DNA from: Bacteroidia bacterium | GTDB lineage: Bacteria; Bacteroidota; Bacteroidia; SpSt-205 | Reading direction: 5' to 3' | Assembly: GCA_026414975.1 (NCBI GenBank) | Contig: JAOAHZ010000010.1 | Location: 17,959 to 81,958 of the forward strand | Length of the DNA: 64,000 nt | Shown here: positions 1 to 64,000 of the stretch, one piece after another | How positions within the stretch are numbered: the stretch's first letter is position 1 | Layout: each line of letters opens with the position of its first letter | Position numbers and translations under genes: made by a program | Notes under the pieces: model-generated | The model's input: the letters and a program-made list of their open reading frames with translations, nothing else | The model's database searches: none | What the model was told of the DNA's origin: nothing

Positions 1-839
1 TGAGCTGAGTAAAAGGCCGAAAAGACCTTTTCACTGGTCAGGGTAAGACCCATAGGCAGGAATCCACCAGTTAACCCTTTTGATAAGCACAAGATGTCAG
101 GCTTTTCTTGACACTGGTCGGTAGCGAATAGAGTGCCTGTTCGTCCGAAGCCCGTGAATACCTCATCGGCGATAACTAAGGCCCCAGTTGCCCGCACGGT
201 TCGAGCTATGGCATCCCAATGACGAGAAGAATACACCCGCATACCCGCTGTACCCTGGAGGAGAGGTTCCCCAATAAAAGCCGCTATGTCTTGGCGAGAG
301 CTTATTGAATGCAGAGCGGCTTCTAAGGCGTCCTCATCTGTGGGAAAGGGCAGCCACTCCACCTCAAATAGATAATCGCTAAAAGCTTCAGTAAAAGTGG
401 TACGAGCTGATACGCTCATCGCTCCAAAAGTGTCCCCGTGATAAGCGCCTTCTAACGCAAGGATGCGGTGGCGCGGCTGGCCTTGATTGCGGAAATACTG
501 AAGGGCTACCTTGAGAGCTACCTCCACAGCTGTAGAGCCATCATCCGAAAAAAATACCCAAGGCAAACCCGTTAGACGATTTAGTTCCTCCGCAACCGCC
601 TCTGCCTTCGGATGAGTGAAATCTGCGAACAAAACTTGATCTAAAATCCGAGCCTGATGAGCTATAGCCTCGGCGATGTAAGGATGGCTATGACCGTGAA
701 TAGTAACCCACCAGGCGGACACCCCATCCCAGAAAACCCGTCCATCCGCCGCGTAGAGATAAGAGCCTTGGGCACGTACAATGTTAGGCGGCAAAGGAGC
801 TCCCTCGTAATGAGGGGTATAAGGTCTCCAAATCGGCAT
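1..839 (-). CDS. bioA: adenosylmethionine-8-amino-7-oxononanoate aminotransferase (class III PLP aminotransferase); 3' end cut by the window edge
   Basis: Not in the ORF track because it runs off the edge. My translation from the ATG at 839 reads [59 protein letters not shown]...[16 protein letters not shown]...[13 protein letters not shown], which shows BioA-type motifs. bioD lies at 6344. Confidence 0.8.
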
Positions 840-849
840 ATGAGGAAGG

Positions 850-1989
850 TTAGACTTCAGACTCCCATATCCAGGTCGTATCCCTAAACACTGCCTCTAT
901 CCGAGTGGGCTGATCATGAGGCACAGCGCTGCCAATGACTTGCGCAGGGAGGTTATAGCTTTGCGCTAAGGAGATAAGCGATTCGGCCACCGTAGGCAGG
1001 ACATAAAGCTCCAAGCGATGCCCCATGTTCAGCACTTCAAAGAGCTCTGGCCAGGGTCTTCGGTTCTCCAGCAGAGCGAAAAGAGGCGACAAAGGGAAGA
1101 AGTTTTCCTTGCGGATAAGGGTACGAGGCAAGTACTTGAGAGCTTTTCGCTGTCCACCCCCTGTGCAATGAATCACGGCATAAATCCCTCTGCGATACTC
1201 TGCGTACGCTTCCCGCAGGAAGGGCAGATAAGTCCGAGTCGGAGAAGTGAGGAGACGCCCCAGAGGAATACCTTGCACCTCTTGAGTGAGATTGTATTCA
1301 CCTCGGTAGGGATCAGATAGTTCATCGGCAACGGTCTCGGGATATTTCTCCTTGTACATAGGATGGAGGAGAAGGTGGCGAATAGCCGTGATGCCATTAC
1401 ATCCTATGCCGCTGTTATATGCATCCTCATAAGTGGTTTGTCCGAAGCTGCCCAGTCCTACGATCCACAGCTCTGTATCGGGACGACTTATAGGTAGAAG
1501 CCGGTCTCGGGCTATGCGCACCGCTGCGGTCGCCTCTAAGCTGACCGTTCGCACGACATCAGGCATATCCGCCGTTTCCCCTCCAGCCACCCAAGCTGAA
1601 ATACCCTGCTTTCCAAGCCAATCTGCAAAAGCATAAATCCCTTGAATCAAAGCCTGAACGACATCATCGGGTATAAAGAAGGGATTACGAGCGATGGTGG
1701 TAGAAAAGACAAAGTTTTCCGTCGCCCCGACACAAGCCAGATCATCTGTATTCATGACAAGGGCATCTTGAGCGAGATGGTACCACACCTGCTCATCCCC
1801 AGTTTCCTTCCACCAGAGATAGGCAAGAATGCCTTTCGTACCCACCCCATCTGCGTGGAGGATAAAGCTATGCAGAGGGTCTCCAGCTAAGTCAGGACCG
1901 ACAGACACAAAATACCCTTGGGGATGGTAAGCCTTCAAGAAGGTCTTATGAGCGGAGACACCGAGGCTTCGATACCAATCCGACACCAT
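850..1989 (-). CDS. AIR synthase-related protein (PurM-like, Bacteroidota-type phosphoribosylformylglycinamidine cyclo-ligase family)
   Basis: 379-aa ORF. Contains GVSAHK...[22 protein letters not shown]...[17 protein letters not shown], typical of the PurM/AIR-synthase N-domain. Its stop is 10 nt before the bioA start. Confidence 0.65.
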
Positions 1990-2206
1990 GCAACTGAGAT
2001 CAAGAGCTAAGTAAAGGATTTTGAGGAAAGTGTTTTGCTTGAAAGGGGATGTCTATTTGGCCAAGGCCTTGGCTCATGGACTGCCCGATGGTTCATGAGC
2101 TATTGGAGAATAGCTCTCTCCTTCGCCGTCCCAGACCGCTCAACCTCCTCATAAGTATCTGCCCGTGAGCTACGGAAGCATCCTTGGTACTTGAGACGAT
2201 ACCTTT

Positions 2207-3271
2207 CTACTTAGGTACAGACCAGAGCCATATGAAGGCCATACCGAAAAAGAGGATGTTAGGCAGCCATACGCCGACCCATACCCAAGTTCCCAATCCA
2301 CTGAATAGGCTTTTGGCTATCGCTAAAAGAAACACATAGATAAAGGCTAAAACCAGTCCCAAGCCTATTTGCCAAGCCACTCCTCCGCGTCGCTTCCGAG
2401 ACGCCGAAGCAAAACCCAACGCCGTCAGTCCAATCGTAGCCAAAGGAATGGCGATGCGCTCGTTTAGCTCTATTTCCAAGAGGTTAGCCACCTCTCCCCC
2501 TACATATCGCTGACGGCGGTATTCCGCCCAGAGGTCTGGAAAAGTCATCGTACGAGTATAGAGGTCGGAGCGAATAATGTCTTCCGGGGAGAGGGGCAAA
2601 GTCGTGTCCATCTGAGGTATATACCGCGGCGGCATGCCCTCCCTGAAATGCCATATTCGTAAAAATCGCCAACGCTTTAACTCCGATAGCCATTGGACCT
2701 CGTCGGCTGAAAATCGCTCTTTGATGCGGGAGCCTTCTATATACTCTATGTGTGCTCCGAAACCAATGTGGTCAAACTTATCAAACGCTCGCACGAAAAA
2801 GTATCCTTCTTTGGTGAGTTTGATATGCACCTGACGCTGGTCAAAGTACACGCGATTCTTGATGTACTTGTACTCAAACTCCTCGATGCGTCGGACATTA
2901 CGCGGCGTTACAAAGAGTTGTAAAGAAAGGCTTACCCCAGCAAGAACTCCCGCAGTGGCTAAATAGGGTACAAGGAGTCGCCAAAAACTAATCCCGCTCG
3001 CCAGGATGGCAACTATTTCTGAACGCTGAGCCAACCGAGAGGTGAAAAAAAGTACGGATAGAAATACCATGAGGGGTGTCAGCAGATTGGCGTAAAAAGG
3101 GATGAAGTTCTGATAGTAACGCCAGAGAACTCTGAACGGTACTTGCCGCTCTACAAAATCATCTATTTTCTCTGCTACATCTATAGCGACTAAAACCACG
3201 ACTAAAAGGGCCAGGCTTCCAAAAAAACTGATCAGAAAGCCTTTTATGATATACCTATCCAATCGCCGCAA
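2207..3271 (-). CDS. LptF/LptG family LPS export permease
   Basis: 354 aa. The N-terminus MRRLDRYIIKGFL plus multiple TM segments is the YjgP/YjgQ pattern. Uses a TTG start. Confidence 0.7.
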   Translation of the reverse strand: MRRLDRYIIKGFLISFFGSLALLVVVLVAIDVAEKIDDFVERQVPFRVLWRYYQNFIPFYANLLTPLMVFLSVLFFTSRLAQRSEIVAILASGISFWRLLVPYLATAGVLAGVSLSLQLFVTPRNVRRIEEFEYKYIKNRVYFDQRQVHIKLTKEGYFFVRAFDKFDHIGFGAHIEYIEGSRIKERFSADEVQWLSELKRWRFLRIWHFREGMPPRYIPQMDTTLPLSPEDIIRSDLYTRTMTFPDLWAEYRRQRYVGGEVANLLEIELNERIAIPLATIGLTALGFASASRKRRGGVAWQIGLGLVLAFIYVFLLAIAKSLFSGLGTWVWVGVWLPNILFFGMAFIWLWSVPK

Positions 3272-3329
3272 GGTTCTTTAGGATTTGCAGTAAGGCTGAT
3301 AGGAAGCAGGGTTTAAGAAGGCTGTCAGC

Positions 3330-5027
3330 TTAGTTCTCGGAAAGAGGGTTTGCAGGCTGGCGAGAATCTCCCTGTCTCAGGGCAGAGTACCAATAGCCAT
3401 AAGCGAAGTAAAGCAGGAATCCCACGGCTACCCATACACCCAATCGAACCCAGTTATCTATGCCTAACTCTATGATTAGATATACCGCACTGAGCATGCC
3501 CAAGATAGGGAGAAGGGATAGATTGTACCGCACCGTAAAGTACCCCACGATACATAAGATGAGGAGCAAGACCCGATATTTCCAATAAGCACCGCCTTTG
3601 GACAGAGCCCACAGGTCGCGAAAAATGTTGGGGTTGAGCTGATAGGCCCATAGAAGACCTGCACCTAAAGAGATTAGGAAGGGCCAGCGCCCAGGTATTT
3701 TAGGCACGCGAAAGCGCGGCGCATATCCAGGTGGAGGCTTGTGATGAAGGTAAGCTACCCCAGCGCTAACTATCGCAAAGGCCATGAGTGTTCCCATGCT
3801 AGTCATATCTACGACCGTATGAAGCGAGGAGAAAAACAAGGAAACAGCCACCACAAGGCCCGTAAGCAGGGTGGATACATGAGGCGTACGATACTTGGGA
3901 TGAATGCGTCCAAATACAGGAGGGAGCAGCCCATCTCTACTCATCGCATACCAAATGCGAGGCTGCCCAACCTGAAAGACCAAAAGTACGCTGGCCATGG
4001 CTACCACAGCACTGACGGCAACAACTCCCATGAGAGCTTGCTGAATGCGGGTAGAGATAGGTAGTTTTTTGAATATGTGAGCCAAGGGGTCAGCTACCGC
4101 CAACTCTGAGTAAGGAGCAAGCCCCGTCAATACCAGTGCAACCGCTACATAAAGAAGCGTACAGAGGGTAAGCGATAGTATCATAGCTAAGGGCAGGTCT
4201 CTCTTGGGATTACGAGCCTCCTCCGCTGTGGTGGATAAGGCATCAAAGCCGATGTAGGCGAAGAAAACCGCACCCACCCCTCGCATCATACCCGAAAAAC
4301 CATTGGGCATGAAGTCTAACCACCGTTTAGCATCTACGAAAAAAGCCCCAACAGCAATAACCAAAAGTATAGCGCCGATCTTAGCCGCTACGAGCAGATT
4401 GTTGGTCAGGCGAGTCTCCTTTATGCCGATGTAAGCGATAGCCGTTACGATAGCTGTAATCAGCAGGGCAGGTAGGTTCATTACTAAGGGAATGCCTAAA
4501 AGCCGCGGTGCAGCCACCCAGGCTTCATAGGCGGGCCTCATGGCGGGGTCCTGCGTCTGTATAAACACTTGGGCTTCTCGCCAGAGGGAGAGGGGATCTC
4601 GGACTAAATACGGGGGAATAGACAGACCCCAGCTATTCAGCAGAGCCTGAAAGTACCCAGACCAAGAAATAGCTACCGCTACATTGCCCACAGCATACTC
4701 TAAGACCAGCATCCAGCCCACTATCCAAGCCAGCAGTTCCCCAAAAACGATGTAAGTGTAAGTGTAGGCACTTCCAGAGAGAGGCACGCTGGAAGCCATT
4801 TCAGCATAAGATAAGGCCGAAAGACCTGCGACGATAGCCCCTATGACAAATACCAGCGTCACGGAGGAACCAGCAGCTGCAGCTGCTTCGCCAATCGTGC
4901 TAAATATGCCCGCTCCGATTACAGCGGCTATGCCTATGGCCGTCAAATCTAGAACCGATAAAACACGGCGTAAGGGAAGCGTGTCAGGAACTGTAAGGGG
5001 CTTGCGCCGAAAGAGAGACGAGCTCAC
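3330..5027 (-). CDS. APC-family amino acid permease
   Basis: 565 aa, about 12 or more hydrophobic segments, N-terminal GIAAVIGAGIFSTIGEAA motif. Confidence 0.75.
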   Translation of the reverse strand: MSSSLFRRKPLTVPDTLPLRRVLSVLDLTAIGIAAVIGAGIFSTIGEAAAAAGSSVTLVFVIGAIVAGLSALSYAEMASSVPLSGSAYTYTYIVFGELLAWIVGWMLVLEYAVGNVAVAISWSGYFQALLNSWGLSIPPYLVRDPLSLWREAQVFIQTQDPAMRPAYEAWVAAPRLLGIPLVMNLPALLITAIVTAIAYIGIKETRLTNNLLVAAKIGAILLVIAVGAFFVDAKRWLDFMPNGFSGMMRGVGAVFFAYIGFDALSTTAEEARNPKRDLPLAMILSLTLCTLLYVAVALVLTGLAPYSELAVADPLAHIFKKLPISTRIQQALMGVVAVSAVVAMASVLLVFQVGQPRIWYAMSRDGLLPPVFGRIHPKYRTPHVSTLLTGLVVAVSLFFSSLHTVVDMTSMGTLMAFAIVSAGVAYLHHKPPPGYAPRFRVPKIPGRWPFLISLGAGLLWAYQLNPNIFRDLWALSKGGAYWKYRVLLLILCIVGYFTVRYNLSLLPILGMLSAVYLIIELGIDNWVRLGVWVAVGFLLYFAYGYWYSALRQGDSRQPANPLSEN

Positions 5028-6310
5028 CCGCGCTTTGCGATTGGGATATACTCTCGCAATGTAGCACCTGTGTAAATCTGACGAGGCCGCACAATGGGTT
5101 CTCCTGCCCTACGCATTTCCCACCACTGAGCTAGCCACCCAGCTAACCGCCCAAAAGCAAACATCACTGTAAACATCTCTACGGGTATCCCTATCGCCCT
5201 GTAAATGATCCCTGAGTAAAAATCTACATTAGGGTACAGCCGCCGCTCTATGAAATAGGGGTCACTCAGAGCAACTTCCTCTAGCTTTTTAGCAATATCT
5301 AATACAGGATCGTGAATGCCTAAAATATTCAGCACTTGGTCAGCAGCCTGCTTAATAATCTTGGCTCGCGGGTCAAAGTTCTTGTACACCCGATGACCGA
5401 ACCCCATAAGCCGAAATGGATCATTCTTATCTTTGGCTTTATCAATCCACTTGTAGATGTTGCCTCCATCAGCCTTGATCATCTCGAGCATTTCAATAAC
5501 CTCCTGGTTAGCGCCTCCATGCAGAGGTCCCCATAGCGCACATATGCCCGCTGAGACAGAGGCATAAATGTTAGCTAAAGAAGAACCAACTGCCCGTACT
5601 GTACTGGTGGAGCAGTTTTGCTCGTGGTCTGCATGCAGAATAAGCAGCTTATTCAGGGCATCTACCACGTGAGGGTCTGGTTCGTAATCATAGGTTGGCA
5701 TGCCAAACATCATATACAGAAAGTTTTCCACATAGGAGCGTTCATTCCGAGGGTATATGTAGGGGTGCCCTTTCCTTTTCTTATAGATCCAAGCAATGAG
5801 CGTAGGTACCTTGGCAAGCAGGCGAATGATATTTCGCTCAATCACTTCGTCTGGTGCGTAAGGGTCCAGAGACTCGGGGTAAAAGGACGACAGCGAGCAT
5901 ACCACCGACGCTAATATGCCCATCGGATGAGCCGAAGACGGAAACCCGTCGAAAAACTTCTTGATATCTTCATGGATAAGAGTGCGCTCCTTAATCCGAT
6001 CTTCAAAATGCTCTAACTGGGCACGAGTAGGCAGCTCGCCATAAATAAGAAGGTATGCCACCTCTAAATACGAAGAGAATTCAGCAAGCTGCTCTATGGG
6101 ATAGCCTCTATATCGCAAGATGCCTTGCTCACCGTCAATAAAGGTAATCTGACTGATGGTTGAGCCAGTATTTTTGTATCCGACATCTAATGTGATATAG
6201 CCTGTCTTATCCCGCAGCTTGCTAATATCCAGAGCTTTTTCTCCTTCCGAGCCTGTTAGAATGTCTAATTCATACGCCTGATCGCCAAGGTGAAGCAAGG
6301 CTTTCTCCAT
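5024..6310 (-). CDS. gltA: citrate synthase
   Basis: The ORF track gives 5024..6448. I prefer the internal Met (MEKALLHLGDQAYELDIL), which gives about 428 aa, because the longer form overlaps the bioD start and promoter. Contains GPLHGGANQ and MGFGHRVYK motifs. Confidence 0.85.
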   Translation of the reverse strand: MEKALLHLGDQAYELDILTGSEGEKALDISKLRDKTGYITLDVGYKNTGSTISQITFIDGEQGILRYRGYPIEQLAEFSSYLEVAYLLIYGELPTRAQLEHFEDRIKERTLIHEDIKKFFDGFPSSAHPMGILASVVCSLSSFYPESLDPYAPDEVIERNIIRLLAKVPTLIAWIYKKRKGHPYIYPRNERSYVENFLYMMFGMPTYDYEPDPHVVDALNKLLILHADHEQNCSTSTVRAVGSSLANIYASVSAGICALWGPLHGGANQEVIEMLEMIKADGGNIYKWIDKAKDKNDPFRLMGFGHRVYKNFDPRAKIIKQAADQVLNILGIHDPVLDIAKKLEEVALSDPYFIERRLYPNVDFYSGIIYRAIGIPVEMFTVMFAFGRLAGWLAQWWEMRRAGEPIVRPRQIYTGATLREYIPIAKRG

Positions 6311-6331
6311 GCGGCGAAAATACGGAGAAAG

Positions 6332-6339
6332 TACCTTTG
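6332..6339 (+). promoter_or_regulatory. -7 box TACCTTTG (TAnnTTTG), 4 nt before the bioD ATG
   Basis: Read directly; coordinates anchored on the ORF-track frame. Confidence 0.6.
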
Positions 6340-6343
6340 CTTT

Positions 6344-6952
6344 ATGAAAGGTCTCATCGTGACGGGCATTCATACTGATGTTGGCAAGACGCGCATAGCG
6401 GCTACCCTGGCGGCCGGTCTGAAATGGCCTTACTGGAAGCCCGTCCAAACAGGCACACCGACCGATACAGCCACAGTCAGCCAGTGGGGCATTCCAACTT
6501 ACCCTGAGAGATATCGGTTTGCTCTACCCGCTGCTCCCTTGATAGCCGCTCAAGCGGAAAAGACTCACATAGACTGGGGGCTACTCTGCGCTCCACCCCC
6601 CGATGAACCCCTAGTAATAGAAGGGGCCGGAGGATTGTACGTGCCTGTGACCCCTGATTACTTCCTCATAGACTTGTTTGCTCAGTGGAAGCTGCCTGTG
6701 GTCCTTGTCGTGCGTCCTTATCTCGGCGCAATGAACCATACTTGGTTATCTCTGGAGGCGCTTCGCCGACGAGCCATACCTCTATTAGGGATTGTTCTAA
6801 ATGGAACAACCGGCGACCCCAGTGAAACCTACTTTAGGAAAACTTTCACGCTGCTGGGAGAACTCCCTTGGGATGAAGGTCCTTTTCATCCCGAAAGGGC
6901 TTTCCATGAGAGCGGCTTGGCAAAGAGCTTAGCAGGAAAAGGATACGCTTAG
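6344..6952 (+). CDS. bioD: dethiobiotin synthase
   Basis: MKGLIVTGIHTDVGKT P-loop. The start is chosen 4 nt after the TACCTTTG box; the track ORF starts at 6290. Confidence 0.8.
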   Translation: MKGLIVTGIHTDVGKTRIAATLAAGLKWPYWKPVQTGTPTDTATVSQWGIPTYPERYRFALPAAPLIAAQAEKTHIDWGLLCAPPPDEPLVIEGAGGLYVPVTPDYFLIDLFAQWKLPVVLVVRPYLGAMNHTWLSLEALRRRAIPLLGIVLNGTTGDPSETYFRKTFTLLGELPWDEGPFHPERAFHESGLAKSLAGKGYA

Positions 6953-7143
6953 CGCCTTGAGGATGTGATATTAGTGAGTCTCGCCCTAACCGCATAGAAC
7001 CTACCCGGCAACGGGTTAGACTCAGAAGGCAAAACTTTTAGCCGAACCTCTAAAGTCAGAGTTTTCTCGGGGAGGAAGTGCGCAGACATGCTCCGATAAT
7101 CACGAAGGCTTTATCTCATCAGAGAGCAGAAACTAAATGCACC

Positions 7144-8484
7144 TCACCCCTTCCGACGAAACAGCGGGTGAGCCTGCCGAGGGTCGCGTCCTTGGGCTTG
7201 AAACTTATTCAGACTTCTCAAGAGCTTCTTCATCTGCTCAAACTCACGCAAGAGCTGATTGACTTGCTGGATGGAGGTGCCACTGCCCATAGCTATTCTC
7301 CTTCGCCTGGAGCCGTTGATGATAGAAGGGTTACGACGCTCCTCGGGCGTCATAGAAAGAATAATAGCTTCTATGTGCTTGAAGGTTTTCTCATCCAAAT
7401 CCACATCTTTCATTTGAGCGAAGCCGGGTATCATTGAGAGAAGGTCGCGTATGTTCCCCATCTTCTTGATGGTCCGAAGTTGATCTAGCATGTCTTCCAA
7501 GTCAAACTTATTCTTCCGAAGTTTTTCTTGGAGCTTTTGGGACTTTTCGGCATCATATTGAGCCTGGGCTTTTTCTACGAAGGAGATGATATCCCCCATA
7601 CCTAAAATGCGGCTGGCGATCCGATCGGGGTAAAAAGGCGATAAGTCCTCGGGCTTTTCTCCTGTACCAATGAACTTGATGGGTAGGCCTGTGTCAGCCC
7701 GCAGAGATAGCGCTGCCCCTCCCCGAGCGTCTCCATCCATCTTGGAGAGTATAAAGCCAGAAAGGGGTATAACCTCACGGAAGGCTCGGGCGGTAACTAA
7801 TGCATCTTGACCCGTCATGGCATCCAAAACGAGGAGAATCTCCGTGGGTCGGAGCGCCTCAGCCATGAGCCGCAGCTCCCTCATCAGCTCTGCGTCGGGG
7901 GTCTGCCGACCCGCTGTATCTACGATGACCACCTCTCGGGCTTTCTCTTTAGCTTCAGCTAAGCCCCTCTGAACCAAAGCTATCGCATCTGCAGCATTCT
8001 CTTCTCGGTAGCAGGGTACTCCTATTTTTTCTGCCAGGACAGACAGCTGCTCAGCGGCGGCCGGACGATAAATATCAGCCGCTATGAGGAAGGGCGCACG
8101 TCCTTGCCCCTTGAGATAGAGAGCAAGCTTAGCCGCGAAAGTCGTCTTACCGGCACCATTGAGTCCTACTACCATGTAGATGGTGGGAGGTATGGCTCCG
8201 TAACGAAGCGGCTCTTGCTTTTCCCCTAAAAGCTTGACCAGTTCATCATATATAATCTTCACGAAAAGTTGTGCGGGTGAGATAGATTTGATAACTTCTT
8301 GACCAATAGCTTGCTGTTTGACCTGCTCGGTGAAATCCTTGACAATCTTGTAATTCACATCTGCTTCCAAAAGAGCCCGCCGCACTTCCTTGAGGGCATC
8401 GTTAATGTTGGCTTCTGTGATTCGCGCCCGCCCAGCCAAGCTCCGAAAGGTCTCCGATAGCCGTTCTGCTATGGCTTCAAACAT
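7144..8484 (-). CDS. ffh: signal recognition particle protein Ffh
   Basis: MFEAIAERLSETFRSL..., GLNGAGKTT, DTAGR, and a Met-rich M-domain. The start at 8484 is supported by a -7 box 6 nt upstream. Confidence 0.9.
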   Translation of the reverse strand: MFEAIAERLSETFRSLAGRARITEANINDALKEVRRALLEADVNYKIVKDFTEQVKQQAIGQEVIKSISPAQLFVKIIYDELVKLLGEKQEPLRYGAIPPTIYMVVGLNGAGKTTFAAKLALYLKGQGRAPFLIAADIYRPAAAEQLSVLAEKIGVPCYREENAADAIALVQRGLAEAKEKAREVVIVDTAGRQTPDAELMRELRLMAEALRPTEILLVLDAMTGQDALVTARAFREVIPLSGFILSKMDGDARGGAALSLRADTGLPIKFIGTGEKPEDLSPFYPDRIASRILGMGDIISFVEKAQAQYDAEKSQKLQEKLRKNKFDLEDMLDQLRTIKKMGNIRDLLSMIPGFAQMKDVDLDEKTFKHIEAIILSMTPEERRNPSIINGSRRRRIAMGSGTSIQQVNQLLREFEQMKKLLRSLNKFQAQGRDPRQAHPLFRRKG

Positions 8485-8490
8485 ATCGGG

Positions 8491-8498
8491 CAAAGATA
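8491..8498 (-). promoter_or_regulatory. -7 box TATCTTTG, 6 nt before the ffh ATG (8484)
   Basis: Plus strand reads caaagata. Confidence 0.6.
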
Positions 8499-8539
8499 CT
8501 ATACGCTTGATAGAGAGGCTCACTAAGGGGCCCTTCCTC

Positions 8540-8547
8540 TACCTTTG
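8540..8547 (+). promoter_or_regulatory. -7 box TACCTTTG, 4 nt before the asnS ATG (8552)
   Basis: Read directly. Confidence 0.6.
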
Positions 8548-8551
8548 CAGC

Positions 8552-9952
8552 ATGTCAGGAGGTCCTCCGCCGACTATAGCGGAGATTTACGCTAAGCCCC
8601 CAGTGAACCAAGTCATACAAATCTCCGGTTGGGTAAGGACACGGCGGACCACGCGAGCCATTAGCTTTGTAGAACTTCAGGATGGCTCTACTCTCAAATC
8701 TCTCCAAATCGTCATGTCTCATCAGCAAATCCCACGAGAACGCATTGAATGTGAGCTTCATACAGGTGCCGCTATCACCGTACAAGGCTTACTTCGAGCA
8801 ACCCCGGATCGCCCCCAACCTTTTGAGATAGAGGCTCAAGCGTTTTCACTTCACGGAGCAGTGGACCCCGAGACTTACCCTCTCCAAAAGAAGGCTCACT
8901 CATTAGAGTTCCTGAGAGAAATTACCCACCTGCGCCCGCGTACTCGTACTTTTCAAGCCATTTTTCGTATTCGCAGCGGTGTCTCCTTCGCTATACATCA
9001 ATACTTACAATCTCAAGGCTTTGTATATGTTCATACGCCGATTTTGACCCCATCTGACTGCGAAGGAGCGGGACAACTTTTTCAAGTTACTACCCTCCCC
9101 CTCGCAGCGGTGCCTAAGCATCCCGACGGAAGAGTAGCTTATGAGAAGGATTTTTTCGGCCAGCCCGCCTATCTCACGGTAAGCGGCCAGTTGGAAGGAG
9201 AGTTATTAGCCATGGGTCTGACCCGGATCTACACTTTCGGACCTACCTTCAGGGCTGAACCGTCTCATACGCCCCGCCACTTAGCGGAATTCTGGATGAT
9301 AGAGCCAGAAATGGCCTTCTATGACCTCACTTTGACAATGGACTTGGCTGAGGATTTCCTCCGGTATCTCATTCGCTACGCTTTGGAGCACTTCCCTGAG
9401 GAACTAACCTTCTTGACTGAGCGATATGAGCCGCGCCTGATTGATGAACTACAGACAGCCAGCTCCCAACCCTTCATGCGGCTCTCTTATACCGAAGCCA
9501 TTGAGATTTTGAAAAAAAGCGGGCGAGCGTTTCAGTTTCCAACTGAATGGGGAAGCGACCTCCAAGCAGAACATGAACGCTACCTTGTAGAGGAGTATGC
9601 CTCCGGACGCCCCATAATAGTGTATAACTATCCCCAAGCCATCAAGGCGTTCTACATGCGGCAAAACGAAGATGGGAAAACGGTGGCTTCTTTTGATGTA
9701 CTTTTTCCTCGGATTGGAGAGGTGATAGGGGGCTCTCAACGGGAGGAACGCTATGATCGCCTTCTGCGGCGCATGGAGGAGCTGGGCATGCCTCTTCTTC
9801 CGTATCAAGCCTATTTAGACACAAGGCGTTATGGTACGGCCCCCCATAGCGGATTTGGATTAGGACTAGAGCGACTGCTTCTCTTCCTTACAGGCATGAC
9901 GAACGTGCGAGATGTGATTCCCTTTTTTCGGGCAGCAGGTCAAATGGGCTGA
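8552..9952 (+). CDS. asnS: asparagine--tRNA ligase
   Basis: FRAEPSHTPRHLAEFWMIEPEMAF and GGSQREER class II motifs. The start at 8552 follows TACCTTTG by 4 nt. The track's 5' extension overlaps ffh. Confidence 0.9.
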   Translation: MSGGPPPTIAEIYAKPPVNQVIQISGWVRTRRTTRAISFVELQDGSTLKSLQIVMSHQQIPRERIECELHTGAAITVQGLLRATPDRPQPFEIEAQAFSLHGAVDPETYPLQKKAHSLEFLREITHLRPRTRTFQAIFRIRSGVSFAIHQYLQSQGFVYVHTPILTPSDCEGAGQLFQVTTLPLAAVPKHPDGRVAYEKDFFGQPAYLTVSGQLEGELLAMGLTRIYTFGPTFRAEPSHTPRHLAEFWMIEPEMAFYDLTLTMDLAEDFLRYLIRYALEHFPEELTFLTERYEPRLIDELQTASSQPFMRLSYTEAIEILKKSGRAFQFPTEWGSDLQAEHERYLVEEYASGRPIIVYNYPQAIKAFYMRQNEDGKTVASFDVLFPRIGEVIGGSQREERYDRLLRRMEELGMPLLPYQAYLDTRRYGTAPHSGFGLGLERLLLFLTGMTNVRDVIPFFRAAGQMG

Positions 9953-9957
9953 AAACG

Positions 9958-11331
9958 ATGACCCTTATCGTTTCAGCATCAGGCATTCGGGGCACGGTGG
10001 AAGGGCCTTCAGGGGACAACCTAACCCCCGTTGAGGTAGTAAGCTGGGTGGGAGCATGGGGACAGTGGATGCGCAGCCAATATGGCCCTGCTCGGCTCCT
10101 CGTCGGACAAGATGCCCGTCCAAGCGGCGAGGTCCTACGCCCCCTCGCTGTACAGACTCTGCGGGCCTTAGGACACACCGTGTATGATGCAGGTCTCACC
10201 ACCACCCCAAGTCTTTCTATGGCTATCCCTTTTTACGAGGCCAAGGGAGGCCTTATCCTGACAGCCTCTCATAATCCCCCGGGATGGAATGCCCTCAAGT
10301 TTTTAGACGAGAAGGGGGAGTTCCTTCCACCTCAGGCGATCCAAGCCATAGCCCAAGTGCGAGAAACTCTAAACTTTCCTGCGACCGACCATCCAGCTCC
10401 TTTAGAATGCGCTGAGGCAACGCTCACGCACCATCTTACCAGCCTCCTTCGGCATCCGTGGGTAGATAGGGAGGCGATAGAAAAACAGCGCTTTCGCATC
10501 GTAGTAGACGGATGTAACAGCGGAGGAGGGCTATTTGTGCCTGCTTTATTAGAGGCTCTGGGGGTTGAATCGGTGATTCGCCTAAACTGCGAGCCCACGG
10601 GTCGGTTCGCACGACCCCCCGAACCCCTTCCCGAGAACCTCACCGAGTTAGCTGAGAGGGTTCGCCAGACCAATGCCCACTTAGGCATCGCTGTAGACCC
10701 TGATGTGGATAGGGTGGTATTTATCCTACCGAATGGCAAACCCTTTGGTGAAGAGTATACGCTCGTCGCCACGGCGGACTATGCCCTATCCCGTCAAAGT
10801 GGACCGATCGTAGCGAACTTGTCCACAACCTTAGCTGTACGATGGGTTGCGGAGCGATACGGCGTACCTTTTTATGAGAGCCGAGTAGGAGAGTATTATG
10901 TGGTCCAGATGATGAAGGCGGTGGGAGCGACCTTCGGTGGAGAGGGTAATGGCGGTGTAATCCTACCAAGCCTGCACTATGGACGAGATGCCTTGGCGGG
11001 CGTGGCGCTCTTCTTAAGCTACTTAGCCCGCATGGGGGGTGATGCGATAAAGCTGCGAGCCCAGTATCCCGATCTCGCCATCACGAAGGGGAAAGTCCCC
11101 CTCTCAGACAGAGGCCTTTCGCCTGACATCTGGGACAAGCTCCGCAGCCAGGCCCCCGAAGCAGAGTCTAATATAGAAGATGGGCTTAAGTTACGCTGGG
11201 CTGATCGGTGGGTCCATATCCGGATATCGGGAACAGAGCCGATCATCCGCATCATCGCTGAAGCCCCCACCATCCATGAAGCTAATGCCCTCCGAGCCCA
11301 CTGGGAAAGCACCCTCCGTTCTATCCTATGA
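9958..11331 (+). CDS. glmM: phosphoglucosamine mutase / phosphohexomutase family protein
   Basis: Active-site TASHNPPGWNALKF and Mg-loop GIAVDPDVDR. 457 aa. Confidence 0.7.
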   Translation: MTLIVSASGIRGTVEGPSGDNLTPVEVVSWVGAWGQWMRSQYGPARLLVGQDARPSGEVLRPLAVQTLRALGHTVYDAGLTTTPSLSMAIPFYEAKGGLILTASHNPPGWNALKFLDEKGEFLPPQAIQAIAQVRETLNFPATDHPAPLECAEATLTHHLTSLLRHPWVDREAIEKQRFRIVVDGCNSGGGLFVPALLEALGVESVIRLNCEPTGRFARPPEPLPENLTELAERVRQTNAHLGIAVDPDVDRVVFILPNGKPFGEEYTLVATADYALSRQSGPIVANLSTTLAVRWVAERYGVPFYESRVGEYYVVQMMKAVGATFGGEGNGGVILPSLHYGRDALAGVALFLSYLARMGGDAIKLRAQYPDLAITKGKVPLSDRGLSPDIWDKLRSQAPEAESNIEDGLKLRWADRWVHIRISGTEPIIRIIAEAPTIHEANALRAHWESTLRSIL

Positions 11332-12557
11332 ATGTGCTTTACCTTACCTACGATGGGCTCTTAGACCCCCTGGGCCAATCTCAAATCCTCCCCTACCTCT
11401 ACGGCTTAGCTCAGCGATTGGGAGTAGCATTTGACATCGTGAGCTTTGAAAAGGCAGAGCGCCGTTCCCATGAAGCCGCTCTCCGTCAAGAGCTTCTTCG
11501 CTTTGAGATTCGATGGCATCCCCTTTCCTTCACTCGAAAGCCGCCGATTTTATCTAAGGCGTACGATGCTTGGCGATTCTTTTGGGCAGCAGAACAGGTA
11601 GTCAGAACAAGGCCGATAGACTTTCTACATGCTCGCAGCTACGTAGGAGGATGGGTAGCTCATCGGATAAGTCAGCGATATGGCAAACCCTGGCTGTTTG
11701 ATATGAGAGGCTTCTGGGCGGATGAGCGGCGTGAAACCCGAGCATGGCCTCCAGGACATCTCTTTTACGAGCAACTCTACGCCATATGGAAAAAGCGGGA
11801 GCGAATTATGTTGCGCTCAGCCTCGCATGTTATCGTCCTAACCCAAGCCGCAAAGACTTTTCTCATTCAAGCAGGCATTCCGGCTGAGAAAATCAGCATC
11901 ATTCCCTGCGTGGCTGACTACGATCACTTTCAACCCTATTTTGCTCAGCGGACGCTGTATCGCCAGCGTCTCAACCTCCCCCCCGATGCATATGTACTCG
12001 GTTACTTAGGCTCCATAGGGGCTTTATACGAGGTGAAAGAGATGCTGAGATTTTTCCAAGTGCTTCAGCGGCTCAGAGCTGATACTTACATGGTTTTCTT
12101 TACACCTGCCTCGGCTGAGACGGTGTATGCCTACGCTGATGCTGTTGGGGTGCCAAGAGAACGGCTGAGAGTAAGCTTCATTCCTCGAGCTGAAGTCCCA
12201 CTTTGGTGCAGCGTCATGGATACCTCTATAATATTCTGCAGGCCGGGCTTCAGTCGGATCGGCTCATTCCCTACTCGCGTCGCTGAGGTCTTGGCGATGA
12301 ATATACCCATTGTGATGCAGGCGGATTTAGGAGATAATCGGCTCTTAGCTCAGCAAGTAGAGGGAATTTACCTTTGCGAATCTTTCACGACACAGGCTTA
12401 CGAAAGAGTCGCTCAGCTCCTTCTGGACGCTCAGCACCAAAATGGGCTATCGTCTCCCCGCCATACGAGTCAAGCGCTTTTGTCGCTACCTATAGGACTG
12501 TCTCGGTACGAGCAGGTGTATAAACAGCTTAAGCTTGCTCCTCAGAGGCTCGCTTGA
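11328..12557 (+). CDS. glycosyltransferase (GT4-like)
   Basis: 409 aa with a GT-B fold-like pattern. Its start overlaps the glmM stop by 4 nt. Specificity is unknown. Confidence 0.55.
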   Translation: MNVLYLTYDGLLDPLGQSQILPYLYGLAQRLGVAFDIVSFEKAERRSHEAALRQELLRFEIRWHPLSFTRKPPILSKAYDAWRFFWAAEQVVRTRPIDFLHARSYVGGWVAHRISQRYGKPWLFDMRGFWADERRETRAWPPGHLFYEQLYAIWKKRERIMLRSASHVIVLTQAAKTFLIQAGIPAEKISIIPCVADYDHFQPYFAQRTLYRQRLNLPPDAYVLGYLGSIGALYEVKEMLRFFQVLQRLRADTYMVFFTPASAETVYAYADAVGVPRERLRVSFIPRAEVPLWCSVMDTSIIFCRPGFSRIGSFPTRVAEVLAMNIPIVMQADLGDNRLLAQQVEGIYLCESFTTQAYERVAQLLLDAQHQNGLSSPRHTSQALLSLPIGLSRYEQVYKQLKLAPQRLA

Positions 12558-13065
12558 CGCTCACAAAGTGAATGACCACCGCAAGGAGCAGGGCTACAAG
12601 CACAGCAACCGCAGCGAGAAGCCAATAGGCGCGCCGCAGGAAAGCGAAATCTTCCACCTTCATGGGGCGCAGTTCGCCAGGATAAAGAACAGCTTTAGCT
12701 TCGCTTGGCGCAGATTCAGCTACGGGCTGGGGAGCTGCTATGCTGTTGAGGTAGGTCCATAAGGCTCGGATATCCTCATCGGTTAGGTCAGGAAATGGCG
12801 GCATGATTTGCTGATTATAGGCTCGGAAGACAGCCACCGCCTGCGTATCTCCAGATTGAATGAGAGCCTGAGAGTTAGAAACAAACCGAGCGAACCATTC
12901 CTCGGAACGACGCTCACCGATGCGCGCCAGAGGTGGACCTATCAGCTTTTGCTGCAGCTTATGGCAAGTCGCACAGCGTTGATTGAAGAGACGCTCACCC
13001 AGCTCAGAGGCATCCTGCCCCCATAATAGGCCCATCAGGACTACGAATCTTACCGCTCGCATAGT
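12529..13065 (-). CDS. membrane-anchored class I c-type cytochrome
   Basis: Signal-like MRAVRFVVLMGLLWG, a CATCH haem-binding motif and a C-terminal TM helix (YWLLAAVAVLVALLLAVVI). It is the last gene of the oxidase operon. Confidence 0.65.
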   Translation of the reverse strand, partial: TMRAVRFVVLMGLLWGQDASELGERLFNQRCATCHKLQQKLIGPPLARIGERRSEEWFARFVSNSQALIQSGDTQAVAVFRAYNQQIMPPFPDLTDEDIRALWTYLNSIAAPQPVAESAPSEAKAVLYPGELRPMKVEDFAFLRRAYWLLAAVAVLVALLLAVVIHFVSVKRASEEQA

Positions 13066-13643
13066 CGTAGAAGGTTTTGAGTGTGTTTCAAGAGTCGGTC
13101 GTCTGTAGAAGCATACCATCCCCGCAATCGTCCCTCGCTATCTATGAGTAAAATCACATCCGAGTGAAGAATCTCTGTCTCACTGAGACGGGCAGCCCTA
13201 AGCCCAAAGACCGACGCAGCCAACTGAATAGCCCAGGCTTGATTAGCTGGACGCCAGAAGAGCCAAGTGTGTCCAGGCACCTCATAACTTTTAGCGTAAG
13301 CCCTCAGGTATTCTGGTGTGTCATGCTCTGGGTCTAAAGAGATGGATACAGCCACGAGAGCTGGCGTAGGAGGGATCTGCTGAAGAACAAGACGAATCTG
13401 GCTCTGTAGCCGAGGGCAGACAGAAGGGCAGCGCGTGTAGATAAAGTTCAGCAGTACAACCTTGCCCCTGAGATTGGGAGGGGGTCCTCCTGTCATATCT
13501 GTGATGGGATAGGCCTCTACCAGAGGCCAGATTGGCTCCAGATGCAGGGGAGGCGGTACGGTCTCTCGCTCATACCACCACCATCCGCCGGCAGCTACGC
13601 CGACCACCCCCATCCCAGTCAGGAGCCAGAGCATTCGTTTCAT
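13050..13643 (-). CDS. SCO1/SenC family copper chaperone
   Basis: 197 aa with an N-terminal TM segment, a thioredoxin-like fold and the CPSVCP motif. Confidence 0.75.
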   Translation of the reverse strand: MKRMLWLLTGMGVVGVAAGGWWWYERETVPPPLHLEPIWPLVEAYPITDMTGGPPPNLRGKVVLLNFIYTRCPSVCPRLQSQIRLVLQQIPPTPALVAVSISLDPEHDTPEYLRAYAKSYEVPGHTWLFWRPANQAWAIQLAASVFGLRAARLSETEILHSDVILLIDSEGRLRGWYASTDDRLLKHTQNLLRLCER

Positions 13644-15346
13644 TTTTGCACTTGTACGGCTGGGGTAGGATTGTCAGGCGTGTAAGGGACAGCTTTGTCA
13701 GGGGTACGAAGCGCCTGACGTAAAGGCACCCAATAAGACAGGAGGATGAGTACGACCGCCACCCCCAGCCATGGACGCAGCTTAGTCACGATAGAGGTGG
13801 TCGGCGCATCCTGATGCAAGGTTTCGGCAGTGGGAAAATACAACTGACCCCCTGGCCTCTCAGCAGGCGCAGCTACCGTAGCTACCCATACCCCTATATA
13901 GACCAGAAAAGCAACTATCATAATCACCGCACCAATCGCCGCTAAATAGCTCGTTACCACCCAGTCTAACCGAAAATGAGGAGAACTAGGGTCTAAGTAG
14001 GTGAGCCCCATGTTCGTACGGCGAGGCTGACCTAACAAGCCCCCCACCATCATTGCCGGCGAAAAGATATAGAGGCCCAGCGCCCAGAGGTAGGGTACAG
14101 CGATGTTCCATCCGCGTCCGCGAATAGGCTTCCCCGTAAGCTGGGAAAAGAGCTCCAACGACACACCCAAGATGACTAAAAACACCGGTCCTCCCACCGT
14201 CATGTGAAAGTGTCCCGATATAAAGCCTGTATTGTGTATGGTTTGATTGAGATTGTAGGAGGCATTGACAATACCCGTCAAGCCCCCTAAGATAAATATA
14301 AGCAGTCCAGCCAAGCTATAAGCTACCATAGGACGATTAGCGTTTAGCCAGGGGAGCTTTGCTATCCAGTCAAATAGGCCTTTAGCCCCCCGCTGTACCC
14401 CAGCATGCTCCAACGAGGCTGCTACGGTAAAGGCCGTCATAAAGCTGGGTATCGCCACCGCAAAAGTGAGGAGAGCATGTAGGCCTTTCCAAAACCGATC
14501 GATGCCAGGTTCAGTATACTGGTGATGAAGTCCTACAGGAATACTGAAAACCAAGAATAGCAAAAAGGTCAGCCGAGCTGCATAGGCTGAATAGAGCTTG
14601 CCCCCTGCCGCTTTAGGCAGGATAACATAATACACTACATACGCTGGCAAGAGCCAGAAATACACCAAGGGATGGCCAAAAAACCAGAATAGCGTACGAG
14701 CCAAAGGGATATTTATAGCCTGCACCCATCCAAGAGACCAAGGGATGAGCAAGAACAGCATCTCCACCGCCAAGGGTATAGTACAGATGAGCCAGATAAG
14801 GAACGTAACAACCATGCCCAGGACAGCCAAAGGCATAGGGGTATTAGGATTTTCCTGCATCCAGCGACGCAAAAGGGGTATCCACCCAAAGAAGGCCACC
14901 CAAGACCCTACGACCAGCAAGGTCGCCCCGATATAAAAGGTAGGATGAGCCTTCAAAGGTGGATAAAAAGTGTACAAGACATCCGCCAGTCCCAAAAGCA
15001 TGGGCACGGCCGCCATGAGCGTTCCTCCCACCATCAATCCCGTAGAGAGCGCATGCACCCACGGAATAAGGGGCTGGCGCAGATAAAACTGCATGATAGC
15101 GTTGCCAAACACCACCCCAAAAAAGGTCGTCAATACCACCGCATTAATGACGCCATGCAGGGTGAGCCCTTGATAATAGTTGATCCCTGCAAAACCGCTG
15201 CTCTGAATAATCCCAGCCCGGTACAAGGTCTGCATGAACCCATGATACACCCCTAAAAGCAGCAGGATGATAGGCAGGCTGACTTCTATAATCATCAGCA
15301 GCCGCGACAGCGGCGCTACTTGAAAAAATTCTCTACGAGTTTCCAT
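13640..15346 (-). CDS. cbaA: cytochrome c oxidase subunit I, B-family (ba3-type)
   Basis: 568 aa. FGHPLVYFWLLPAY (His-Tyr crosslink region) and GHFHMTVGG resemble Thermus ba3 rather than aa3 subunit I. Confidence 0.8.
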   Translation of the reverse strand: METRREFFQVAPLSRLLMIIEVSLPIILLLLGVYHGFMQTLYRAGIIQSSGFAGINYYQGLTLHGVINAVVLTTFFGVVFGNAIMQFYLRQPLIPWVHALSTGLMVGGTLMAAVPMLLGLADVLYTFYPPLKAHPTFYIGATLLVVGSWVAFFGWIPLLRRWMQENPNTPMPLAVLGMVVTFLIWLICTIPLAVEMLFLLIPWSLGWVQAINIPLARTLFWFFGHPLVYFWLLPAYVVYYVILPKAAGGKLYSAYAARLTFLLFLVFSIPVGLHHQYTEPGIDRFWKGLHALLTFAVAIPSFMTAFTVAASLEHAGVQRGAKGLFDWIAKLPWLNANRPMVAYSLAGLLIFILGGLTGIVNASYNLNQTIHNTGFISGHFHMTVGGPVFLVILGVSLELFSQLTGKPIRGRGWNIAVPYLWALGLYIFSPAMMVGGLLGQPRRTNMGLTYLDPSSPHFRLDWVVTSYLAAIGAVIMIVAFLVYIGVWVATVAAPAERPGGQLYFPTAETLHQDAPTTSIVTKLRPWLGVAVVLILLSYWVPLRQALRTPDKAVPYTPDNPTPAVQVQK

Positions 15347-15363
15347 AAGTCAAGAGATTGAGT

Positions 15364-15804
15364 TTATTTAGCGATGAGATAGGCAACCATGTTTTGATGG
15401 GCTGAGCCACAGTATTCATGGCAGATAATAGGATAAATGCCCGGTTTCTCTAACTTAAATGTGTAAGCGTTGACGCTACCGGGTATGGCCATCAAGTTAG
15501 TATTAGTCCAGCTTACGTATAAGCCATGCGTTACGTCGGCTGCGCTGAGGAAAATGTCTATGGGCTTACCTATGGGAACCTCTACAATCTCCGGCTCAAA
15601 GCGCCACATGCGAGCAACATAAAAAAGCTGACGCCGCCCATCGGGAAGCGTGTCTATGCGCCCCTCTGAGAAGGGCCTGACTGCTGGGGGAAGGCAAGGA
15701 GGCACTTGGATGCCCTGAAGCTTAGCTGCAGCCAACAACGCCAAGAAAAACAGCCCCAAAAGCCCTGAGGCAACCATGATTGCGATTTTTTCTGCGCGGT
15801 CCAT
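15364..15804 (-). CDS. cbaB: cytochrome c oxidase subunit II, short single-TM ba3-type with CuA site
   Basis: 146 aa, one TM segment, CuA motif CHEYCGSAHQNM. Confidence 0.8.
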   Translation of the reverse strand: MDRAEKIAIMVASGLLGLFFLALLAAAKLQGIQVPPCLPPAVRPFSEGRIDTLPDGRRQLFYVARMWRFEPEIVEVPIGKPIDIFLSAADVTHGLYVSWTNTNLMAIPGSVNAYTFKLEKPGIYPIICHEYCGSAHQNMVAYLIAK

Positions 15805-15807
15805 AGG

Positions 15808-15939
15808 CTAACCCCGATTGAGCATAAGGATATAACTACCTAACCAGACTAATATCGTCAGCAAGATAAGCAGCCCGAAAAAGGCTAAGCTGCCATAAGG
15901 GATGAATGTCCGATCCTCCCTCTCAAGTGTCGGTTTCAT
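15808..15939 (-). CDS. cbaD: putative ba3 oxidase subunit IIa (single-TM micro-protein, 43 aa)
   Basis: Not in the ORF track because it is under 60 aa. My translation is MKPTLEREDRTFIPYGSLAFFGLLILLTILVWLGSYILMLNRG. AGGAG lies 5 nt upstream of the ATG, and the stop is 3 nt before the cbaB ATG. The layout and the ...RG C-terminus resemble Thermus CbaD. Confidence 0.55.
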   Translation of the reverse strand: MKPTLEREDRTFIPYGSLAFFGLLILLTILVWLGSYILMLNRG

Positions 15940-15956
15940 AAGCATCTCCTTTCCCG

Positions 15957-15964
15957 CAAAGGTA
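15957..15964 (-). promoter_or_regulatory. -7 box TACCTTTG upstream of the ba3 oxidase operon (17 nt to the cbaD ATG; the short leader contains AGGAG)
   Basis: Plus strand reads caaaggta. Confidence 0.5.
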
Positions 15965-16172
15965 GTAATAATCTTCAAAATGAAATAAAAAATGCCTGTA
16001 TCGCTCCGGCCGACCCGTAGGCTAATACCCTTCTCTCACATACCCTTATGAGCTTAGTCCTCAGCGAAGACCCCGCAGACCGACCCCATGTAGGTGTCCT
16101 GCTTTGAGGTCAAACGACAAGCCACCGGACACACTCCCTTCCTAAGGCGTAACAGAAGAGTAAAAGAGCCTT

Positions 16173-17294
16173 TCACCGTCGTAGCTCATTAGCCAGCTGC
16201 TCTATCAGTCGCTCTATGTGGCTCTCCTCTAAATCTACCCATAGGGGCAAGGTGAATACCTCATTCCAAGCGGATTCGGCTGAAGGAAAACGCTGATGGC
16301 TTCTCACATAGGGCCGATAGGCTGCGTGCAGATGCAAAGGCTTGTAATGGACACTGAGATGAAAACCCTGAGCCCACAAGCGACTCAGAAGCTGGTCTCT
16401 ACGCTCAGCCGTCGCCCCCTGCCACCGCACGGGATATAGATGCCATCCCACTTTCTCGGTATCGGAGACAGGATAAGGGAACAACTCTGGAATAAGCCGA
16501 AGGGCTTCGGTATAAAGCTGAGCCAAACGCCGGCGCCGAGTCCAGTTTAGGTGAAGCCGCTCCACTTGAGCCAAGGCGATAGCAGCTTGAAAGTCCGAGA
16601 GCATGTAGTTCCAGCCCAGCGTTTCTATTTCGTAGAGCCAGGGGGACTCCACATGGCGGCGCATACCGTGTCGCCGCAGAAGCCGAGCCCGTTCAGCTAA
16701 AGTGGAGTCTGCCAATAATACTGCGCCTCCCTGACCAGCGGCGATCGGCTTCGTAGCATGGAAACTCAAGGTAGCGGCAGCTCCAAAGGTACCGCACAGC
16801 TGCCCCTCATAATAGGCAGGAACTGCATGACAGGTGTCCTCTAAAAGCCATAAGCCATACCTCTGACACAAGTCTAAGAGCTCGCCCATCGGGGCAGCCT
16901 GTCCCGCATAATGCACCACTACAATACCCCGTGTACGAGGCGATATAAGCGGCTCTACAGTCTCAGCACAAAGATGAAGAGTGTCATTTACATCAGCAAG
17001 AACGGGCGTGCCTCCAGCATGCACGACCTCAGACGCCGTAGCCGTAAAAGTCCAGGTGGGAACGATCACCTCACCCGCCTCCCCTCGAAGAAGGAGGGTA
17101 AGCGCTATATGAAGCGCCGCTGTGCCCGAGCTAACCACGACTACTTCTCTGCCGTAAAGCTCACTGAGAGCGTGCTCCAACTTTTCCACCCATTTGCCTC
17201 CCCCCCAATAACGCTCCTCTAACGCTTGCAGGAGATATGCTCGCTCCAGCTCGGAAAGGGCTGGCTTATGAAAAGGGAGCTCAGCAGGCCCCAT
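16173..17294 (-). CDS. DegT/DnrJ/EryC1/StrS family sugar aminotransferase
   Basis: 373 aa. Contains SGTAALHIAL and SFHATKPI (PLP lysine region). Confidence 0.8.
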   Translation of the reverse strand: MGPAELPFHKPALSELERAYLLQALEERYWGGGKWVEKLEHALSELYGREVVVVSSGTAALHIALTLLLRGEAGEVIVPTWTFTATASEVVHAGGTPVLADVNDTLHLCAETVEPLISPRTRGIVVVHYAGQAAPMGELLDLCQRYGLWLLEDTCHAVPAYYEGQLCGTFGAAATLSFHATKPIAAGQGGAVLLADSTLAERARLLRRHGMRRHVESPWLYEIETLGWNYMLSDFQAAIALAQVERLHLNWTRRRRLAQLYTEALRLIPELFPYPVSDTEKVGWHLYPVRWQGATAERRDQLLSRLWAQGFHLSVHYKPLHLHAAYRPYVRSHQRFPSAESAWNEVFTLPLWVDLEESHIERLIEQLANELRR

Positions 17295-17946
17295 TTTCCT
17301 CTCTCCACTCCATCAGGGCCAGAACGCCCGGCATAAATCCCTCTAGCATGTACCGTCCTCTCTCGGGCACCTCTATGGCATCGCCAGCTTGGAGAGGACG
17401 CCCCTCAAAATACATCCAGTCAAAGAGTAGCTCAAAGAGAGAATGAACCCACCCGGTTTCCCTAAGGTCGGCGATAGGATGCGCTAAGTTAGGTAGCCCG
17501 AACTGTTCATACCCTGCCGTACGCAGCCATAAAGAGGTCGTCCTATCCCGAAGCAAGTCTGTCAGAGACAGCTCTACTTCTACTGGTACTAAGCCAGTCC
17601 AAAGATGAAGGGGAGGGGTCTGTCGGGCGATGGTTTCTAATCCGTCTGAGAATATCCGCTGAGCCCACCGAATGTGATGGGCTGTGCGAGCGACAGGATT
17701 GGCGATACCGAGTATATGAGAGAAGGTAGATGCAATCCGATACGCCTGGAGAAAGGTCTCAATCGGATTGGCTTCAATAGGGAAAGAGCGCTCTAAATAG
17801 GCAGTATGCCGACGAAGCAGCTCTTTCTCCTCTTCCGACCAAAAACTGGTTTCTATGGTTTGGAGAGCCAGTTCAGGCGGGAGAGGCGAAGGTATAGCCT
17901 CATCCACAGGGTGTTCCAAGATAAAGTATAAAGTGATAGCTTTCAT
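17281..17946 (-). CDS. hypothetical protein (possibly DUF4261-like)
   Basis: Start chosen at MKAITLYF, where the ATG overlaps the upstream stop (ATGA). WLRTAGYEQFGLPNL resembles DUF4261 family members from memory only. Confidence 0.4.
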   Translation of the reverse strand: MKAITLYFILEHPVDEAIPSPLPPELALQTIETSFWSEEEKELLRRHTAYLERSFPIEANPIETFLQAYRIASTFSHILGIANPVARTAHHIRWAQRIFSDGLETIARQTPPLHLWTGLVPVEVELSLTDLLRDRTTSLWLRTAGYEQFGLPNLAHPIADLRETGWVHSLFELLFDWMYFEGRPLQAGDAIEVPERGRYMLEGFMPGVLALMEWREENGAC

Positions 17947-18326
17947 CGGGGATAGGTTGGGAAATCCGAGAGGAGAGAGCCCGTCTGAGCATCCCAGCAC
18001 CACAGCTGGTCTCCGAGGGCGATAGCAAAGTATTTCAAATGCGGAGCGACCCGGGCATATCGTCGCAGTTGAGTCCAGGCTTGAGTCCAAAGGCGTTGAG
18101 GGGAGGTACCAGGAGCCTTACATTCGGCTAAGAGCCACAGGTCTCCTTCTGGCGTAGTGACCGCTACATCAAACCGTCCCCCTTCACTCAGGGCATACTC
18201 TACTTGGATGGATGCGAGAGGATAGCCCCGCTCCAAGAGAAAGGCAACAAGCCGCTGCCGTACGCATTCCTCTGGTGTAGCTACCCGATAGCGCCGACGA
18301 ATAGGGTCCCAAATGGCGTCTTTCAT
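17943..18326 (-). CDS. type I restriction enzyme HsdR N-terminal domain-like protein (stand-alone PD-(D/E)xK-like)
   Basis: MKDAIWDPIRRRYRVATPEECVRQRLVAFLLERGYP...RFDVAV...LLAECKAPG matches the conserved Bacteroidota HSDR_N_2-type pattern. ATGA overlaps at both ends. Confidence 0.7.
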   Translation of the reverse strand: MKDAIWDPIRRRYRVATPEECVRQRLVAFLLERGYPLASIQVEYALSEGGRFDVAVTTPEGDLWLLAECKAPGTSPQRLWTQAWTQLRRYARVAPHLKYFAIALGDQLWCWDAQTGSLLSDFPTYPR

Positions 18327-18928
18327 CCAGCGATTTCCTCTCCCTCTGCAACCAAGTGGCGGGCTTTGACGCTGTGAATATTGTTGCTTATTCGGAAGCG
18401 AAAGCGCTTCCCTATTTGAGGGTTGCGCATCTGACGAAGCCAACCGAGCCGAGCTTCCAAGTCCTTCTTATCTACCAGCAGACGATCTTTGGTATAGATA
18501 GCCTCCTCCCGACTGCGAAACACAAAGTCATATTCAGGGCTCATTACGATTGCTTCCTCAGGACAGACCTCCTCACACAAGCCGCAGTAAATGCAGCGAA
18601 GCATGTTTATCTCAAAGATGGCAGGGTAACGCTCCTTGGGATCGTCGGTCTCGGCAGCCTGCATGTGTATAGCAAAAGGAGGACACACTCGAGCACAGAG
18701 ACCGCAGGCGACACACCGTTCTTTACCGTTCTCCACTACAAGAACAGGACGACCTCGAAATTCTGGTCCCAGCTCTATGGGCTCCTCGGGATATTGGACT
18801 GTTACGGGCTTCTTGAATAGGCGTCCAAAAGTGTAGGCCAGTCCCGATAGGATAGCCGGGAAGTACAGCTTGTCCCACCAGCTCAGCTTACGCTCTTGGG
18901 GGGAAGCCGTCCGAATGCGCACCGCCAT
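18323..18928 (-). CDS. NADH-quinone oxidoreductase subunit I-like 2x[4Fe-4S] ferredoxin
   Basis: CVACGLCARVCP and CIYCGLCEEVCP, plus the NuoI-type N-terminus (VTVQYPEE). There are no other nuo genes in the window. Confidence 0.7.
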   Translation of the reverse strand: MAVRIRTASPQERKLSWWDKLYFPAILSGLAYTFGRLFKKPVTVQYPEEPIELGPEFRGRPVLVVENGKERCVACGLCARVCPPFAIHMQAAETDDPKERYPAIFEINMLRCIYCGLCEEVCPEEAIVMSPEYDFVFRSREEAIYTKDRLLVDKKDLEARLGWLRQMRNPQIGKRFRFRISNNIHSVKARHLVAEGEEIAG

Positions 18929-18961
18929 ACTACAAATAAACACAATCCCGATGAAGCCCTC

Positions 18962-19972
18962 TCATAACGAAGCTAAAGTCCAAGCCAAGCTGGCGATAAG
19001 TACCGCTGCACGACGGAGACGATTAAAGTCTATCTTCTCTGCATCATCTCCTGTCCCGTGATAATCCTCATGTAGCCCGCCGAAGTAGAAAACCACGGGC
19101 ACCCCATGTTTGGCAAACGCATAATGATCGCTGCGATAAAAAAGCCGAAGCGGATCCTTAGGATCATCATACCGGTAGTCAAATCGCCAGCCGCAGCAGA
19201 AAAGATTGACAGAATCTTGGAGAGCCCTCAGGCGAGGCGAAGCTCGCTCACTCCCAATAGCGTAGAGATAAAGGTCGTCTTTGGCATGGAGAGTATCGGT
19301 GCGTCCGAGCATGTCCGCGTTTATGACCGCTACGATAGAATCCAGTTTCACCAGGGAATCGCGTACAAATCGCATGGCCCCTAAGAGTCCTTTTTCTTCA
19401 GCGGCTGTATGAAAAAATACAATGGTGCGTTTAGGAGGAGGAAGGTAGTGAAGCAACCGAGCCGCTTCGAGCAGCACGGCTGTGCCTGAGCCATTGTCGT
19501 CTGCGCCATTGTATACCGCTCCTGTACTGGTCGTGCCAATGTGATCGTAATGAGCCGATAAGATGACATATTCTCCTGGGGCTGAAACACCCCGTCTGCA
19601 GGCTAAGACATTCCATGCATAGGGTGTATCTACGATGGAGACAAGAGCCTTTTTCCCTTGCTTAACCTTGGGCTCTTTACGCTTGGGAGCCAAAGGAAAG
19701 CTGTGGATGTACCCATGAGACAATAAGGGCTCGCTTCCAAAGCGGCGATGTTGAGCGATTAGATAAGCGGCGGCGACCTTTTCGTCGGGCGTGCCAGCTT
19801 CACGCCCGCGCAAAGCATCACTGGCTAAAAACTCCACATGCGCCCGAAGCTCTGCCTCTGACACAGCCGAACGAATCCGAGCGAGATAAAGAGTATCTAT
19901 CGCTCCGACTGGCAACCGATCTAACAGGAGCTTTTGAGCCGGAAGCAAAGCTATGAGGAAAAGTAGTCTCAC
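18962..19972 (-). CDS. M28 family peptidase
   Basis: HYDH, GADDNGSG and AAEEKGLLG metal-ligand motifs, with a signal peptide. Confidence 0.75.
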   Translation of the reverse strand: MRLLFLIALLPAQKLLLDRLPVGAIDTLYLARIRSAVSEAELRAHVEFLASDALRGREAGTPDEKVAAAYLIAQHRRFGSEPLLSHGYIHSFPLAPKRKEPKVKQGKKALVSIVDTPYAWNVLACRRGVSAPGEYVILSAHYDHIGTTSTGAVYNGADDNGSGTAVLLEAARLLHYLPPPKRTIVFFHTAAEEKGLLGAMRFVRDSLVKLDSIVAVINADMLGRTDTLHAKDDLYLYAIGSERASPRLRALQDSVNLFCCGWRFDYRYDDPKDPLRLFYRSDHYAFAKHGVPVVFYFGGLHEDYHGTGDDAEKIDFNRLRRAAVLIASLAWTLASL

Positions 19973-20400
19973 ACGCTATGGGGATTAATCCGACTGACTC
20001 GCTTTTGATGCCGCCCCCCTTCAAAGGGGGTTTGAATGAAGGCCTCCACCGCTCGTTCAGCCTCCTCAGGGCTCAGAAAACGACCCGGTAGGCAAAGTAT
20101 ATTCGCATCGTTATGAGCCCGAGCTAAGCGCGCTATCTCAGCATTCCAAGCTAAAGCCGCTCTTACCTGCGGATACCGATTGGCTGTCATACAGACACCG
20201 TTGCCAGTCCCACAGATAAGGATAGCCTTCTCATCAGGTGGAAACGCTTCCATCAGCCGATGGACCCACATAGGATAATCGGTACTATCCTCCGAGTGAG
20301 TCCCTATATCCACTACCTCGTACCCTCTGCGTAATAGGTGAGCTTTGAGGTGAGCCTTGAGGGCGAAGCCAGCGTGATCGCTTGCCATCCAGATGCGCAT
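19969..20400 (-). CDS. rpiB: ribose-5-phosphate isomerase B
   Basis: 143 aa. Contains SDHAGFALK and CGTGNGVCMTANR. Confidence 0.85.
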   Translation of the reverse strand: MRIWMASDHAGFALKAHLKAHLLRRGYEVVDIGTHSEDSTDYPMWVHRLMEAFPPDEKAILICGTGNGVCMTANRYPQVRAALAWNAEIARLARAHNDANILCLPGRFLSPEEAERAVEAFIQTPFEGGRHQKRVSRINPHSV

Positions 20401-20413
20401 ACCTCAAAGGTCG

Positions 20414-20421
20414 TATTTTTG
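20414..20421 (+). promoter_or_regulatory. -7 box TATTTTTG, 3 nt before the fabH ATG (20425)
   Basis: Read directly. Confidence 0.55.
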
Positions 20422-20424
20422 AAC

Positions 20425-21411
20425 ATGCCGAACGCCTATATCTCGGGACTTGGCATGTATGTACCTCCCAAGGTTGTTTGCAACGATGATCTCAGAGCGT
20501 GGTACGACACCAGCGATGAGTGGATATATACTCGTTCAGGCATCAAAGAGCGTCGTTGGGTGGAGGAGCCAGCCAGCACCGCTGATTTAGGGTATCAGGC
20601 TGCTCAAGAGGCGCTCCGCCGCGCAGGCAAAACGCCTTCAGACATAGACCTCATCATCTTCGCCACACTCAGTCCGGACCTTTATTTTCCTGGCTCAGGG
20701 GTGCTCCTTCAGCATAAGCTCGGATTAGAAACTACACCAGCTTTGGATATTCGTCAGCAGTGCTCAGGGTTTGTCTATGGGCTCAGCATAGCTTCTCAGT
20801 TCATCCAAACAGGCATGTATAAGTGTATTTTGTTGGTCGGAGCGGAGATTCAGTCTACCTGGATAGACTACAATCCCGAGGGGCGTACAGTGGGTGTGCT
20901 CTTTGGGGATGGAGCAGGCGCCGCTTTGATTGAAGCGACAGAAGACTCTTCTCGGGGCATTCTTTCCTCTCACCTATACAGTCAAGGAGCCTATGCCATG
21001 GAGCTCTGCATAGCAGAACCCTCCTCAGCAACCCGAAGCCATAAACTACCTGGAAGCTACGGTATGAGACCTTACATGAATGGGAAGGAAGTCTTTCGCC
21101 ATGCTGTACAACGCATGGGAGAAGCTATAGAGACCGCCCTATCCGCTCAGGGCTGGAGGCCGCAAGATGTAAATCTTTTCATCTTGCACCAAGCTAATAT
21201 TCGCATCATCCAAGCTGTAGCCGACTTCTTTGGCTTACCCATGGAGCGATTCTACAATAACATCCATAAATACGGCAATACTACGGCTGCAAGCATCCCT
21301 ATCTGCCTATACGAGGCCGAAATGGAGGGCTACCTCAAAGCAGGCGATAAAGTGATCTTAACTGCATTCGGCTCCGGCTTCACTTGGGGGAGCGTGGCGA
21401 TGATATGGTAA
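20425..21411 (+). CDS. fabH: beta-ketoacyl-ACP synthase III
   Basis: Contains QCSGFVYGL (active Cys), HQAN and GNTTAASIP. The start MPNAYISGLG lies 3 nt after TATTTTTG. The track's 5' extension overlaps rpiB. Confidence 0.85.
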   Translation: MPNAYISGLGMYVPPKVVCNDDLRAWYDTSDEWIYTRSGIKERRWVEEPASTADLGYQAAQEALRRAGKTPSDIDLIIFATLSPDLYFPGSGVLLQHKLGLETTPALDIRQQCSGFVYGLSIASQFIQTGMYKCILLVGAEIQSTWIDYNPEGRTVGVLFGDGAGAALIEATEDSSRGILSSHLYSQGAYAMELCIAEPSSATRSHKLPGSYGMRPYMNGKEVFRHAVQRMGEAIETALSAQGWRPQDVNLFILHQANIRIIQAVADFFGLPMERFYNNIHKYGNTTAASIPICLYEAEMEGYLKAGDKVILTAFGSGFTWGSVAMIW

Positions 21412-22277
21412 AAGTCTGGCTGCAAATCCAAGGACAGCGATGGATAGATAGCTTGGTCTTGTGGATCAATGGGGCTTTCTGGTTGCCCCGCAGGTGGTAC
21501 TATACCTATCTGTACGGTAGCAAGGAGAAAGCTTGGTACAAGCTCATGGAAGAGCCCCATAAACACTGGACTATGTGGCCATTTCGCCTGTCTGAACGAC
21601 GATACCGCTACCAGAAAGGGCCCTTTGTGGATGGAACAGGTCTTATATGGTTTGTGGCCCGAGAACAGGGAGATACCTTTCCTCACCACTGGCTGAGCTG
21701 TCTTCAATCAAGCAAGGTGGGTTTAGACATTGGAGCTCATCGCGGTTACTGGACTCTTTACCATGCCTCCTATTTAGCTCCAGATTCCGAGGTCCTTCTC
21801 TTAGAGGCTGATTATACGAACTATCGCTATCTTTTGAGTAATATAGCCTCAAATCGCCTCCCCGTACGCTTCTACCCTCTCTATGGAGCAGCATGACGCT
21901 TCCCCACCCGACTGAAGTTAGAGTCATCTAAGGGGCCTCATGGATCATTTGAGCACAGAGTCAAGGAAGCCTCCTCAGGAGAAACGACAGCTACGTCTAT
22001 TGATAAGTTAGCCGAGACTCTCGCTCTGCAAAGGGTGGACTGGATAAAAATAGATGTAGAAGGAGCAGAGGTCGCAGTGCTGGAAGGAGCTCAAGAGGTT
22101 TTGAGACGATTCAAACCAACGATTTGGATGGAACTCCACGATACATGGGCAGAAGTGGAGACTTTCCTGACTCAGCACGGCTATACCATCTGCGAAAAGA
22201 TAGAGAAAAACAGCCAAGGTCTCTATAGGCGCACTGGCTACTTATGGGCTGAACCTGTGGCAGCAGGCAAAATCTGA
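21405..22277 (+). pseudogene. FkbM-family SAM methyltransferase interrupted by one in-frame TGA (21894-21896)
   Basis: Track ORFs 21384..21896 and 22035..22277 are in the same frame. I read the 138 nt between them with no further stop (RFPTRLKLESSKGPHGSFEHRVKEASSGETTATSIDKLAETLALQR). The N-part has DIGAHRGYWT and the C-part has WIKIDVEGAE, which are FkbM hallmarks. Confidence 0.65.
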
Positions 22278-22492
22278 AGAGGCAAGCGCGAGCAATCCAT
22301 CTCTATGGACTCGGTCTGACCCCGGCACTTGGATTAGTCTGAGTTTTCCCCAAAACGATAAATCCCCACCATCCCAATCGTTTCTCACGGGAGACCAACC
22401 TACTGAACCCATGCAAGGGACACTTCCCACGAACCTCATTAGCTTCTAATCACAGCTTTTTTGTTTCTTTGGTCTAAATCCAAACTGCGCTT

Positions 22493-23941
22493 ATGCTTAC
22501 TCAAGACGATGTACTGACCCGACACCTTACGAAGGAATACGAGTGGGGATTTGAAGTCTCCATAGACGAAGAGTTAGCTCCTAAGGGCCTCAACGAAGCT
22601 ACCATAGAGTTTATCTGGGCCAAGAAGAAGGAGCCCCCCTTCATGCTGGACTTTCGAATGCGAGCCTTCAGGGCTTGGAAAGAGATGAAAGAACCTCACT
22701 GGCTCAACGCCCACTACGACCCGATTAACTATCAGGATGCTTATTACTATGCCGCCCCTAAGGGATTCTCCGAGAACCGGCCCAAGTCGTTAGATGAAGT
22801 TGATCCCGAAATCCGGCGCATGTTTGACCGATTGGGCATACCCCTCCATGAACAGGAGATATTAGCTGGCGTAGCTGTGGATGCCGTACTGGATAGCGTA
22901 TCGGTCGCCACTACCTACAAAGAGCGGCTCGCTCAAATGGGTATTATCTTCTGCTCCATCAGCGAAGCCATGGAAAACTACCCCGACCTCATCAAGAAAT
23001 ACCTCGGCACCGTCGTTCCCTACAACGATAATTTCTTCGCTGCTCTTAATTCAGCGGTGTTCAGCGATGGCAGCTTTGTGTATGTTCCAAAAGGGGTACG
23101 ATGCCCCATAGAACTTTCCACCTATTTCCGCATAAACGCAAAGAAGACAGGTCAGTTTGAGCGCACGCTGATTATTGCGGATGAGGGGGCTTACGTAAGC
23201 TATTTAGAAGGTTGTACGGCGCCTAAGCGTTCTGAACACCAGCTTCATGCAGCCGTCGTTGAACTGATTGCCCTGCGTGGCAGCTACATCAAGTATTCTA
23301 CCGTGCAGAACTGGTATCCAGGCGATAAGGAAGGACGAGGAGGCGTCTATAACTTTGTAACCAAGCGGGGCATCGCTCACGAAAACGCCAAAATTTCTTG
23401 GACCCAAGTCGAGACAGGCTCAGCTATTACATGGAAATATCCCAGCGTTATTCTCAAGGGAGATAATGCCGTGGGTGAATTCTACTCAGTGGCCGTAACT
23501 AATAACTATCAGCAGGCTGACACGGGAACCAAGATGATACACATTGGCCAAAACACCCGAAGCCGCATCGTATCCAAAGGTATATCCGCTGGGAAGAGTA
23601 ACAACACCTATCGAGGACTCGTCCAGATCATGCCGGGAGCTGAAAATGCCCGCAACTTCTCTCAGTGCGATTCTCTCCTGATAGGGAATAGCTGTGGTGC
23701 TCATACCTTCCCTTACGTAGAAGTACGCAACCCTTCAGCCATCGTAGAACACGAAGCTACGACTTCAAAGATCGGCGAAGACATCCTGTTTTACTGCAAT
23801 CAGCGAGGCATCCCCACTCAAGAAGCGGTAGAGTTGATCATTAATGGATATTGCCAGGAGGTCCTGGCCCATCTACCGCTGGAATTTGCTGTAGAAGCGC
23901 GCAAACTGTTAGCTATCAGTTTAGAAGGAAGCGTAGGTTAG
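22493..23941 (+). CDS. sufB: Fe-S cluster assembly protein SufB
   Basis: 482 aa. The text-book SufB sequence includes [22 protein letters not shown] and [15 protein letters not shown]. Confidence 0.9.
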
Positions 23942-24013
23942 GAGGATATAGGCGATAAAGCCCAAGAGCGCTCCAACTACTTTGAGCGTAGCCCAGCGAT
24001 TGTATTGACGAGG

Positions 24014-24054
24014 TGGGGTGGGCGCCAGCGCCGAAGGCGCTGGCGCCCACCCCA
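24014..24054. terminator. perfect GC-rich inverted repeat (18-19 bp stem, GAA loop); candidate bidirectional terminator between convergent sufB and the exonuclease gene
   Basis: GGGGTGGGCGCCAGCGCC-GAA-GGCGCTGGCGCCCACCCC read directly at 24015-24053, with T14/A54 extending the stem. There is no T-tract on either side. Confidence 0.5.
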
Positions 24055-24187
24055 TAGCAAACCCCTCAGGAGCAATCCTATTCCCCTTCCGCTGAGTAGG
24101 TTCGCCCTAACCCAAAAACCTAAGAAACCCTTGAAAACTCTCAGCAGCCAAGCCTTTGATCTATCCACAGAAGGGCTCTCTCCTGCT

Positions 24188-25222
24188 CTACTTTGACCCC
24201 CTATCTTCTGCTAGACCCATCTCAGCGCGTTCCGCCTCTTCCGAAGCCCCTTCCTCTCCCCTATACGCTGTCTCCCAGAAGTAAGCATTGTATCCATAAA
24301 ACCGAGCCAAGCGAGTCATCGTGGCGGTGTAGCCATGTGTAAATACTACTTCCTCCGCTCCCGTTTCTTTCAGCGTCTCCAAGATTTGGTAAAAATCTGC
24401 ATGATCCGATAGAGGAAAACCGCGATCCAAAGCCTTTTGCCTCTTGCGTCCGCGTATAGCCATCCACCCTGAAGCCTGAGCCTCTTCATAGGGTTCAAAG
24501 CGAGTTAGCCAGCGACTCTTCTGCGCGGCAGGTGGCGCAATAAGCAAAATACCTTTCTCTTTCTTCCACTCCGCGGCAGGTTTCCAAGCGGCAAGGCGGA
24601 TCCCCGCCTTTTCATATAAGCGATTAATCGGCACAAGGCTTCCATGCACATATATAGGGCTAACTGGGGGTAGAGAAGCGAGTAGCCTCTGAGCTTTACC
24701 CAGCGAGTAAGCGTAGAGAATAGCATTTTTACCTTCACTTCGGCAGGCTTGCCACCAAGCTATAATCTCCTCTATAACAGCAGCTGGCGAAGCCCACTGG
24801 TAAATAGGTAGTCCAAATGTACATTCTGATATCAACCCGTGAGCCCTAAGCGGCTCAAAGGTGAGGGTGGTAGGGTCAGGATGGCGCTTATAATCGCCTG
24901 TAATGACCCATACTTCCCCTCGCCATTCTAAGCGTATTTGAGCCGCTCCTCGGATATGACCCGCTGGATGAAAACTGACCTTTACGCCTCCAATAGAGCG
25001 TGTTTCGCCCCAGGGCAGTCCTTCTACCCGTACATCCCCAAGCCTGTGCCGAAGGAGAGGAACGTTTTCTTCCACCGTAAGGTAGGCTTGACTACCGAAG
25101 CGCGCATGATCGCTATGAGAATGCGTGATAAGGGCATATTCCACAGGGCGCCACGGATCAATGTAAAAGCCCCCCGGCTCGCAATACAAGCCCTGAGGTG
25201 TAGGATACAGCCAGCGCTTCAT
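24188..25222 (-). CDS. ligase-associated DNA damage response exonuclease (MBL/beta-CASP fold)
   Basis: GLYCEPGGFYIDPWRPVEYALITHSHSDHARFGS...HPAGHIRGAAQIRLE...ECTFGLPIYQW matches the ligase-associated exonuclease family pattern as I recall it. Confidence 0.7.
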   Translation of the reverse strand: MKRWLYPTPQGLYCEPGGFYIDPWRPVEYALITHSHSDHARFGSQAYLTVEENVPLLRHRLGDVRVEGLPWGETRSIGGVKVSFHPAGHIRGAAQIRLEWRGEVWVITGDYKRHPDPTTLTFEPLRAHGLISECTFGLPIYQWASPAAVIEEIIAWWQACRSEGKNAILYAYSLGKAQRLLASLPPVSPIYVHGSLVPINRLYEKAGIRLAAWKPAAEWKKEKGILLIAPPAAQKSRWLTRFEPYEEAQASGWMAIRGRKRQKALDRGFPLSDHADFYQILETLKETGAEEVVFTHGYTATMTRLARFYGYNAYFWETAYRGEEGASEEAERAEMGLAEDRGSK

Positions 25223-25228
25223 GAAGGT

Positions 25229-28200
25229 TTAGTTTGTGAGAGAGAAACGAAATTGCACCCCTGCCGCTGTGAAAGAAGTGGGAAAGGCATTGGATAAAAC
25301 AGGGCGATTGCGAGTATGTTCTATATATGCACGCACGGTTAGCTGAGTGCTGATGCTGTAATCGATAGCAGGCTTGATTGTAAAAGAACGGGTTCCGCCA
25401 ATAGGCTGCACAAAAGCTGCGTTATCTAACTGGCGATTTTGATTGACTAAGCTACGATAGGTAATCTCTAAGCGAAAAGTGGCGCTATTGCGCAGCTCAA
25501 AAGTCCGACCAAAGAGAGAAAAAGGCTGCATGAGGCTCTCCCGTCGCCAGTTCCAAGTAAAGCTGAATTCAGTTGTCCGATTCTGATTGAGTTGGAGCGC
25601 GCCGATATTGAGCGTTGTGGTACGAGTGCGACGCAGTTCTACGGTTGTATTCATGCCATTTTTCCAAGCCAGATTGAGACCTGCTAAGGGAGAGAAACTT
25701 TCCTGTATGCTGAGAGCACTTATTACGAATACAGGCTCAAAGTTATACACGGTTAGCCCGGGCAGGGTATCCAGAAAGCTTTGAATGGGCTGTATTGTTT
25801 CAGATAACCCGTCGCCATTCTGGTCAAGAGCTCGCAGATTGAGCACATAGTTAGCTGTGTAAGTAGAACGGTAGGCGTGGTTGAGCGCAATTGTGCGAAA
25901 CCGCTCCTTGAAGAAGGGAATCTGATTCAGACCAGTGTAGTTGATATTCCAGTTAGGGAGAGGCACCCGAGGGAAAGGCGAAAGGGGCATACGATTGGGA
26001 TTGTAGGGACCGTATGCACTGAGGAAGGCGAGCGTGAGTACGTCCTGCTGGGAACCCGTATAACCATTCCAATAATCACGACGAGTCGGGACTGCATTAG
26101 GACCCAAAGCCAATTCGTAGAAGGGGTTAGCCACACGGAGACGCGTGGAAAAAATGTAACGATACTCGTTCTCTAATCGCTCGTAGGAACGGTCGCGTTG
26201 CCCTAACGACAGGAGATTGGCCCCCAGAAAGCTCATACTGAAGTTGCCTTGAGCGCTGGGATTGCTAAAAGCAAAGTCCTGCTGAAGGCTATCCCAGCCA
26301 AAGAGCCCCCCTCGGCTGAAAGTCTCATTACGGGTAAGCGTCAGATCAATCCGAAGGTCGCGGAGAGGTACAATATTGGCTCGGATATTGAGCTGAGTAC
26401 TTTGGGTCTGTTGAAAGGGTAATGTAAAGCGAGGGTCCCTGGAGAACCATCCGCGCCGGGCGTTCTCTCGTAGCCAGCCTCCTTGCAAGTCAGGCTGTTC
26501 TCCTAAAATAAAGCCCCATCCCGGAGCTTGGCTTCGCTGCCCCGTAAGCGTATCCCGGTAATCCCAATCTAAACCAAAGTTGGCGGGACGTGGGACAAAC
26601 CCCGGCAGATTCGTGCCTTGCTGGCGACTGTAGGTAACATCTACGCTCTGAATGCCAAAGATCACCTTCCCTATCGCTCGTCCTATTTGCCGTACAGCTA
26701 TATAAGGGTCATCCCCTTGCTTCCTTGAAGTGTCCGCTTGCGAGAAGATATTGCGTTTTGGAGGGGGTGTGAGCAGCTTGTCTATGAACTTTACCTTCTT
26801 GTATAGACTGGAGAGCTGAAACTGCCCTGTTAGCTGTATATTTCGTCCGTTCGAGACAGTATTCCCAAAGCGTTCCTGTCCCAGCGCAGCGGTCATCCAA
26901 CGATAATCAGCGGTGTAGTTTACGCTGGTGTTGATCCAGTCGGTCCATTTGATTTTACTCAAAGGCAGGCGATAGGTAACGACTACATTTTGCTGGAAGT
27001 TTAGAGTGCGTCCGAAGTTTATGCGCTGGAAGCGCCCCCGAGCTGGGTCCTTGCCGAAGCTGAGCACATTTGCCCATAGACTATCCCGTTTCTCTGGTGT
27101 ATTGATAGGGCCCTCAGGCTCGTCTACTCGAGCTTGCACCGTGGCGTTGTAGTTCAGACTTAGACTGGGGGTCAAACTCCACTGAAGGATATACTGACGG
27201 TTGATAAGGAAGTTCTGATAAAAGGTAGGTCGAACCTCGGGTCCGCCCCCGATAGGACGCAGCTTCTGCTCCTGGTACTGACGATTGCCTTCTACGCGCC
27301 AGCCCACTTGATTAGGTAGATAATTCAAGCTAAAGTCTTTCAGGATAGCTGGTTTGAGCTTACTGAAGGGCTTCAGGGGCTTGATTTGGAAGTTGTAGTT
27401 ATAAGCGACACTGCCGGTGTATTGCCGATTGAAGGCGTATTCTATCTGAGGGCTACGGGTGTAGGTTTCATTGTACCCGTAGCTTAGCGTGAAATTCTGG
27501 GGGTGCCAGAACCGCTTTTTAGCTTGAGGGTTGACATAAATCTTTCTCACGCCGGCGAAAGTGTAGCTATAGGTACGAGAGTAGGAGGTCAGGATACGCT
27601 CCAAACTATCCCGGCGTGAAGGGGTAGCTTGAGCTTCTAAACGAGTCCGCGTAAGAACATCTGGGTCATAGGGACTGTAGAGCGGACGCATAAAGCTCTC
27701 TCCATAAGTAAAGAAAGCGGGTATCTCCAATCCAGCCTTTTTAGGTAACAAGCGATGTAGCTGAAGCCCTCCTGTTACGGTATAGCGCTGAAGCCACTCC
27801 GTGGAGCGCTGCCCTACCTTCTGCTCTATAGACCCGAACCAGGGGGTACTCATGCTTCCAGATAGAGAGACATTGCCGAGGTCAGCCAACCGAAGATTAA
27901 GCATGCCTGAGGCGCTCCACCCCGACCGGGTATTATAGTTGGTGACTCGCAGCTCATTAATCCATACTTCCACACAGATAGGCCCCCTGCCATCATCTGG
28001 GTTTCGTACGCCTACCAAGATGGTTTTCACGTTATTGAGCTGAGGGGTTCCCTTGACCGAAATCCGATTGCCATTGGGAAGGGTGTAAGTGAAGACTTGA
28101 GTCAAGGGAAAGCCGCGCTGCTGTCGGGCTTCATCGCGCAAAACTTTCACGAAGTTTAGGTCTTCTAAGCGGAGGTCTATGTTATTAGCCCATATGTTCT

Positions 28201-31200
28201 CCACGCTGAGGTTGCCGGGTTGAGAGAGAACGAGAGGTACTTCATACTCGTAGTAGTTGTCCGAATAGTCGGTTCCAATGCGGATAAAGAGCGTTGCATC
28301 ACCGGTTTGATTGACGTTAGGGGGGATAGGACTGCCCAAAAGAGGCTCAGCGTGCGCCCATAAACGCAATCTTTCGTAAAAACGCAAGTCGTAGTTGAAG
28401 GTGCGGAACACCCCTCGCCCATCTCCATCGGCTAAGTTGCATACGCGCATAACGAGACTCTGTTCATTTTGGAGAAGTCCGGCTACGGGACTACCAGGTA
28501 TAGGCTGTCGCAAAATACCTGGTGGTAAGACATAAGGAAAAGGTTGACGAGAGCCATTTTCTTCTATGTTCATCGTACCTGTCTCAAACTTAGTGGGGTC
28601 CGCGGCGGGGTCAGGTAGAAGTGTCTCATCGCGCTGATTGAGGCTAATAAGCGCTCGGCGCCATAGCGTAGCTACTAACTCCAGCTTACCAAAGCGCAGC
28701 ACCACATCTCTATCAAACCCGGTCAGGTACATTCGGATAAAATCTATCGCTTTGAAGTCTTGAATGCCTCCCACCGGCGTCCCCGTTACAAGAGGAATGC
28801 GAAAAAGATACCAGCGCGTGGTAAGGGTATTGCCATTGGGGAGTTTGACCTCCAGTTCTCGCTTATCTACGATATAGTTTCGTCCAACGACTAAATCCTG
28901 GGGACGCAGCGAGACGCGATAAGAAAAGAAAGCCTCTTGTGTGTTGAGCGTCCCATCTAAGTTAATGTCCTCCACATCGGGGAGAGCGCTGGCCTGGCGC
29001 GTGTAGGGTTCATTGGGTTGGGGTATGGGGGAGTTGCCTTCCAACCCAGCAAAGCGCCGATACCGCTCTAAAATGCTGGGGCTGTTGATGTCACGGAAGT
29101 GAGCGTAATCATCACTGGAAGGATCAGCCAAAGCCTGCTGATACGCTTCAGGGGTCAGTATGCCTTGAAGCTGATTGAGGTAAGAGGAGAAAAAGCTCTG
29201 TTCGACCTCGCTACGCAAACCATCTAACCCTACATCCTGGAACCGACGCGCTCCGGGATCGTTGTCAAAGGCCAGAGTCGGTATTTGAATGTTCGGGACG
29301 CGCCCCCAAGCGGTGAGAGAGAGATTCAGATTAGCGGCATCATCCTCGGCCCGAGTAGGCAGCCCATGTTCGTAAGCGCGCCGGTTATCGGGTAGAACGT
29401 CCTCACTGATTTGCCCGAGATTGAAATACAAGTCCCCCCCTGGAGCCGAGGGGTCTTCCAAGAAAGGATCCATGAGCCAGAACTCTATAAACTCATAGTT
29501 AGCTGCTTCAAAGTCGGTGTTACCGATGACGCGGCGCATGATACCTGCCCATTGGCGCTGCGGGTTCCGGAAGGTACCATCGGGGTTGAGGTCCGAAGGA
29601 TTGGCATTGTAGTTGTAGGGTCCTCGCTCCCGAGGCCGGTAGTATAAATCAAAAGTCGTCAGGATATTGCTACCTGCCGCAATAGTGCGATTGGGAAAAA
29701 TCTCAGCCGGCTCTACCCGCCGGGTGTAGTGAGAATTCAGTGCTGGGCTTTGATCGCTCAGACCAAAGGTAGAGGGGCGATTGTAAAACTCAGGGTCTAT
29801 GAAGTACCACGAGAGAGCCCCTCGCGTAAAGTTAGCTGAGAGCGGATCGGGATTATTCGGACGCAGGGCAGGAGGAACCGAAGCGATTTTCCAGTATGTC
29901 CACTGCGTCAAGTCTAATACGTTTCTGAGTCCCTCAAAGTCGTCTATGTAGGCAATGCCGCGCTCTTCCCCGGTAACCACTTGCCGAGGAATTCCAGGGC
30001 GTAGCTGAGCAAATTCCCCTTTGAAGGTGATTTCGCTCTCCTCTTTGGTAGAGTAGAAAGGAAGGGTATTCAAAAGAGCGCTCAGGAAGCGCGAACGATC
30101 CTGTAGATTTACATCTGCCCCCCACATGATATTGGCGGCAGGCTCCTCCGAAATGATAACCTTGTTGATGAGGGGACGCTCATAAAAGCTCAGCCCCGTC
30201 AGGCCAAGCTGAAACCGCTGAGAAGGACGCCATTCTATCCGGCTGCCCACCAGTGTTTTTTGGTCTATGCCAAAGAGCACATTGCTTTCAAACCGAACCC
30301 GAATCTCTTGCCCCGATTGGAGAATCCCCTGATTGATAATGGTCACCTTCCCCACCGTATAATCCACTTGGTAATCTACCCCTTCTGTAAGAAGGGCTCC
30401 CCCAGCCGTGACTCGGATACTGCCCGGCTGGATTTGAGGTGTGTTGAGATTAATCTCCGCCCCCGTAGACGAGAGAAAGCTGTACTTTAGCTTGAAGCGA
30501 TTGAGCTGAGGATAATACTGGATGGCATCTACTTGGGTAAGGCGATACAACGGGTCGTAAGCGTACCGGACAGAGTCATTGAGCGGATCCGTCGTGAATT
30601 GGCGCACCAGATGACGACCGAACGGCTCCAAGACCGGAAAAACAACAATGCCCCTATCGGGAAATATGGTAACCTGAGGGATAAAATCAAAGACATTGTC
30701 GGGCCCAGCTTCCATGTTGTTACGCAGCCGATCCAGCCCCACCACTTGAAGGAGAGGCCGCTCCCTTGTGTCAGGGGAGGGAAGGTACAAAATATCTCCA
30801 CTTCCATCGGTTGCTTCATACACAATCTGAAAGTCAAACCCCTCTGGACGGATATTGAAGGCATCCAGGCGATAGACATTTTTCATCATCAGGTCCCAAG
30901 TGGGATAAGGCTGATTATTGAGGCTAGGCCGGATCGCCTGCGGCTTGAGCATCTTGAGGAAGATCACGTTGCTATTCTGGGGATCGGCAGGCTGGTCTAT
31001 ACTAAATTCGCCCACCCGATAAACTGTATTATCTCCAGCCAGCGTGTATTCGTACGCTACGAAGACAGCATCATTCGGTTGGAGAGAGATGTTCAAGCTG
31101 ATGTAGCCAAGCTGACGATGAATGAAGTATTCGTTGTCGTTGAGGCGCCGCATGTTCTCCACCAGTTCAAAGTCTCGGCCATTCACGAGCCCCTCTTGAC

Positions 31201-32449
31201 TGAGATAAAAGATAACAGAGTCTCTTGAGCGAGCGCCTGGATTGCGTAGGACTCGGGCATAAACTTCGTTGGCTCCATTGTCGGGATTTTGACCCGATAC
31301 AGCGATACCAGGGTTAAATAACCGTCCACCCCGACTGGGAAGGTTTTCTCCCAAGTCTATCAGACCTACTGCATTGCGAGTATTTTGAGCGGTGGCGTTG
31401 GCTCGGTTCGTGACCCAAACCTCTATGCGAGTGATATTGATGGGCGAGCTAACCACTGGCAGAGTAGAGAGAGACTGCTCATAGAGCGAGCGGAAGAAGT
31501 GATTGAGGAAAAAATGACGGTTGAAGTCGTAATCGCTGGCTTTTTTGGTTCGCTCTTGCCGCTGCCCTCCTGAACGAACAACGACCTCTTGCGTCTTGCT
31601 ACGCTGTTGTGAAGCCAAAGCGGTTACAAAGACCGACCCAAACTGCATTCGAGTTTTGATGCCCCACAAGTTCTGTCCGCCTGTGATCAGCGTACCCCCT
31701 AAAGGCAATCCCACATTACCTGCCTCTATGCTTTTGATGATATCGTCCTCGTAGCCTTGATACTCTATCTTGAACTGGTTCTCAAAGGTGAAGCTGGTTT
31801 GCGTATCCCAGTTGAGACGCAGCTTGAGCTTTTCGCCTATATTCCCTACAACATTCATTTGGATCTGCTGATTGAAGGCGAGGTTGGTGTTGCGCTGCTG
31901 GCGAATCGTTAGCGCAGGATTACGCATGCGATTGCTACGCAGGGAGAGGTCTAACAAAACGTTGATGTTGGGACGGATATCTACGCGCCCACTTCCAAAG
32001 ATGTCTCTAAATAGTTCGCTATTGACATTGATGGGAGGGACGAGTCCCGAAATAGACTGACTCGTCTGATTAGCAGCGGGACGATTAGGATTAGGGCTGA
32101 GTTGGGCTTCTCGACTGCGCCTATCTAAGTACTGTTGCTTAAAGCGTTTAGCGTGTAGCTTTTCATACTCCTCTCGGCTGATGTAGGAAGGAGGACGTAC
32201 AGTTTTACCTCCTACCCGTTCATATACCCAATAGCCTTTTCCATCAGGGGTAAGCTCATAAGTTACCTCGTAGGTGCTGGGAAGGGGCAGCATCCATGGA
32301 GGGGGTATCATGCGTCGGCTCGTTGCATCAGCGGGGGAATCCCGAAAGCGAGTCCGGCTCGTGTCACTCGGCTGGGCTTGACCTAAGCCGAAGACGCCGA
32401 GAAGAGCATAGGGAGCAACTTTTTGTACCGTCAAGAAGCGAAGCGGCAC
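25229..32449 (-). CDS. sprA: T9SS translocon / gliding motility protein SprA
   Basis: 2406-aa single ORF with a signal peptide and beta-rich composition. The size and the C-terminal ...GVQFRFSLTN are typical of SprA. Uses a GTG start. Confidence 0.9.
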   Translation of the reverse strand: MPLRFLTVQKVAPYALLGVFGLGQAQPSDTSRTRFRDSPADATSRRMIPPPWMLPLPSTYEVTYELTPDGKGYWVYERVGGKTVRPPSYISREEYEKLHAKRFKQQYLDRRSREAQLSPNPNRPAANQTSQSISGLVPPINVNSELFRDIFGSGRVDIRPNINVLLDLSLRSNRMRNPALTIRQQRNTNLAFNQQIQMNVVGNIGEKLKLRLNWDTQTSFTFENQFKIEYQGYEDDIIKSIEAGNVGLPLGGTLITGGQNLWGIKTRMQFGSVFVTALASQQRSKTQEVVVRSGGQRQERTKKASDYDFNRHFFLNHFFRSLYEQSLSTLPVVSSPINITRIEVWVTNRANATAQNTRNAVGLIDLGENLPSRGGRLFNPGIAVSGQNPDNGANEVYARVLRNPGARSRDSVIFYLSQEGLVNGRDFELVENMRRLNDNEYFIHRQLGYISLNISLQPNDAVFVAYEYTLAGDNTVYRVGEFSIDQPADPQNSNVIFLKMLKPQAIRPSLNNQPYPTWDLMMKNVYRLDAFNIRPEGFDFQIVYEATDGSGDILYLPSPDTRERPLLQVVGLDRLRNNMEAGPDNVFDFIPQVTIFPDRGIVVFPVLEPFGRHLVRQFTTDPLNDSVRYAYDPLYRLTQVDAIQYYPQLNRFKLKYSFLSSTGAEINLNTPQIQPGSIRVTAGGALLTEGVDYQVDYTVGKVTIINQGILQSGQEIRVRFESNVLFGIDQKTLVGSRIEWRPSQRFQLGLTGLSFYERPLINKVIISEEPAANIMWGADVNLQDRSRFLSALLNTLPFYSTKEESEITFKGEFAQLRPGIPRQVVTGEERGIAYIDDFEGLRNVLDLTQWTYWKIASVPPALRPNNPDPLSANFTRGALSWYFIDPEFYNRPSTFGLSDQSPALNSHYTRRVEPAEIFPNRTIAAGSNILTTFDLYYRPRERGPYNYNANPSDLNPDGTFRNPQRQWAGIMRRVIGNTDFEAANYEFIEFWLMDPFLEDPSAPGGDLYFNLGQISEDVLPDNRRAYEHGLPTRAEDDAANLNLSLTAWGRVPNIQIPTLAFDNDPGARRFQDVGLDGLRSEVEQSFFSSYLNQLQGILTPEAYQQALADPSSDDYAHFRDINSPSILERYRRFAGLEGNSPIPQPNEPYTRQASALPDVEDINLDGTLNTQEAFFSYRVSLRPQDLVVGRNYIVDKRELEVKLPNGNTLTTRWYLFRIPLVTGTPVGGIQDFKAIDFIRMYLTGFDRDVVLRFGKLELVATLWRRALISLNQRDETLLPDPAADPTKFETGTMNIEENGSRQPFPYVLPPGILRQPIPGSPVAGLLQNEQSLVMRVCNLADGDGRGVFRTFNYDLRFYERLRLWAHAEPLLGSPIPPNVNQTGDATLFIRIGTDYSDNYYEYEVPLVLSQPGNLSVENIWANNIDLRLEDLNFVKVLRDEARQQRGFPLTQVFTYTLPNGNRISVKGTPQLNNVKTILVGVRNPDDGRGPICVEVWINELRVTNYNTRSGWSASGMLNLRLADLGNVSLSGSMSTPWFGSIEQKVGQRSTEWLQRYTVTGGLQLHRLLPKKAGLEIPAFFTYGESFMRPLYSPYDPDVLTRTRLEAQATPSRRDSLERILTSYSRTYSYTFAGVRKIYVNPQAKKRFWHPQNFTLSYGYNETYTRSPQIEYAFNRQYTGSVAYNYNFQIKPLKPFSKLKPAILKDFSLNYLPNQVGWRVEGNRQYQEQKLRPIGGGPEVRPTFYQNFLINRQYILQWSLTPSLSLNYNATVQARVDEPEGPINTPEKRDSLWANVLSFGKDPARGRFQRINFGRTLNFQQNVVVTYRLPLSKIKWTDWINTSVNYTADYRWMTAALGQERFGNTVSNGRNIQLTGQFQLSSLYKKVKFIDKLLTPPPKRNIFSQADTSRKQGDDPYIAVRQIGRAIGKVIFGIQSVDVTYSRQQGTNLPGFVPRPANFGLDWDYRDTLTGQRSQAPGWGFILGEQPDLQGGWLRENARRGWFSRDPRFTLPFQQTQSTQLNIRANIVPLRDLRIDLTLTRNETFSRGGLFGWDSLQQDFAFSNPSAQGNFSMSFLGANLLSLGQRDRSYERLENEYRYIFSTRLRVANPFYELALGPNAVPTRRDYWNGYTGSQQDVLTLAFLSAYGPYNPNRMPLSPFPRVPLPNWNINYTGLNQIPFFKERFRTIALNHAYRSTYTANYVLNLRALDQNGDGLSETIQPIQSFLDTLPGLTVYNFEPVFVISALSIQESFSPLAGLNLAWKNGMNTTVELRRTRTTTLNIGALQLNQNRTTEFSFTWNWRRESLMQPFSLFGRTFELRNSATFRLEITYRSLVNQNRQLDNAAFVQPIGGTRSFTIKPAIDYSISTQLTVRAYIEHTRNRPVLSNAFPTSFTAAGVQFRFSLTN

Positions 32450-32494
32450 AAATAGAAAAAAGCCGCTACGAAGTTATAGCCGTACTACAAAATC

Positions 32495-32650
32495 TCAATA
32501 CACATGATTATCCACACGAGTCGCTGGGCAACTGCCTGTGCGCATCCACATCGACCGACTGCCAGCTCGCCCCGACGCGCAGGCTTCCAGTAAGAAAGTA
32601 ATACCGAGGACTACAAGGGCGGTAAAAACGGTTCTGCGATTTCTCTGCAT
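32495..32650 (-). CDS. putative mini-lipoprotein (51 aa)
   Basis: MQRNRRTVFTALVVLGITFLLEAC lipobox-like signal. The ATG lies 4 nt after a perfect TATCTTTG box. Confidence 0.45.
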   Translation of the reverse strand: MQRNRRTVFTALVVLGITFLLEACASGRAGSRSMWMRTGSCPATRVDNHVY

Positions 32651-32798
32651 ACAGCAAAGATACGTCTCGTCGCTCATATGAGTTGCACGGGCATGGCGTC
32701 CGAACTTTTTTTCGCTTACGAGCTGAGCCTTGAACAGCGCAGCCTGTAATAATAAGAGCCATCCCCAAACTAAGCAAGACACATTTGACAAACTTCAC
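32508..32798 (-). CDS. putative small lipoprotein (96-aa ORF; true 3' end uncertain)
   Basis: MKFVKCVLLSLGMALIITGC lipobox. The GTG lies 4 nt after TACTTTTG. The downstream half overlaps the 51-aa gene in another frame. Confidence 0.4.
   Translation of the reverse strand: MKFVKCVLLSLGMALIITGCAVQGSARKRKKVRTPCPCNSYERRDVSLLYAEKSQNRFYRPCSPRYYFLTGSLRVGASWQSVDVDAHRQLPSDSCG
32655..32662 (-). promoter_or_regulatory. -7 box TATCTTTG, 4 nt before the 51-aa lipoprotein ATG (32650)
   Basis: Plus strand reads caaagata. Confidence 0.55.
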
Positions 32799-32802
32799 TC
32801 AG

Positions 32803-32810
32803 CAAAAGTA
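32803..32810 (-). promoter_or_regulatory. -7 box TACTTTTG, 4 nt before the GTG at 32798
   Basis: Plus strand reads caaaagta. Confidence 0.55.
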
Positions 32811-32905
32811 CTTATAAACTCTTTATTCAGCCCGAGAGGATAAGAGACAAACTCTACGGATTGAATCCAAGGGTGGTCGTGCATGGGATTGGTTGAAAAT
32901 AACTG

Positions 32906-32913
32906 TAACTTTG
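32906..32913 (+). promoter_or_regulatory. -7 box TAACTTTG, 4 nt before the ATG at 32918
   Basis: Read directly. Confidence 0.55.
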
Positions 32914-32917
32914 TGGC

Positions 32918-33475
32918 ATGAGATGGATGTCGGCAAAGCTCGTGTGGTTAGCGGTGCCCTTAGTTTGGATAGCCTGCAAACGCGAGAAAAAAGATGGTTC
33001 TGAAGATGTGGGCCATCCACCAGTCAGTACCATAGAGGTGCGGCTTATTCAAGGGGGAGACACAATTAGGGGCCGCTATAAGGACCCCGATGGACCAGGG
33101 GGGCGCCCTGCCACTATAGATACTTTGCGACCAAGAGCTGGCGAGACTTACACCTATCTGCTGCGAATCTTAGATGAGACAGGTAATCCTACCCATGACT
33201 TGTCTGAGCTTATCTTTGGCCAGCAGAAAAACACCCACCGCATGTACTTTTTCCCTGATCCCGAGAATTTAGCCACTATAGAGCCGAGCGACGTAGATGA
33301 TTTAGGACGACCTGTGGGCGGGCGGGGTACTTGGCGACAAGGGCCTGCTTCTGTGTCCGAAGGAAGCGTTCGCTTCTTGCTGCGTCATTACATCAACCCG
33401 AGCGATAAAAACTTTGGGTTGGAGCGCGGCAGCACCGATTTAGACGTGAGCCTACCCGTACGCATCCAAAACTGA
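32918..33475 (+). CDS. hypothetical lipoprotein
   Basis: Signal and lipobox LVWIAC. The ATG lies 4 nt after TAACTTTG, and the stop is 1 nt before the Fur-family gene. Confidence 0.55.
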   Translation: MRWMSAKLVWLAVPLVWIACKREKKDGSEDVGHPPVSTIEVRLIQGGDTIRGRYKDPDGPGGRPATIDTLRPRAGETYTYLLRILDETGNPTHDLSELIFGQQKNTHRMYFFPDPENLATIEPSDVDDLGRPVGGRGTWRQGPASVSEGSVRFLLRHYINPSDKNFGLERGSTDLDVSLPVRIQN

Positions 33476-33476
33476 T

Positions 33477-33851
33477 ATGAAAGCTAAGTTGAGAAAGCGA
33501 TTGCATGCAGAGGGTCTGCGTTGTACGCACCCTCGTCGGTGCATTGTAGAGGCCTTAGAGCAAGGGCCTAAAACCCACGCTCAGCTTTTGCGCGAGACGC
33601 AGTTGGATAGAGTTACGGTGTATCGCAACCTAATCGCTCTCCAAAAGATAGGGATTGTGTATCGGGTGTATTTGCCGGGGCATGAACCGATATACGTGCT
33701 GTGCGACGCTGACTCGCCTACCCACGCACACTTCTTCTGCAAGAATTGTCGGAAAGGAGTCTGTCTCCCTCCCGGCGTTATACAGTTAGCTGAGCCGTGG
33801 GCTTCCTACACAGAACGGGTCCTATTATTAGGACGGTGCCCGGAATGCTGA
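33477..33851 (+). CDS. Fur family transcriptional regulator
   Basis: 124 aa. Winged-helix N-domain (RCTHPRRCIVEAL), and CxxC pairs (CKNC, CPEC). Confidence 0.75.
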   Translation: MKAKLRKRLHAEGLRCTHPRRCIVEALEQGPKTHAQLLRETQLDRVTVYRNLIALQKIGIVYRVYLPGHEPIYVLCDADSPTHAHFFCKNCRKGVCLPPGVIQLAEPWASYTERVLLLGRCPEC

Positions 33852-35129
33852 GAGCGCCTCAGCAACGAGATAGATGCTGCCGGTAATGAGGAGGCTTTGG
33901 CAGCTGTCCATAGCCCTCTGTAGCGCTTGGACAACATCCCCAAAAGCGGTTCCTTTATAGCCCAAAGGCTCAGCTAATCGCTGTAAGGTATGAGCCCCCA
34001 AGGCCCGGGGATTTCGGGCCTCGGCAAAGAATACGGGCCCTTCCCATCCACCAAGGGCTCGGAGGGACTCCTCTATGTCCTTGTCCTGGGAAAAACCTAT
34101 GATTAGCCCTTCTAAGGAAATGGGGGCATTGTTAATCAGACGGCGTAGAGCAGCAAACGCTGGTGGATTGTGAGCTACATCCAGCACAAAAGTATTTCGC
34201 CCTTTTACAATCCACTGAGCTCGTCCCCAAATAGGCGCCCGCTCACCCGCCGAAGCAAGGCCCTCTCTGATAGCTTGGTCTCCCACTTTCCAGCCTAACG
34301 ACTCAAGTACCTCAACAGTAGATAGAACGGTGGCTATATTGACTGCCTGATAATCCCCGGTAAGGTCCGATGTGTATGACAATCCCGTTTTTTCCTCTAA
34401 GAAAACCCGCCGATAGGTTTGAGACTCTAAAATCCAAGAGGTAGGTCTTAGACGATAATGAGCTTCAGTGATGGGAGCTTTTTGGCTCTGAGCGATCATC
34501 CTGAGCACAGGAAGAACCTCTTCATGCTCTTGCGGGGAAACAACGACGGGGCAGCCGGGTTTGATGATACCGCCTTTTTGTCGGGCGATATCGGCTATCG
34601 TGGGTCCGAGTATCTCAACATGGTCCCAGCCGATGGGAGTGATTACAGACAAAAGCGGCTCTACAATATTAGTGGCATCCCAAAGCCCCCCCAATCCCAC
34701 CTCCACCACCGCCACATCTACGCCAGCCTCAGCGAAGTAGGCTAAACTCATTCCTACTGTCGCTTCAAAGAAGCTGAGCTGAAGGTCCTCTATGGTACTT
34801 TTCCAGCGGGAGAGAAAGCCTTCTACCCAGGCCTCGGGAGGCTCAGCTCCATTGACTCGCATTCGTTCAGTGAAGTACCAGAAATGGGGCGATGTATGAA
34901 GCCCGACCCGATATCCAGCAGCTTGAAGAATGGAAGCAAGAAAGGCAGAAGTAGAGCCTTTTCCATTAGTACCTGCGACATGAATGATGGGGTAACGACG
35001 ATGGGGATGTCCCAGCAGAGCATCCCACCGCTTCATGAACTCCAAAGTGGGGTGAAGGGCCTTGCGTCCGTTCAGCTCATAAGCGCGAAGTCGGCCATAA
35101 AGCCACTGTTGCCAAGCCGCCACAGACAC
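33828..35129 (-). CDS. folC: bifunctional folylpolyglutamate synthase / dihydrofolate synthase
   Basis: HVAGTNGKGST P-loop and a Mur-ligase-like layout. The GTG start lies 4 nt after TACCTTTG. Confidence 0.85.
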   Translation of the reverse strand: MSVAAWQQWLYGRLRAYELNGRKALHPTLEFMKRWDALLGHPHRRYPIIHVAGTNGKGSTSAFLASILQAAGYRVGLHTSPHFWYFTERMRVNGAEPPEAWVEGFLSRWKSTIEDLQLSFFEATVGMSLAYFAEAGVDVAVVEVGLGGLWDATNIVEPLLSVITPIGWDHVEILGPTIADIARQKGGIIKPGCPVVVSPQEHEEVLPVLRMIAQSQKAPITEAHYRLRPTSWILESQTYRRVFLEEKTGLSYTSDLTGDYQAVNIATVLSTVEVLESLGWKVGDQAIREGLASAGERAPIWGRAQWIVKGRNTFVLDVAHNPPAFAALRRLINNAPISLEGLIIGFSQDKDIEESLRALGGWEGPVFFAEARNPRALGAHTLQRLAEPLGYKGTAFGDVVQALQRAMDSCQSLLITGSIYLVAEALSAFRAPS

Positions 35130-35133
35130 CCAG

Positions 35134-35141
35134 CAAAGGTA
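35134..35141 (-). promoter_or_regulatory. -7 box TACCTTTG, 4 nt before the folC GTG (35129)
   Basis: Plus strand reads caaaggta. Confidence 0.55.
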
Positions 35142-35213
35142 TTAGCCTCTATGAAAAAAGGAATGTTCGTAAAGCCTTGAAGAAGACTTTGTTATGTCAA
35201 ACCCTCCACTGGT

Positions 35214-36689
35214 TTATTCACATGGACCTTCTGACTCAAACAGAAACTCCCGCTGCGTCTCTACACAGTCACCCCCTGAGAGAGAAGGTAAAGACACAGC
35301 AAACGAATAGCCCTCCTCATCAACCTCCGAACGATAGACTACCTCAGCAAAGCCACTTTTCACACATCGGTAATACACCTTATAGTGCTTAGTAACTTTT
35401 TGGCGCCCCCGGGGTGGACCGAGAGGAATCCCAGAAAGATAGCAGGCCCTCATAGTCTCCAGCGTATTTTCACCTACAGTGTCGCACCTCAGCGTCACGG
35501 GCACCAAGATCGTGCCGTTAGGTTCATACAGAGGCACCTCGGGAAAGCTGCCCCACTCTACGGACCATCCATCGGGAGGGGCATACCGCTGAGCCAAGTA
35601 CACTTTCAGGGCTTGGCGAACCTTAGGTCCATAATCAACCGTAGAGAAGTTTCGCCGAAATAGACGAACTGACCGCTCCGATTGAGAAAAACCGCCGGTA
35701 GCAAGAGACTCGAAGAGAAAATACACACTTGCCCCAACTATTCCCACAGCCACGACGATCCCCAGCACCGTCCAGGCTCGGCCAAGAGAGCCTCGTTCTT
35801 GGGGCCGAGAAGCTGATAAAGTGGATTTGGGCTTATCATACGTGATTTGAGAGGATTCAGCAGAAGGCTGACCCACCGAATGAGAGCCACCTTTTCGGAG
35901 ACTAAGGAAGGCTTCTTTCATCACTTCGGCGGAGGGGAAGCGATCCTCGGGCGCCTTAGCTAAAGCCCGATTGAGAAACGTTCTCCATTCAGGTGGAGCC
36001 CAGTCAGGGATTTTGGGCGGTTCGTTCAGGAGACGCTGGTATAGCTGGAACAGGGTCAGCCCCTCCCATTCCCACGGCGGACACCCAAAGAGGCATTCCG
36101 CTATCACCAAGCCCATAGCATATAGATCGGTTTGGGGCGACACTGGTTCCCCCCTAATCTGCTCAGGTGCCATGTACAACGTAGTCCCTACCCGCATGCC
36201 GACTTGCGTTAGCTTCAGGTCTTCATCTAAGGCTTTAGCTATGCCAAAGTCTATGAGCTTTCCTTCGCCACTCGGTAAGACCAGAACATTAGAGGGCTTG
36301 ATATCGCGATGGATTATCTTGTGCCGATGGAGATAACCCAGGGCGTCAAAGATAGGCTGAAGGATTGGGATACTCTCTTCTACCGACAAAGCGGAATGCT
36401 GCTTGAGATAACTTTCCAAGCTCTGCCCTTGAACATACTCCATAATCAGGTAGGGGACCCCCTGTTGAACGGTATAATCGTATAAGCGAACTATAGCCGG
36501 ATGACTCAACTGCGCCAAAAGGCGAGCCTCGGTCAGAAATCGCTGATGCAGGTGCTCATTCTGAACGTATTGGGGATGCAGCGACTTCACCACGGCGAGG
36601 GTGCCAAGATGCACATGCTTGGCTAACCACACCCGTCCCATCCCTCCCTCGGCTAAGGCCTGGAGGAGCTCGTAACTTCCCACCTGCAT
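35214..36689 (-). CDS. Ser/Thr protein kinase with TM helix and Cys-containing extracytoplasmic C-domain
   Basis: HRDIKPSN, DFGIAK and APE motifs, with TM segment WTVLGIVVAVGIVGASVYFLF. The start at MQVGSYELL lies 7 nt after TATCTTTG. The track's GTG at 36710 lies upstream of that box. Confidence 0.85.
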   Translation of the reverse strand: MQVGSYELLQALAEGGMGRVWLAKHVHLGTLAVVKSLHPQYVQNEHLHQRFLTEARLLAQLSHPAIVRLYDYTVQQGVPYLIMEYVQGQSLESYLKQHSALSVEESIPILQPIFDALGYLHRHKIIHRDIKPSNVLVLPSGEGKLIDFGIAKALDEDLKLTQVGMRVGTTLYMAPEQIRGEPVSPQTDLYAMGLVIAECLFGCPPWEWEGLTLFQLYQRLLNEPPKIPDWAPPEWRTFLNRALAKAPEDRFPSAEVMKEAFLSLRKGGSHSVGQPSAESSQITYDKPKSTLSASRPQERGSLGRAWTVLGIVVAVGIVGASVYFLFESLATGGFSQSERSVRLFRRNFSTVDYGPKVRQALKVYLAQRYAPPDGWSVEWGSFPEVPLYEPNGTILVPVTLRCDTVGENTLETMRACYLSGIPLGPPRGRQKVTKHYKVYYRCVKSGFAEVVYRSEVDEEGYSFAVSLPSLSGGDCVETQREFLFESEGPCE

Positions 36690-36696
36690 CTTCCCG

Positions 36697-36704
36697 CAAA
36701 GATA
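36697..36704 (-). promoter_or_regulatory. -7 box TATCTTTG, 7 nt before the Ser/Thr kinase ATG (36689)
   Basis: Plus strand reads caaagata. Confidence 0.55.
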
Positions 36705-36826
36705 ATCCACCCCTTACTCCTTTTGAGAACAACCAGAAGGGCTAAGAAGCTAAGGGACAACCTTCGCTTTCCATACCACCCCTTTCAGTGAAGGCATGTT
36801 AGGCGATCGATTACTACCTTCATAGA

Positions 36827-37660
36827 GTGCTGACAGAGTTCTTACCCGATATATCGGATGCCGAGTTAGAGCAGTTTATGCAGATCATGCTCACTCAACA
36901 CGGGTATGACTTTCGAGGGTATGCCCCCGCTTCTCTCAAGCGGCGTTTGGGCTTAGTCATTAAGAAGTACGGTTTCACGAGTCTCATCCCTCTCAACCAG
37001 CGACTGCTAACCCAGCCTGAGTATCTTAGGTACTTCATCAACGAGATTACGGTATCCACGACAGAGCTATTTCGAGATCCAGCTGCTTGGGTAGCCTTGC
37101 GCGTACAGGCGCTCCCCCCCTTTTTTGCCCTACCGGAAATACGCATCTGGCATGTGGGAGCTTCCACAGGAGAAGAGGTTATTTCCATGGCCATTCTTCT
37201 TCAAGAGATAGGTCTATATAGCCGAGCCCGTATATTTGCCACAGACATTGATGACATATCCATAGAGAAAGCCAAGAGCGCCCAATATCCCGCTCGAAGC
37301 AGAAACTTATACAAGCAGAACTTTCAAGCGGTATTTCCCACAAGCAGTTTTGAGAAATATGCCCATGAAGAAGGTGGCCATTTAGTGTTTGACCCATCCC
37401 TCTTGAAGAATACACGATTCCTGAAGCATAATATCGTTACGGAAGCAGCCTTTGGAGAGTTTGAAGTTATACTGTGCAGAAACCTCTTGATTTATTTCAC
37501 ACCGCCCCTACAAGATCAAGTCGTTACGAAGCTGGTAGATAGTCTGGTGCCAGGAGGCATACTCATGATAGGTACTAAGGAGTCCCTTTTCTGGTGTTCT
37601 GCTGCTAAGCGCCTTATAGCTGTGAACGACTCTGAACGGATCTACCGAAAGCAGAAATGA
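36827..37660 (+). CDS. cheR: CheR-type protein-glutamate O-methyltransferase
   Basis: TELFRD and IWHVGASTGEEVISMAILL SAM-binding motifs. 277 aa, GTG start. Confidence 0.8.
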   Translation: MLTEFLPDISDAELEQFMQIMLTQHGYDFRGYAPASLKRRLGLVIKKYGFTSLIPLNQRLLTQPEYLRYFINEITVSTTELFRDPAAWVALRVQALPPFFALPEIRIWHVGASTGEEVISMAILLQEIGLYSRARIFATDIDDISIEKAKSAQYPARSRNLYKQNFQAVFPTSSFEKYAHEEGGHLVFDPSLLKNTRFLKHNIVTEAAFGEFEVILCRNLLIYFTPPLQDQVVTKLVDSLVPGGILMIGTKESLFWCSAAKRLIAVNDSERIYRKQK

Positions 37661-38238
37661 TACCCCGGGGACCTGAAGTATTCTTATGGATTATTGGAGG
37701 CTCAGCCGGCAGCTTCAATCCGATTCGTAGCTTCCTTCATCAGATGCCCTATTATCGGGAAGTAGCTATCATTTTATGCTTGCATCGCTTGCGAAATCCC
37801 CGTGTAGGCATGGTAGAAGCTATTGGAGCTTTGAAAGGATGGGAGGTCTCTGAGCCGGATGACAAAACCTACATTCACGGTGGGCATGTTTATATTTCCC
37901 CTGCCGATTACCATCTTCTGGTAGAGGCCACGGGATATCTGAGTCTTTCGGTAGAGGAACCTGTCCATTTTTCTCGCCCAAGCATAGATGTGCTCTTAGA
38001 ATCGGTCGTTCGGGCTCGGTGGAAAAAGGCAGCAGCAGCTTTATTCTCAGGGGCTAATCGGGATGGAGCTCAAGGTATGTACCTCATGCATCAAGCTGGT
38101 CATTTCACAGCCATACAGGACCCCGACGATGCTGAGATTCGTACCATGCCTGAAGCGGCCCTGGCGCTTTTTGAACCCAATGTACGCTTCAAAGCGGCTG
38201 ATTTCGTAAAAGTGTGCTTGCAAGCTATAACTTTGTAA
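37657..38238 (+). CDS. cheB: CheB-type methylesterase, catalytic domain only (no receiver domain)
   Basis: 193 aa. IGGSAGS (nucleophile Ser region), LCLHR, and SGANRDGAQG (Asp). ATGA overlap with cheR. Confidence 0.75.
   Translation: MIPRGPEVFLWIIGGSAGSFNPIRSFLHQMPYYREVAIILCLHRLRNPRVGMVEAIGALKGWEVSEPDDKTYIHGGHVYISPADYHLLVEATGYLSLSVEEPVHFSRPSIDVLLESVVRARWKKAAAALFSGANRDGAQGMYLMHQAGHFTAIQDPDDAEIRTMPEAALALFEPNVRFKAADFVKVCLQAITL
38228..38235 (+). promoter_or_regulatory. -7 box TAACTTTG inside the last codons of cheB, 7 nt before the PEBP ATG (38243)
   Basis: Read directly. Confidence 0.5.
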
Positions 38239-38242
38239 AGGT

Positions 38243-38716
38243 ATGAGCGTGCTGGGGATACTTCTATGGGGACAAATGTGGATAAAGATAGGGGATTATG
38301 CTCCGGGAGCTACGCTGAGCATAGAATACACCTGTGATGGGGGAAATGTACCTCCCCCCATCCACTGGGGCGGTGCCCCTCGAGAAACCCAAGCCTATGT
38401 TCTTCGGATGTATGACCCTGATGCACCGGCCGACACATTCATTCACTGGATAGTCTACAATCTTATGGAGACCCAGACAGGTCATTCTTCTCAGAACCTT
38501 CTACAAGGGTATAATGACTTTGGCAAAGTGGGATATGGAGGCCCCTGCCCACCGCCTAAGGACGGGGCCCATCGCTATGTAGTGGAGGTCTATGCACTCC
38601 AGAAACCCCTGTCCATAAAAGGAGCGGTTACATGGGAGCGCATCCGAAGCGCTATGGTTGGCAAGGTGCTGGATCAGGCTCAAACCTTCGTAGTCTATAA
38701 ACGGCAAAAACCCTAA
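38243..38716 (+). CDS. YbhB/YbcL family Raf-kinase-inhibitor-like (PEBP) protein
   Basis: YDPDAP...FIHW...GYGGPCPP...HRYVVEVYAL PEBP signature. Its own TAACTTTG box lies 7 nt upstream. Confidence 0.8.
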   Translation: MSVLGILLWGQMWIKIGDYAPGATLSIEYTCDGGNVPPPIHWGGAPRETQAYVLRMYDPDAPADTFIHWIVYNLMETQTGHSSQNLLQGYNDFGKVGYGGPCPPPKDGAHRYVVEVYALQKPLSIKGAVTWERIRSAMVGKVLDQAQTFVVYKRQKP

Positions 38717-41451
38717 TGCCGCGTTGGAGCGTTGGTGATTACTTGGGAGTGGGTTTAGCCGTGTTTGTAGGGGCGGTAGGCGTACTGGTCTTGGCTGGAG
38801 TATGGATAATCGCCCAGCGCGACATTGCCCTTGCGGAGAAAGCCGCTCACTGGGAGACTTGGGACCGATTATTCTCCGTGTGGGCATACGGCATGGTGCT
38901 GAGTTTATTCGGGCTATCGGTTGGATTGGCTTTGTGGTGGTGGGCTCGCCTTGCTCGTCCCTTACTCAAGCTGCGAGATAAAATGCGGGGGCTTCTATGG
39001 GAGGGTATAGTTTCACCTCCTATTTCTCACCCTGCCCCGGTAGAAGCTGTCGAAATAGATCAATCCACGGAAGCGATACGAGCAGCATTGAGCTTTTTAG
39101 ATGAAGTAGCTCGGGGAATGCGACAGAGTGCTTCACCAGCGTCCTCCGATTGGCCTCCTATCTTGGGGAAAATAACCAAACAGATTACCCAGGAACTCAG
39201 CGAAGGGCGTCGGATGGGAGCTCTACGAGAAACTCTCCTCCAAGAAGCGCTCAACCTCATGAAGCTGGGCCAGCAAACCCCCTCCGTAGAAGCCTACCTT
39301 GCCAAGGCAGGCCCCACTTTTCTTCAGAGTGTGGGAGCATCTATGGGAGCTTTCTATCGCTTAGAAGGGGAAAACCTTCGTCGTCTGTATAGCTACGCCT
39401 ACCCAGCCCATGGTCCTCAAACATTCGCTTTGGGAGAAGGGTGGATCGGACAGGTTGCTCGCGAGGGAAGAGCCCTGTGGCTCTCTACGCTTCCCCAAGG
39501 TTATCTACAAGCCCTTTCCGGACTGGGCAAAGCTCCACCTCAGGCTGCTGCCGTCCTACCTGTTATCGCTGGGGATAGCATTCGGGGAGTATGGGATGTG
39601 GCGACCTTCACGGAATGGGACTCAGACCAGCGTCTCGTGGCCGAGTTTCTCCTTCCCTTCTTCGCTGTCGGCTACCTCCTAAGAGAAGAAGCCGAGCGCG
39701 AGCGTCACCTCTCAGCGACCTGCATGAGGCTGCAAAATCAGATCACTTCTCTTGAGACCGAATCCGCCCAGCTCAAGGCTCAAGCTGAGCAGCTCCAGCA
39801 TACGCTTCGCCTCCTTGAACAAAAGACCCAAGACGAACGCTCTCACATCCAACAGCTTGAGCGCCAGCTTCTTTCAGCCCGAAGTCGTTGGGACACGATT
39901 GTAAAGCATCTACGTGAGGCCATAGTCTTCTTTGATGCCACAGGGCGGCCACGCTACCTCAGTCCCGCTGTTTCCCAGCTACTTGGCTATTCGGAAGAGG
40001 AGCTGCAAGTATTCTTCCGGCCCGTAGAACGGGCCGATGCTGATATAGTGCGGCAGTATTTTCAGACTCTCCTAAGTCCTACCGCCAACGGCATACCTCA
40101 AATCCTTCGCTTCCGCTACTACCATAAAGACGGGCGTCTGCTCTGGTTAGAAGCCATCGGACGAAACTACCTTACGCAACCCGGCATTGAAGCCGTTTTG
40201 CTGATTTTGCGAGATGTAACAGATGAAATAGAGTACGAGAAGCAATACCGCACACGCCTCAAGTTCCAATCTCTTGTAGAAAACTCTCCTGATATCATCT
40301 TCCGCACCGACCGAGAGGGACGGTTTTTATACGTCAATCCCACAATTGAACGCTATACCGGCTATTCTCCTCAGCATTACATCAGAAATACGATTTACTC
40401 CGTAGGCTTTTCCCTAGATGAGGTTCAGTTCTGGGCGGAATTTATACAAAAGCTCTTTGACACCCTCACCGTACAAGCTGCTGAAATAGATTTTCCCTCT
40501 GTATATGGTGTGCGAAAGATGGCTGTACGTGGCATTCCAGAAGTTGGACCTGACGGCGAAGTAGAAACTATGGTTGTACTGCTGCAAGACATTACAGAGC
40601 TGAGGCAAGCCCAAGAACAGCTTCATTTACAAAACTCGCGATTAGAACAAGCGAGGCGCACCTTGGAAGCGCAAAAGTTAGAGTTAGAAGAAAAAAATCG
40701 AGATATCATGGAAAGCATTACCTATGCTCGGCGGATTCAGGGAGCTCTTTTACCCGGAGAAGAGGGATTGAAGTCGCTCTTCCCTGATAGCTTTGTGCTT
40801 CACTGGCTGCGGGATGTGGTAGGGGGAGATTTTTACTGGTGCGGTGAGGTCCAAGGCCAAAAGATCATCGCTGTAGTCGACTGCACAGGACACGGAGTGC
40901 CAGGGGCCTTCATGACTTTCTTAGGGTATACCCTATTAGAGTCTGCGGTGCGGGAACGAGGTCTCATAGATCCAGCCCAGATTTTGTATTACATGGATAC
41001 TCGGCTGAGAGGACTTTTATCAGGTCAAGAAGCCATGCAAGACGGTATGGACATGGTATTATGCAGCATAGACCCCCAGAGACGCATCGTGCGGTTTGCC
41101 GGGGCTCACCGCCCCCTCCTCGTCTATCAACAAGGGCGATGGAACTTGCTTCCAGGCATGCCCACTGGATTAGGAGGTGCACCATGGCTAGACAAGGTCA
41201 AAAGCTTCTCTACCCATACCTTTTCCTATCAGAGTGGGGATGCTCTCTATCTTTATACAGATGGGTTTTCAGATCAGTTCAGCGCAGATGGGCAGCGCCG
41301 TTACACACACCGACGTTTCAGACAGCTCCTTATGACATGGGCTCATTTACCTATGGCTGAACAACATAAAAAGCTTCTGGAAGAGCTAAGTGGATGGATG
41401 GGGGAAAATCCACCTACAGACGATATCACTGTGGTTGGCTTGCGTTTATGA
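38716..41451 (+). CDS. membrane-bound sensor PP2C (SpoIIE-type) protein phosphatase: 2 TM, GAF-like, coiled coil, 2 PAS, PP2C (SiaA-like role)
   Basis: 911 aa. N-terminal hydrophobic segments, PAS-like blocks (aa about 390-640), and a C-terminal DCTGHGVPGAFMT...YLYTDGFSDQ...DDITVVGLRL SpoIIE/PP2C pattern. The ATG overlaps the PEBP stop (TAATG). Confidence 0.8.
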   Translation: MPRWSVGDYLGVGLAVFVGAVGVLVLAGVWIIAQRDIALAEKAAHWETWDRLFSVWAYGMVLSLFGLSVGLALWWWARLARPLLKLRDKMRGLLWEGIVSPPISHPAPVEAVEIDQSTEAIRAALSFLDEVARGMRQSASPASSDWPPILGKITKQITQELSEGRRMGALRETLLQEALNLMKLGQQTPSVEAYLAKAGPTFLQSVGASMGAFYRLEGENLRRLYSYAYPAHGPQTFALGEGWIGQVAREGRALWLSTLPQGYLQALSGLGKAPPQAAAVLPVIAGDSIRGVWDVATFTEWDSDQRLVAEFLLPFFAVGYLLREEAERERHLSATCMRLQNQITSLETESAQLKAQAEQLQHTLRLLEQKTQDERSHIQQLERQLLSARSRWDTIVKHLREAIVFFDATGRPRYLSPAVSQLLGYSEEELQVFFRPVERADADIVRQYFQTLLSPTANGIPQILRFRYYHKDGRLLWLEAIGRNYLTQPGIEAVLLILRDVTDEIEYEKQYRTRLKFQSLVENSPDIIFRTDREGRFLYVNPTIERYTGYSPQHYIRNTIYSVGFSLDEVQFWAEFIQKLFDTLTVQAAEIDFPSVYGVRKMAVRGIPEVGPDGEVETMVVLLQDITELRQAQEQLHLQNSRLEQARRTLEAQKLELEEKNRDIMESITYARRIQGALLPGEEGLKSLFPDSFVLHWLRDVVGGDFYWCGEVQGQKIIAVVDCTGHGVPGAFMTFLGYTLLESAVRERGLIDPAQILYYMDTRLRGLLSGQEAMQDGMDMVLCSIDPQRRIVRFAGAHRPLLVYQQGRWNLLPGMPTGLGGAPWLDKVKSFSTHTFSYQSGDALYLYTDGFSDQFSADGQRRYTHRRFRQLLMTWAHLPMAEQHKKLLEELSGWMGENPPTDDITVVGLRL

Positions 41452-41459
41452 GGTTTAGT

Positions 41460-41467
41460 TATCTTTG
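41460..41467 (+). promoter_or_regulatory. -7 box TATCTTTG, 8 nt before the SiaB-like-1 ATG (41476)
   Basis: Read directly. Confidence 0.5.
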
Positions 41468-41475
41468 CCACGAAT

Positions 41476-42048
41476 ATGGTTACTGCTGAGTCTGAGTTGT
41501 TGTACAAACCTGCCCTTACTTATACCTATCCGCTCTACAGAAACATGCTAGACAATAGTGTGGTCTTCATGTATCACGGTCCGATAACTACAGACCTGAT
41601 GATAGATGTACTGAATCTTGTAGAATACCGATTAGAGGATGCGGGCGAGCAACGCCGTATTAGCAAAAAGCTCTTCAATATCATGGTAGAATCTTTCGCC
41701 TTAGGAGAAGATAATCGTCGGGCAGGAGCTGTGCTCATAGTGCGACAGCTGCCTTATTTGTACTCAGTGAGCATCGGTCGTCAAGTGGCTAGCAACTCAG
41801 TCCATGAAATCCGCTCCTTCATTGACTGGGTCAATACCCGCACTCCAGATCAACTTCGTGATGCCTACCATACCTTGCTTCAGAATAAATCCTCCTCCCT
41901 CCCTGCTCAAGTCGGTGGAGTACCCTCTATAAGCATATTAGACTTAGCTCGCAAGTCTCATGACCTTCTTCAATACGGATTCGAGTATTTGGACGACCAA
42001 GCGACCTTTTTTTCTCTTGAAGCCCGAATAAAGAAGCTTAATCCATAA
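41476..42048 (+). CDS. SiaB-like partner-switch kinase paralog 1 (ATP-binding motifs degenerate)
   Basis: 190 aa, colinear with paralog 2 (FMYHGPIT/FVYQGEVT; FFSLEARI/FFSLEARV). Has ESFALGEDN where paralog 2 has ECLQNVYHH, and GGVPSISILDLARKS where paralog 2 has GTAGLGMIDIARKS. Confidence 0.5.
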   Translation: MVTAESELLYKPALTYTYPLYRNMLDNSVVFMYHGPITTDLMIDVLNLVEYRLEDAGEQRRISKKLFNIMVESFALGEDNRRAGAVLIVRQLPYLYSVSIGRQVASNSVHEIRSFIDWVNTRTPDQLRDAYHTLLQNKSSSLPAQVGGVPSISILDLARKSHDLLQYGFEYLDDQATFFSLEARIKKLNP

Positions 42049-42437
42049 TGGATATGGAAGCTCTACGGATTGAATCTACACACAAAACACCACGGGTTAT
42101 CTTAGACCCCGAGAATGGTATATTTGAGTTTTCTGGCCGCAGTATTCCGGAGGACTCAGTAGGCTTTTACACCCCCATCTTTGACTGGCTTGATCAGTAT
42201 GCTAAACAGCCGCTACCCATGACCCATGTGCGCTTTGATTTAGAGTACTTCAACACCAGTAGCTCCAAGAATATTCTGGAAGTTCTCAAGCGCTTGGAAG
42301 CTATATATGCGGCCGGCCATGAGGTACGAGTTACATGGTACTATGACGAGGATGATGAGGACATGGAAGAGACAGGTCAAGATTACCAGGCCTTACTCAA
42401 CCTTCCGATAGAGCTCTCCGTCAAAGTCCAATCTTGA
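42048..42437 (+). CDS. DUF1987 (SiaC-like) phosphoprotein paralog 1
   Basis: 129 aa. Contains TPRVILDPENGIFEFSGRSIPED, LEYFNTSSSK and ETGQDYQALL. TAATG overlap with the upstream gene. Confidence 0.65.
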   Translation: MDMEALRIESTHKTPRVILDPENGIFEFSGRSIPEDSVGFYTPIFDWLDQYAKQPLPMTHVRFDLEYFNTSSSKNILEVLKRLEAIYAAGHEVRVTWYYDEDDEDMEETGQDYQALLNLPIELSVKVQS

Positions 42438-43006
42438 AGCCTATGAGCATGACTTATAGCTACTATAAGAACATGCAGCTGAACAACATCATCTTTGTGT
42501 ATCAAGGTGAGGTTACAGCTGACTTAGTTTCATCTATCCTTCAAATGGTAGAGAATAAGCTAGAGGGGGAGGGCGAAGATCGCAAAGTCAAAAAGCGAGT
42601 CTTTAACGTAATGGTTGAGTGTTTACAAAATGTGTACCATCATTTAGATGCGCTGCCTCCAACCGACCCTTCAAATCCGGTCCGGGATAAAACAGCTCTT
42701 CTCATGATTGGACGAGAAGAGAAAGACTACTACATCATCACCGGGAATCATGTCCTGAATGATCGGATTCCGGACCTCAAGGCTCGATTGGACCGTATCA
42801 ATAGGTCTTCCAAAGAAGAGCTAAAGCAGCTATATCAAGAAGTACTCACGGGCACAGGCTTTAGTGAGAAGGGTACGGCAGGTTTGGGCATGATAGATAT
42901 TGCCCGAAAATCGGGGCAACGATTAGGTTATGACTTTCACCCAGTCAATGAGAAATATTCCTTTTTCAGCTTAGAAGCTCGTGTATCTCGTATACCTGAG
43001 AAGTAA
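42434..43006 (+). CDS. SiaB-like partner-switch kinase paralog 2 (GHKL-like N-box and G-box intact)
   Basis: 190 aa. MVECLQNVYHH (E..N..H) and GTAGLGMIDIARKSG. ATGA overlap with the upstream gene. Confidence 0.55.
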   Translation: MKPMSMTYSYYKNMQLNNIIFVYQGEVTADLVSSILQMVENKLEGEGEDRKVKKRVFNVMVECLQNVYHHLDALPPTDPSNPVRDKTALLMIGREEKDYYIITGNHVLNDRIPDLKARLDRINRSSKEELKQLYQEVLTGTGFSEKGTAGLGMIDIARKSGQRLGYDFHPVNEKYSFFSLEARVSRIPEK

Positions 43007-43007
43007 A

Positions 43008-43015
43008 TAACTTTG
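43008..43015 (+). promoter_or_regulatory. -7 box TAACTTTG, 8 nt before the DUF1987-2 ATG (43024)
   Basis: Read directly. Confidence 0.5.
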
Positions 43016-43023
43016 CCCTGCCC

Positions 43024-43398
43024 ATGCGAAATCTTGTCATAGAGCCTACTTCAAAAACGCCCAAGGTCATCTTGAACGCTGACCTGGGCATATTTGAGAT
43101 AACGGGTAGGAGCATACCCGAAGATGCGATTGGATTTTACAGAAAGGTACTGGACTGGATAGAGGAATATAGCAAGTCCCCTTTATCCGAGACCGTCTTC
43201 AAGTTTCAACTGGAGTACTTCAATACCAGTTCTTCTAAGTGTCTCTTGGATATCTTTCGGAAGTTAGAGCGCATGCACAAAAATGGCAACAAGGTGCAGA
43301 TTCGCTGGCATTATGATTCAGATGATGAGGACATGGCAGAAACGGGACAAGATTACCAGGCGCTCTTAGATGTGCCATTTGAGCTGGTACCCGTATGA
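43024..43398 (+). CDS. DUF1987 (SiaC-like) phosphoprotein paralog 2
   Basis: 124 aa. More than half of aligned residues are identical to paralog 1 by eye (LEYFNTSSSK, DDEDM.ETGQDYQALL). Its own TAACTTTG box lies 8 nt upstream. Confidence 0.65.
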   Translation: MRNLVIEPTSKTPKVILNADLGIFEITGRSIPEDAIGFYRKVLDWIEEYSKSPLSETVFKFQLEYFNTSSSKCLLDIFRKLERMHKNGNKVQIRWHYDSDDEDMAETGQDYQALLDVPFELVPV

Positions 43399-43850
43399 AA
43401 GATGAATACTTTGTAGAAGAGACAGCCTTCTTAGAAGAAGCTCGGGCTCGCGCTGAGCGAGGAGGACTTCCCCCTCATGAATGGAGAGAGGCTTACGCTA
43501 AGCTGGTAGAAAACTACGAGAGTCTTCTTAAGGTCGTTCAAGTCCTCACTCACCAGGCGACTCAGTTAGAGTCAAAGTTGGAAAAGGCTCGGGCTCAATT
43601 GGAACTGCAGCGCAAGGCCCTAAGCCACGAAGTAGAGGGTTTAGAGCGTCAGGTACAGTATCAGCAAAGGGAGGTCCATAAAAAAGCTCAAGAGCGAGAC
43701 ATCCTATATGACCGAATGGGACGCACTCGAATGATGCTGATTGTGCTCTTTGCGGTTCTTCTCGTGATTGTAGCCTTTGTAGCCTATTACATTTTCATAG
43801 ACACCGAGCAGATGATTAGGTTTGTGAAAAGTGTCCGTGGGCTCGACTGA
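43395..43850 (+). CDS. coiled-coil protein with C-terminal TM anchor (paralog 1)
   Basis: 151 aa. F.EET.FLEEAR...EW..AY.KLVENYESLL, a heptad-rich middle, and TM MMLIVLFAVLLVIVAFVAYYIFI near the C-terminus. ATGA overlap with the DUF1987 gene. Confidence 0.55.
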   Translation: MKDEYFVEETAFLEEARARAERGGLPPHEWREAYAKLVENYESLLKVVQVLTHQATQLESKLEKARAQLELQRKALSHEVEGLERQVQYQQREVHKKAQERDILYDRMGRTRMMLIVLFAVLLVIVAFVAYYIFIDTEQMIRFVKSVRGLD

Positions 43851-43864
43851 CAAGCCATAATCTG

Positions 43865-43872
43865 TACTTTTG
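43865..43872 (+). promoter_or_regulatory. -7 box TACTTTTG, 6 nt before the ATG at 43879
   Basis: Read directly. Confidence 0.5.
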
Positions 43873-43878
43873 TTGAGT

Positions 43879-44346
43879 ATGACAGCCGCCAGCGGAAATA
43901 GAGACCTGTTCGCTGAAGAGACCCATTTACTCCAAGAAGCCCGTTTGACCCTTGCTCGCTTAGATTTATCGGACGCTGAATGGCAAGACAACTACCGCCG
44001 AATGGTGGAGGAATACGAACGCCTTCTGGGTGAAGCCAGAACGCTCCGTCGTATAGCTGACCGCAACCAGCGCCGTTTAGATGAGATGAATTCTGAGCTT
44101 GAGCGCCAAAACCAACTCCTCCGAGAGAAAGAAGAAGAGGTCAAGAAGACCCAACAGGCTATCATCCATAACTATCAGCGCATTTCGGAAGAGCAGTCTA
44201 TCATTGATAGGCGAGTCGGACGGATTCAGATAGTTCTGGTCGTTATGATTGCTGTGCTGACCGTTCTAATCCTTTTTATGCTGTACTACTTGATATTTGA
44301 TCCTATTCGGGCGATTGAGCTGATGGAGTCTATCAAGAAACCTTGA
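43879..44346 (+). CDS. coiled-coil protein with C-terminal TM anchor (paralog 2)
   Basis: Same architecture as paralog 1: FAEETHLLQEAR...EW.DNYRRMVEEYERLL, a coiled coil, and TM IVLVVMIAVLTVLILFMLYYLIF. The ATG at 43879 lies 6 nt after TACTTTTG; the track starts at the TTG at 43870, inside the box. Confidence 0.55.
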   Translation: MTAASGNRDLFAEETHLLQEARLTLARLDLSDAEWQDNYRRMVEEYERLLGEARTLRRIADRNQRRLDEMNSELERQNQLLREKEEEVKKTQQAIIHNYQRISEEQSIIDRRVGRIQIVLVVMIAVLTVLILFMLYYLIFDPIRAIELMESIKKP

Positions 44347-44352
44347 TCCAGA

Positions 44353-44940
44353 ATGCTGTGGATCAGCCTGGCTATTTGGATTGCTGATACCCTCGCTGAT
44401 GTCGAGTACCAGTGGGCTGGATTCTACGAGAAAGGTCCTGAGACCTGCGCTCAAGTTCATGTCCAAGCCACTACCCGCCCCCTTCTACTCTTATGGCAAG
44501 AGAGTTTGACCGGCAACGATTGGGTTACTATCCAACGAGTGCGCATAGACCGATGGAACGTGCCTAAGGATTATACGATTTGCTCTAAAGGAGGCAAACA
44601 AGGGATACGAGTGCGGGTCATCCTAACTGGGGTTAGCGCCCAGAGTCCTAAAGCCATCCTCTATGATGGATACCCTTGGGGAGAACCCCCTCTTCCCTCC
44701 GATATCAGCTTAGAGCCAGGTCAACCCTCTATCCTCCAAGTAAATATAACTGCAGCCGGAAACTACCTTTTGAGAGCCTTCAATCGGTTTGGTGAGGAGG
44801 TATTTACCATACCCGTGGAACTCCCTACACCTCAGAAACTTAGTTTTACTATACCTCAAGTTCTGAAGGGGCCCCACCTCGTTCAGCTATACAGCCTAAG
44901 CTATGGACGATTGATTGCAGAAAAACTCATTCAACTATGA
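44353..44940 (+). CDS. hypothetical secreted protein, possible T9SS C-terminal sorting domain
   Basis: 195 aa. The C-terminal beta-rich block ILQVNITAAGNYLLRAFNRFGEEVF...LVQLYSLSYGRLIAEKLIQL loosely resembles T9SS CTDs. The N-terminus is only weakly signal-like. Confidence 0.35.
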   Translation: MLWISLAIWIADTLADVEYQWAGFYEKGPETCAQVHVQATTRPLLLLWQESLTGNDWVTIQRVRIDRWNVPKDYTICSKGGKQGIRVRVILTGVSAQSPKAILYDGYPWGEPPLPSDISLEPGQPSILQVNITAAGNYLLRAFNRFGEEVFTIPVELPTPQKLSFTIPQVLKGPHLVQLYSLSYGRLIAEKLIQL

Positions 44941-45788
44941 AAGCTCCTGTTGCTGTATTAGGGGCAGGAACTATGGGCACGGGTATTGCCCATGTCTTTG
45001 CTCAATACGGACATCCTGTCGCTTGGGTAGAAATAGAACAAAGTCGCTGGGAAAAAGCTCTGAACACCGTTTCTCAGAACATAGACCGCCAGATTAAAAA
45101 AGGCAGCTTGTCCCCTGAAGATAAGGAACCTATCCTGAACAGGTTACGGTTTTATTCGGAGTTGTCGTCGGCTGTTCAAAATGTAGAGTTGGTCGTGGAG
45201 GCTGTACCAGAAGACCTTGAACTCAAAATCTCCGTGTGGCGCGAGGTCAGTAAGCATGCACCAGAACAAACTATTTTCGCCACCAATACCTCCTCTATTT
45301 CTATCACCCAGTTAGCTGCTCAGGTAAAACGGCCAGAACGGTTTATTGGGATGCACTTCATGAATCCTGTGCCTGTGATGCGTCTCGTGGAAGTCATCAA
45401 GGGCCTGCAAACTAGTGATGCAACGGTTGAGGCAATCATGGATTGGGCTCGCAGCCTAAATAAGGAGCCTATTTTGGTACAGGATTACCCAGGGTTTATC
45501 TCAAATCGCGTGCTGATGCCCATGATCAATGAGGCTATTTACGCTCTGTATCAGGGTGTCGCTACTCGGGAAGCGATAGACTCTATTATGAAGCTGGGCA
45601 TGAACCATCCGATGGGGCCACTGGAACTAGCTGATTTCATTGGGTTAGACGTGTGCTTGGCTATTTTGAAGGTTCTTTACGAGGGGTTTGGCGATCCACG
45701 CTACGCTCCATGCCCTCTCCTGGTCAAAATGGTTCAAGCGGGCTACCTCGGACGCAAGTCAGGGCGAGGCTTCTACGAATACAACTGA
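44937..45788 (+). CDS. hbd: 3-hydroxybutyryl-CoA / 3-hydroxyacyl-CoA dehydrogenase
   Basis: VAVLGAGTMGTGIA Rossmann motif, and the NTSS, HFMNPVP and GFISNR motifs. Confidence 0.85.
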   Translation: MKAPVAVLGAGTMGTGIAHVFAQYGHPVAWVEIEQSRWEKALNTVSQNIDRQIKKGSLSPEDKEPILNRLRFYSELSSAVQNVELVVEAVPEDLELKISVWREVSKHAPEQTIFATNTSSISITQLAAQVKRPERFIGMHFMNPVPVMRLVEVIKGLQTSDATVEAIMDWARSLNKEPILVQDYPGFISNRVLMPMINEAIYALYQGVATREAIDSIMKLGMNHPMGPLELADFIGLDVCLAILKVLYEGFGDPRYAPCPLLVKMVQAGYLGRKSGRGFYEYN

Positions 45789-46430
45789 ATGCGTCTGTAT
45801 CGCTTCGTAACGAATCCCTATCAAGAGAATACCTATCTGCTTCTTGGAAGGGCAGGAACCGCTTGGGTCATAGACCCTGGCTTTTATACAGAGAGTGAGC
45901 GCAAAGCTTTTCAATCCTTCCTTTCAGCCGAGAAATGCCGCCTATCTGGCATATATCTGACGCACACTCATATTGATCACATCTTAGGCGTACGGTGGGT
46001 AGCCAGCACTTACCACGTCCCTGTATTTTATCATACACAGGAGAGCATCATCTACGAATACGCTTCAGAATGGGCGACTTTGATGGGTTTAGTCTACGAA
46101 CCCGGTCCTTTAGCCGAGCGTTTCTTGGAAGCTGGGGAGGTACTCTACTTAGATGGCGAGGTGGTACAAGTCCTTTATGTTCCGGGTCATTCACCGGGAC
46201 ATGTGGGATTTTATTTCCCTGACAGTCAAAAACTTGTCTCCGGCGATGTGCTATTCCGCGGAAGTATCGGAAACTACGAACTTCCGTTAGCCGATTACCA
46301 CACTCTCATGAACTCTTTACGGAATACCATCCTAACCTTGCCCGATGACACTGAAGTTTGGCCTGGCCATGGAGAACCTACCTTCATCGGACACGAACGA
46401 CAAACCAACCCGTTTCTAAAGGGAATATGA
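45789..46430 (+). CDS. MBL-fold metallo-hydrolase (glyoxalase II-like)
   Basis: THTHIDH motif and PGHSPGH. 213 aa. Confidence 0.75.
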   Translation: MRLYRFVTNPYQENTYLLLGRAGTAWVIDPGFYTESERKAFQSFLSAEKCRLSGIYLTHTHIDHILGVRWVASTYHVPVFYHTQESIIYEYASEWATLMGLVYEPGPLAERFLEAGEVLYLDGEVVQVLYVPGHSPGHVGFYFPDSQKLVSGDVLFRGSIGNYELPLADYHTLMNSLRNTILTLPDDTEVWPGHGEPTFIGHERQTNPFLKGI

Positions 46431-46990
46431 AGTATCAAATAGAAACGAGGGGGGATGTAATCATCTTTCGTCCGATGGAGGCTCGGCTGAACGCCGCCAT
46501 AACGCCTGAGCTCAAATCTCAACTAACTATTCTCGCCCACAGCTCAAACAGTGGAGTGATTGTGGATCTGAGTGCGGTTGAAAGTCTGGATAGCTCAGTT
46601 CTGAGTGCTTTGCTACTTTTGCGGCGGATGCTTCAGCCGTCGGGTCGCTCCATGGTCGTAGTGGCTCCGACCCCTGCGCTGCAGTCCGTATTCAACCTTT
46701 CTAAGTTGGATGAAATCTTCACGCTTATGACGACTATAGAAGATGCTATGAAGTACATGCAGCAGCAAGCCACACTGCTGGCTAAGAAGGCTCGAGACGA
46801 AGAGGAAGAAGAGGAATGGGAAGAAGAGGGAGAAGATTGGGAGGAAGAAGACTGGGATGAGGACGATGAAGATTGGGGTGAGGAGGATGAAGAGTGGGAG
46901 GATGAAGACTGGGAGGAGGAAGATTGGGACGATGAAGATTGGGACGATGAAGATTGGGAGGAGGAAGAAGAGGACGAGGAGGAGGAATGA
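46427..46990 (+). CDS. STAS-domain (anti-sigma-factor-antagonist-like) protein with long acidic/Trp C-terminal tail
   Basis: The DLSAVESLDSSVLSAL block corresponds to the SpoIIAA-type phospho-Ser loop. The start MKYQIE overlaps the upstream stop (ATGA). Tail residues 124-187 are almost entirely D/E/W. Confidence 0.75.
   Translation: MKYQIETRGDVIIFRPMEARLNAAITPELKSQLTILAHSSNSGVIVDLSAVESLDSSVLSALLLLRRMLQPSGRSMVVVAPTPALQSVFNLSKLDEIFTLMTTIEDAMKYMQQQATLLAKKARDEEEEEEWEEEGEDWEEEDWDEDDEDWGEEDEEWEDEDWEEEDWDDEDWDDEDWEEEEEDEEEE
46796..46987 (+). repeat. low-complexity GAA/GAT/GAG/TGG coding repeat (acidic-Trp tail of the STAS protein)
   Basis: Translation is DEEEEEEWEEEGEDWEEEDWDEDDEDWGEEDEEWEDEDWEEEDWDDEDWDDEDWEEEEEDEEEE. 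DNA units gaagattggga(c/g)ga(t/g) recur. Confidence 0.9.
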
Positions 46991-46995
46991 AATGA

Positions 46996-47903
46996 ATGTT
47001 TTTGGTACGAGTACTGGGTAGCAGCGCCGCCATGCCTTTGCATGGTCGGCATCATTCCGCTCAGTGGCTGCAGTATGGTAGTCTTCATTTCCTATTAGAC
47101 TGCGGGGAGGCGACCCAGCATCAAATCCTGCGATATCGCCTCCCCCTCCATAAGTTGAATGGTGTATTCATTTCCCACCTTCATGCCGATCATGTAGGGG
47201 GCATAGGGGGCTTGCTTACCACCTTGCATATGCAAGGCCACCAAAAGCCTTTGTATCTTTTCGGACCCAGTGGCCTGCGCAGCTTCGTAGAAAACCAGCT
47301 CTACGGAACCTTCTCCGCTCTACGGTATCCTCTTTACATTCGGGAGGTACTACTGCGCCGAGAGAAAGTTTTACTCTGGGATGCTCCTCATATAGAGGTT
47401 TGGGGATTTCCTCTGCAGCATGGCGTCCCTACTATCGGATATTTTTTCGTAGAGAAACCTAAGCCACGGCGCTTGGACCCAGTTCAGTTCGCTGAGACGG
47501 GATTACCTGAACATATCCTCCCCCGGTTGAAAGCTGAGGGGATGATCGACTACGAAGGGCGACGGATAACCTGGGAGTCGGTTTCCCTACCCCCTCTTCC
47601 TCCTAAAAGCTACGCCTACTGCACCGATACAATTTTTTCCCCGCAGACCGCTGATTTTGTTCTAGGTGTTACGGTGCTGTACCATGAGGCGACCTTCTCA
47701 GCGGAGCACAAGGAAAGAGCTATCCAGACTTTCCATGCCACCGCCCAGGAAGCCGCTCTGATAGCCGAAGCCTGCCGAGCTCAGCGCCTATACATCGGCC
47801 ATTTTTCCACTCGCTATAAGGACTTGACCCCCCTTCTTCAAGAAGCACGCCGATTTTTCCCCGAGACGTACTTAGTAGAAGAAGGTCAAACGCTCTCTTT
47901 CCC

Positions 47904-47907
<4 letters not shown>
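46996..47907 (+). CDS. rnz: ribonuclease Z
   Basis: VLGSSAAMP..., HLHADHVGG, 303 aa, MBL tRNA 3'-processing family pattern. Confidence 0.8.
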
Positions 47908-50722
<2,815 letters not shown>

Positions 50723-50727
50723 TTAAG

Positions 50728-50801
50728 CGGTCCGGACGGGACTCGAACCCGCGACCTCTGGCGTGACAGGCCAGCGTTCTAACCAGCTGAACTACCGGAC
50801 C
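50728..50801 (-). tRNA. tRNA-Asp (GTC), CCA not encoded
   Basis: The reverse complement is GGTCCGGTAGTTCAGCTGGTTAGAACGCTGGCCTGTCACGCCAGAGGTCGCGGGTTCGAGTCCCGTCCGGACCG. It has a 7-bp acceptor stem, anticodon GTC at 50765-50767, a GGTTCGAGTCC T-arm, and is followed by CTT. Confidence 0.9.
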
Positions 50802-50809
50802 AGGCCAGG

Positions 50810-50817
50810 CAAAGATA
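50810..50817 (-). promoter_or_regulatory. -7 box TATCTTTG, 8 nt before the mature 5' end of tRNA-Asp
   Basis: Plus strand reads caaagata. Confidence 0.6.
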
Positions 50818-50872
50818 AGGCTTTCCGAAAACTCGCAAGCGATTACTGTATTGAATGCGTCTATGAGATTCT

Positions 50873-50880
50873 TACCTTTG
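50873..50880 (+). promoter_or_regulatory. -7 box TACCTTTG, 4 nt before the GH18 protein ATG (50885)
   Basis: Read directly. Confidence 0.55.
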
Positions 50881-50884
50881 CTGT

Positions 50885-53800
50885 ATGCGCTGGATGCCGG
50901 TCGGAGGGGTCGTGGGGCTGCTCTTGGCCCAGCCTTTTATCTCTATCCACCAACTCGAAGCAGAAAAGCATCGCCCTTACCAGCACCTTTCAGAACGAGA
51001 GTGGGATAGCGTAAATCAATACACATCCCCTCCGGTACTTATGCAACGAAGTACCTCCTGTTCCTTGAATAAGCAGGTCATGGGATACCATCCGTACTGG
51101 GCAGGAACAGCTTTCACCTCCTATCAATGGGAACTACTCTCTACGATTGTCTTTTTTTCCTACGAAGTAGACCCAGCCACGGGCTCCTACACCAATCCCA
51201 CCGTCATCAACACTTGGCGTTCTACCTCTCTCGTCCCCATGGCTCAATCTAACGGCACCCAAGTTCAGCTATGCGCCACCCTCTTCGGCGGGACCAACCT
51301 AACCAACTTCTTAACTAACCCAACCGCCCGTCGCCGCTGCATAGACTCTCTCATCAGGCTTATCACAATACGAAACGCCGACGGAATCAACATAGATTTT
51401 GAAGGCTTACCCAGCGCCCAGCGCAATAACTTCACGAACTTTATGCAGCAACTTCGCGATACCCTCAATCGCCGTCGCCCCGGAGCCAAGCTATCCGTAG
51501 CCCTTCCAGCTGTGGATTGGAGCAACGCTTTTGATCTACCGGCACTCTCCAACATCTGCGACCAACTCTTCATCATGGGGTATGACTTCTACTGGAGTAC
51601 CGCTACTACAGCGGGACCCACTGGTCTTTTACATGTAGGAACTATTTGGGGCAGCCGCTGCAATAGCCGCACTATTATTGACTACTTGGCGAGCGGAGCT
51701 GCCCGTAATAAGCTCATCTTGGGGGTGCCTTATTATGGCTTTCGTTATCCGACCTCCAGTAACACGTTTCCTACTTCCACCACAGGCAGCGGTACCAGTC
51801 GGACTTATGCGCAGGCGTATTCTGAAGCCAATACATACGGCTGGAATTGGGAGCCACAGTCTCGCAGCCGATACTTCATGTACCAAAGTGGAGGACAGTG
51901 GTATCAGACTTGGTGGCACGACTCCCTCAGCTTAGCGTGGATATACCGTACGGTGAATATACAGGGTATCGGTGGAGTAGGCATGTGGGCTTTGAGTTAT
52001 GACCATCCACGCACCGAGCTATGGGGTGCTCTAAGGGATCACTTCACAGACTGCGCCGTCATTGCGTGCCGAGATACCTTTTTTGACATGGGAGGTACTC
52101 ATGGAGCCTACTTCAACCGAGAAAACTGGACTTGGACTCTTGCTCCCTCTGGCGCCTCCCAAGTACAGGTTACCTTCCACGACTTCCGCTTGGAGAACGG
52201 CTATGATACGCTCTATATCTATAACGGCCCCAGCACGACCAGCCCCCTTATCGGCGCTTACACAGGCACCAGCTCACCCGGCACGGTTACAGGCTCAACC
52301 GGTAGTCTTACTTTTCGCTTCCGCTCTGATAATGCAACGACCGAACGCGGTTGGCTGGCTACCTGGAGCTGCCTTACTTCTCAGCTTCCCCCCAGTACAG
52401 TGATTCAGAACCTACAGAGCTGGTATGGACGCAGCTTTACTGTAACTTTTCGGGATACGGATGATGTAGGTATTGCCCAACGCTACCTATGCATTGCCGA
52501 CTACGACGGTACTCGGTGGTCAGCAGCCCATGGACGCGGCTTTGCCTATGAGGATTTCCCAGGCTCCACTTTACCTCCTAACTGGACGGCTTCTGTAGGG
52601 ACATGGAATGTGGCTAATGGAGCTCTCGTCCAGACAGACGAGACTCAAGGCAACTCTAACATCTACTTCCCGATTCAGCAGGATAATACAAGCGAATGGC
52701 TATATCATTGGCAGATGCGCATACGAGGTAGCGGTACGAATCGACGGGCTGGATTACACATTTTCGCCAGTGACCCCGCCCAAACCCAGCGAGGCGACTC
52801 TTACTTGCTGTGGTTTCGCTTGGACAACCAGCGCATAGAGATTTACCGAATAACGAACAATACCCTGCCTTCTCCTCAGTATCAGCAGGCTTATACCCTA
52901 ACCCCTAACACATGGTATGACATAAAGGCAACCTACAACCCTGTAACAGGCTCAATACGGATTTGGATTGACAATCAGCTTGCTGCCACTTGGACTGATC
53001 CCAATCCCCTCATCGGTGGAGGCTACGTCTCCCTTCGCACCGGTAATGCTCAAGTAGATTACGATAACCTACGGGTCTATCGCAGTCGAGGTACTACATT
53101 TTTAGTGGAGGTAGGTGCAGGCGGGCATGCTCGGTATGAAAGCCCAAATCCAACCCAGCCCGCTGTACGTATCCTCTCCCAGGTGCGAGATGTACAACAT
53201 TTATGGGCTACTCGGGCTTTAGCGGAAGCCCGCATAGACCTCACACCTCCTAACGCCACGCTCTCCGTTTCAGGTTGGAAAACCGCTGACTTCATTCAAA
53301 CCTTTCAAGAAGATGATGGGCTAAGCGGGATAAGTAAGCGATTTTACCTACCCCTGTACAGAGATGGAAGCGTATGGCGAGGGCAGGTAGGATCAGGATT
53401 CCTGTATGAAAGCTTTGATGCAGCCTCAGCGGACTGGATTCCTAATGGAGGTACATGGACGACCAGTGGGGACCTTCTTGTTCAAACCGACGCTACTCAT
53501 ACCAATACTGGCTACAACCATCCTATTACTCAGGGAGGGAAACAGCTCTATCGGGTTCAAGCCCGTCTGATGAATAATACAGGTAATCGGCGCTGGGGCT
53601 TGCATATTCTCGCTAGCGATCCCACCCAAACCAATCGTGGGGACTCCTATCTCATCTGGCTGCGCTATGACACGCAAGAGCTACAGCTCTACGAGACGAT
53701 AGGTAATACCTTACACCTACGACGGAGCGCCTCCTTGTCTCTAAGTTCGGGCACAAACTACTTGGTGGAAATAGTCTATGACGAGGGTTATATTGGCGTG

Positions 53801-54664
53801 TGGATAAATGGCAGCTTTCTGGTGGATTGGGTGGATGATACCCCTCTCTCCGGGGGCTCCTATGTCAGCTTGCGCACCAATCAAGGACAAGTGGAGTGGG
53901 ACTTTGTAGAGGTTTGGAGAGAACGAGATAACGATCAAGTCCTTCTAACGGTCGGCCCCTCAGGCTACTTAGCTGCCCAGAATCCTCATCCTGCTTCCGC
54001 CGGGGGACTGCTCCTGAGCCGAGTCATGGACGCAGTAAATCATTTCTCCTCCATAGCCTCAGCCGATGTACAGGTAGATTGGACTCCTCCTTCAGCTCCT
54101 ACAAACGTGTATGATGGCAACGGCCCAGGTGACGCAACTGTAACCCACGATGGTACGCAGTTATCCGCCTACTGGACAGCTGCCGGCGACCCTCACTCGG
54201 GGATTTTGGAATACGAATACGCTATCGGCACAAGCGCTGGAGTTTCTGATGTAGTCCCTTGGACCCCTATTGGCTTATCTCTCAGCCATACGCACACCGG
54301 ACTGAGCCTAACCAATGGGGTAACTTACTTTTTCGGAGTTCGGGCTCGCAACCAAGCTGGGCTTGTAGGGCCGGCTCAGTGGTCTGATGGCATCACTTAT
54401 TACGACCTATCCACAGGCCTAAGCTCCGCCGTCTCAAATAAACCCTCCCCTCTTCAAGTTTATCCTAATCCAGCTTCTGACCGCATCTGGGTAGAGCTAT
54501 TTGTAAGAGCGGATTATGTGTATCTGCTTGACACGCGGGGGCAGATTTTGCGTCGGGTGCCTTGCGAGTCATTCCGTATAGAGCTGGCTCTGGCCAATCT
54601 ACCTCAAGGCCTATACTGGGTTTGGGTGCCAGGTTACGCTCCGTTAGCTTTCCTCAAGGAGTAA
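50885..54664 (+). CDS. secreted multidomain protein: GH18 (chitinase-like), CUB-like, 2 x (about 280-aa module containing a LamG/ConA-like domain), FN3-like, T9SS C-terminal sorting domain
   Basis: 1259 aa. GH18 motif DGINIDFEG, CUB-like YDTLYIYNGPSTTSPLIGAYTG...LTFRFRSDNATTERGW, and CTD LQVYPNPASDRIWVEL...GLYWVWV. The ATG lies 4 nt after TACCTTTG. Confidence 0.75.
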   Translation: MRWMPVGGVVGLLLAQPFISIHQLEAEKHRPYQHLSEREWDSVNQYTSPPVLMQRSTSCSLNKQVMGYHPYWAGTAFTSYQWELLSTIVFFSYEVDPATGSYTNPTVINTWRSTSLVPMAQSNGTQVQLCATLFGGTNLTNFLTNPTARRRCIDSLIRLITIRNADGINIDFEGLPSAQRNNFTNFMQQLRDTLNRRRPGAKLSVALPAVDWSNAFDLPALSNICDQLFIMGYDFYWSTATTAGPTGLLHVGTIWGSRCNSRTIIDYLASGAARNKLILGVPYYGFRYPTSSNTFPTSTTGSGTSRTYAQAYSEANTYGWNWEPQSRSRYFMYQSGGQWYQTWWHDSLSLAWIYRTVNIQGIGGVGMWALSYDHPRTELWGALRDHFTDCAVIACRDTFFDMGGTHGAYFNRENWTWTLAPSGASQVQVTFHDFRLENGYDTLYIYNGPSTTSPLIGAYTGTSSPGTVTGSTGSLTFRFRSDNATTERGWLATWSCLTSQLPPSTVIQNLQSWYGRSFTVTFRDTDDVGIAQRYLCIADYDGTRWSAAHGRGFAYEDFPGSTLPPNWTASVGTWNVANGALVQTDETQGNSNIYFPIQQDNTSEWLYHWQMRIRGSGTNRRAGLHIFASDPAQTQRGDSYLLWFRLDNQRIEIYRITNNTLPSPQYQQAYTLTPNTWYDIKATYNPVTGSIRIWIDNQLAATWTDPNPLIGGGYVSLRTGNAQVDYDNLRVYRSRGTTFLVEVGAGGHARYESPNPTQPAVRILSQVRDVQHLWATRALAEARIDLTPPNATLSVSGWKTADFIQTFQEDDGLSGISKRFYLPLYRDGSVWRGQVGSGFLYESFDAASADWIPNGGTWTTSGDLLVQTDATHTNTGYNHPITQGGKQLYRVQARLMNNTGNRRWGLHILASDPTQTNRGDSYLIWLRYDTQELQLYETIGNTLHLRRSASLSLSSGTNYLVEIVYDEGYIGVWINGSFLVDWVDDTPLSGGSYVSLRTNQGQVEWDFVEVWRERDNDQVLLTVGPSGYLAAQNPHPASAGGLLLSRVMDAVNHFSSIASADVQVDWTPPSAPTNVYDGNGPGDATVTHDGTQLSAYWTAAGDPHSGILEYEYAIGTSAGVSDVVPWTPIGLSLSHTHTGLSLTNGVTYFFGVRARNQAGLVGPAQWSDGITYYDLSTGLSSAVSNKPSPLQVYPNPASDRIWVELFVRADYVYLLDTRGQILRRVPCESFRIELALANLPQGLYWVWVPGYAPLAFLKE
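52391..54091 (+). repeat. intragenic tandem duplication (two modules of about 280 aa, aa 503-789 and 790-1069)
   Basis: Shared blocks include GTW...LVQTD, NRR.GLHI.ASDP.QT.RGDSYL.W, GG.YVSLRT and D(L/W)TPP at the module ends, aligned by eye. Confidence 0.8.
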
Positions 54665-54780
54665 GCTTGCTGGAAGATGCGGTTAGCTCTAAGAAATGAT
54701 AGGTTGTCCATTCCATTCGATGGCTCACTCTGAGGGCTTATCCCTCGGATAGGGTGTGCTTATTCGCCGGCTTCTACCGC

Positions 54781-56046
54781 TTAGCCCTCGTAGGCGACCC
54801 AGTGAATCCGATCGGGTAGTTTTTGAACATACAAAGCCTCGCCGTTAGGTATAGAGAAGGTAGATTCGGGGTATAAAACGGTATAGACGGTAACAGGCTG
54901 ACGCACCTGAATAGCCCAACCCGTCGGCATAGTAGCTCGCCAACGCTCTATCGCTTCATAAGACGCCTTGACTGCCAGAGCAGCGGTGCGGACCCCGCCT
55001 TGAACGAAGTAGGGTTCTATACCTTCATTTTCCATTTCTTTGAGGATATCAGCTAAGGCCACTCGGGAAAGGTCTAAGCTCTCCACCTCAATCAGTATGA
55101 GGTCTCGACGCTGCGTACGAATAGGAGGAAGGGGCTCTACCCATTTCTCAGCGATGAGCGTCCCCTCTGCTGTAGGTTCAAAATACGGGCGCACATAGAG
55201 AGGAATCCGCTTCTCTCGGAGGGGCTTGAGCGTACGAGGATGCAGTACCTGAGCGCCATAATAAGTCATTTCGGCTGCTTGGCTATAACTGAGCTCGGTA
55301 AGGGGCTGGGCGTCAGAGTAGAGTTTGGGATCGGCTGAGTAGAGGCGACCTACATCTTTCCACGCAATCATGCCTTGGGCATTTAGCATGTTACTAAAGA
55401 GAGCCGCCGAATAGTCAGACCCCTCCCGCCCCAGCGTAACGCTACGACGACGCAGATCAGACGCAATATATCCTTGGGTCAAAACCAGCTTATGGGTCCG
55501 AAAAAGAGGGACAAGTTGAGCATCTACATTAGCTTGGCTGGCGCTATATATCACGCTCGGCTCTGGGTGGTAGCCATCCGTAACAAGCAGCCGACGAGCA
55601 TCTATCCACGCCAAAGAAAAGCCTTGACTCTCCAAAAACCCCCATACGATTTCACTGCTGATGAGCTCTCCATACACGAGAATGCCATCGGTAGCTGTAT
55701 GACCTTCCTCCGATAAATGAGCCAAGGCCTGTATTCTCTGCCAGAGAGGATTCCAATACTTCTCTTCCAAGCGACGCACGATCTGCTCAGCAGAACCTTG
55801 GGATAGGAGCTGATAGACAATGTGGGTATAATCCTCGCGCAGCGCTTCATAAATAGACTGAGCTTGACTTAGGTCGGACCGCCCAGCTGCCTCAGCGATT
55901 TCAAAGAGCTTATTGGTAGTCTTGCCAATCGCCGATACCACAAGGAGGCGAGGCGCCTCATGGTAGGCAGAGCGCAGAACAGGAATAAGTTGCCTTATGC
56001 CTTCGGCGTCGCGAAGACATCCTCCTCCTACTTTCATCACCCACAT
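54781..56046 (-). CDS. aspartate kinase
   Basis: 421 aa. The amino-acid-kinase N-terminus MKVGGG..., GREGSDYSAAL, and a C-terminal ACT-like region. The ATG lies 5 nt after TACATTTG. Confidence 0.7.
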   Translation of the reverse strand: MWVMKVGGGCLRDAEGIRQLIPVLRSAYHEAPRLLVVSAIGKTTNKLFEIAEAAGRSDLSQAQSIYEALREDYTHIVYQLLSQGSAEQIVRRLEEKYWNPLWQRIQALAHLSEEGHTATDGILVYGELISSEIVWGFLESQGFSLAWIDARRLLVTDGYHPEPSVIYSASQANVDAQLVPLFRTHKLVLTQGYIASDLRRRSVTLGREGSDYSAALFSNMLNAQGMIAWKDVGRLYSADPKLYSDAQPLTELSYSQAAEMTYYGAQVLHPRTLKPLREKRIPLYVRPYFEPTAEGTLIAEKWVEPLPPIRTQRRDLILIEVESLDLSRVALADILKEMENEGIEPYFVQGGVRTAALAVKASYEAIERWRATMPTGWAIQVRQPVTVYTVLYPESTFSIPNGEALYVQKLPDRIHWVAYEG

Positions 56047-56051
56047 CTCGG

Positions 56052-56059
56052 CAAATGTA
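56052..56059 (-). promoter_or_regulatory. -7 box TACATTTG, 5 nt before the aspartate kinase ATG (56046)
   Basis: Plus strand reads caaatgta. Confidence 0.55.
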
Positions 56060-56065
56060 CTTCGT

Positions 56066-56073
56066 TATCTTTG
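56066..56073 (+). promoter_or_regulatory. -7 box TATCTTTG, 5 nt before the nadB GTG (56079)
   Basis: Read directly. Confidence 0.55.
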
Positions 56074-56078
56074 CTAAA

Positions 56079-57668
56079 GTGCGATGGCGAACGGATTACC
56101 TTGTAATAGGATCAGGCGTAGCTGGGTTGTACCTTGCCCTGAAAGCAGCTGAATATGGGGAGGTTTTGCTACTGACCAAAGATAAAGCTTCCGAAAGCAA
56201 TACTGCCTACGCCCAAGGCGGAATCGCCGGGGTTTTTTCCTCTCAGGATAGCTTTGAAGCCCATATTCGAGACACCTTAGTGGCAGGAGATGGTCTGTGC
56301 CGAGAGAAGGTCGTACGAGAAGTTATCAGAGAAGCACCCGCAGTTATTCGGGACCTGATGGAGTATGGCGTTCAGTTTGACCGGGATGAACGAGGAGAGC
56401 TTTTATTAGCACGAGAGGGCGGTCATTCGCACCCCCGGATACTTCACAATCGCGATGCCACGGGAGCTGAAATCAGCCGTGTCCTCTTAGAAGCTGTACG
56501 AAATCATCCGAGGATTCATCTCTGGGAAGGCTTCTTCGCTTTGGATTTGATTACTCAGCATCATCTCGGGATATACGTGAATAGAGGCTACCCCGGCATC
56601 ACCTGCTATGGCGTATATGCCTTAGAGGAAGCTACTGGAGTGATCTGGACGCTATTAGCTCGGGTAACTGTGTTAGCTTCGGGGGGAGCGGGGCAAGTCT
56701 ATCCCGTTACGACAAACCCTCCGACAGCCACGGGAGATGGCATCGCCATGGCTTTGCGCGCTAAAGCTCGCATTGCCAACATGGAGTTTTATCAGTTTCA
56801 TCCTACCGCCCTTTACGAGCCTGACAAGCGGCCTGCCTTCCTCCTTACCGAAGCCTTGAGAGGAGCTGGCGCCACCTTGGTGGACCCTATTCATCATCGC
56901 CCCTTTATGCATAAATACGACCCCCGAGGGGACTTAGCTCCTCGGGATATTGTCGCTCGCGCCATAGATACAGAATCTAAAATCGCTGGTACTCCTTTCG
57001 TGTATTTAGATGCTCGATCAGTCCCAAACTTTCCGGAACGGTTTCCAACTATCTATGAATACTGTAAGTCAAAAGGCTTAGACCCGACTGAAACCCTTCT
57101 GCCCGTAGCTCCTGCCGCTCACTACATGGTGGGTGGCATAGATACGGATGAAGTAGGACGTACATCCATTCATCGTTTGTACGCTGTCGGAGAGGTGAGC
57201 TATACAGGGTTACATGGGTCCAATAGACTGGCGTCTAACTCACTCTTAGAAGCCTTAGTCTTCGCCGAGCGAGCTGCACGAGACTCAGCACTCGTGTTGA
57301 AAGACTATAGCTGGCAAGAGGATGTGCCCGATTGGGACCCCAGAGGCACGCGTCATCCTGAAGAAATGGTCCTCATCAGCCACAACCTTCAAGAACTGCG
57401 CAACCTTATGGGAAACTATGTCGGTATCGTGCGATCCAATTTTCGCCTAGAGCGGGCTCGCCGTCGTATCGCCCTACTCTACGACGAAACCGAGGCGTTT
57501 TATGCCCATACTTATCCTTCTAGAGCTCTATTTGAGCTGAGAAACCTTATCGCTGTCGCCTACCTAATCGTCAAGTGCGCCTCTATCCGAAAAGAAAGCC
57601 GTGGCCTCCATTACACCTTAGATTATCCCCAAAAGCATCCAAAGCTCATCGTTGATACTTTAGTTTGA
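56079..57668 (+). CDS. nadB: L-aspartate oxidase
   Basis: DYLVIGSGVAG FAD motif and RLASNSLLE. I prefer the GTG at 56079 (VRWRTDYLVIG), which lies 5 nt after TATCTTTG. The track's ATG at 56055 lies upstream of the box. Confidence 0.85.
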   Translation: MRWRTDYLVIGSGVAGLYLALKAAEYGEVLLLTKDKASESNTAYAQGGIAGVFSSQDSFEAHIRDTLVAGDGLCREKVVREVIREAPAVIRDLMEYGVQFDRDERGELLLAREGGHSHPRILHNRDATGAEISRVLLEAVRNHPRIHLWEGFFALDLITQHHLGIYVNRGYPGITCYGVYALEEATGVIWTLLARVTVLASGGAGQVYPVTTNPPTATGDGIAMALRAKARIANMEFYQFHPTALYEPDKRPAFLLTEALRGAGATLVDPIHHRPFMHKYDPRGDLAPRDIVARAIDTESKIAGTPFVYLDARSVPNFPERFPTIYEYCKSKGLDPTETLLPVAPAAHYMVGGIDTDEVGRTSIHRLYAVGEVSYTGLHGSNRLASNSLLEALVFAERAARDSALVLKDYSWQEDVPDWDPRGTRHPEEMVLISHNLQELRNLMGNYVGIVRSNFRLERARRRIALLYDETEAFYAHTYPSRALFELRNLIAVAYLIVKCASIRKESRGLHYTLDYPQKHPKLIVDTLV

Positions 57669-57826
57669 ACCCCTCCTCTAACAAAGATTGTCCGAAATCC
57701 GAAGCCGATAGGGTCAATACCGGCTATCCCCGACTCGGCTCATCTAATTATCCCCCCTATGTGCAACCTGAGCCATCCCGCATCCATCACTACGCAATCT
57801 AAGGGGCTTCTAAAGGTCTATCACAT

Positions 57827-57834
57827 TACTTTTG
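57827..57834 (+). promoter_or_regulatory. -7 box TACTTTTG, 4 nt before the GTG at 57839
   Basis: Read directly. Confidence 0.5.
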
Positions 57835-57838
57835 TGAT

Positions 57839-59080
57839 GTGAGTTTTACGAATCTAAATCCGCCTCCTTCAGAAATAGAACAGCAGTTCAAAAGAACTCG
57901 CCTAAGAAACACGCGATTGGTAGCGTGGCTCATCTTCGCTTCCAAGCTGCTCTCTTTAGGAAGTGCCTTAGCCGCCGAGGGCGTGAGCTCAGAGGTTCGC
58001 CAGACCTTTCTATGGATTCGGGTACCCGATGCCATCCTAAGCCTGCTCATGGGATTTATCATACAGTTTTCCTCGTCAGTTCCTCCCATCTTACGCCTAC
58101 TTCTCCTGCTCAATGTTACAGTAGTGGTCCTGATCGAGGGAGTCTTAACTCAGCCCTTCTCGGGCTGGACCTTTGCCTGGATCAACTTCACCGCCACTAT
58201 GGGTAGTCTTATTGCGTTTGACCTTGTAAAGGAGAGGAAGTATGGGTATTTCGCTATCTTAGGCCACCTATTGCTTACCCTCCTTGGCATAATCGTCCAG
58301 CCCAAGCTGAGCTTTATAACCCCCAATCCAATCACTCATGGAACGGCCCGATTCCTCTTAATCACACTCATGATAGGGATAGCTGGCCTGATTGTATTTG
58401 ATTATTACCGAAAAGTCATGCATAACGCGATTTCCTTCTCAGATCAGCTGGAAGAGGCTTTGGAAAAACAAAAAACGCTGGCTGAAGAGGCCTGGAAGCA
58501 AAAGGCTATAGCAGAGCAGCGGCAAGCTGAAGCGGAAGCCGCTTTCGCTGAAGTAGCTCGCCTGAGAGAAGCCGAGCTTCAGACCGCCAGACGGCAGAAG
58601 TTCCTCATAGAATACGAAACGCTCATGCGAGAAAGTTATACAAGATCTCTGAAAGATTTTGGACAAGCTCTCTTGGAGACGCTTAGCCGAGACTTACCGA
58701 TGATAGGAGGCGTCTTATACCTCAAGGCTGAGGACGAATGGCAAGTGATAGCGGCGTATGCCTTTCCCTCTGAAACTGAACGAAAGGTTCAGAGTGGTCT
58801 TTTAGATATGGTAGCAAGCTGCCGTCTTCCGTATGTCATAGCCCCCCCACCCCCTGGCACGAAGCGCCCTTATGCGGCTCTACACATTCCGGCTCCGGCT
58901 GCCCTCTTATACTTGCCATTTTATAGCGAAGCCACGGATGAATCGGTGATGATAGCCGAAGTTCTATTGGCTGAATCTCTGCCTGAATCAACGCTCGCTC
59001 TTGTGCGCGAAATCCTCCCCCGGGTCGGTACTTATGTGTGGGGTCGGCTCCGTCAGGACCTAACCCCGCACATAGCTTAG
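57839..59080 (+). CDS. hypothetical multi-TM protein with coiled coil and GAF-like C-terminal region
   Basis: 413 aa. About 5-6 hydrophobic segments, then EEALEKQKTLAEEAWKQKAIAEQRQAEAEAAFAEVARLREAEL. The GTG lies 4 nt after TACTTTTG. Confidence 0.5.
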   Translation: MSFTNLNPPPSEIEQQFKRTRLRNTRLVAWLIFASKLLSLGSALAAEGVSSEVRQTFLWIRVPDAILSLLMGFIIQFSSSVPPILRLLLLLNVTVVVLIEGVLTQPFSGWTFAWINFTATMGSLIAFDLVKERKYGYFAILGHLLLTLLGIIVQPKLSFITPNPITHGTARFLLITLMIGIAGLIVFDYYRKVMHNAISFSDQLEEALEKQKTLAEEAWKQKAIAEQRQAEAEAAFAEVARLREAELQTARRQKFLIEYETLMRESYTRSLKDFGQALLETLSRDLPMIGGVLYLKAEDEWQVIAAYAFPSETERKVQSGLLDMVASCRLPYVIAPPPPGTKRPYAALHIPAPAALLYLPFYSEATDESVMIAEVLLAESLPESTLALVREILPRVGTYVWGRLRQDLTPHIA

Positions 59081-59097
59081 CCAAGTCTCTCTGTCAG

Positions 59098-60597
59098 ATG
59101 AAAGCCTTAGCAGCGCAAGTTTGGGCGTCTCATCGGAGTCGGTGGTACCATCAGGCTATAGGACGCGAAACCCTCCATCAGAAAGCCCTTTTGCAGAACC
59201 TCATTCGAAAGGGTTGCCAAACCGCTTTCGGCAGAGACCACAAGCTAAGCGAAGTGCACACCTATGAAGAGTTTCGTCAGGCCATCCCCATCTACACTTA
59301 CGAAGTTTTCTGGGAGAAGTACCTGTCGCGAGCATGGACGGGTGAGCCCCATGTTTCTTGGCCTGGCGTTCCAGAATACTTTGCTAAGACCTCAGGAACG
59401 ACGGCTGGAGCTAAATATCTACCCCTAACAACCGAAAGCATCCGAGGTCACATCCGAGGCGCAAGGGATACACTCCTGTTGTACATAGCTCGCACTCGCA
59501 AAGCCGACTTCGTAAATGGACGCTGGCTTTTCTTATCGGGCAGCCCGGCTTTAGAACGAAACCCAGCGGGCATCCGACATGGGCGCTTGTCGGGTATCGT
59601 CCATCACTGGGTCCCCTCTTATCTGACACGCAATCGCCTCCCTTCTTGGCGTATCAACTGCATAGAAGACTGGCAGACCAAGGTAGAGCAAGTGATTGCC
59701 GAAGCAGCCCAATCAGACCTGCGCCTCCTGTCGGGCATCCCTCCATGGATAGAGCAAATGCTGCTGGCCGTAGAAAAACGCTTCGGTAAGGCAGCTACGG
59801 ACCTTTGGCGGCACCTACAGCTCTACATACATGGCGGAGTTGACTTTCGGCTGTATGAAGATCGGCTGAAACGACTGCTGCCAGGGGTAGATTTTGTAGA
59901 AACTTTCCCTGCATCGGAGGGTTTTTTTGCGTTTCAGGACACCGACAGTCGGGAAGACGGACTTCGCCTCCTGACAGATAATGGGATCTTTTATGAATTC
60001 ACTCCCTTAGAGCAAGCGGATAAGCCAGATGCGCCCCGCCTCCCTCTTTGGGAAGTGGAAATGGGGCGCCCTTATGCCTTGCTCATCACCACAAACGCAG
60101 GATTATGGGCATACGCTATCGGAGATGTGGTTCGCTTCACCTGTTTGAAGCCCTATCGCTTGCAAGTCGTTGGTCGCGTAAAGAATCATCTGAGCGCTTT
60201 CGGCGAACACGTCATAGAAGCTGAGATAGAAGCTGCTCTCCAGGCTGCACTACGCGCCACAGGCGCTCAAGTCCGTGAGTATACCGTCGGACCCTACCTT
60301 GGACCCGATCATCCTCGCCATGAATGGCTCATAGAAGTAGAAAAGGAACCTGATTCTTGGACCCACTTTCAGACTGTCTTAGATGAAACCTTGCAGAATC
60401 TGAATCCTTACTACGCTGACTTGCGGCGAGGTCGTATTCTGGCCCCACCTCAAATCTATCGCTTGCCCGTGGGAGCTGGTTATGCGTATTTGGAAGCGCA
60501 GGGACGCTTAGGGGGACAAAATAAATTTCCGCACCTGCGCAGCGATAGAGTCCTGATAGAAGCCCTCCTACATCAGGCGGAACGAGTAGGGGGATAG
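59098..60597 (+). CDS. GH3 auxin-responsive promoter family (acyl-adenylate-forming) protein
   Basis: FAKTSGTTAGAKYLP and the overall pattern of Bacteroidota GH3-family proteins. Start at MKALAAQVW. Confidence 0.65.
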   Translation: MKALAAQVWASHRSRWYHQAIGRETLHQKALLQNLIRKGCQTAFGRDHKLSEVHTYEEFRQAIPIYTYEVFWEKYLSRAWTGEPHVSWPGVPEYFAKTSGTTAGAKYLPLTTESIRGHIRGARDTLLLYIARTRKADFVNGRWLFLSGSPALERNPAGIRHGRLSGIVHHWVPSYLTRNRLPSWRINCIEDWQTKVEQVIAEAAQSDLRLLSGIPPWIEQMLLAVEKRFGKAATDLWRHLQLYIHGGVDFRLYEDRLKRLLPGVDFVETFPASEGFFAFQDTDSREDGLRLLTDNGIFYEFTPLEQADKPDAPRLPLWEVEMGRPYALLITTNAGLWAYAIGDVVRFTCLKPYRLQVVGRVKNHLSAFGEHVIEAEIEAALQAALRATGAQVREYTVGPYLGPDHPRHEWLIEVEKEPDSWTHFQTVLDETLQNLNPYYADLRRGRILAPPQIYRLPVGAGYAYLEAQGRLGGQNKFPHLRSDRVLIEALLHQAERVGG

Positions 60598-60691
60598 AGC
60601 CGAGTTCAGCCTTGGCCGACTTAGGCTAAGGTAAAAGCTCAAGAGGGTTGAGTACTTTTTTGCTGGGGCTGCATAGGGTGAGCCTTTGCCG

Positions 60692-60699
60692 TATCTTTG
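60692..60699 (+). promoter_or_regulatory. -7 box TATCTTTG, 5 nt before the M1 peptidase ATG (60705)
   Basis: Read directly. Confidence 0.55.
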
Positions 60700-60704
60700 C
60701 TTGG

Positions 60705-62945
60705 ATGCGGTGGAGCTCTGTTGTCATGGTCCCCTATCTTTTCGCTCAGACGGCGTTTCATTCCGATCCGTTTCAGCCTTTAGAGGACTATGCTCCGCCT
60801 CCGTCTCCTTCGCAGACACCCCATGGCCTGCCCTCCCCAGCCTACTGGCAAAACCGAGCCGACTACCAGATGGACATCACTTTGGACCCCAAGACCCATC
60901 GGCTCACAGGAGTCGCTCGCTTAACCTATACCCATAATGCCCCTTTTCCCATCTGCTACCTCTGGCTCGCTGTAGAACCTAACTACTTTAGCTTGCGCAG
61001 CTACGGCCACTTGAGCCGAAACTTCCTCTGGGAGGACTTCCGACGAGACGCTCAGCGGGGCAAAGCCAACCGTATAGAACTCTATGCTCGCCAACTGGAG
61101 AACTACCAGCGCACCAATCTCCTTCTCACCGAAGTTTCTGTAGAAGAGGGAACGACTGTACGCCCCCTCCCCTATCGCATAGAGGAAACGCTGATGGAAG
61201 TATCCCTGCCCAAGTGCTTAGCAACAGGGGAACGCATTACCTTACGACTTCAATGGAGCTTCACTCTCAATGACGCCTTAGTGGAGGGGCGAGGCGGCTA
61301 TATGATGACTGAAGCTGGTCCCATTTACCAAGTAGCCCAGTACTATCCCCGCCCTGTTCTTCTGAGTGAAAGGCGTGGATGGCAGAAAATGCCTTACTAC
61401 GGGCCGAGTGAGTTTGCTACGGAGTTTGGCGATTATGAAGTGAATGTACGCCTACCTCGGGGCTTCATCGTGGCTGCGACAGGCCGACTCCTCAATCCCG
61501 AGGCTGTTCTTCCCCCTCCTCAGTTAGAGCGTTGGAGACGAGTAGGGTTGGATACGACTACCTTTATCCTTACTTCGAAGGAAGTGCCGCTCAAGGTACA
61601 GCGCGATACACTTATATGGCGCTTTCGGGCGGAGAATGTGAGAGATTTCGCTTTTGCGGCCAGCAACCAGTACATCTGGGAAGCGCGTTATACCAAAATC
61701 CCGGGGGCACCTGAGCCTACTCTAATCCAGTCTCTTTACACCTCAGATGTAGCGCCTCTATGGCAGCATTTAGCCTTAGCTGCGGCCGAGCACACCCTCC
61801 ATGAATACAGCCAATACACCTTTCCTTTCCCTTACCCGAGCATGATAGTAACCTACGGAGGGGTCTATGGCATGGAGTACCCGATGATAGTTTTCTGCGG
61901 ACGGCAGCAGCCTGAGAAAGACGGCTCGGTACCGGAGGCAACGCGCCACAGCTTCATCTCTTTGGTCATACACGAGGTGGGACACAACTTCTTTCCGATG
62001 GTGGTCTGCTCGGATGAAAGGCGCTGGATGTGGTTAGACGAAGGGTTGAATACCTATTTGGAAAACCTCTCTAAGGCTGCTTTTGAGCCCATGCTTCGGG
62101 AGAAAGAGGCCGAAGCTGAACGCAAGCGCGTGCGCGAATATCTCGCCAGCGGACGCAGCCAGCCTATCTTAGCTCACCCCTTATCTATCCGCGAAATGGG
62201 TTCTAATGCCTATCTCAAAGTTGCCATTGGCTTGGAGACGCTGAGGTCTTACATTTTAGACCCTACTCGCATGGACACCGCTTTTCAGCGATACGCCCGA
62301 GCGTGGGCCTTCAAGCATCCCGAGCCTTGGGACTTCTTTCGGGCTATCTCCCATAGTATAGGGCAGGAGCTGGGGTGGTTTTGGAAAGGGTGGTTTTTAG
62401 ATACGGCACCTGTCGATATAGCGATTGATACGGTTATTCAGGAGAAAGTCTCTGTGGGGCGCTCCTATCGCCAGGTCCTTTTGACCGAAGAAGAACAGGC
62501 TGTACAGCGCTATGTAGAGCGGCTCTCGCAGGATACCCTTCGCCGGCGTTTTTATGTGGATAGTCGTCCCCATCTGATAAACCATGTCCTGGAGAATAAT
62601 CGAAAAACCTATGAAGCGGCCTTGACTGAGCGAAGGAGAGCTCTTAAGGCAGCTCAGGAGGCCGCTCGTCGTTACCTTCGAGAGGAAGGAGACCTATACG
62701 AGGTAAGGGTTCGCTTTCGCAATCGAGGTGGCTTGGTATGGCCGCTTTGGGTGAAGCTAACCTACAGCGATGGGGCCGCCTCCCTATGGTACTTCCCCGC
62801 TGAAGTCTGGGCTAAGGAGCCCACTACCCTCCTCAAAGTCTTTTATACTCGGCAACCTGTCCAGCAAGTAGAAGTAGACCCGTGGAAACTGTCATTAGAC
62901 ATTCGTCCTGAGAATCAGGTCTATGGAACCCCTGGAAGCAACTAA
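60705..62945 (+). CDS. M1 family zinc metallopeptidase
   Basis: HEVGHNFF...WLDEGLNTY (HExxH+E). Signal-like MRWSSVVMVPYLFAQT. The ATG lies 5 nt after TATCTTTG. Confidence 0.8.
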   Translation: MRWSSVVMVPYLFAQTAFHSDPFQPLEDYAPPPSPSQTPHGLPSPAYWQNRADYQMDITLDPKTHRLTGVARLTYTHNAPFPICYLWLAVEPNYFSLRSYGHLSRNFLWEDFRRDAQRGKANRIELYARQLENYQRTNLLLTEVSVEEGTTVRPLPYRIEETLMEVSLPKCLATGERITLRLQWSFTLNDALVEGRGGYMMTEAGPIYQVAQYYPRPVLLSERRGWQKMPYYGPSEFATEFGDYEVNVRLPRGFIVAATGRLLNPEAVLPPPQLERWRRVGLDTTTFILTSKEVPLKVQRDTLIWRFRAENVRDFAFAASNQYIWEARYTKIPGAPEPTLIQSLYTSDVAPLWQHLALAAAEHTLHEYSQYTFPFPYPSMIVTYGGVYGMEYPMIVFCGRQQPEKDGSVPEATRHSFISLVIHEVGHNFFPMVVCSDERRWMWLDEGLNTYLENLSKAAFEPMLREKEAEAERKRVREYLASGRSQPILAHPLSIREMGSNAYLKVAIGLETLRSYILDPTRMDTAFQRYARAWAFKHPEPWDFFRAISHSIGQELGWFWKGWFLDTAPVDIAIDTVIQEKVSVGRSYRQVLLTEEEQAVQRYVERLSQDTLRRRFYVDSRPHLINHVLENNRKTYEAALTERRRALKAAQEAARRYLREEGDLYEVRVRFRNRGGLVWPLWVKLTYSDGAASLWYFPAEVWAKEPTTLLKVFYTRQPVQQVEVDPWKLSLDIRPENQVYGTPGSN

Positions 62946-63192
62946 AGCCCGATTGGAGCGGTTAGAGAAGGGGATACAACGACTGATTGCGGCATACGAA
63001 AGGGCTTTGGATGAACAGAAAATGCTACTTTTGACACAGCGTCGGCGACGAGAGCAGCTTCGGGAGCAGCTCTTGCGCCTACGCCAAAAGGTAGAAGTGG
63101 CTTTATCCTATGGCAGAGGAGACTCGAACATGGACCATACTCGGTCGGCAACTGACCGTTCAGGCGCCACCGAAGACAATAAGGCACCTTGA
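62923..63192 (+). CDS. small coiled-coil protein (3' end uncertain)
   Basis: 89-aa ORF with a heptad-rich N-terminal 60 aa. The last 83 nt overlap the zapA-like ORF in another frame. Confidence 0.4.
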   Translation: MEPLEATKARLERLEKGIQRLIAAYERALDEQKMLLLTQRRRREQLREQLLRLRQKVEVALSYGRGDSNMDHTRSATDRSGATEDNKAP

Positions 63193-63382
63193 ACAGCTTC
63201 TCGCTCAGATAAGCGAGAAGGCCGCTGATTTTCGCAAGGTCCATCCTTATGCGGATGAACTGACGCATTGGCTCATGGCTACGCTCAGCCTCTTGGAGGC
63301 TTTGTCTCAGCGACTCCATTTATATGAGGATTTCTGCTGCCGGATAGAAGCCCTTCTGTCTCCTATCGGGGAGGAAGCATGA
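63110..63382 (+). CDS. zapA: cell division protein ZapA-like
   Basis: 90 aa. WTILGRQLTVQAPPKTIRHLEQLLAQISEKA resembles ZapA, and the position immediately upstream of rny is typical in Bacteroidota. Confidence 0.55.
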   Translation: MAEETRTWTILGRQLTVQAPPKTIRHLEQLLAQISEKAADFRKVHPYADELTHWLMATLSLLEALSQRLHLYEDFCCRIEALLSPIGEEA

Positions 63383-64000
63383 CAGATATGGCTATGAGCA
63401 TAATTGTAGGGCTTCTATTGGGGCTGGCGGGCGGCTATGCCGGCTTTTACCTCATAACTCGGCGACATTCTCTTAGACTCAAGCAAGCTGAAGCTGAACA
63501 GAAAGAGCGGCTCCAAGCCTTAGAGCAAGAGACCCAAGCTCGTCTCCAACGCTTAGAGCAAAAAGCTCATCAACGCCTTCAAGAAGCCAACCGGAAATAC
63601 CAGGCAGCCGAAAAGGAAGCTGAACGGCGCATACGAGAGCGGCTCGCCCAAGAAATAAGCGAAGCTAAGACCAAGGCTCAGCAGCTCCTCCAACAAGCCG
63701 AATCCCATCTCCGAGAAGCCGAAGAAAGACACAAGCAAATCATAGCCCTAGAAGAAACCGTAAACCGCCGCCAAGAGCAAGTACAAGCCCAGCTTACCGC
63801 TCTCCAAAAAGACTTTGAGCGCTTGGACCGACAGAAAGAAGCCCAAGAGCAGCGCTTGAAAGAGCTCCTACAGCGAGAAGAAGCCTTATTGGAGAAAGAG
63901 CGGCAGATTCAGCAGCGACTGGAGGAAATAAGCGGCATGTCTCAGGAAGAGGCACTCCAACACCTTATGGAAAGCCTGCGTCAAGAAGCTGAAGCTCGAG
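63379..64000 (+). CDS. rny: ribonuclease Y, N-terminal part (continues beyond the window)
   Basis: Not in the ORF track because it runs off the edge. My translation is MTDMAMSIIVGLLLGLAGGYAGFYLITRR (TM), then a long coiled coil, then EEISGMSQEEALQHLMESLRQEAEA. The ATG overlaps the zapA stop. Confidence 0.85.
   Translation, partial: MTDMAMSIIVGLLLGLAGGYAGFYLITRRHSLRLKQAEAEQKERLQALEQETQARLQRLEQKAHQRLQEANRKYQAAEKEAERRIRERLAQEISEAKTKAQQLLQQAESHLREAEERHKQIIALEETVNRRQEQVQAQLTALQKDFERLDRQKEAQEQRLKELLQREEALLEKERQIQQRLEEISGMSQEEALQHLMESLRQEAEAR

Follow-up and report, generated by a model that had tools for sequence, protein, structure and literature searches.

What does a phosphatase/kinase/phosphoprotein switch of the SiaABC type act on when no output enzyme is encoded beside it? 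The question is raised by a locus from a hot-spring Bacteroidia bacterium, for which the first-pass annotation of a 64-kb stretch of DNA (here called the window) had described a doubled SiaABC-like cassette with tail-anchored coiled-coil proteins in the output position. The ten ORFs it listed were confirmed in coordinates and domains using an ORF listing and domain models. Pfam sweeps of essentially every ORF detected no GGDEF, cyclase, sigma-70/ECF, anti-sigma kinase or MCP in the window, which bears out the claim that a cyclase, sigma or anti-sigma output is absent from the 64 kb, and the syntenic relatives likewise encode no cyclase or sigma factor at the locus. Coordinates below are window positions, and all features lie on the + strand.

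Organization of the locus

The cassette is part of a 16-gene array (36827-48701) with ATGA or 1-nt overlaps or near-zero gaps throughout, including between unrelated housekeeping genes. The unit had been taken to begin at 38243, but its true start lies further 5′, at a CheR-type methyltransferase (36827-37660; PF01739, 2.5e-35) that is the first gene of the conserved block. It is followed by a REC-less protein of 193 aa consisting of the CheB methylesterase domain only (37657-38238; PF01339, 2.2e-35), whose sequence shows the GxSxG Ser, His and Asp motifs. CheR is syntenic in clade A (one of three diverged Bacteroidia clades, A, B and C), lies directly 5′ of the SiaBC cassette in the clade B loci L019, L023 and L024, and is co-conserved with CheB; the two are conserved upstream partners of the switch. 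Next comes a PEBP of the YbhB-YbcL family (38243-38716; PF01161, 9e-36; TIGR00481, 2e-29), which shares 1 nt with the start of the phosphatase gene and is restricted to clade A in the synteny comparison.

The TAnnTTTG boxes proposed to split the locus were recovered. There are four, one per short intergenic gap and 6-9 nt 5′ of the start codons: TAACTTTG before PEBP (38228-38235), a Bacteroidota −7-type promoter motif, TATCTTTG before SiaB1 (41460-41467), TAACTTTG before SiaC2 (43008-43015) and TACTTTTG before CC2 (43865-43872). Each keeps its position in clade A, and the four positions are conserved in twelve species-level relatives. The whole window contains 55 such boxes, with 27 expected. 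SiaC1, SiaB2 and SiaC2 are the best-conserved genes of the block (87-98% identity across clade A); the flanking housekeeping genes show 56-82%.

About 2 kb 3′ of the cassette lies a gene, overlooked earlier, for a STAS-domain protein with a DSS motif and an Asp/Glu/Trp-rich tail (46427-46990; PF01740, 2e-14). Its synteny extends across clade A, with unrelated genes between it and the cassette. The protein is a possible second substrate of the PP2C phosphatase, and its membership in the unit is uncertain.

Phosphatase, kinases and phosphoproteins

The sensor phosphatase (38716-41451) is a 911-aa protein with two hydrophobic N-terminal segments (2 TM), a GAF domain (GAF_2, residues 204-296), a coiled coil, two PAS domains (PAS_3, 414-484; PAS, 516-626), a signalling helix and a PP2C domain (SpoIIE, 717-910). 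Its C-terminal 270 aa match the NCBIfam SiaA model (3.5e-57), and the only PDB match to the PP2C part is P. aeruginosa SiaA-PP2C (6K4E, 2.6e-37), with which the metal-binding motifs DVVGGDFY, VDCTGHG and DDIT align.

Two SiaB/SiaC pairs follow, as described in the first-pass annotation, but the duplication is not symmetrical, as the first of the two kinases is degenerate. SiaB2 (42443-43006) scores 169 bits against NF038262 SiaB_fam, whereas SiaB1 (41476-42048), a divergent paralog, reaches 76 bits and falls below the cut-off of 85, although it does match DUF6272 (9e-14). SiaB2 aligns with SiaB in 6KKO (4.6e-11) and conserves VECLQN and GTAGLG; SiaB1 finds SiaB in the PDB at an E-value of only 0.049, and it retains the Glu of MVE, has lost the QN that follows and has VPSIS in place of GAGLG. 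Identity within clade A is 62-79% for SiaB1 versus 92-97% for SiaB2. With its QN and G-box motifs gone, SiaB1 is probably a pseudokinase; SiaB2 is an intact SiaB-family kinase. The SiaB2 ORF opens at a TTG (42434); the ATG at 42443 is the likelier start, a correction to the earlier description.

Both ~125-aa proteins matched DUF1987 (PF09345) as anticipated: SiaC1 (42048-42437) at 4.7e-42 and SiaC2 (43024-43398) at 1.1e-43, with clade A identities of 87-95% and 92-98%. Each carries an FNTSSSK loop, in which the Thr corresponds in the alignment to P. aeruginosa SiaC T68. The predicted phospho-acceptors are Thr70 of SiaC1 (42255-42257), where the NTS triplet was verified, and, from the alignment to T68, Thr68 of SiaC2 (43225-43227). 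SiaC2 matches SiaC in 6KKO, 6KKP and 7E6G at 1e-17, and Y65, N67, T68 and S69 are identical. The SiaABC assignment therefore stands, as the proteins are recognised by the family models and can be aligned to P. aeruginosa proteins of known structure; judged by sequence, what the locus encodes is a genuine SiaABC-type phosphorylation switch in duplicate.

Coiled-coil proteins and the SiaD stalk

The target of the switch in P. aeruginosa is the diguanylate cyclase SiaD. Its stalk, a parallel coiled coil, is bound by SiaC at a motif present in two copies; SiaC T68 contacts SiaD S82/Q86 and S50/Q54, and phospho-T68 prevents binding (PMC8457831). Here, SiaC2 is followed by two proteins, CC1 (43395-43850) and CC2 (43879-44346), for which the proposed coiled coil and C-terminal anchor were confirmed as a predicted long single helix and one C-terminal TM segment each. 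In the AF2 prediction CC1 is one long helix (27-135), with the TM segment at about residues 113-131; that of CC2 lies near its C-terminus. They are paralogs, as had been suggested (31% identity, E 4e-23). The most likely CC2 start is the ATG at 43879, which gives 155 aa as in its orthologs and amends the earlier description. The start of CC1 overlaps the SiaC2 stop through an ATGA, read directly. The translational coupling inferred from this overlap is not diagnostic: overlaps are the rule along the 16-gene array, so this one is no specific evidence for a SiaC2-CC1 link.

CC1 and CC2 share a conserved N-terminal module of ~90 aa with the signature [S/A]D[R/K]xQxKL and match its HMM at 1.7e-23 and 1.4e-25. 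The CC2 motif RIADRNQRRL (44050-44079) aligns with SiaD R80-I81-S82-D83-R84-Y85-Q86. CC1 has a derived motif, HQATQLESKL (43551-43580), that lacks the near-invariant Asp (ATQLE), and it also lacks the acidic residues at −10/−9. A profile of the family found 458 cluster representatives among 1.84e9 proteins. Among the best 146, 91 are short proteins with 1-2 TM segments, in others the same module stands at the N-terminus of HisKA/HATPase (17), SpoIIE (5), class III cyclase (4), GGDEF (4) or GAF proteins, and one is a natural SiaC::CC/TM fusion. The match begins at residues 2-15 in nearly all proteins and includes a specific common motif. The first-pass annotation could not match this architecture to a described system; both the architecture and the stalk-module family are indeed undescribed in the literature searched, but they are widespread and no peculiarity of this window.

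When the module profile A4 was run against the PDB (177,635 sequences), SiaD (7E6G_A) was the top match at E 2.3e-4, with the runner-up at 0.12, and both known SiaC-binding motifs of SiaD, RISDGFQ and RISDRYQ, aligned in register with vSDrlQ of the profile. Pairwise hhalign to SiaD gave the right register with P 7e-4 and a probability of only 26%, and SiaD was missed in the PDB at E ≤ 10 by profiles built from TM-type members only. The connection to SiaD is transitive. It supports the view that CC1 and CC2 are related to the stalk gripped by SiaC in Pseudomonas but have no enzyme domain. The position of the SiaC D79-SiaD R74 salt bridge shows a reciprocal charge swap: SiaC carries D at residue 79 when the stalk residues at −10/−9 are R/K (P. 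aeruginosa, L090), and R/K when they are D/E, for example in the TM type; on the side of the "acidic SiaC" class, only two lineages underlie this covariation. The AF2 model of the natural SiaC::CC/TM fusion contained no contact information.

Gene order agrees with these comparisons. The SiaB-SiaC-CC/TM order is kept in all three clades, in which the flanks are entirely different. In 12 evaluable, independently sampled metagenome loci, which were retrieved through the CC motif alone, the stalk gene lies directly 3′ of SiaC in 10 (SiaB-SiaC-stalk/TM), and two have the full order PP2C-SiaB-SiaC-stalk/TM. L089 also has SiaB-SiaC-stalk/TM, and L090 has SiaB-SiaC-stalk::HK. Clade B and L018 have only the CC2-type stalk, and no stalk gene was found near the doubled SiaBC cassette in three clade B genomes (L020-L022). 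The pairing of DUF1987 with CC/TM genes is thus conserved, and the placement of CC/TM proteins in the output position has four mutually independent supports: gene order, the fusion, module homology and the charge swap.

Proposed mechanism and alternatives

Family memberships, conserved phospho-sites, the degeneration of SiaB1, module homology, adjacency and the fusion are the grounds on which we interpret the locus. Given the module homology and the adjacency downstream of SiaC, we consider it probable that the locus operates as SiaABCD does, except that the cyclase is replaced by a target consisting only of a membrane-anchored stalk, and that the direct target is the pair of enzyme-less SiaD-stalk homologues. 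The membrane-bound GAF-PAS-PAS-PP2C phosphatase would strip phosphate from Thr68/70 of both SiaC proteins and SiaB2 would restore it; SiaB1, having lost its nucleotide-binding motifs, probably only binds SiaC. Unphosphorylated SiaC would dock on the cytoplasmic coiled coils, at [S/A]D[R/K]xQ in CC2 and at the derived motif in CC1, and zip two stalks into a parallel dimer, if binding mode and dimerisation follow the SiaC4:SiaD2 crystal (7E6G). Because a TM helix, and no GGDEF domain, terminates the stalk, the output would be an altered oligomeric state of the anchor, with SiaC brought to the membrane, and no second messenger would be made. CheR and the REC-less CheB probably tune the switch by methylation, presumably of the phosphatase signalling helix or of the stalk.

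Alternatively, CC1 and CC2 might bind SiaC but tether or sequester its unphosphorylated form, perhaps with SiaB, at the membrane beside the TM phosphatase, the terminal outputs being HKs, cyclases or PP2Cs with stalk modules whose genes lie at other genomic sites and which are controlled in trans. Enzyme-fused stalk proteins are often orphans (no SiaBC lies within 4-5 kb of P0150, with GGDEF, or of the stalk::HK next to it in L086, nor of the L102/L103 stalk::HK), whereas SiaC immediately precedes every evaluable TM-type gene, as expected if the TM type, which has no catalytic domain, is a built-in component and the enzymes are trans targets. However, no stalk-module enzyme occurs in the window or within ±10 kb of any clade A-C locus, and in L090 an enzyme-type stalk holds the exact slot of the TM type, which suggests that both types are equivalent. 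We regard this arrangement as possible but rather unlikely.

It is very doubtful that the coiled coils are bystanders of a classical partner switch in which the phosphatase acts mainly on the STAS protein, and through it on an anti-sigma kinase and sigma factor elsewhere. The DSS phospho-motif, the synteny throughout clade A and a SpoIIE-STAS-HATPase_c_2 module 3 kb from the SiaB-SiaC-stalk triad in clade C (L083, L085) fit such a scheme, but 3-hydroxyacyl-CoA dehydrogenase and metallo-beta-lactamase genes separate STAS from the cassette, STAS does not adjoin the cassette in clade B, L084, L089 or L091-L101, the PP2C is specifically SiaA-like, the window has no sigma factor or anti-sigma kinase, and stalk homology, fusion and adjacency would go unexplained. 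That the coiled-coil genes follow SiaC2 by accident of a compact genome, with profile matches reflecting coiled-coil composition, is highly improbable: tight spacing is general in the array and spurious matches are common with coiled coils, but this reading is contradicted by the conserved order in three clades and 10 of 12 motif-sampled loci, the fusion, the N-terminal, motif-specific matches and the ranking of SiaD, the known SiaC binder, first in the PDB by three orders of magnitude.

Comparison with known systems

The anchored-stalk switch that we favour has the same phosphatase-kinase-phosphoprotein-target order as P. aeruginosa SiaABCD (6K4E, 6KKO, 6KKP, 7E6G), and shares with it a SiaA-type PP2C, a SiaB-family kinase (SiaB2), an identical SiaC Y-x-N-T-S phospho-loop and a target with an N-terminal coiled-coil stalk, whose motif aligns with both of SiaD's SiaC-binding motifs. 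It differs in that the target has no GGDEF domain and its stalk runs into a TM helix followed by a ~15-aa tail, with one motif per stalk protein instead of two in tandem; kinase, phosphoprotein and (in clade A) stalk are duplicated; the sensor is TM-GAF-PAS-PAS and not TM-HAMP; the residues that set SiaC specificity have the opposite charge (D79 to R, R103 to D); and CheR, CheB and PEBP are joined to the block.

The sigma-B module RsbK-RsbM-RsbY of Bacillus cereus belongs to a partner-switch pathway in which the signalling helix of the sensor is methylated by a methyltransferase of the CheR type (PMC4574943). In both systems a CheR-family gene lies beside a non-MCP sensor with a GAF domain and signalling helix that feeds a PP2C-based partner switch, whereas the present locus adds a CheB esterase, combines sensor and phosphatase in one protein, has SiaC in place of STAS as antagonist and involves no sigma factor. 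STAS partner switches also act on diguanylate cyclases, as in HptB-HsbR-HsbA-HsbD (P. aeruginosa) and BgrU/W/V-BgrR (S. meliloti) (PMC8457831, PMC7647112). There too, whether a small antagonist-fold protein binds a non-sigma target depends on its phosphorylation, but with STAS and enzymatic targets in place of DUF1987/SiaC and a non-enzymatic one. A Paludibacteraceae locus (L048) is an alternative-function chemosensory cluster encoding MCP, CheR, CheD, CheB(REC), SiaB, SiaC and REC-PAS-PP2C. MCP, CheA, CheW and CheD are absent from the window, where CheB also has no receiver domain, but both loci combine genes for CheR and CheB with those for SiaB, SiaC and a PP2C.

The switch proteins

The phosphatase gene (38716-41451) encodes a 911-aa protein with two N-terminal hydrophobic segments, a GAF domain, two PAS domains and a SpoIIE/PP2C domain. 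It matched the SiaA model NF038263 (3.5e-57) over the PP2C domain and the preceding helix, and remained below the full-length equivalog cut-off of that model because the sensor part differs. The sole PDB match of the PP2C part was P. aeruginosa SiaA (6K4E, 2.6e-37), with the catalytic motifs aligned, and we class the protein as a SiaA-type PP2C phosphatase as found in P. aeruginosa SiaABCD. SiaC1 (42048-42437) and SiaC2 (43024-43398) matched PF09345 (5e-42 and 1e-43, respectively), and the match of SiaC2 to P. aeruginosa SiaC (6KKO/6KKP/7E6G, 1e-17) covered the full length. Residues Y65, N67, T68 and S69 of P. aeruginosa SiaC are identical in both proteins, which can be assigned as DUF1987 proteins with a predicted phospho-acceptor Thr68.

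Both SiaB-like proteins belong to DUF6272. SiaB2 scored 169 bits against NF038262 (cut-off 85) and matched 6KKO_A (4.6e-11); it keeps E-x-x-QN (VECLQN) and GxGLG (GTAGLG) as in the solved SiaB, and is predicted to be a SiaB-family Ser/Thr kinase with intact nucleotide-binding motifs. Its most likely start is ATG 42443. SiaB1 (41476-42048) reached only 76 bits against the same cut-off, and its PDB match was at E 0.049. The QN and the G-box are lost, the glycine-rich box now reading VPSIS, and the residues after the predicted catalytic Glu (E61 in PMC7647112) are deleted or replaced (VESF-ALGED) in all SiaB1 orthologs of clade A, the group of relatives in which the whole block is present. Identity within clade A is 62-79% for SiaB1 and 87-98% for SiaC1, SiaB2 and SiaC2, the last three being better conserved than adjacent housekeeping genes. 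The first-position SiaB paralog is also partly degenerate in a second group, clade B. These motif losses make it probable that the SiaB duplication is asymmetric, with one working kinase (SiaB2) and one pseudokinase (SiaB1). The first-pass annotation had described a doubled SiaABC-like cassette. HMM searches agreed with it for the SiaC pair, SiaB2 and the PP2C part of the phosphatase, and two SiaB-like and two SiaC proteins are indeed present, but the doubling is not an equal one.

Extent and packing of the locus

All ORFs named in that annotation lie where it had placed them, and its domain assignments agree with Pfam, NCBIfam and PDB matches. The unit nevertheless extends beyond its coordinates: a CheR gene (36827-37660) and a gene for a CheB esterase without receiver domain (37657-38238) precede the PEBP gene (38243-38716; PF01161, 9e-36). 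Sixteen co-directional genes, of which CheR is the first and Vut_1 (at 48701) the last, are packed with overlaps or with gaps of at most 24 nt. The ATGA overlap between the SiaC2 stop and the CC1 start, which had been read as translational coupling, is present, but as ATGA is the norm along this array it says little about the SiaC2-CC1 link specifically.

Four TAnnTTTG boxes, which had been taken to split the locus into separate transcription units, lie in the four short gaps, before PEBP, SiaB1, SiaC2 and CC2. They end 6-9 nt upstream of the start codons and are kept at the same positions in 12 of the 12 clade-A species-level genomes examined; the motif occurs 55 times in the window and 27 times in shuffles, that is, about twice as frequently. 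Since the boxes are real and conserved, the proposed units are plausible. Throughout the window, boxes end only 5-9 nt before many start codons (for example, 32906-32913, 50873-50880 and 57827-57834 on the + strand, and 35134-35141 and 56052-56059 on the - strand), a spacing that points to mRNA leaders being very short or missing in this lineage. SprA (2406 aa) and a GH18 protein with a T9SS sorting tail are also encoded in the window, consistent with a Bacteroidota origin, and the closest relatives are uncultured hot-spring 'Bacteroidia bacterium' MAGs.

Comparison with known switches

Pfam sweeps of essentially all window ORFs detected no GGDEF domain, nucleotide cyclase, sigma factor, anti-sigma kinase or MCP, in agreement with the initial observation that the cassette lacks a cyclase, sigma or anti-sigma output. 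GGDEF was absent from CC1, CC2, all window ORFs and also the syntenic loci. The locus resembles SiaABCD in having a SiaA-type PP2C phosphatase, SiaB (the second copy) and SiaC, but it is without the defining GGDEF output and is therefore not SiaABCD in the strict sense. In the best-supported reading, it works like SiaABCD with a different last step. A classical SpoIIAA/AB or RsbV/W switch does not fit because, although a STAS protein is present in the window, the HATPase_c_2 kinase and sigma factor are absent from it. The locus is not a Che pathway either: it has only CheR and the CheB esterase without REC, and no MCPsignal, CheW or CheA domain was found in the window by the Pfam sweeps.

The stalk-module family

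CC1 (43395-43850) and CC2 are paralogs (31% identity, E 4e-23), each with one C-terminal TM segment; CC2 most likely starts at ATG 43879, giving 155 aa as in its orthologs. Homology searches by word index, started from CC1, from CC2 or from their alignment, found close relatives only, and an exhaustive HMM search was needed. Of the 458 cluster representatives that this profile search returned, 82 were at E<=1e-10. Nearly all matches begin at residue 15 or earlier and have the motif [S/G]D[R/K]LQxKL near residue 60; the N-terminal family signature reads F..E...L..A ... Y..LL ... [SG]D[RK]LQ.KL. Members have a ~90-aa N-terminal module in front of TM segments or of a signalling enzyme domain, and CC1 and CC2 are of the TM kind. 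They scored 1.7e-23 and 1.4e-25 with the module HMM and were the only window ORFs to match it; in particular, the phosphatase, where a match could have indicated feedback by SiaC, had none at E<=0.01. Pfam and NCBIfam have no model for the module.

Architectures were counted for the best 146 of the 458 representatives. Within this sample, 54 are short proteins with one TM segment, 37 are short with two, and 23 are short without a predicted TM segment, many of the latter looking like fragments. The module precedes HATPase_c in 17 proteins (16 of these with HisKA), SpoIIE in five, Guanylate_cyc in four, GGDEF in four and GAF in two or three. In one further protein (P0092), a SiaC domain stands in front of the module and two TM segments; the AF2 model of this natural SiaC::stalk fusion has pLDDT 84.8 and pTM 0.47.

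The first-pass annotation could match the architecture to no described system. Stalk-only, membrane-anchored SiaC targets are indeed not described in the searchable literature, where DUF1987 itself is mentioned by a single paper and the stalk is not treated as a portable module, but the architecture is widespread and not unique to this window.

Comparison of the stalk with SiaD

Profile A4, built from the N-terminal stalk module alone, was compared with 177,635 PDB sequences. The best match was P. aeruginosa SiaD (7E6G_A, E 2.3e-4; the next was at 0.12), and the module segment vSDrlQ aligned in register, in two stretches, with RISDGFQ and RISDRYQ, the two crystallographically defined SiaC-binding motifs of SiaD (PMC8457831). 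SiaD S50/Q54 and S82/Q86 contact T68 of SiaC, and phosphorylated T68 prevents binding (PMC8457831). The candidate SiaC-binding motif is RIADRNQRRL in CC2 and a derived HQATQLESKL in CC1. Pairwise hhalign with SiaD gave P 7e-4 and a probability of 26% with the correct register, and SiaD was not among the PDB matches of two profiles limited to TM-type members, the clade-restricted A3 and the TM-only A6. The stalk-SiaD connection, as it emerges from these profiles, is a transitive one. A hand alignment that had placed the SiaD contacts at 'VE(N/E)YE' of CC1/CC2 was abandoned once the profile search put the motif at 'ADRNQ'.

Residue pairs at the predicted interface vary together. SiaC D79 forms a salt bridge with SiaD R74 (PMC8457831); D79 is paired with R/K at stalk positions -10/-9 in P. 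aeruginosa and in the histidine kinase-type pair of L090, and SiaC proteins beside TM-type stalks have R/K79 with D/E at -10/-9. The R103-D91 pair shows a similar charge swap. As few independent lineages are involved, this covariation is no more than suggestive of a SiaC-stalk partnership.

Conservation of the SiaB-SiaC-stalk arrangement

A genome scan anchored on SiaC, with the loci mapped by local HMMs, yielded three clades. Beyond clade A, the SiaBC cassette is also doubled in clade B (SiaC2 identity 72-74%), and in 5 of 8 loci one CC/TM gene comes after it; in three clade-B genomes no stalk gene is found near the doubled cassette. CheR-CheB is immediately upstream in clade-B loci L019, L023 and L024. 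In clade C, and in wholly different surroundings, there is one SiaB-SiaC pair, and the next gene encodes a CC protein of 184 aa that has two hydrophobic segments. Among loci found via the stalk protein and not via SiaC, L089 has SiaB-SiaC-stalk/TM, L090 SiaB-SiaC-stalk::HisKA-HATPase, and L087 and L088 SiaB followed by a SiaC::stalk fusion. A metagenome scan with the bare motif SDRLQNKL from a tighter subfamily gave 13 loci, 12 of them evaluable, and in 10 of these SiaC is directly upstream of the stalk gene; two of the 10 carry a Reg_prop/Y_Y_Y-SpoIIE phosphatase, then SiaB, SiaC and stalk/TM. The pairing of SiaC with stalk/TM proteins, noted initially at a single locus, is kept in clades A-C and in most of the evaluable motif-retrieved loci. 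The loci found through the stalk or its motif lend independent support to a SiaC-stalk partnership.

Enzyme-fused stalk proteins are often not beside SiaBC (L086, L102/L103), whereas TM-type stalks, where evaluable, always adjoin it. This distribution fits the main rival explanation, in which the anchored stalks serve the switch as an inbuilt tether or sink, with stalk-bearing enzymes elsewhere in the genome as the true outputs; we consider it possible, if on the unlikely side.

Proposed mechanism and implications

In a SiaABCD-like switch with a different last step, the TM-GAF-PAS-PAS-PP2C sensor, acting against the kinase SiaB2, would set the level of unphosphorylated SiaC1 and SiaC2. Unphosphorylated SiaC would dock on the stalk motif and, as in SiaC4:SiaD2, stabilise a parallel stalk dimer, possibly of two CC1, of two CC2 or of one copy of each. 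Since the CC stalk runs as one helix into the membrane in AF2 models, the outcome would be an altered state of the membrane anchor, with SiaC recruited to the membrane.

What SiaC-family proteins recognise appears to be a portable stalk motif. A bolder proposal is that the ~90-aa stalk is a general, previously unrecognised 'SiaC-receiver' input module and its commonest form, the stand-alone anchored stalk, a new kind of non-enzymatic signalling output: a membrane protein that is gated by phosphorylation and that, by dimerising, would act on the membrane or envelope directly. We attach little probability to it. If it were true, the module would allow one phospho-switch to be connected to class III and GGDEF cyclases, to histidine kinases and to PP2C phosphatases. 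As part of the same proposal, the orphan CheR/CheB pair of this lineage may have the stalk as its methyl-accepting substrate, and the stalk would then be a minimal adaptation device resembling an MCP.

SiaABCD is currently seen as a pathway to c-di-GMP of the Pseudomonas type, and on DUF1987 proteins the structure paper went no further than the conjecture that they 'modulate adjacent proteins' (PMC8457831). Our comparison would generalise the SiaC-SiaD recognition principle beyond the Pseudomonas-type pathway as a rule that can be tested by experiment, directly and cheaply. At least five different outputs carry the motif, the commonest in the sampled sequences being an enzyme-less membrane anchor, and one may ask how a partner switch can signal with neither a catalytic nor a DNA-binding output. 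The signature would also predict a function for hundreds of 'hypothetical' small membrane proteins, and the covarying pairs point to specificity-determining salt bridges that can be mutated.

CheR/CheB and other neighbouring genes

B. cereus RsbM methylates the signalling helix of RsbK within a partner-switch pathway (PMC4574943). By analogy with RsbM and with L048, a Paludibacteraceae MAG locus, we infer a role for CheR/CheB in this switch; it would then be the second case, after RsbM/RsbK, in which enzymes of the CheR type are coupled to a partner switch that has no MCP. Inspection by eye of CC1, CC2 and SiaA for MCP-style methylation consensus sites gave nothing convincing. L048 (436-12349) encodes a HAMP-MCP, CheR, a hemerythrin-like protein, a HATPase_c protein, CheD and CheB(REC), followed by SiaB, SiaC and a REC-PAS-PP2C protein, and has the appearance of a Che-type pathway connected with a switch of the Sia type. 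In one clade-B genome (L024:44-3511), a protein of >1150 aa with a GAF and six PAS domains and no recognisable output domain is encoded directly upstream of CheR-CheB-SiaA, an arrangement that recalls the CheB-CheR-PAS-kinase fusions common in Bacteroidota.

Divergent from CheR, and separated from it by 116 nt that form the only sizeable intergenic region, is a gene for a Hanks-type Ser/Thr protein kinase with a TM segment (35214-36710, - strand; Pkinase, 5e-53); a 4TM-metallophosphoesterase gene replaces it in relatives. Immediately 3' of CC2, a 195-aa protein (44353-44940) found in clade A only evolves fast (27-49% identity) and has no Pfam match even at E 0.05; its N-terminus is hydrophobic, and its C-terminal ~80 residues resemble a T9SS sorting domain by eye. 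The STAS protein (46427-46990; PF01740, 2e-14) has a DSS phospho-motif and a C-terminal tail of ~70 residues that are nearly all Asp, Glu and regularly spaced Trp (EEWEEEGEDWEEEDWDEDDEDW...). Its gene shares an ATGA overlap with the MBL gene before it and shows synteny within clade A.

The clade C triad is always preceded by a ~230-aa protein without Pfam match and by a 111-aa two-TM protein weakly like Holin-X (PF07332, 4e-4), and always followed by rsmH (L083:5948-6983, L084:3347-4359 and L026:8265-9360). On a TARA ocean contig (L086:5001-7057), stalk::GGDEF (P0150) and stalk::HisKA-HATPase genes are adjacent. Neither SiaB nor SiaC is encoded within 5 kb of them, and 2 kb downstream is a gene for an ECF sigma factor. 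In Cytophagales L030 and L040, the gene after SiaB-SiaC encodes a TerB-ABC transporter fusion. A REC-LytTR response regulator follows SiaB-SiaC in L036 (9381-11273) and in some 15 gut Bacteroidales loci like it (L028-L049), with no stalk-module protein within +/-10 kb, which suggests a different class of SiaC target. The 'cleanbin' records of contigs L029 and L036-L039 are labelled Pseudobutyrivibrio, Bifidobacteriaceae, Clostridium and Eggerthellaceae; their SiaC is ~51% identical and their gene order typical of Bacteroidales, and the labels probably reflect mis-binning.
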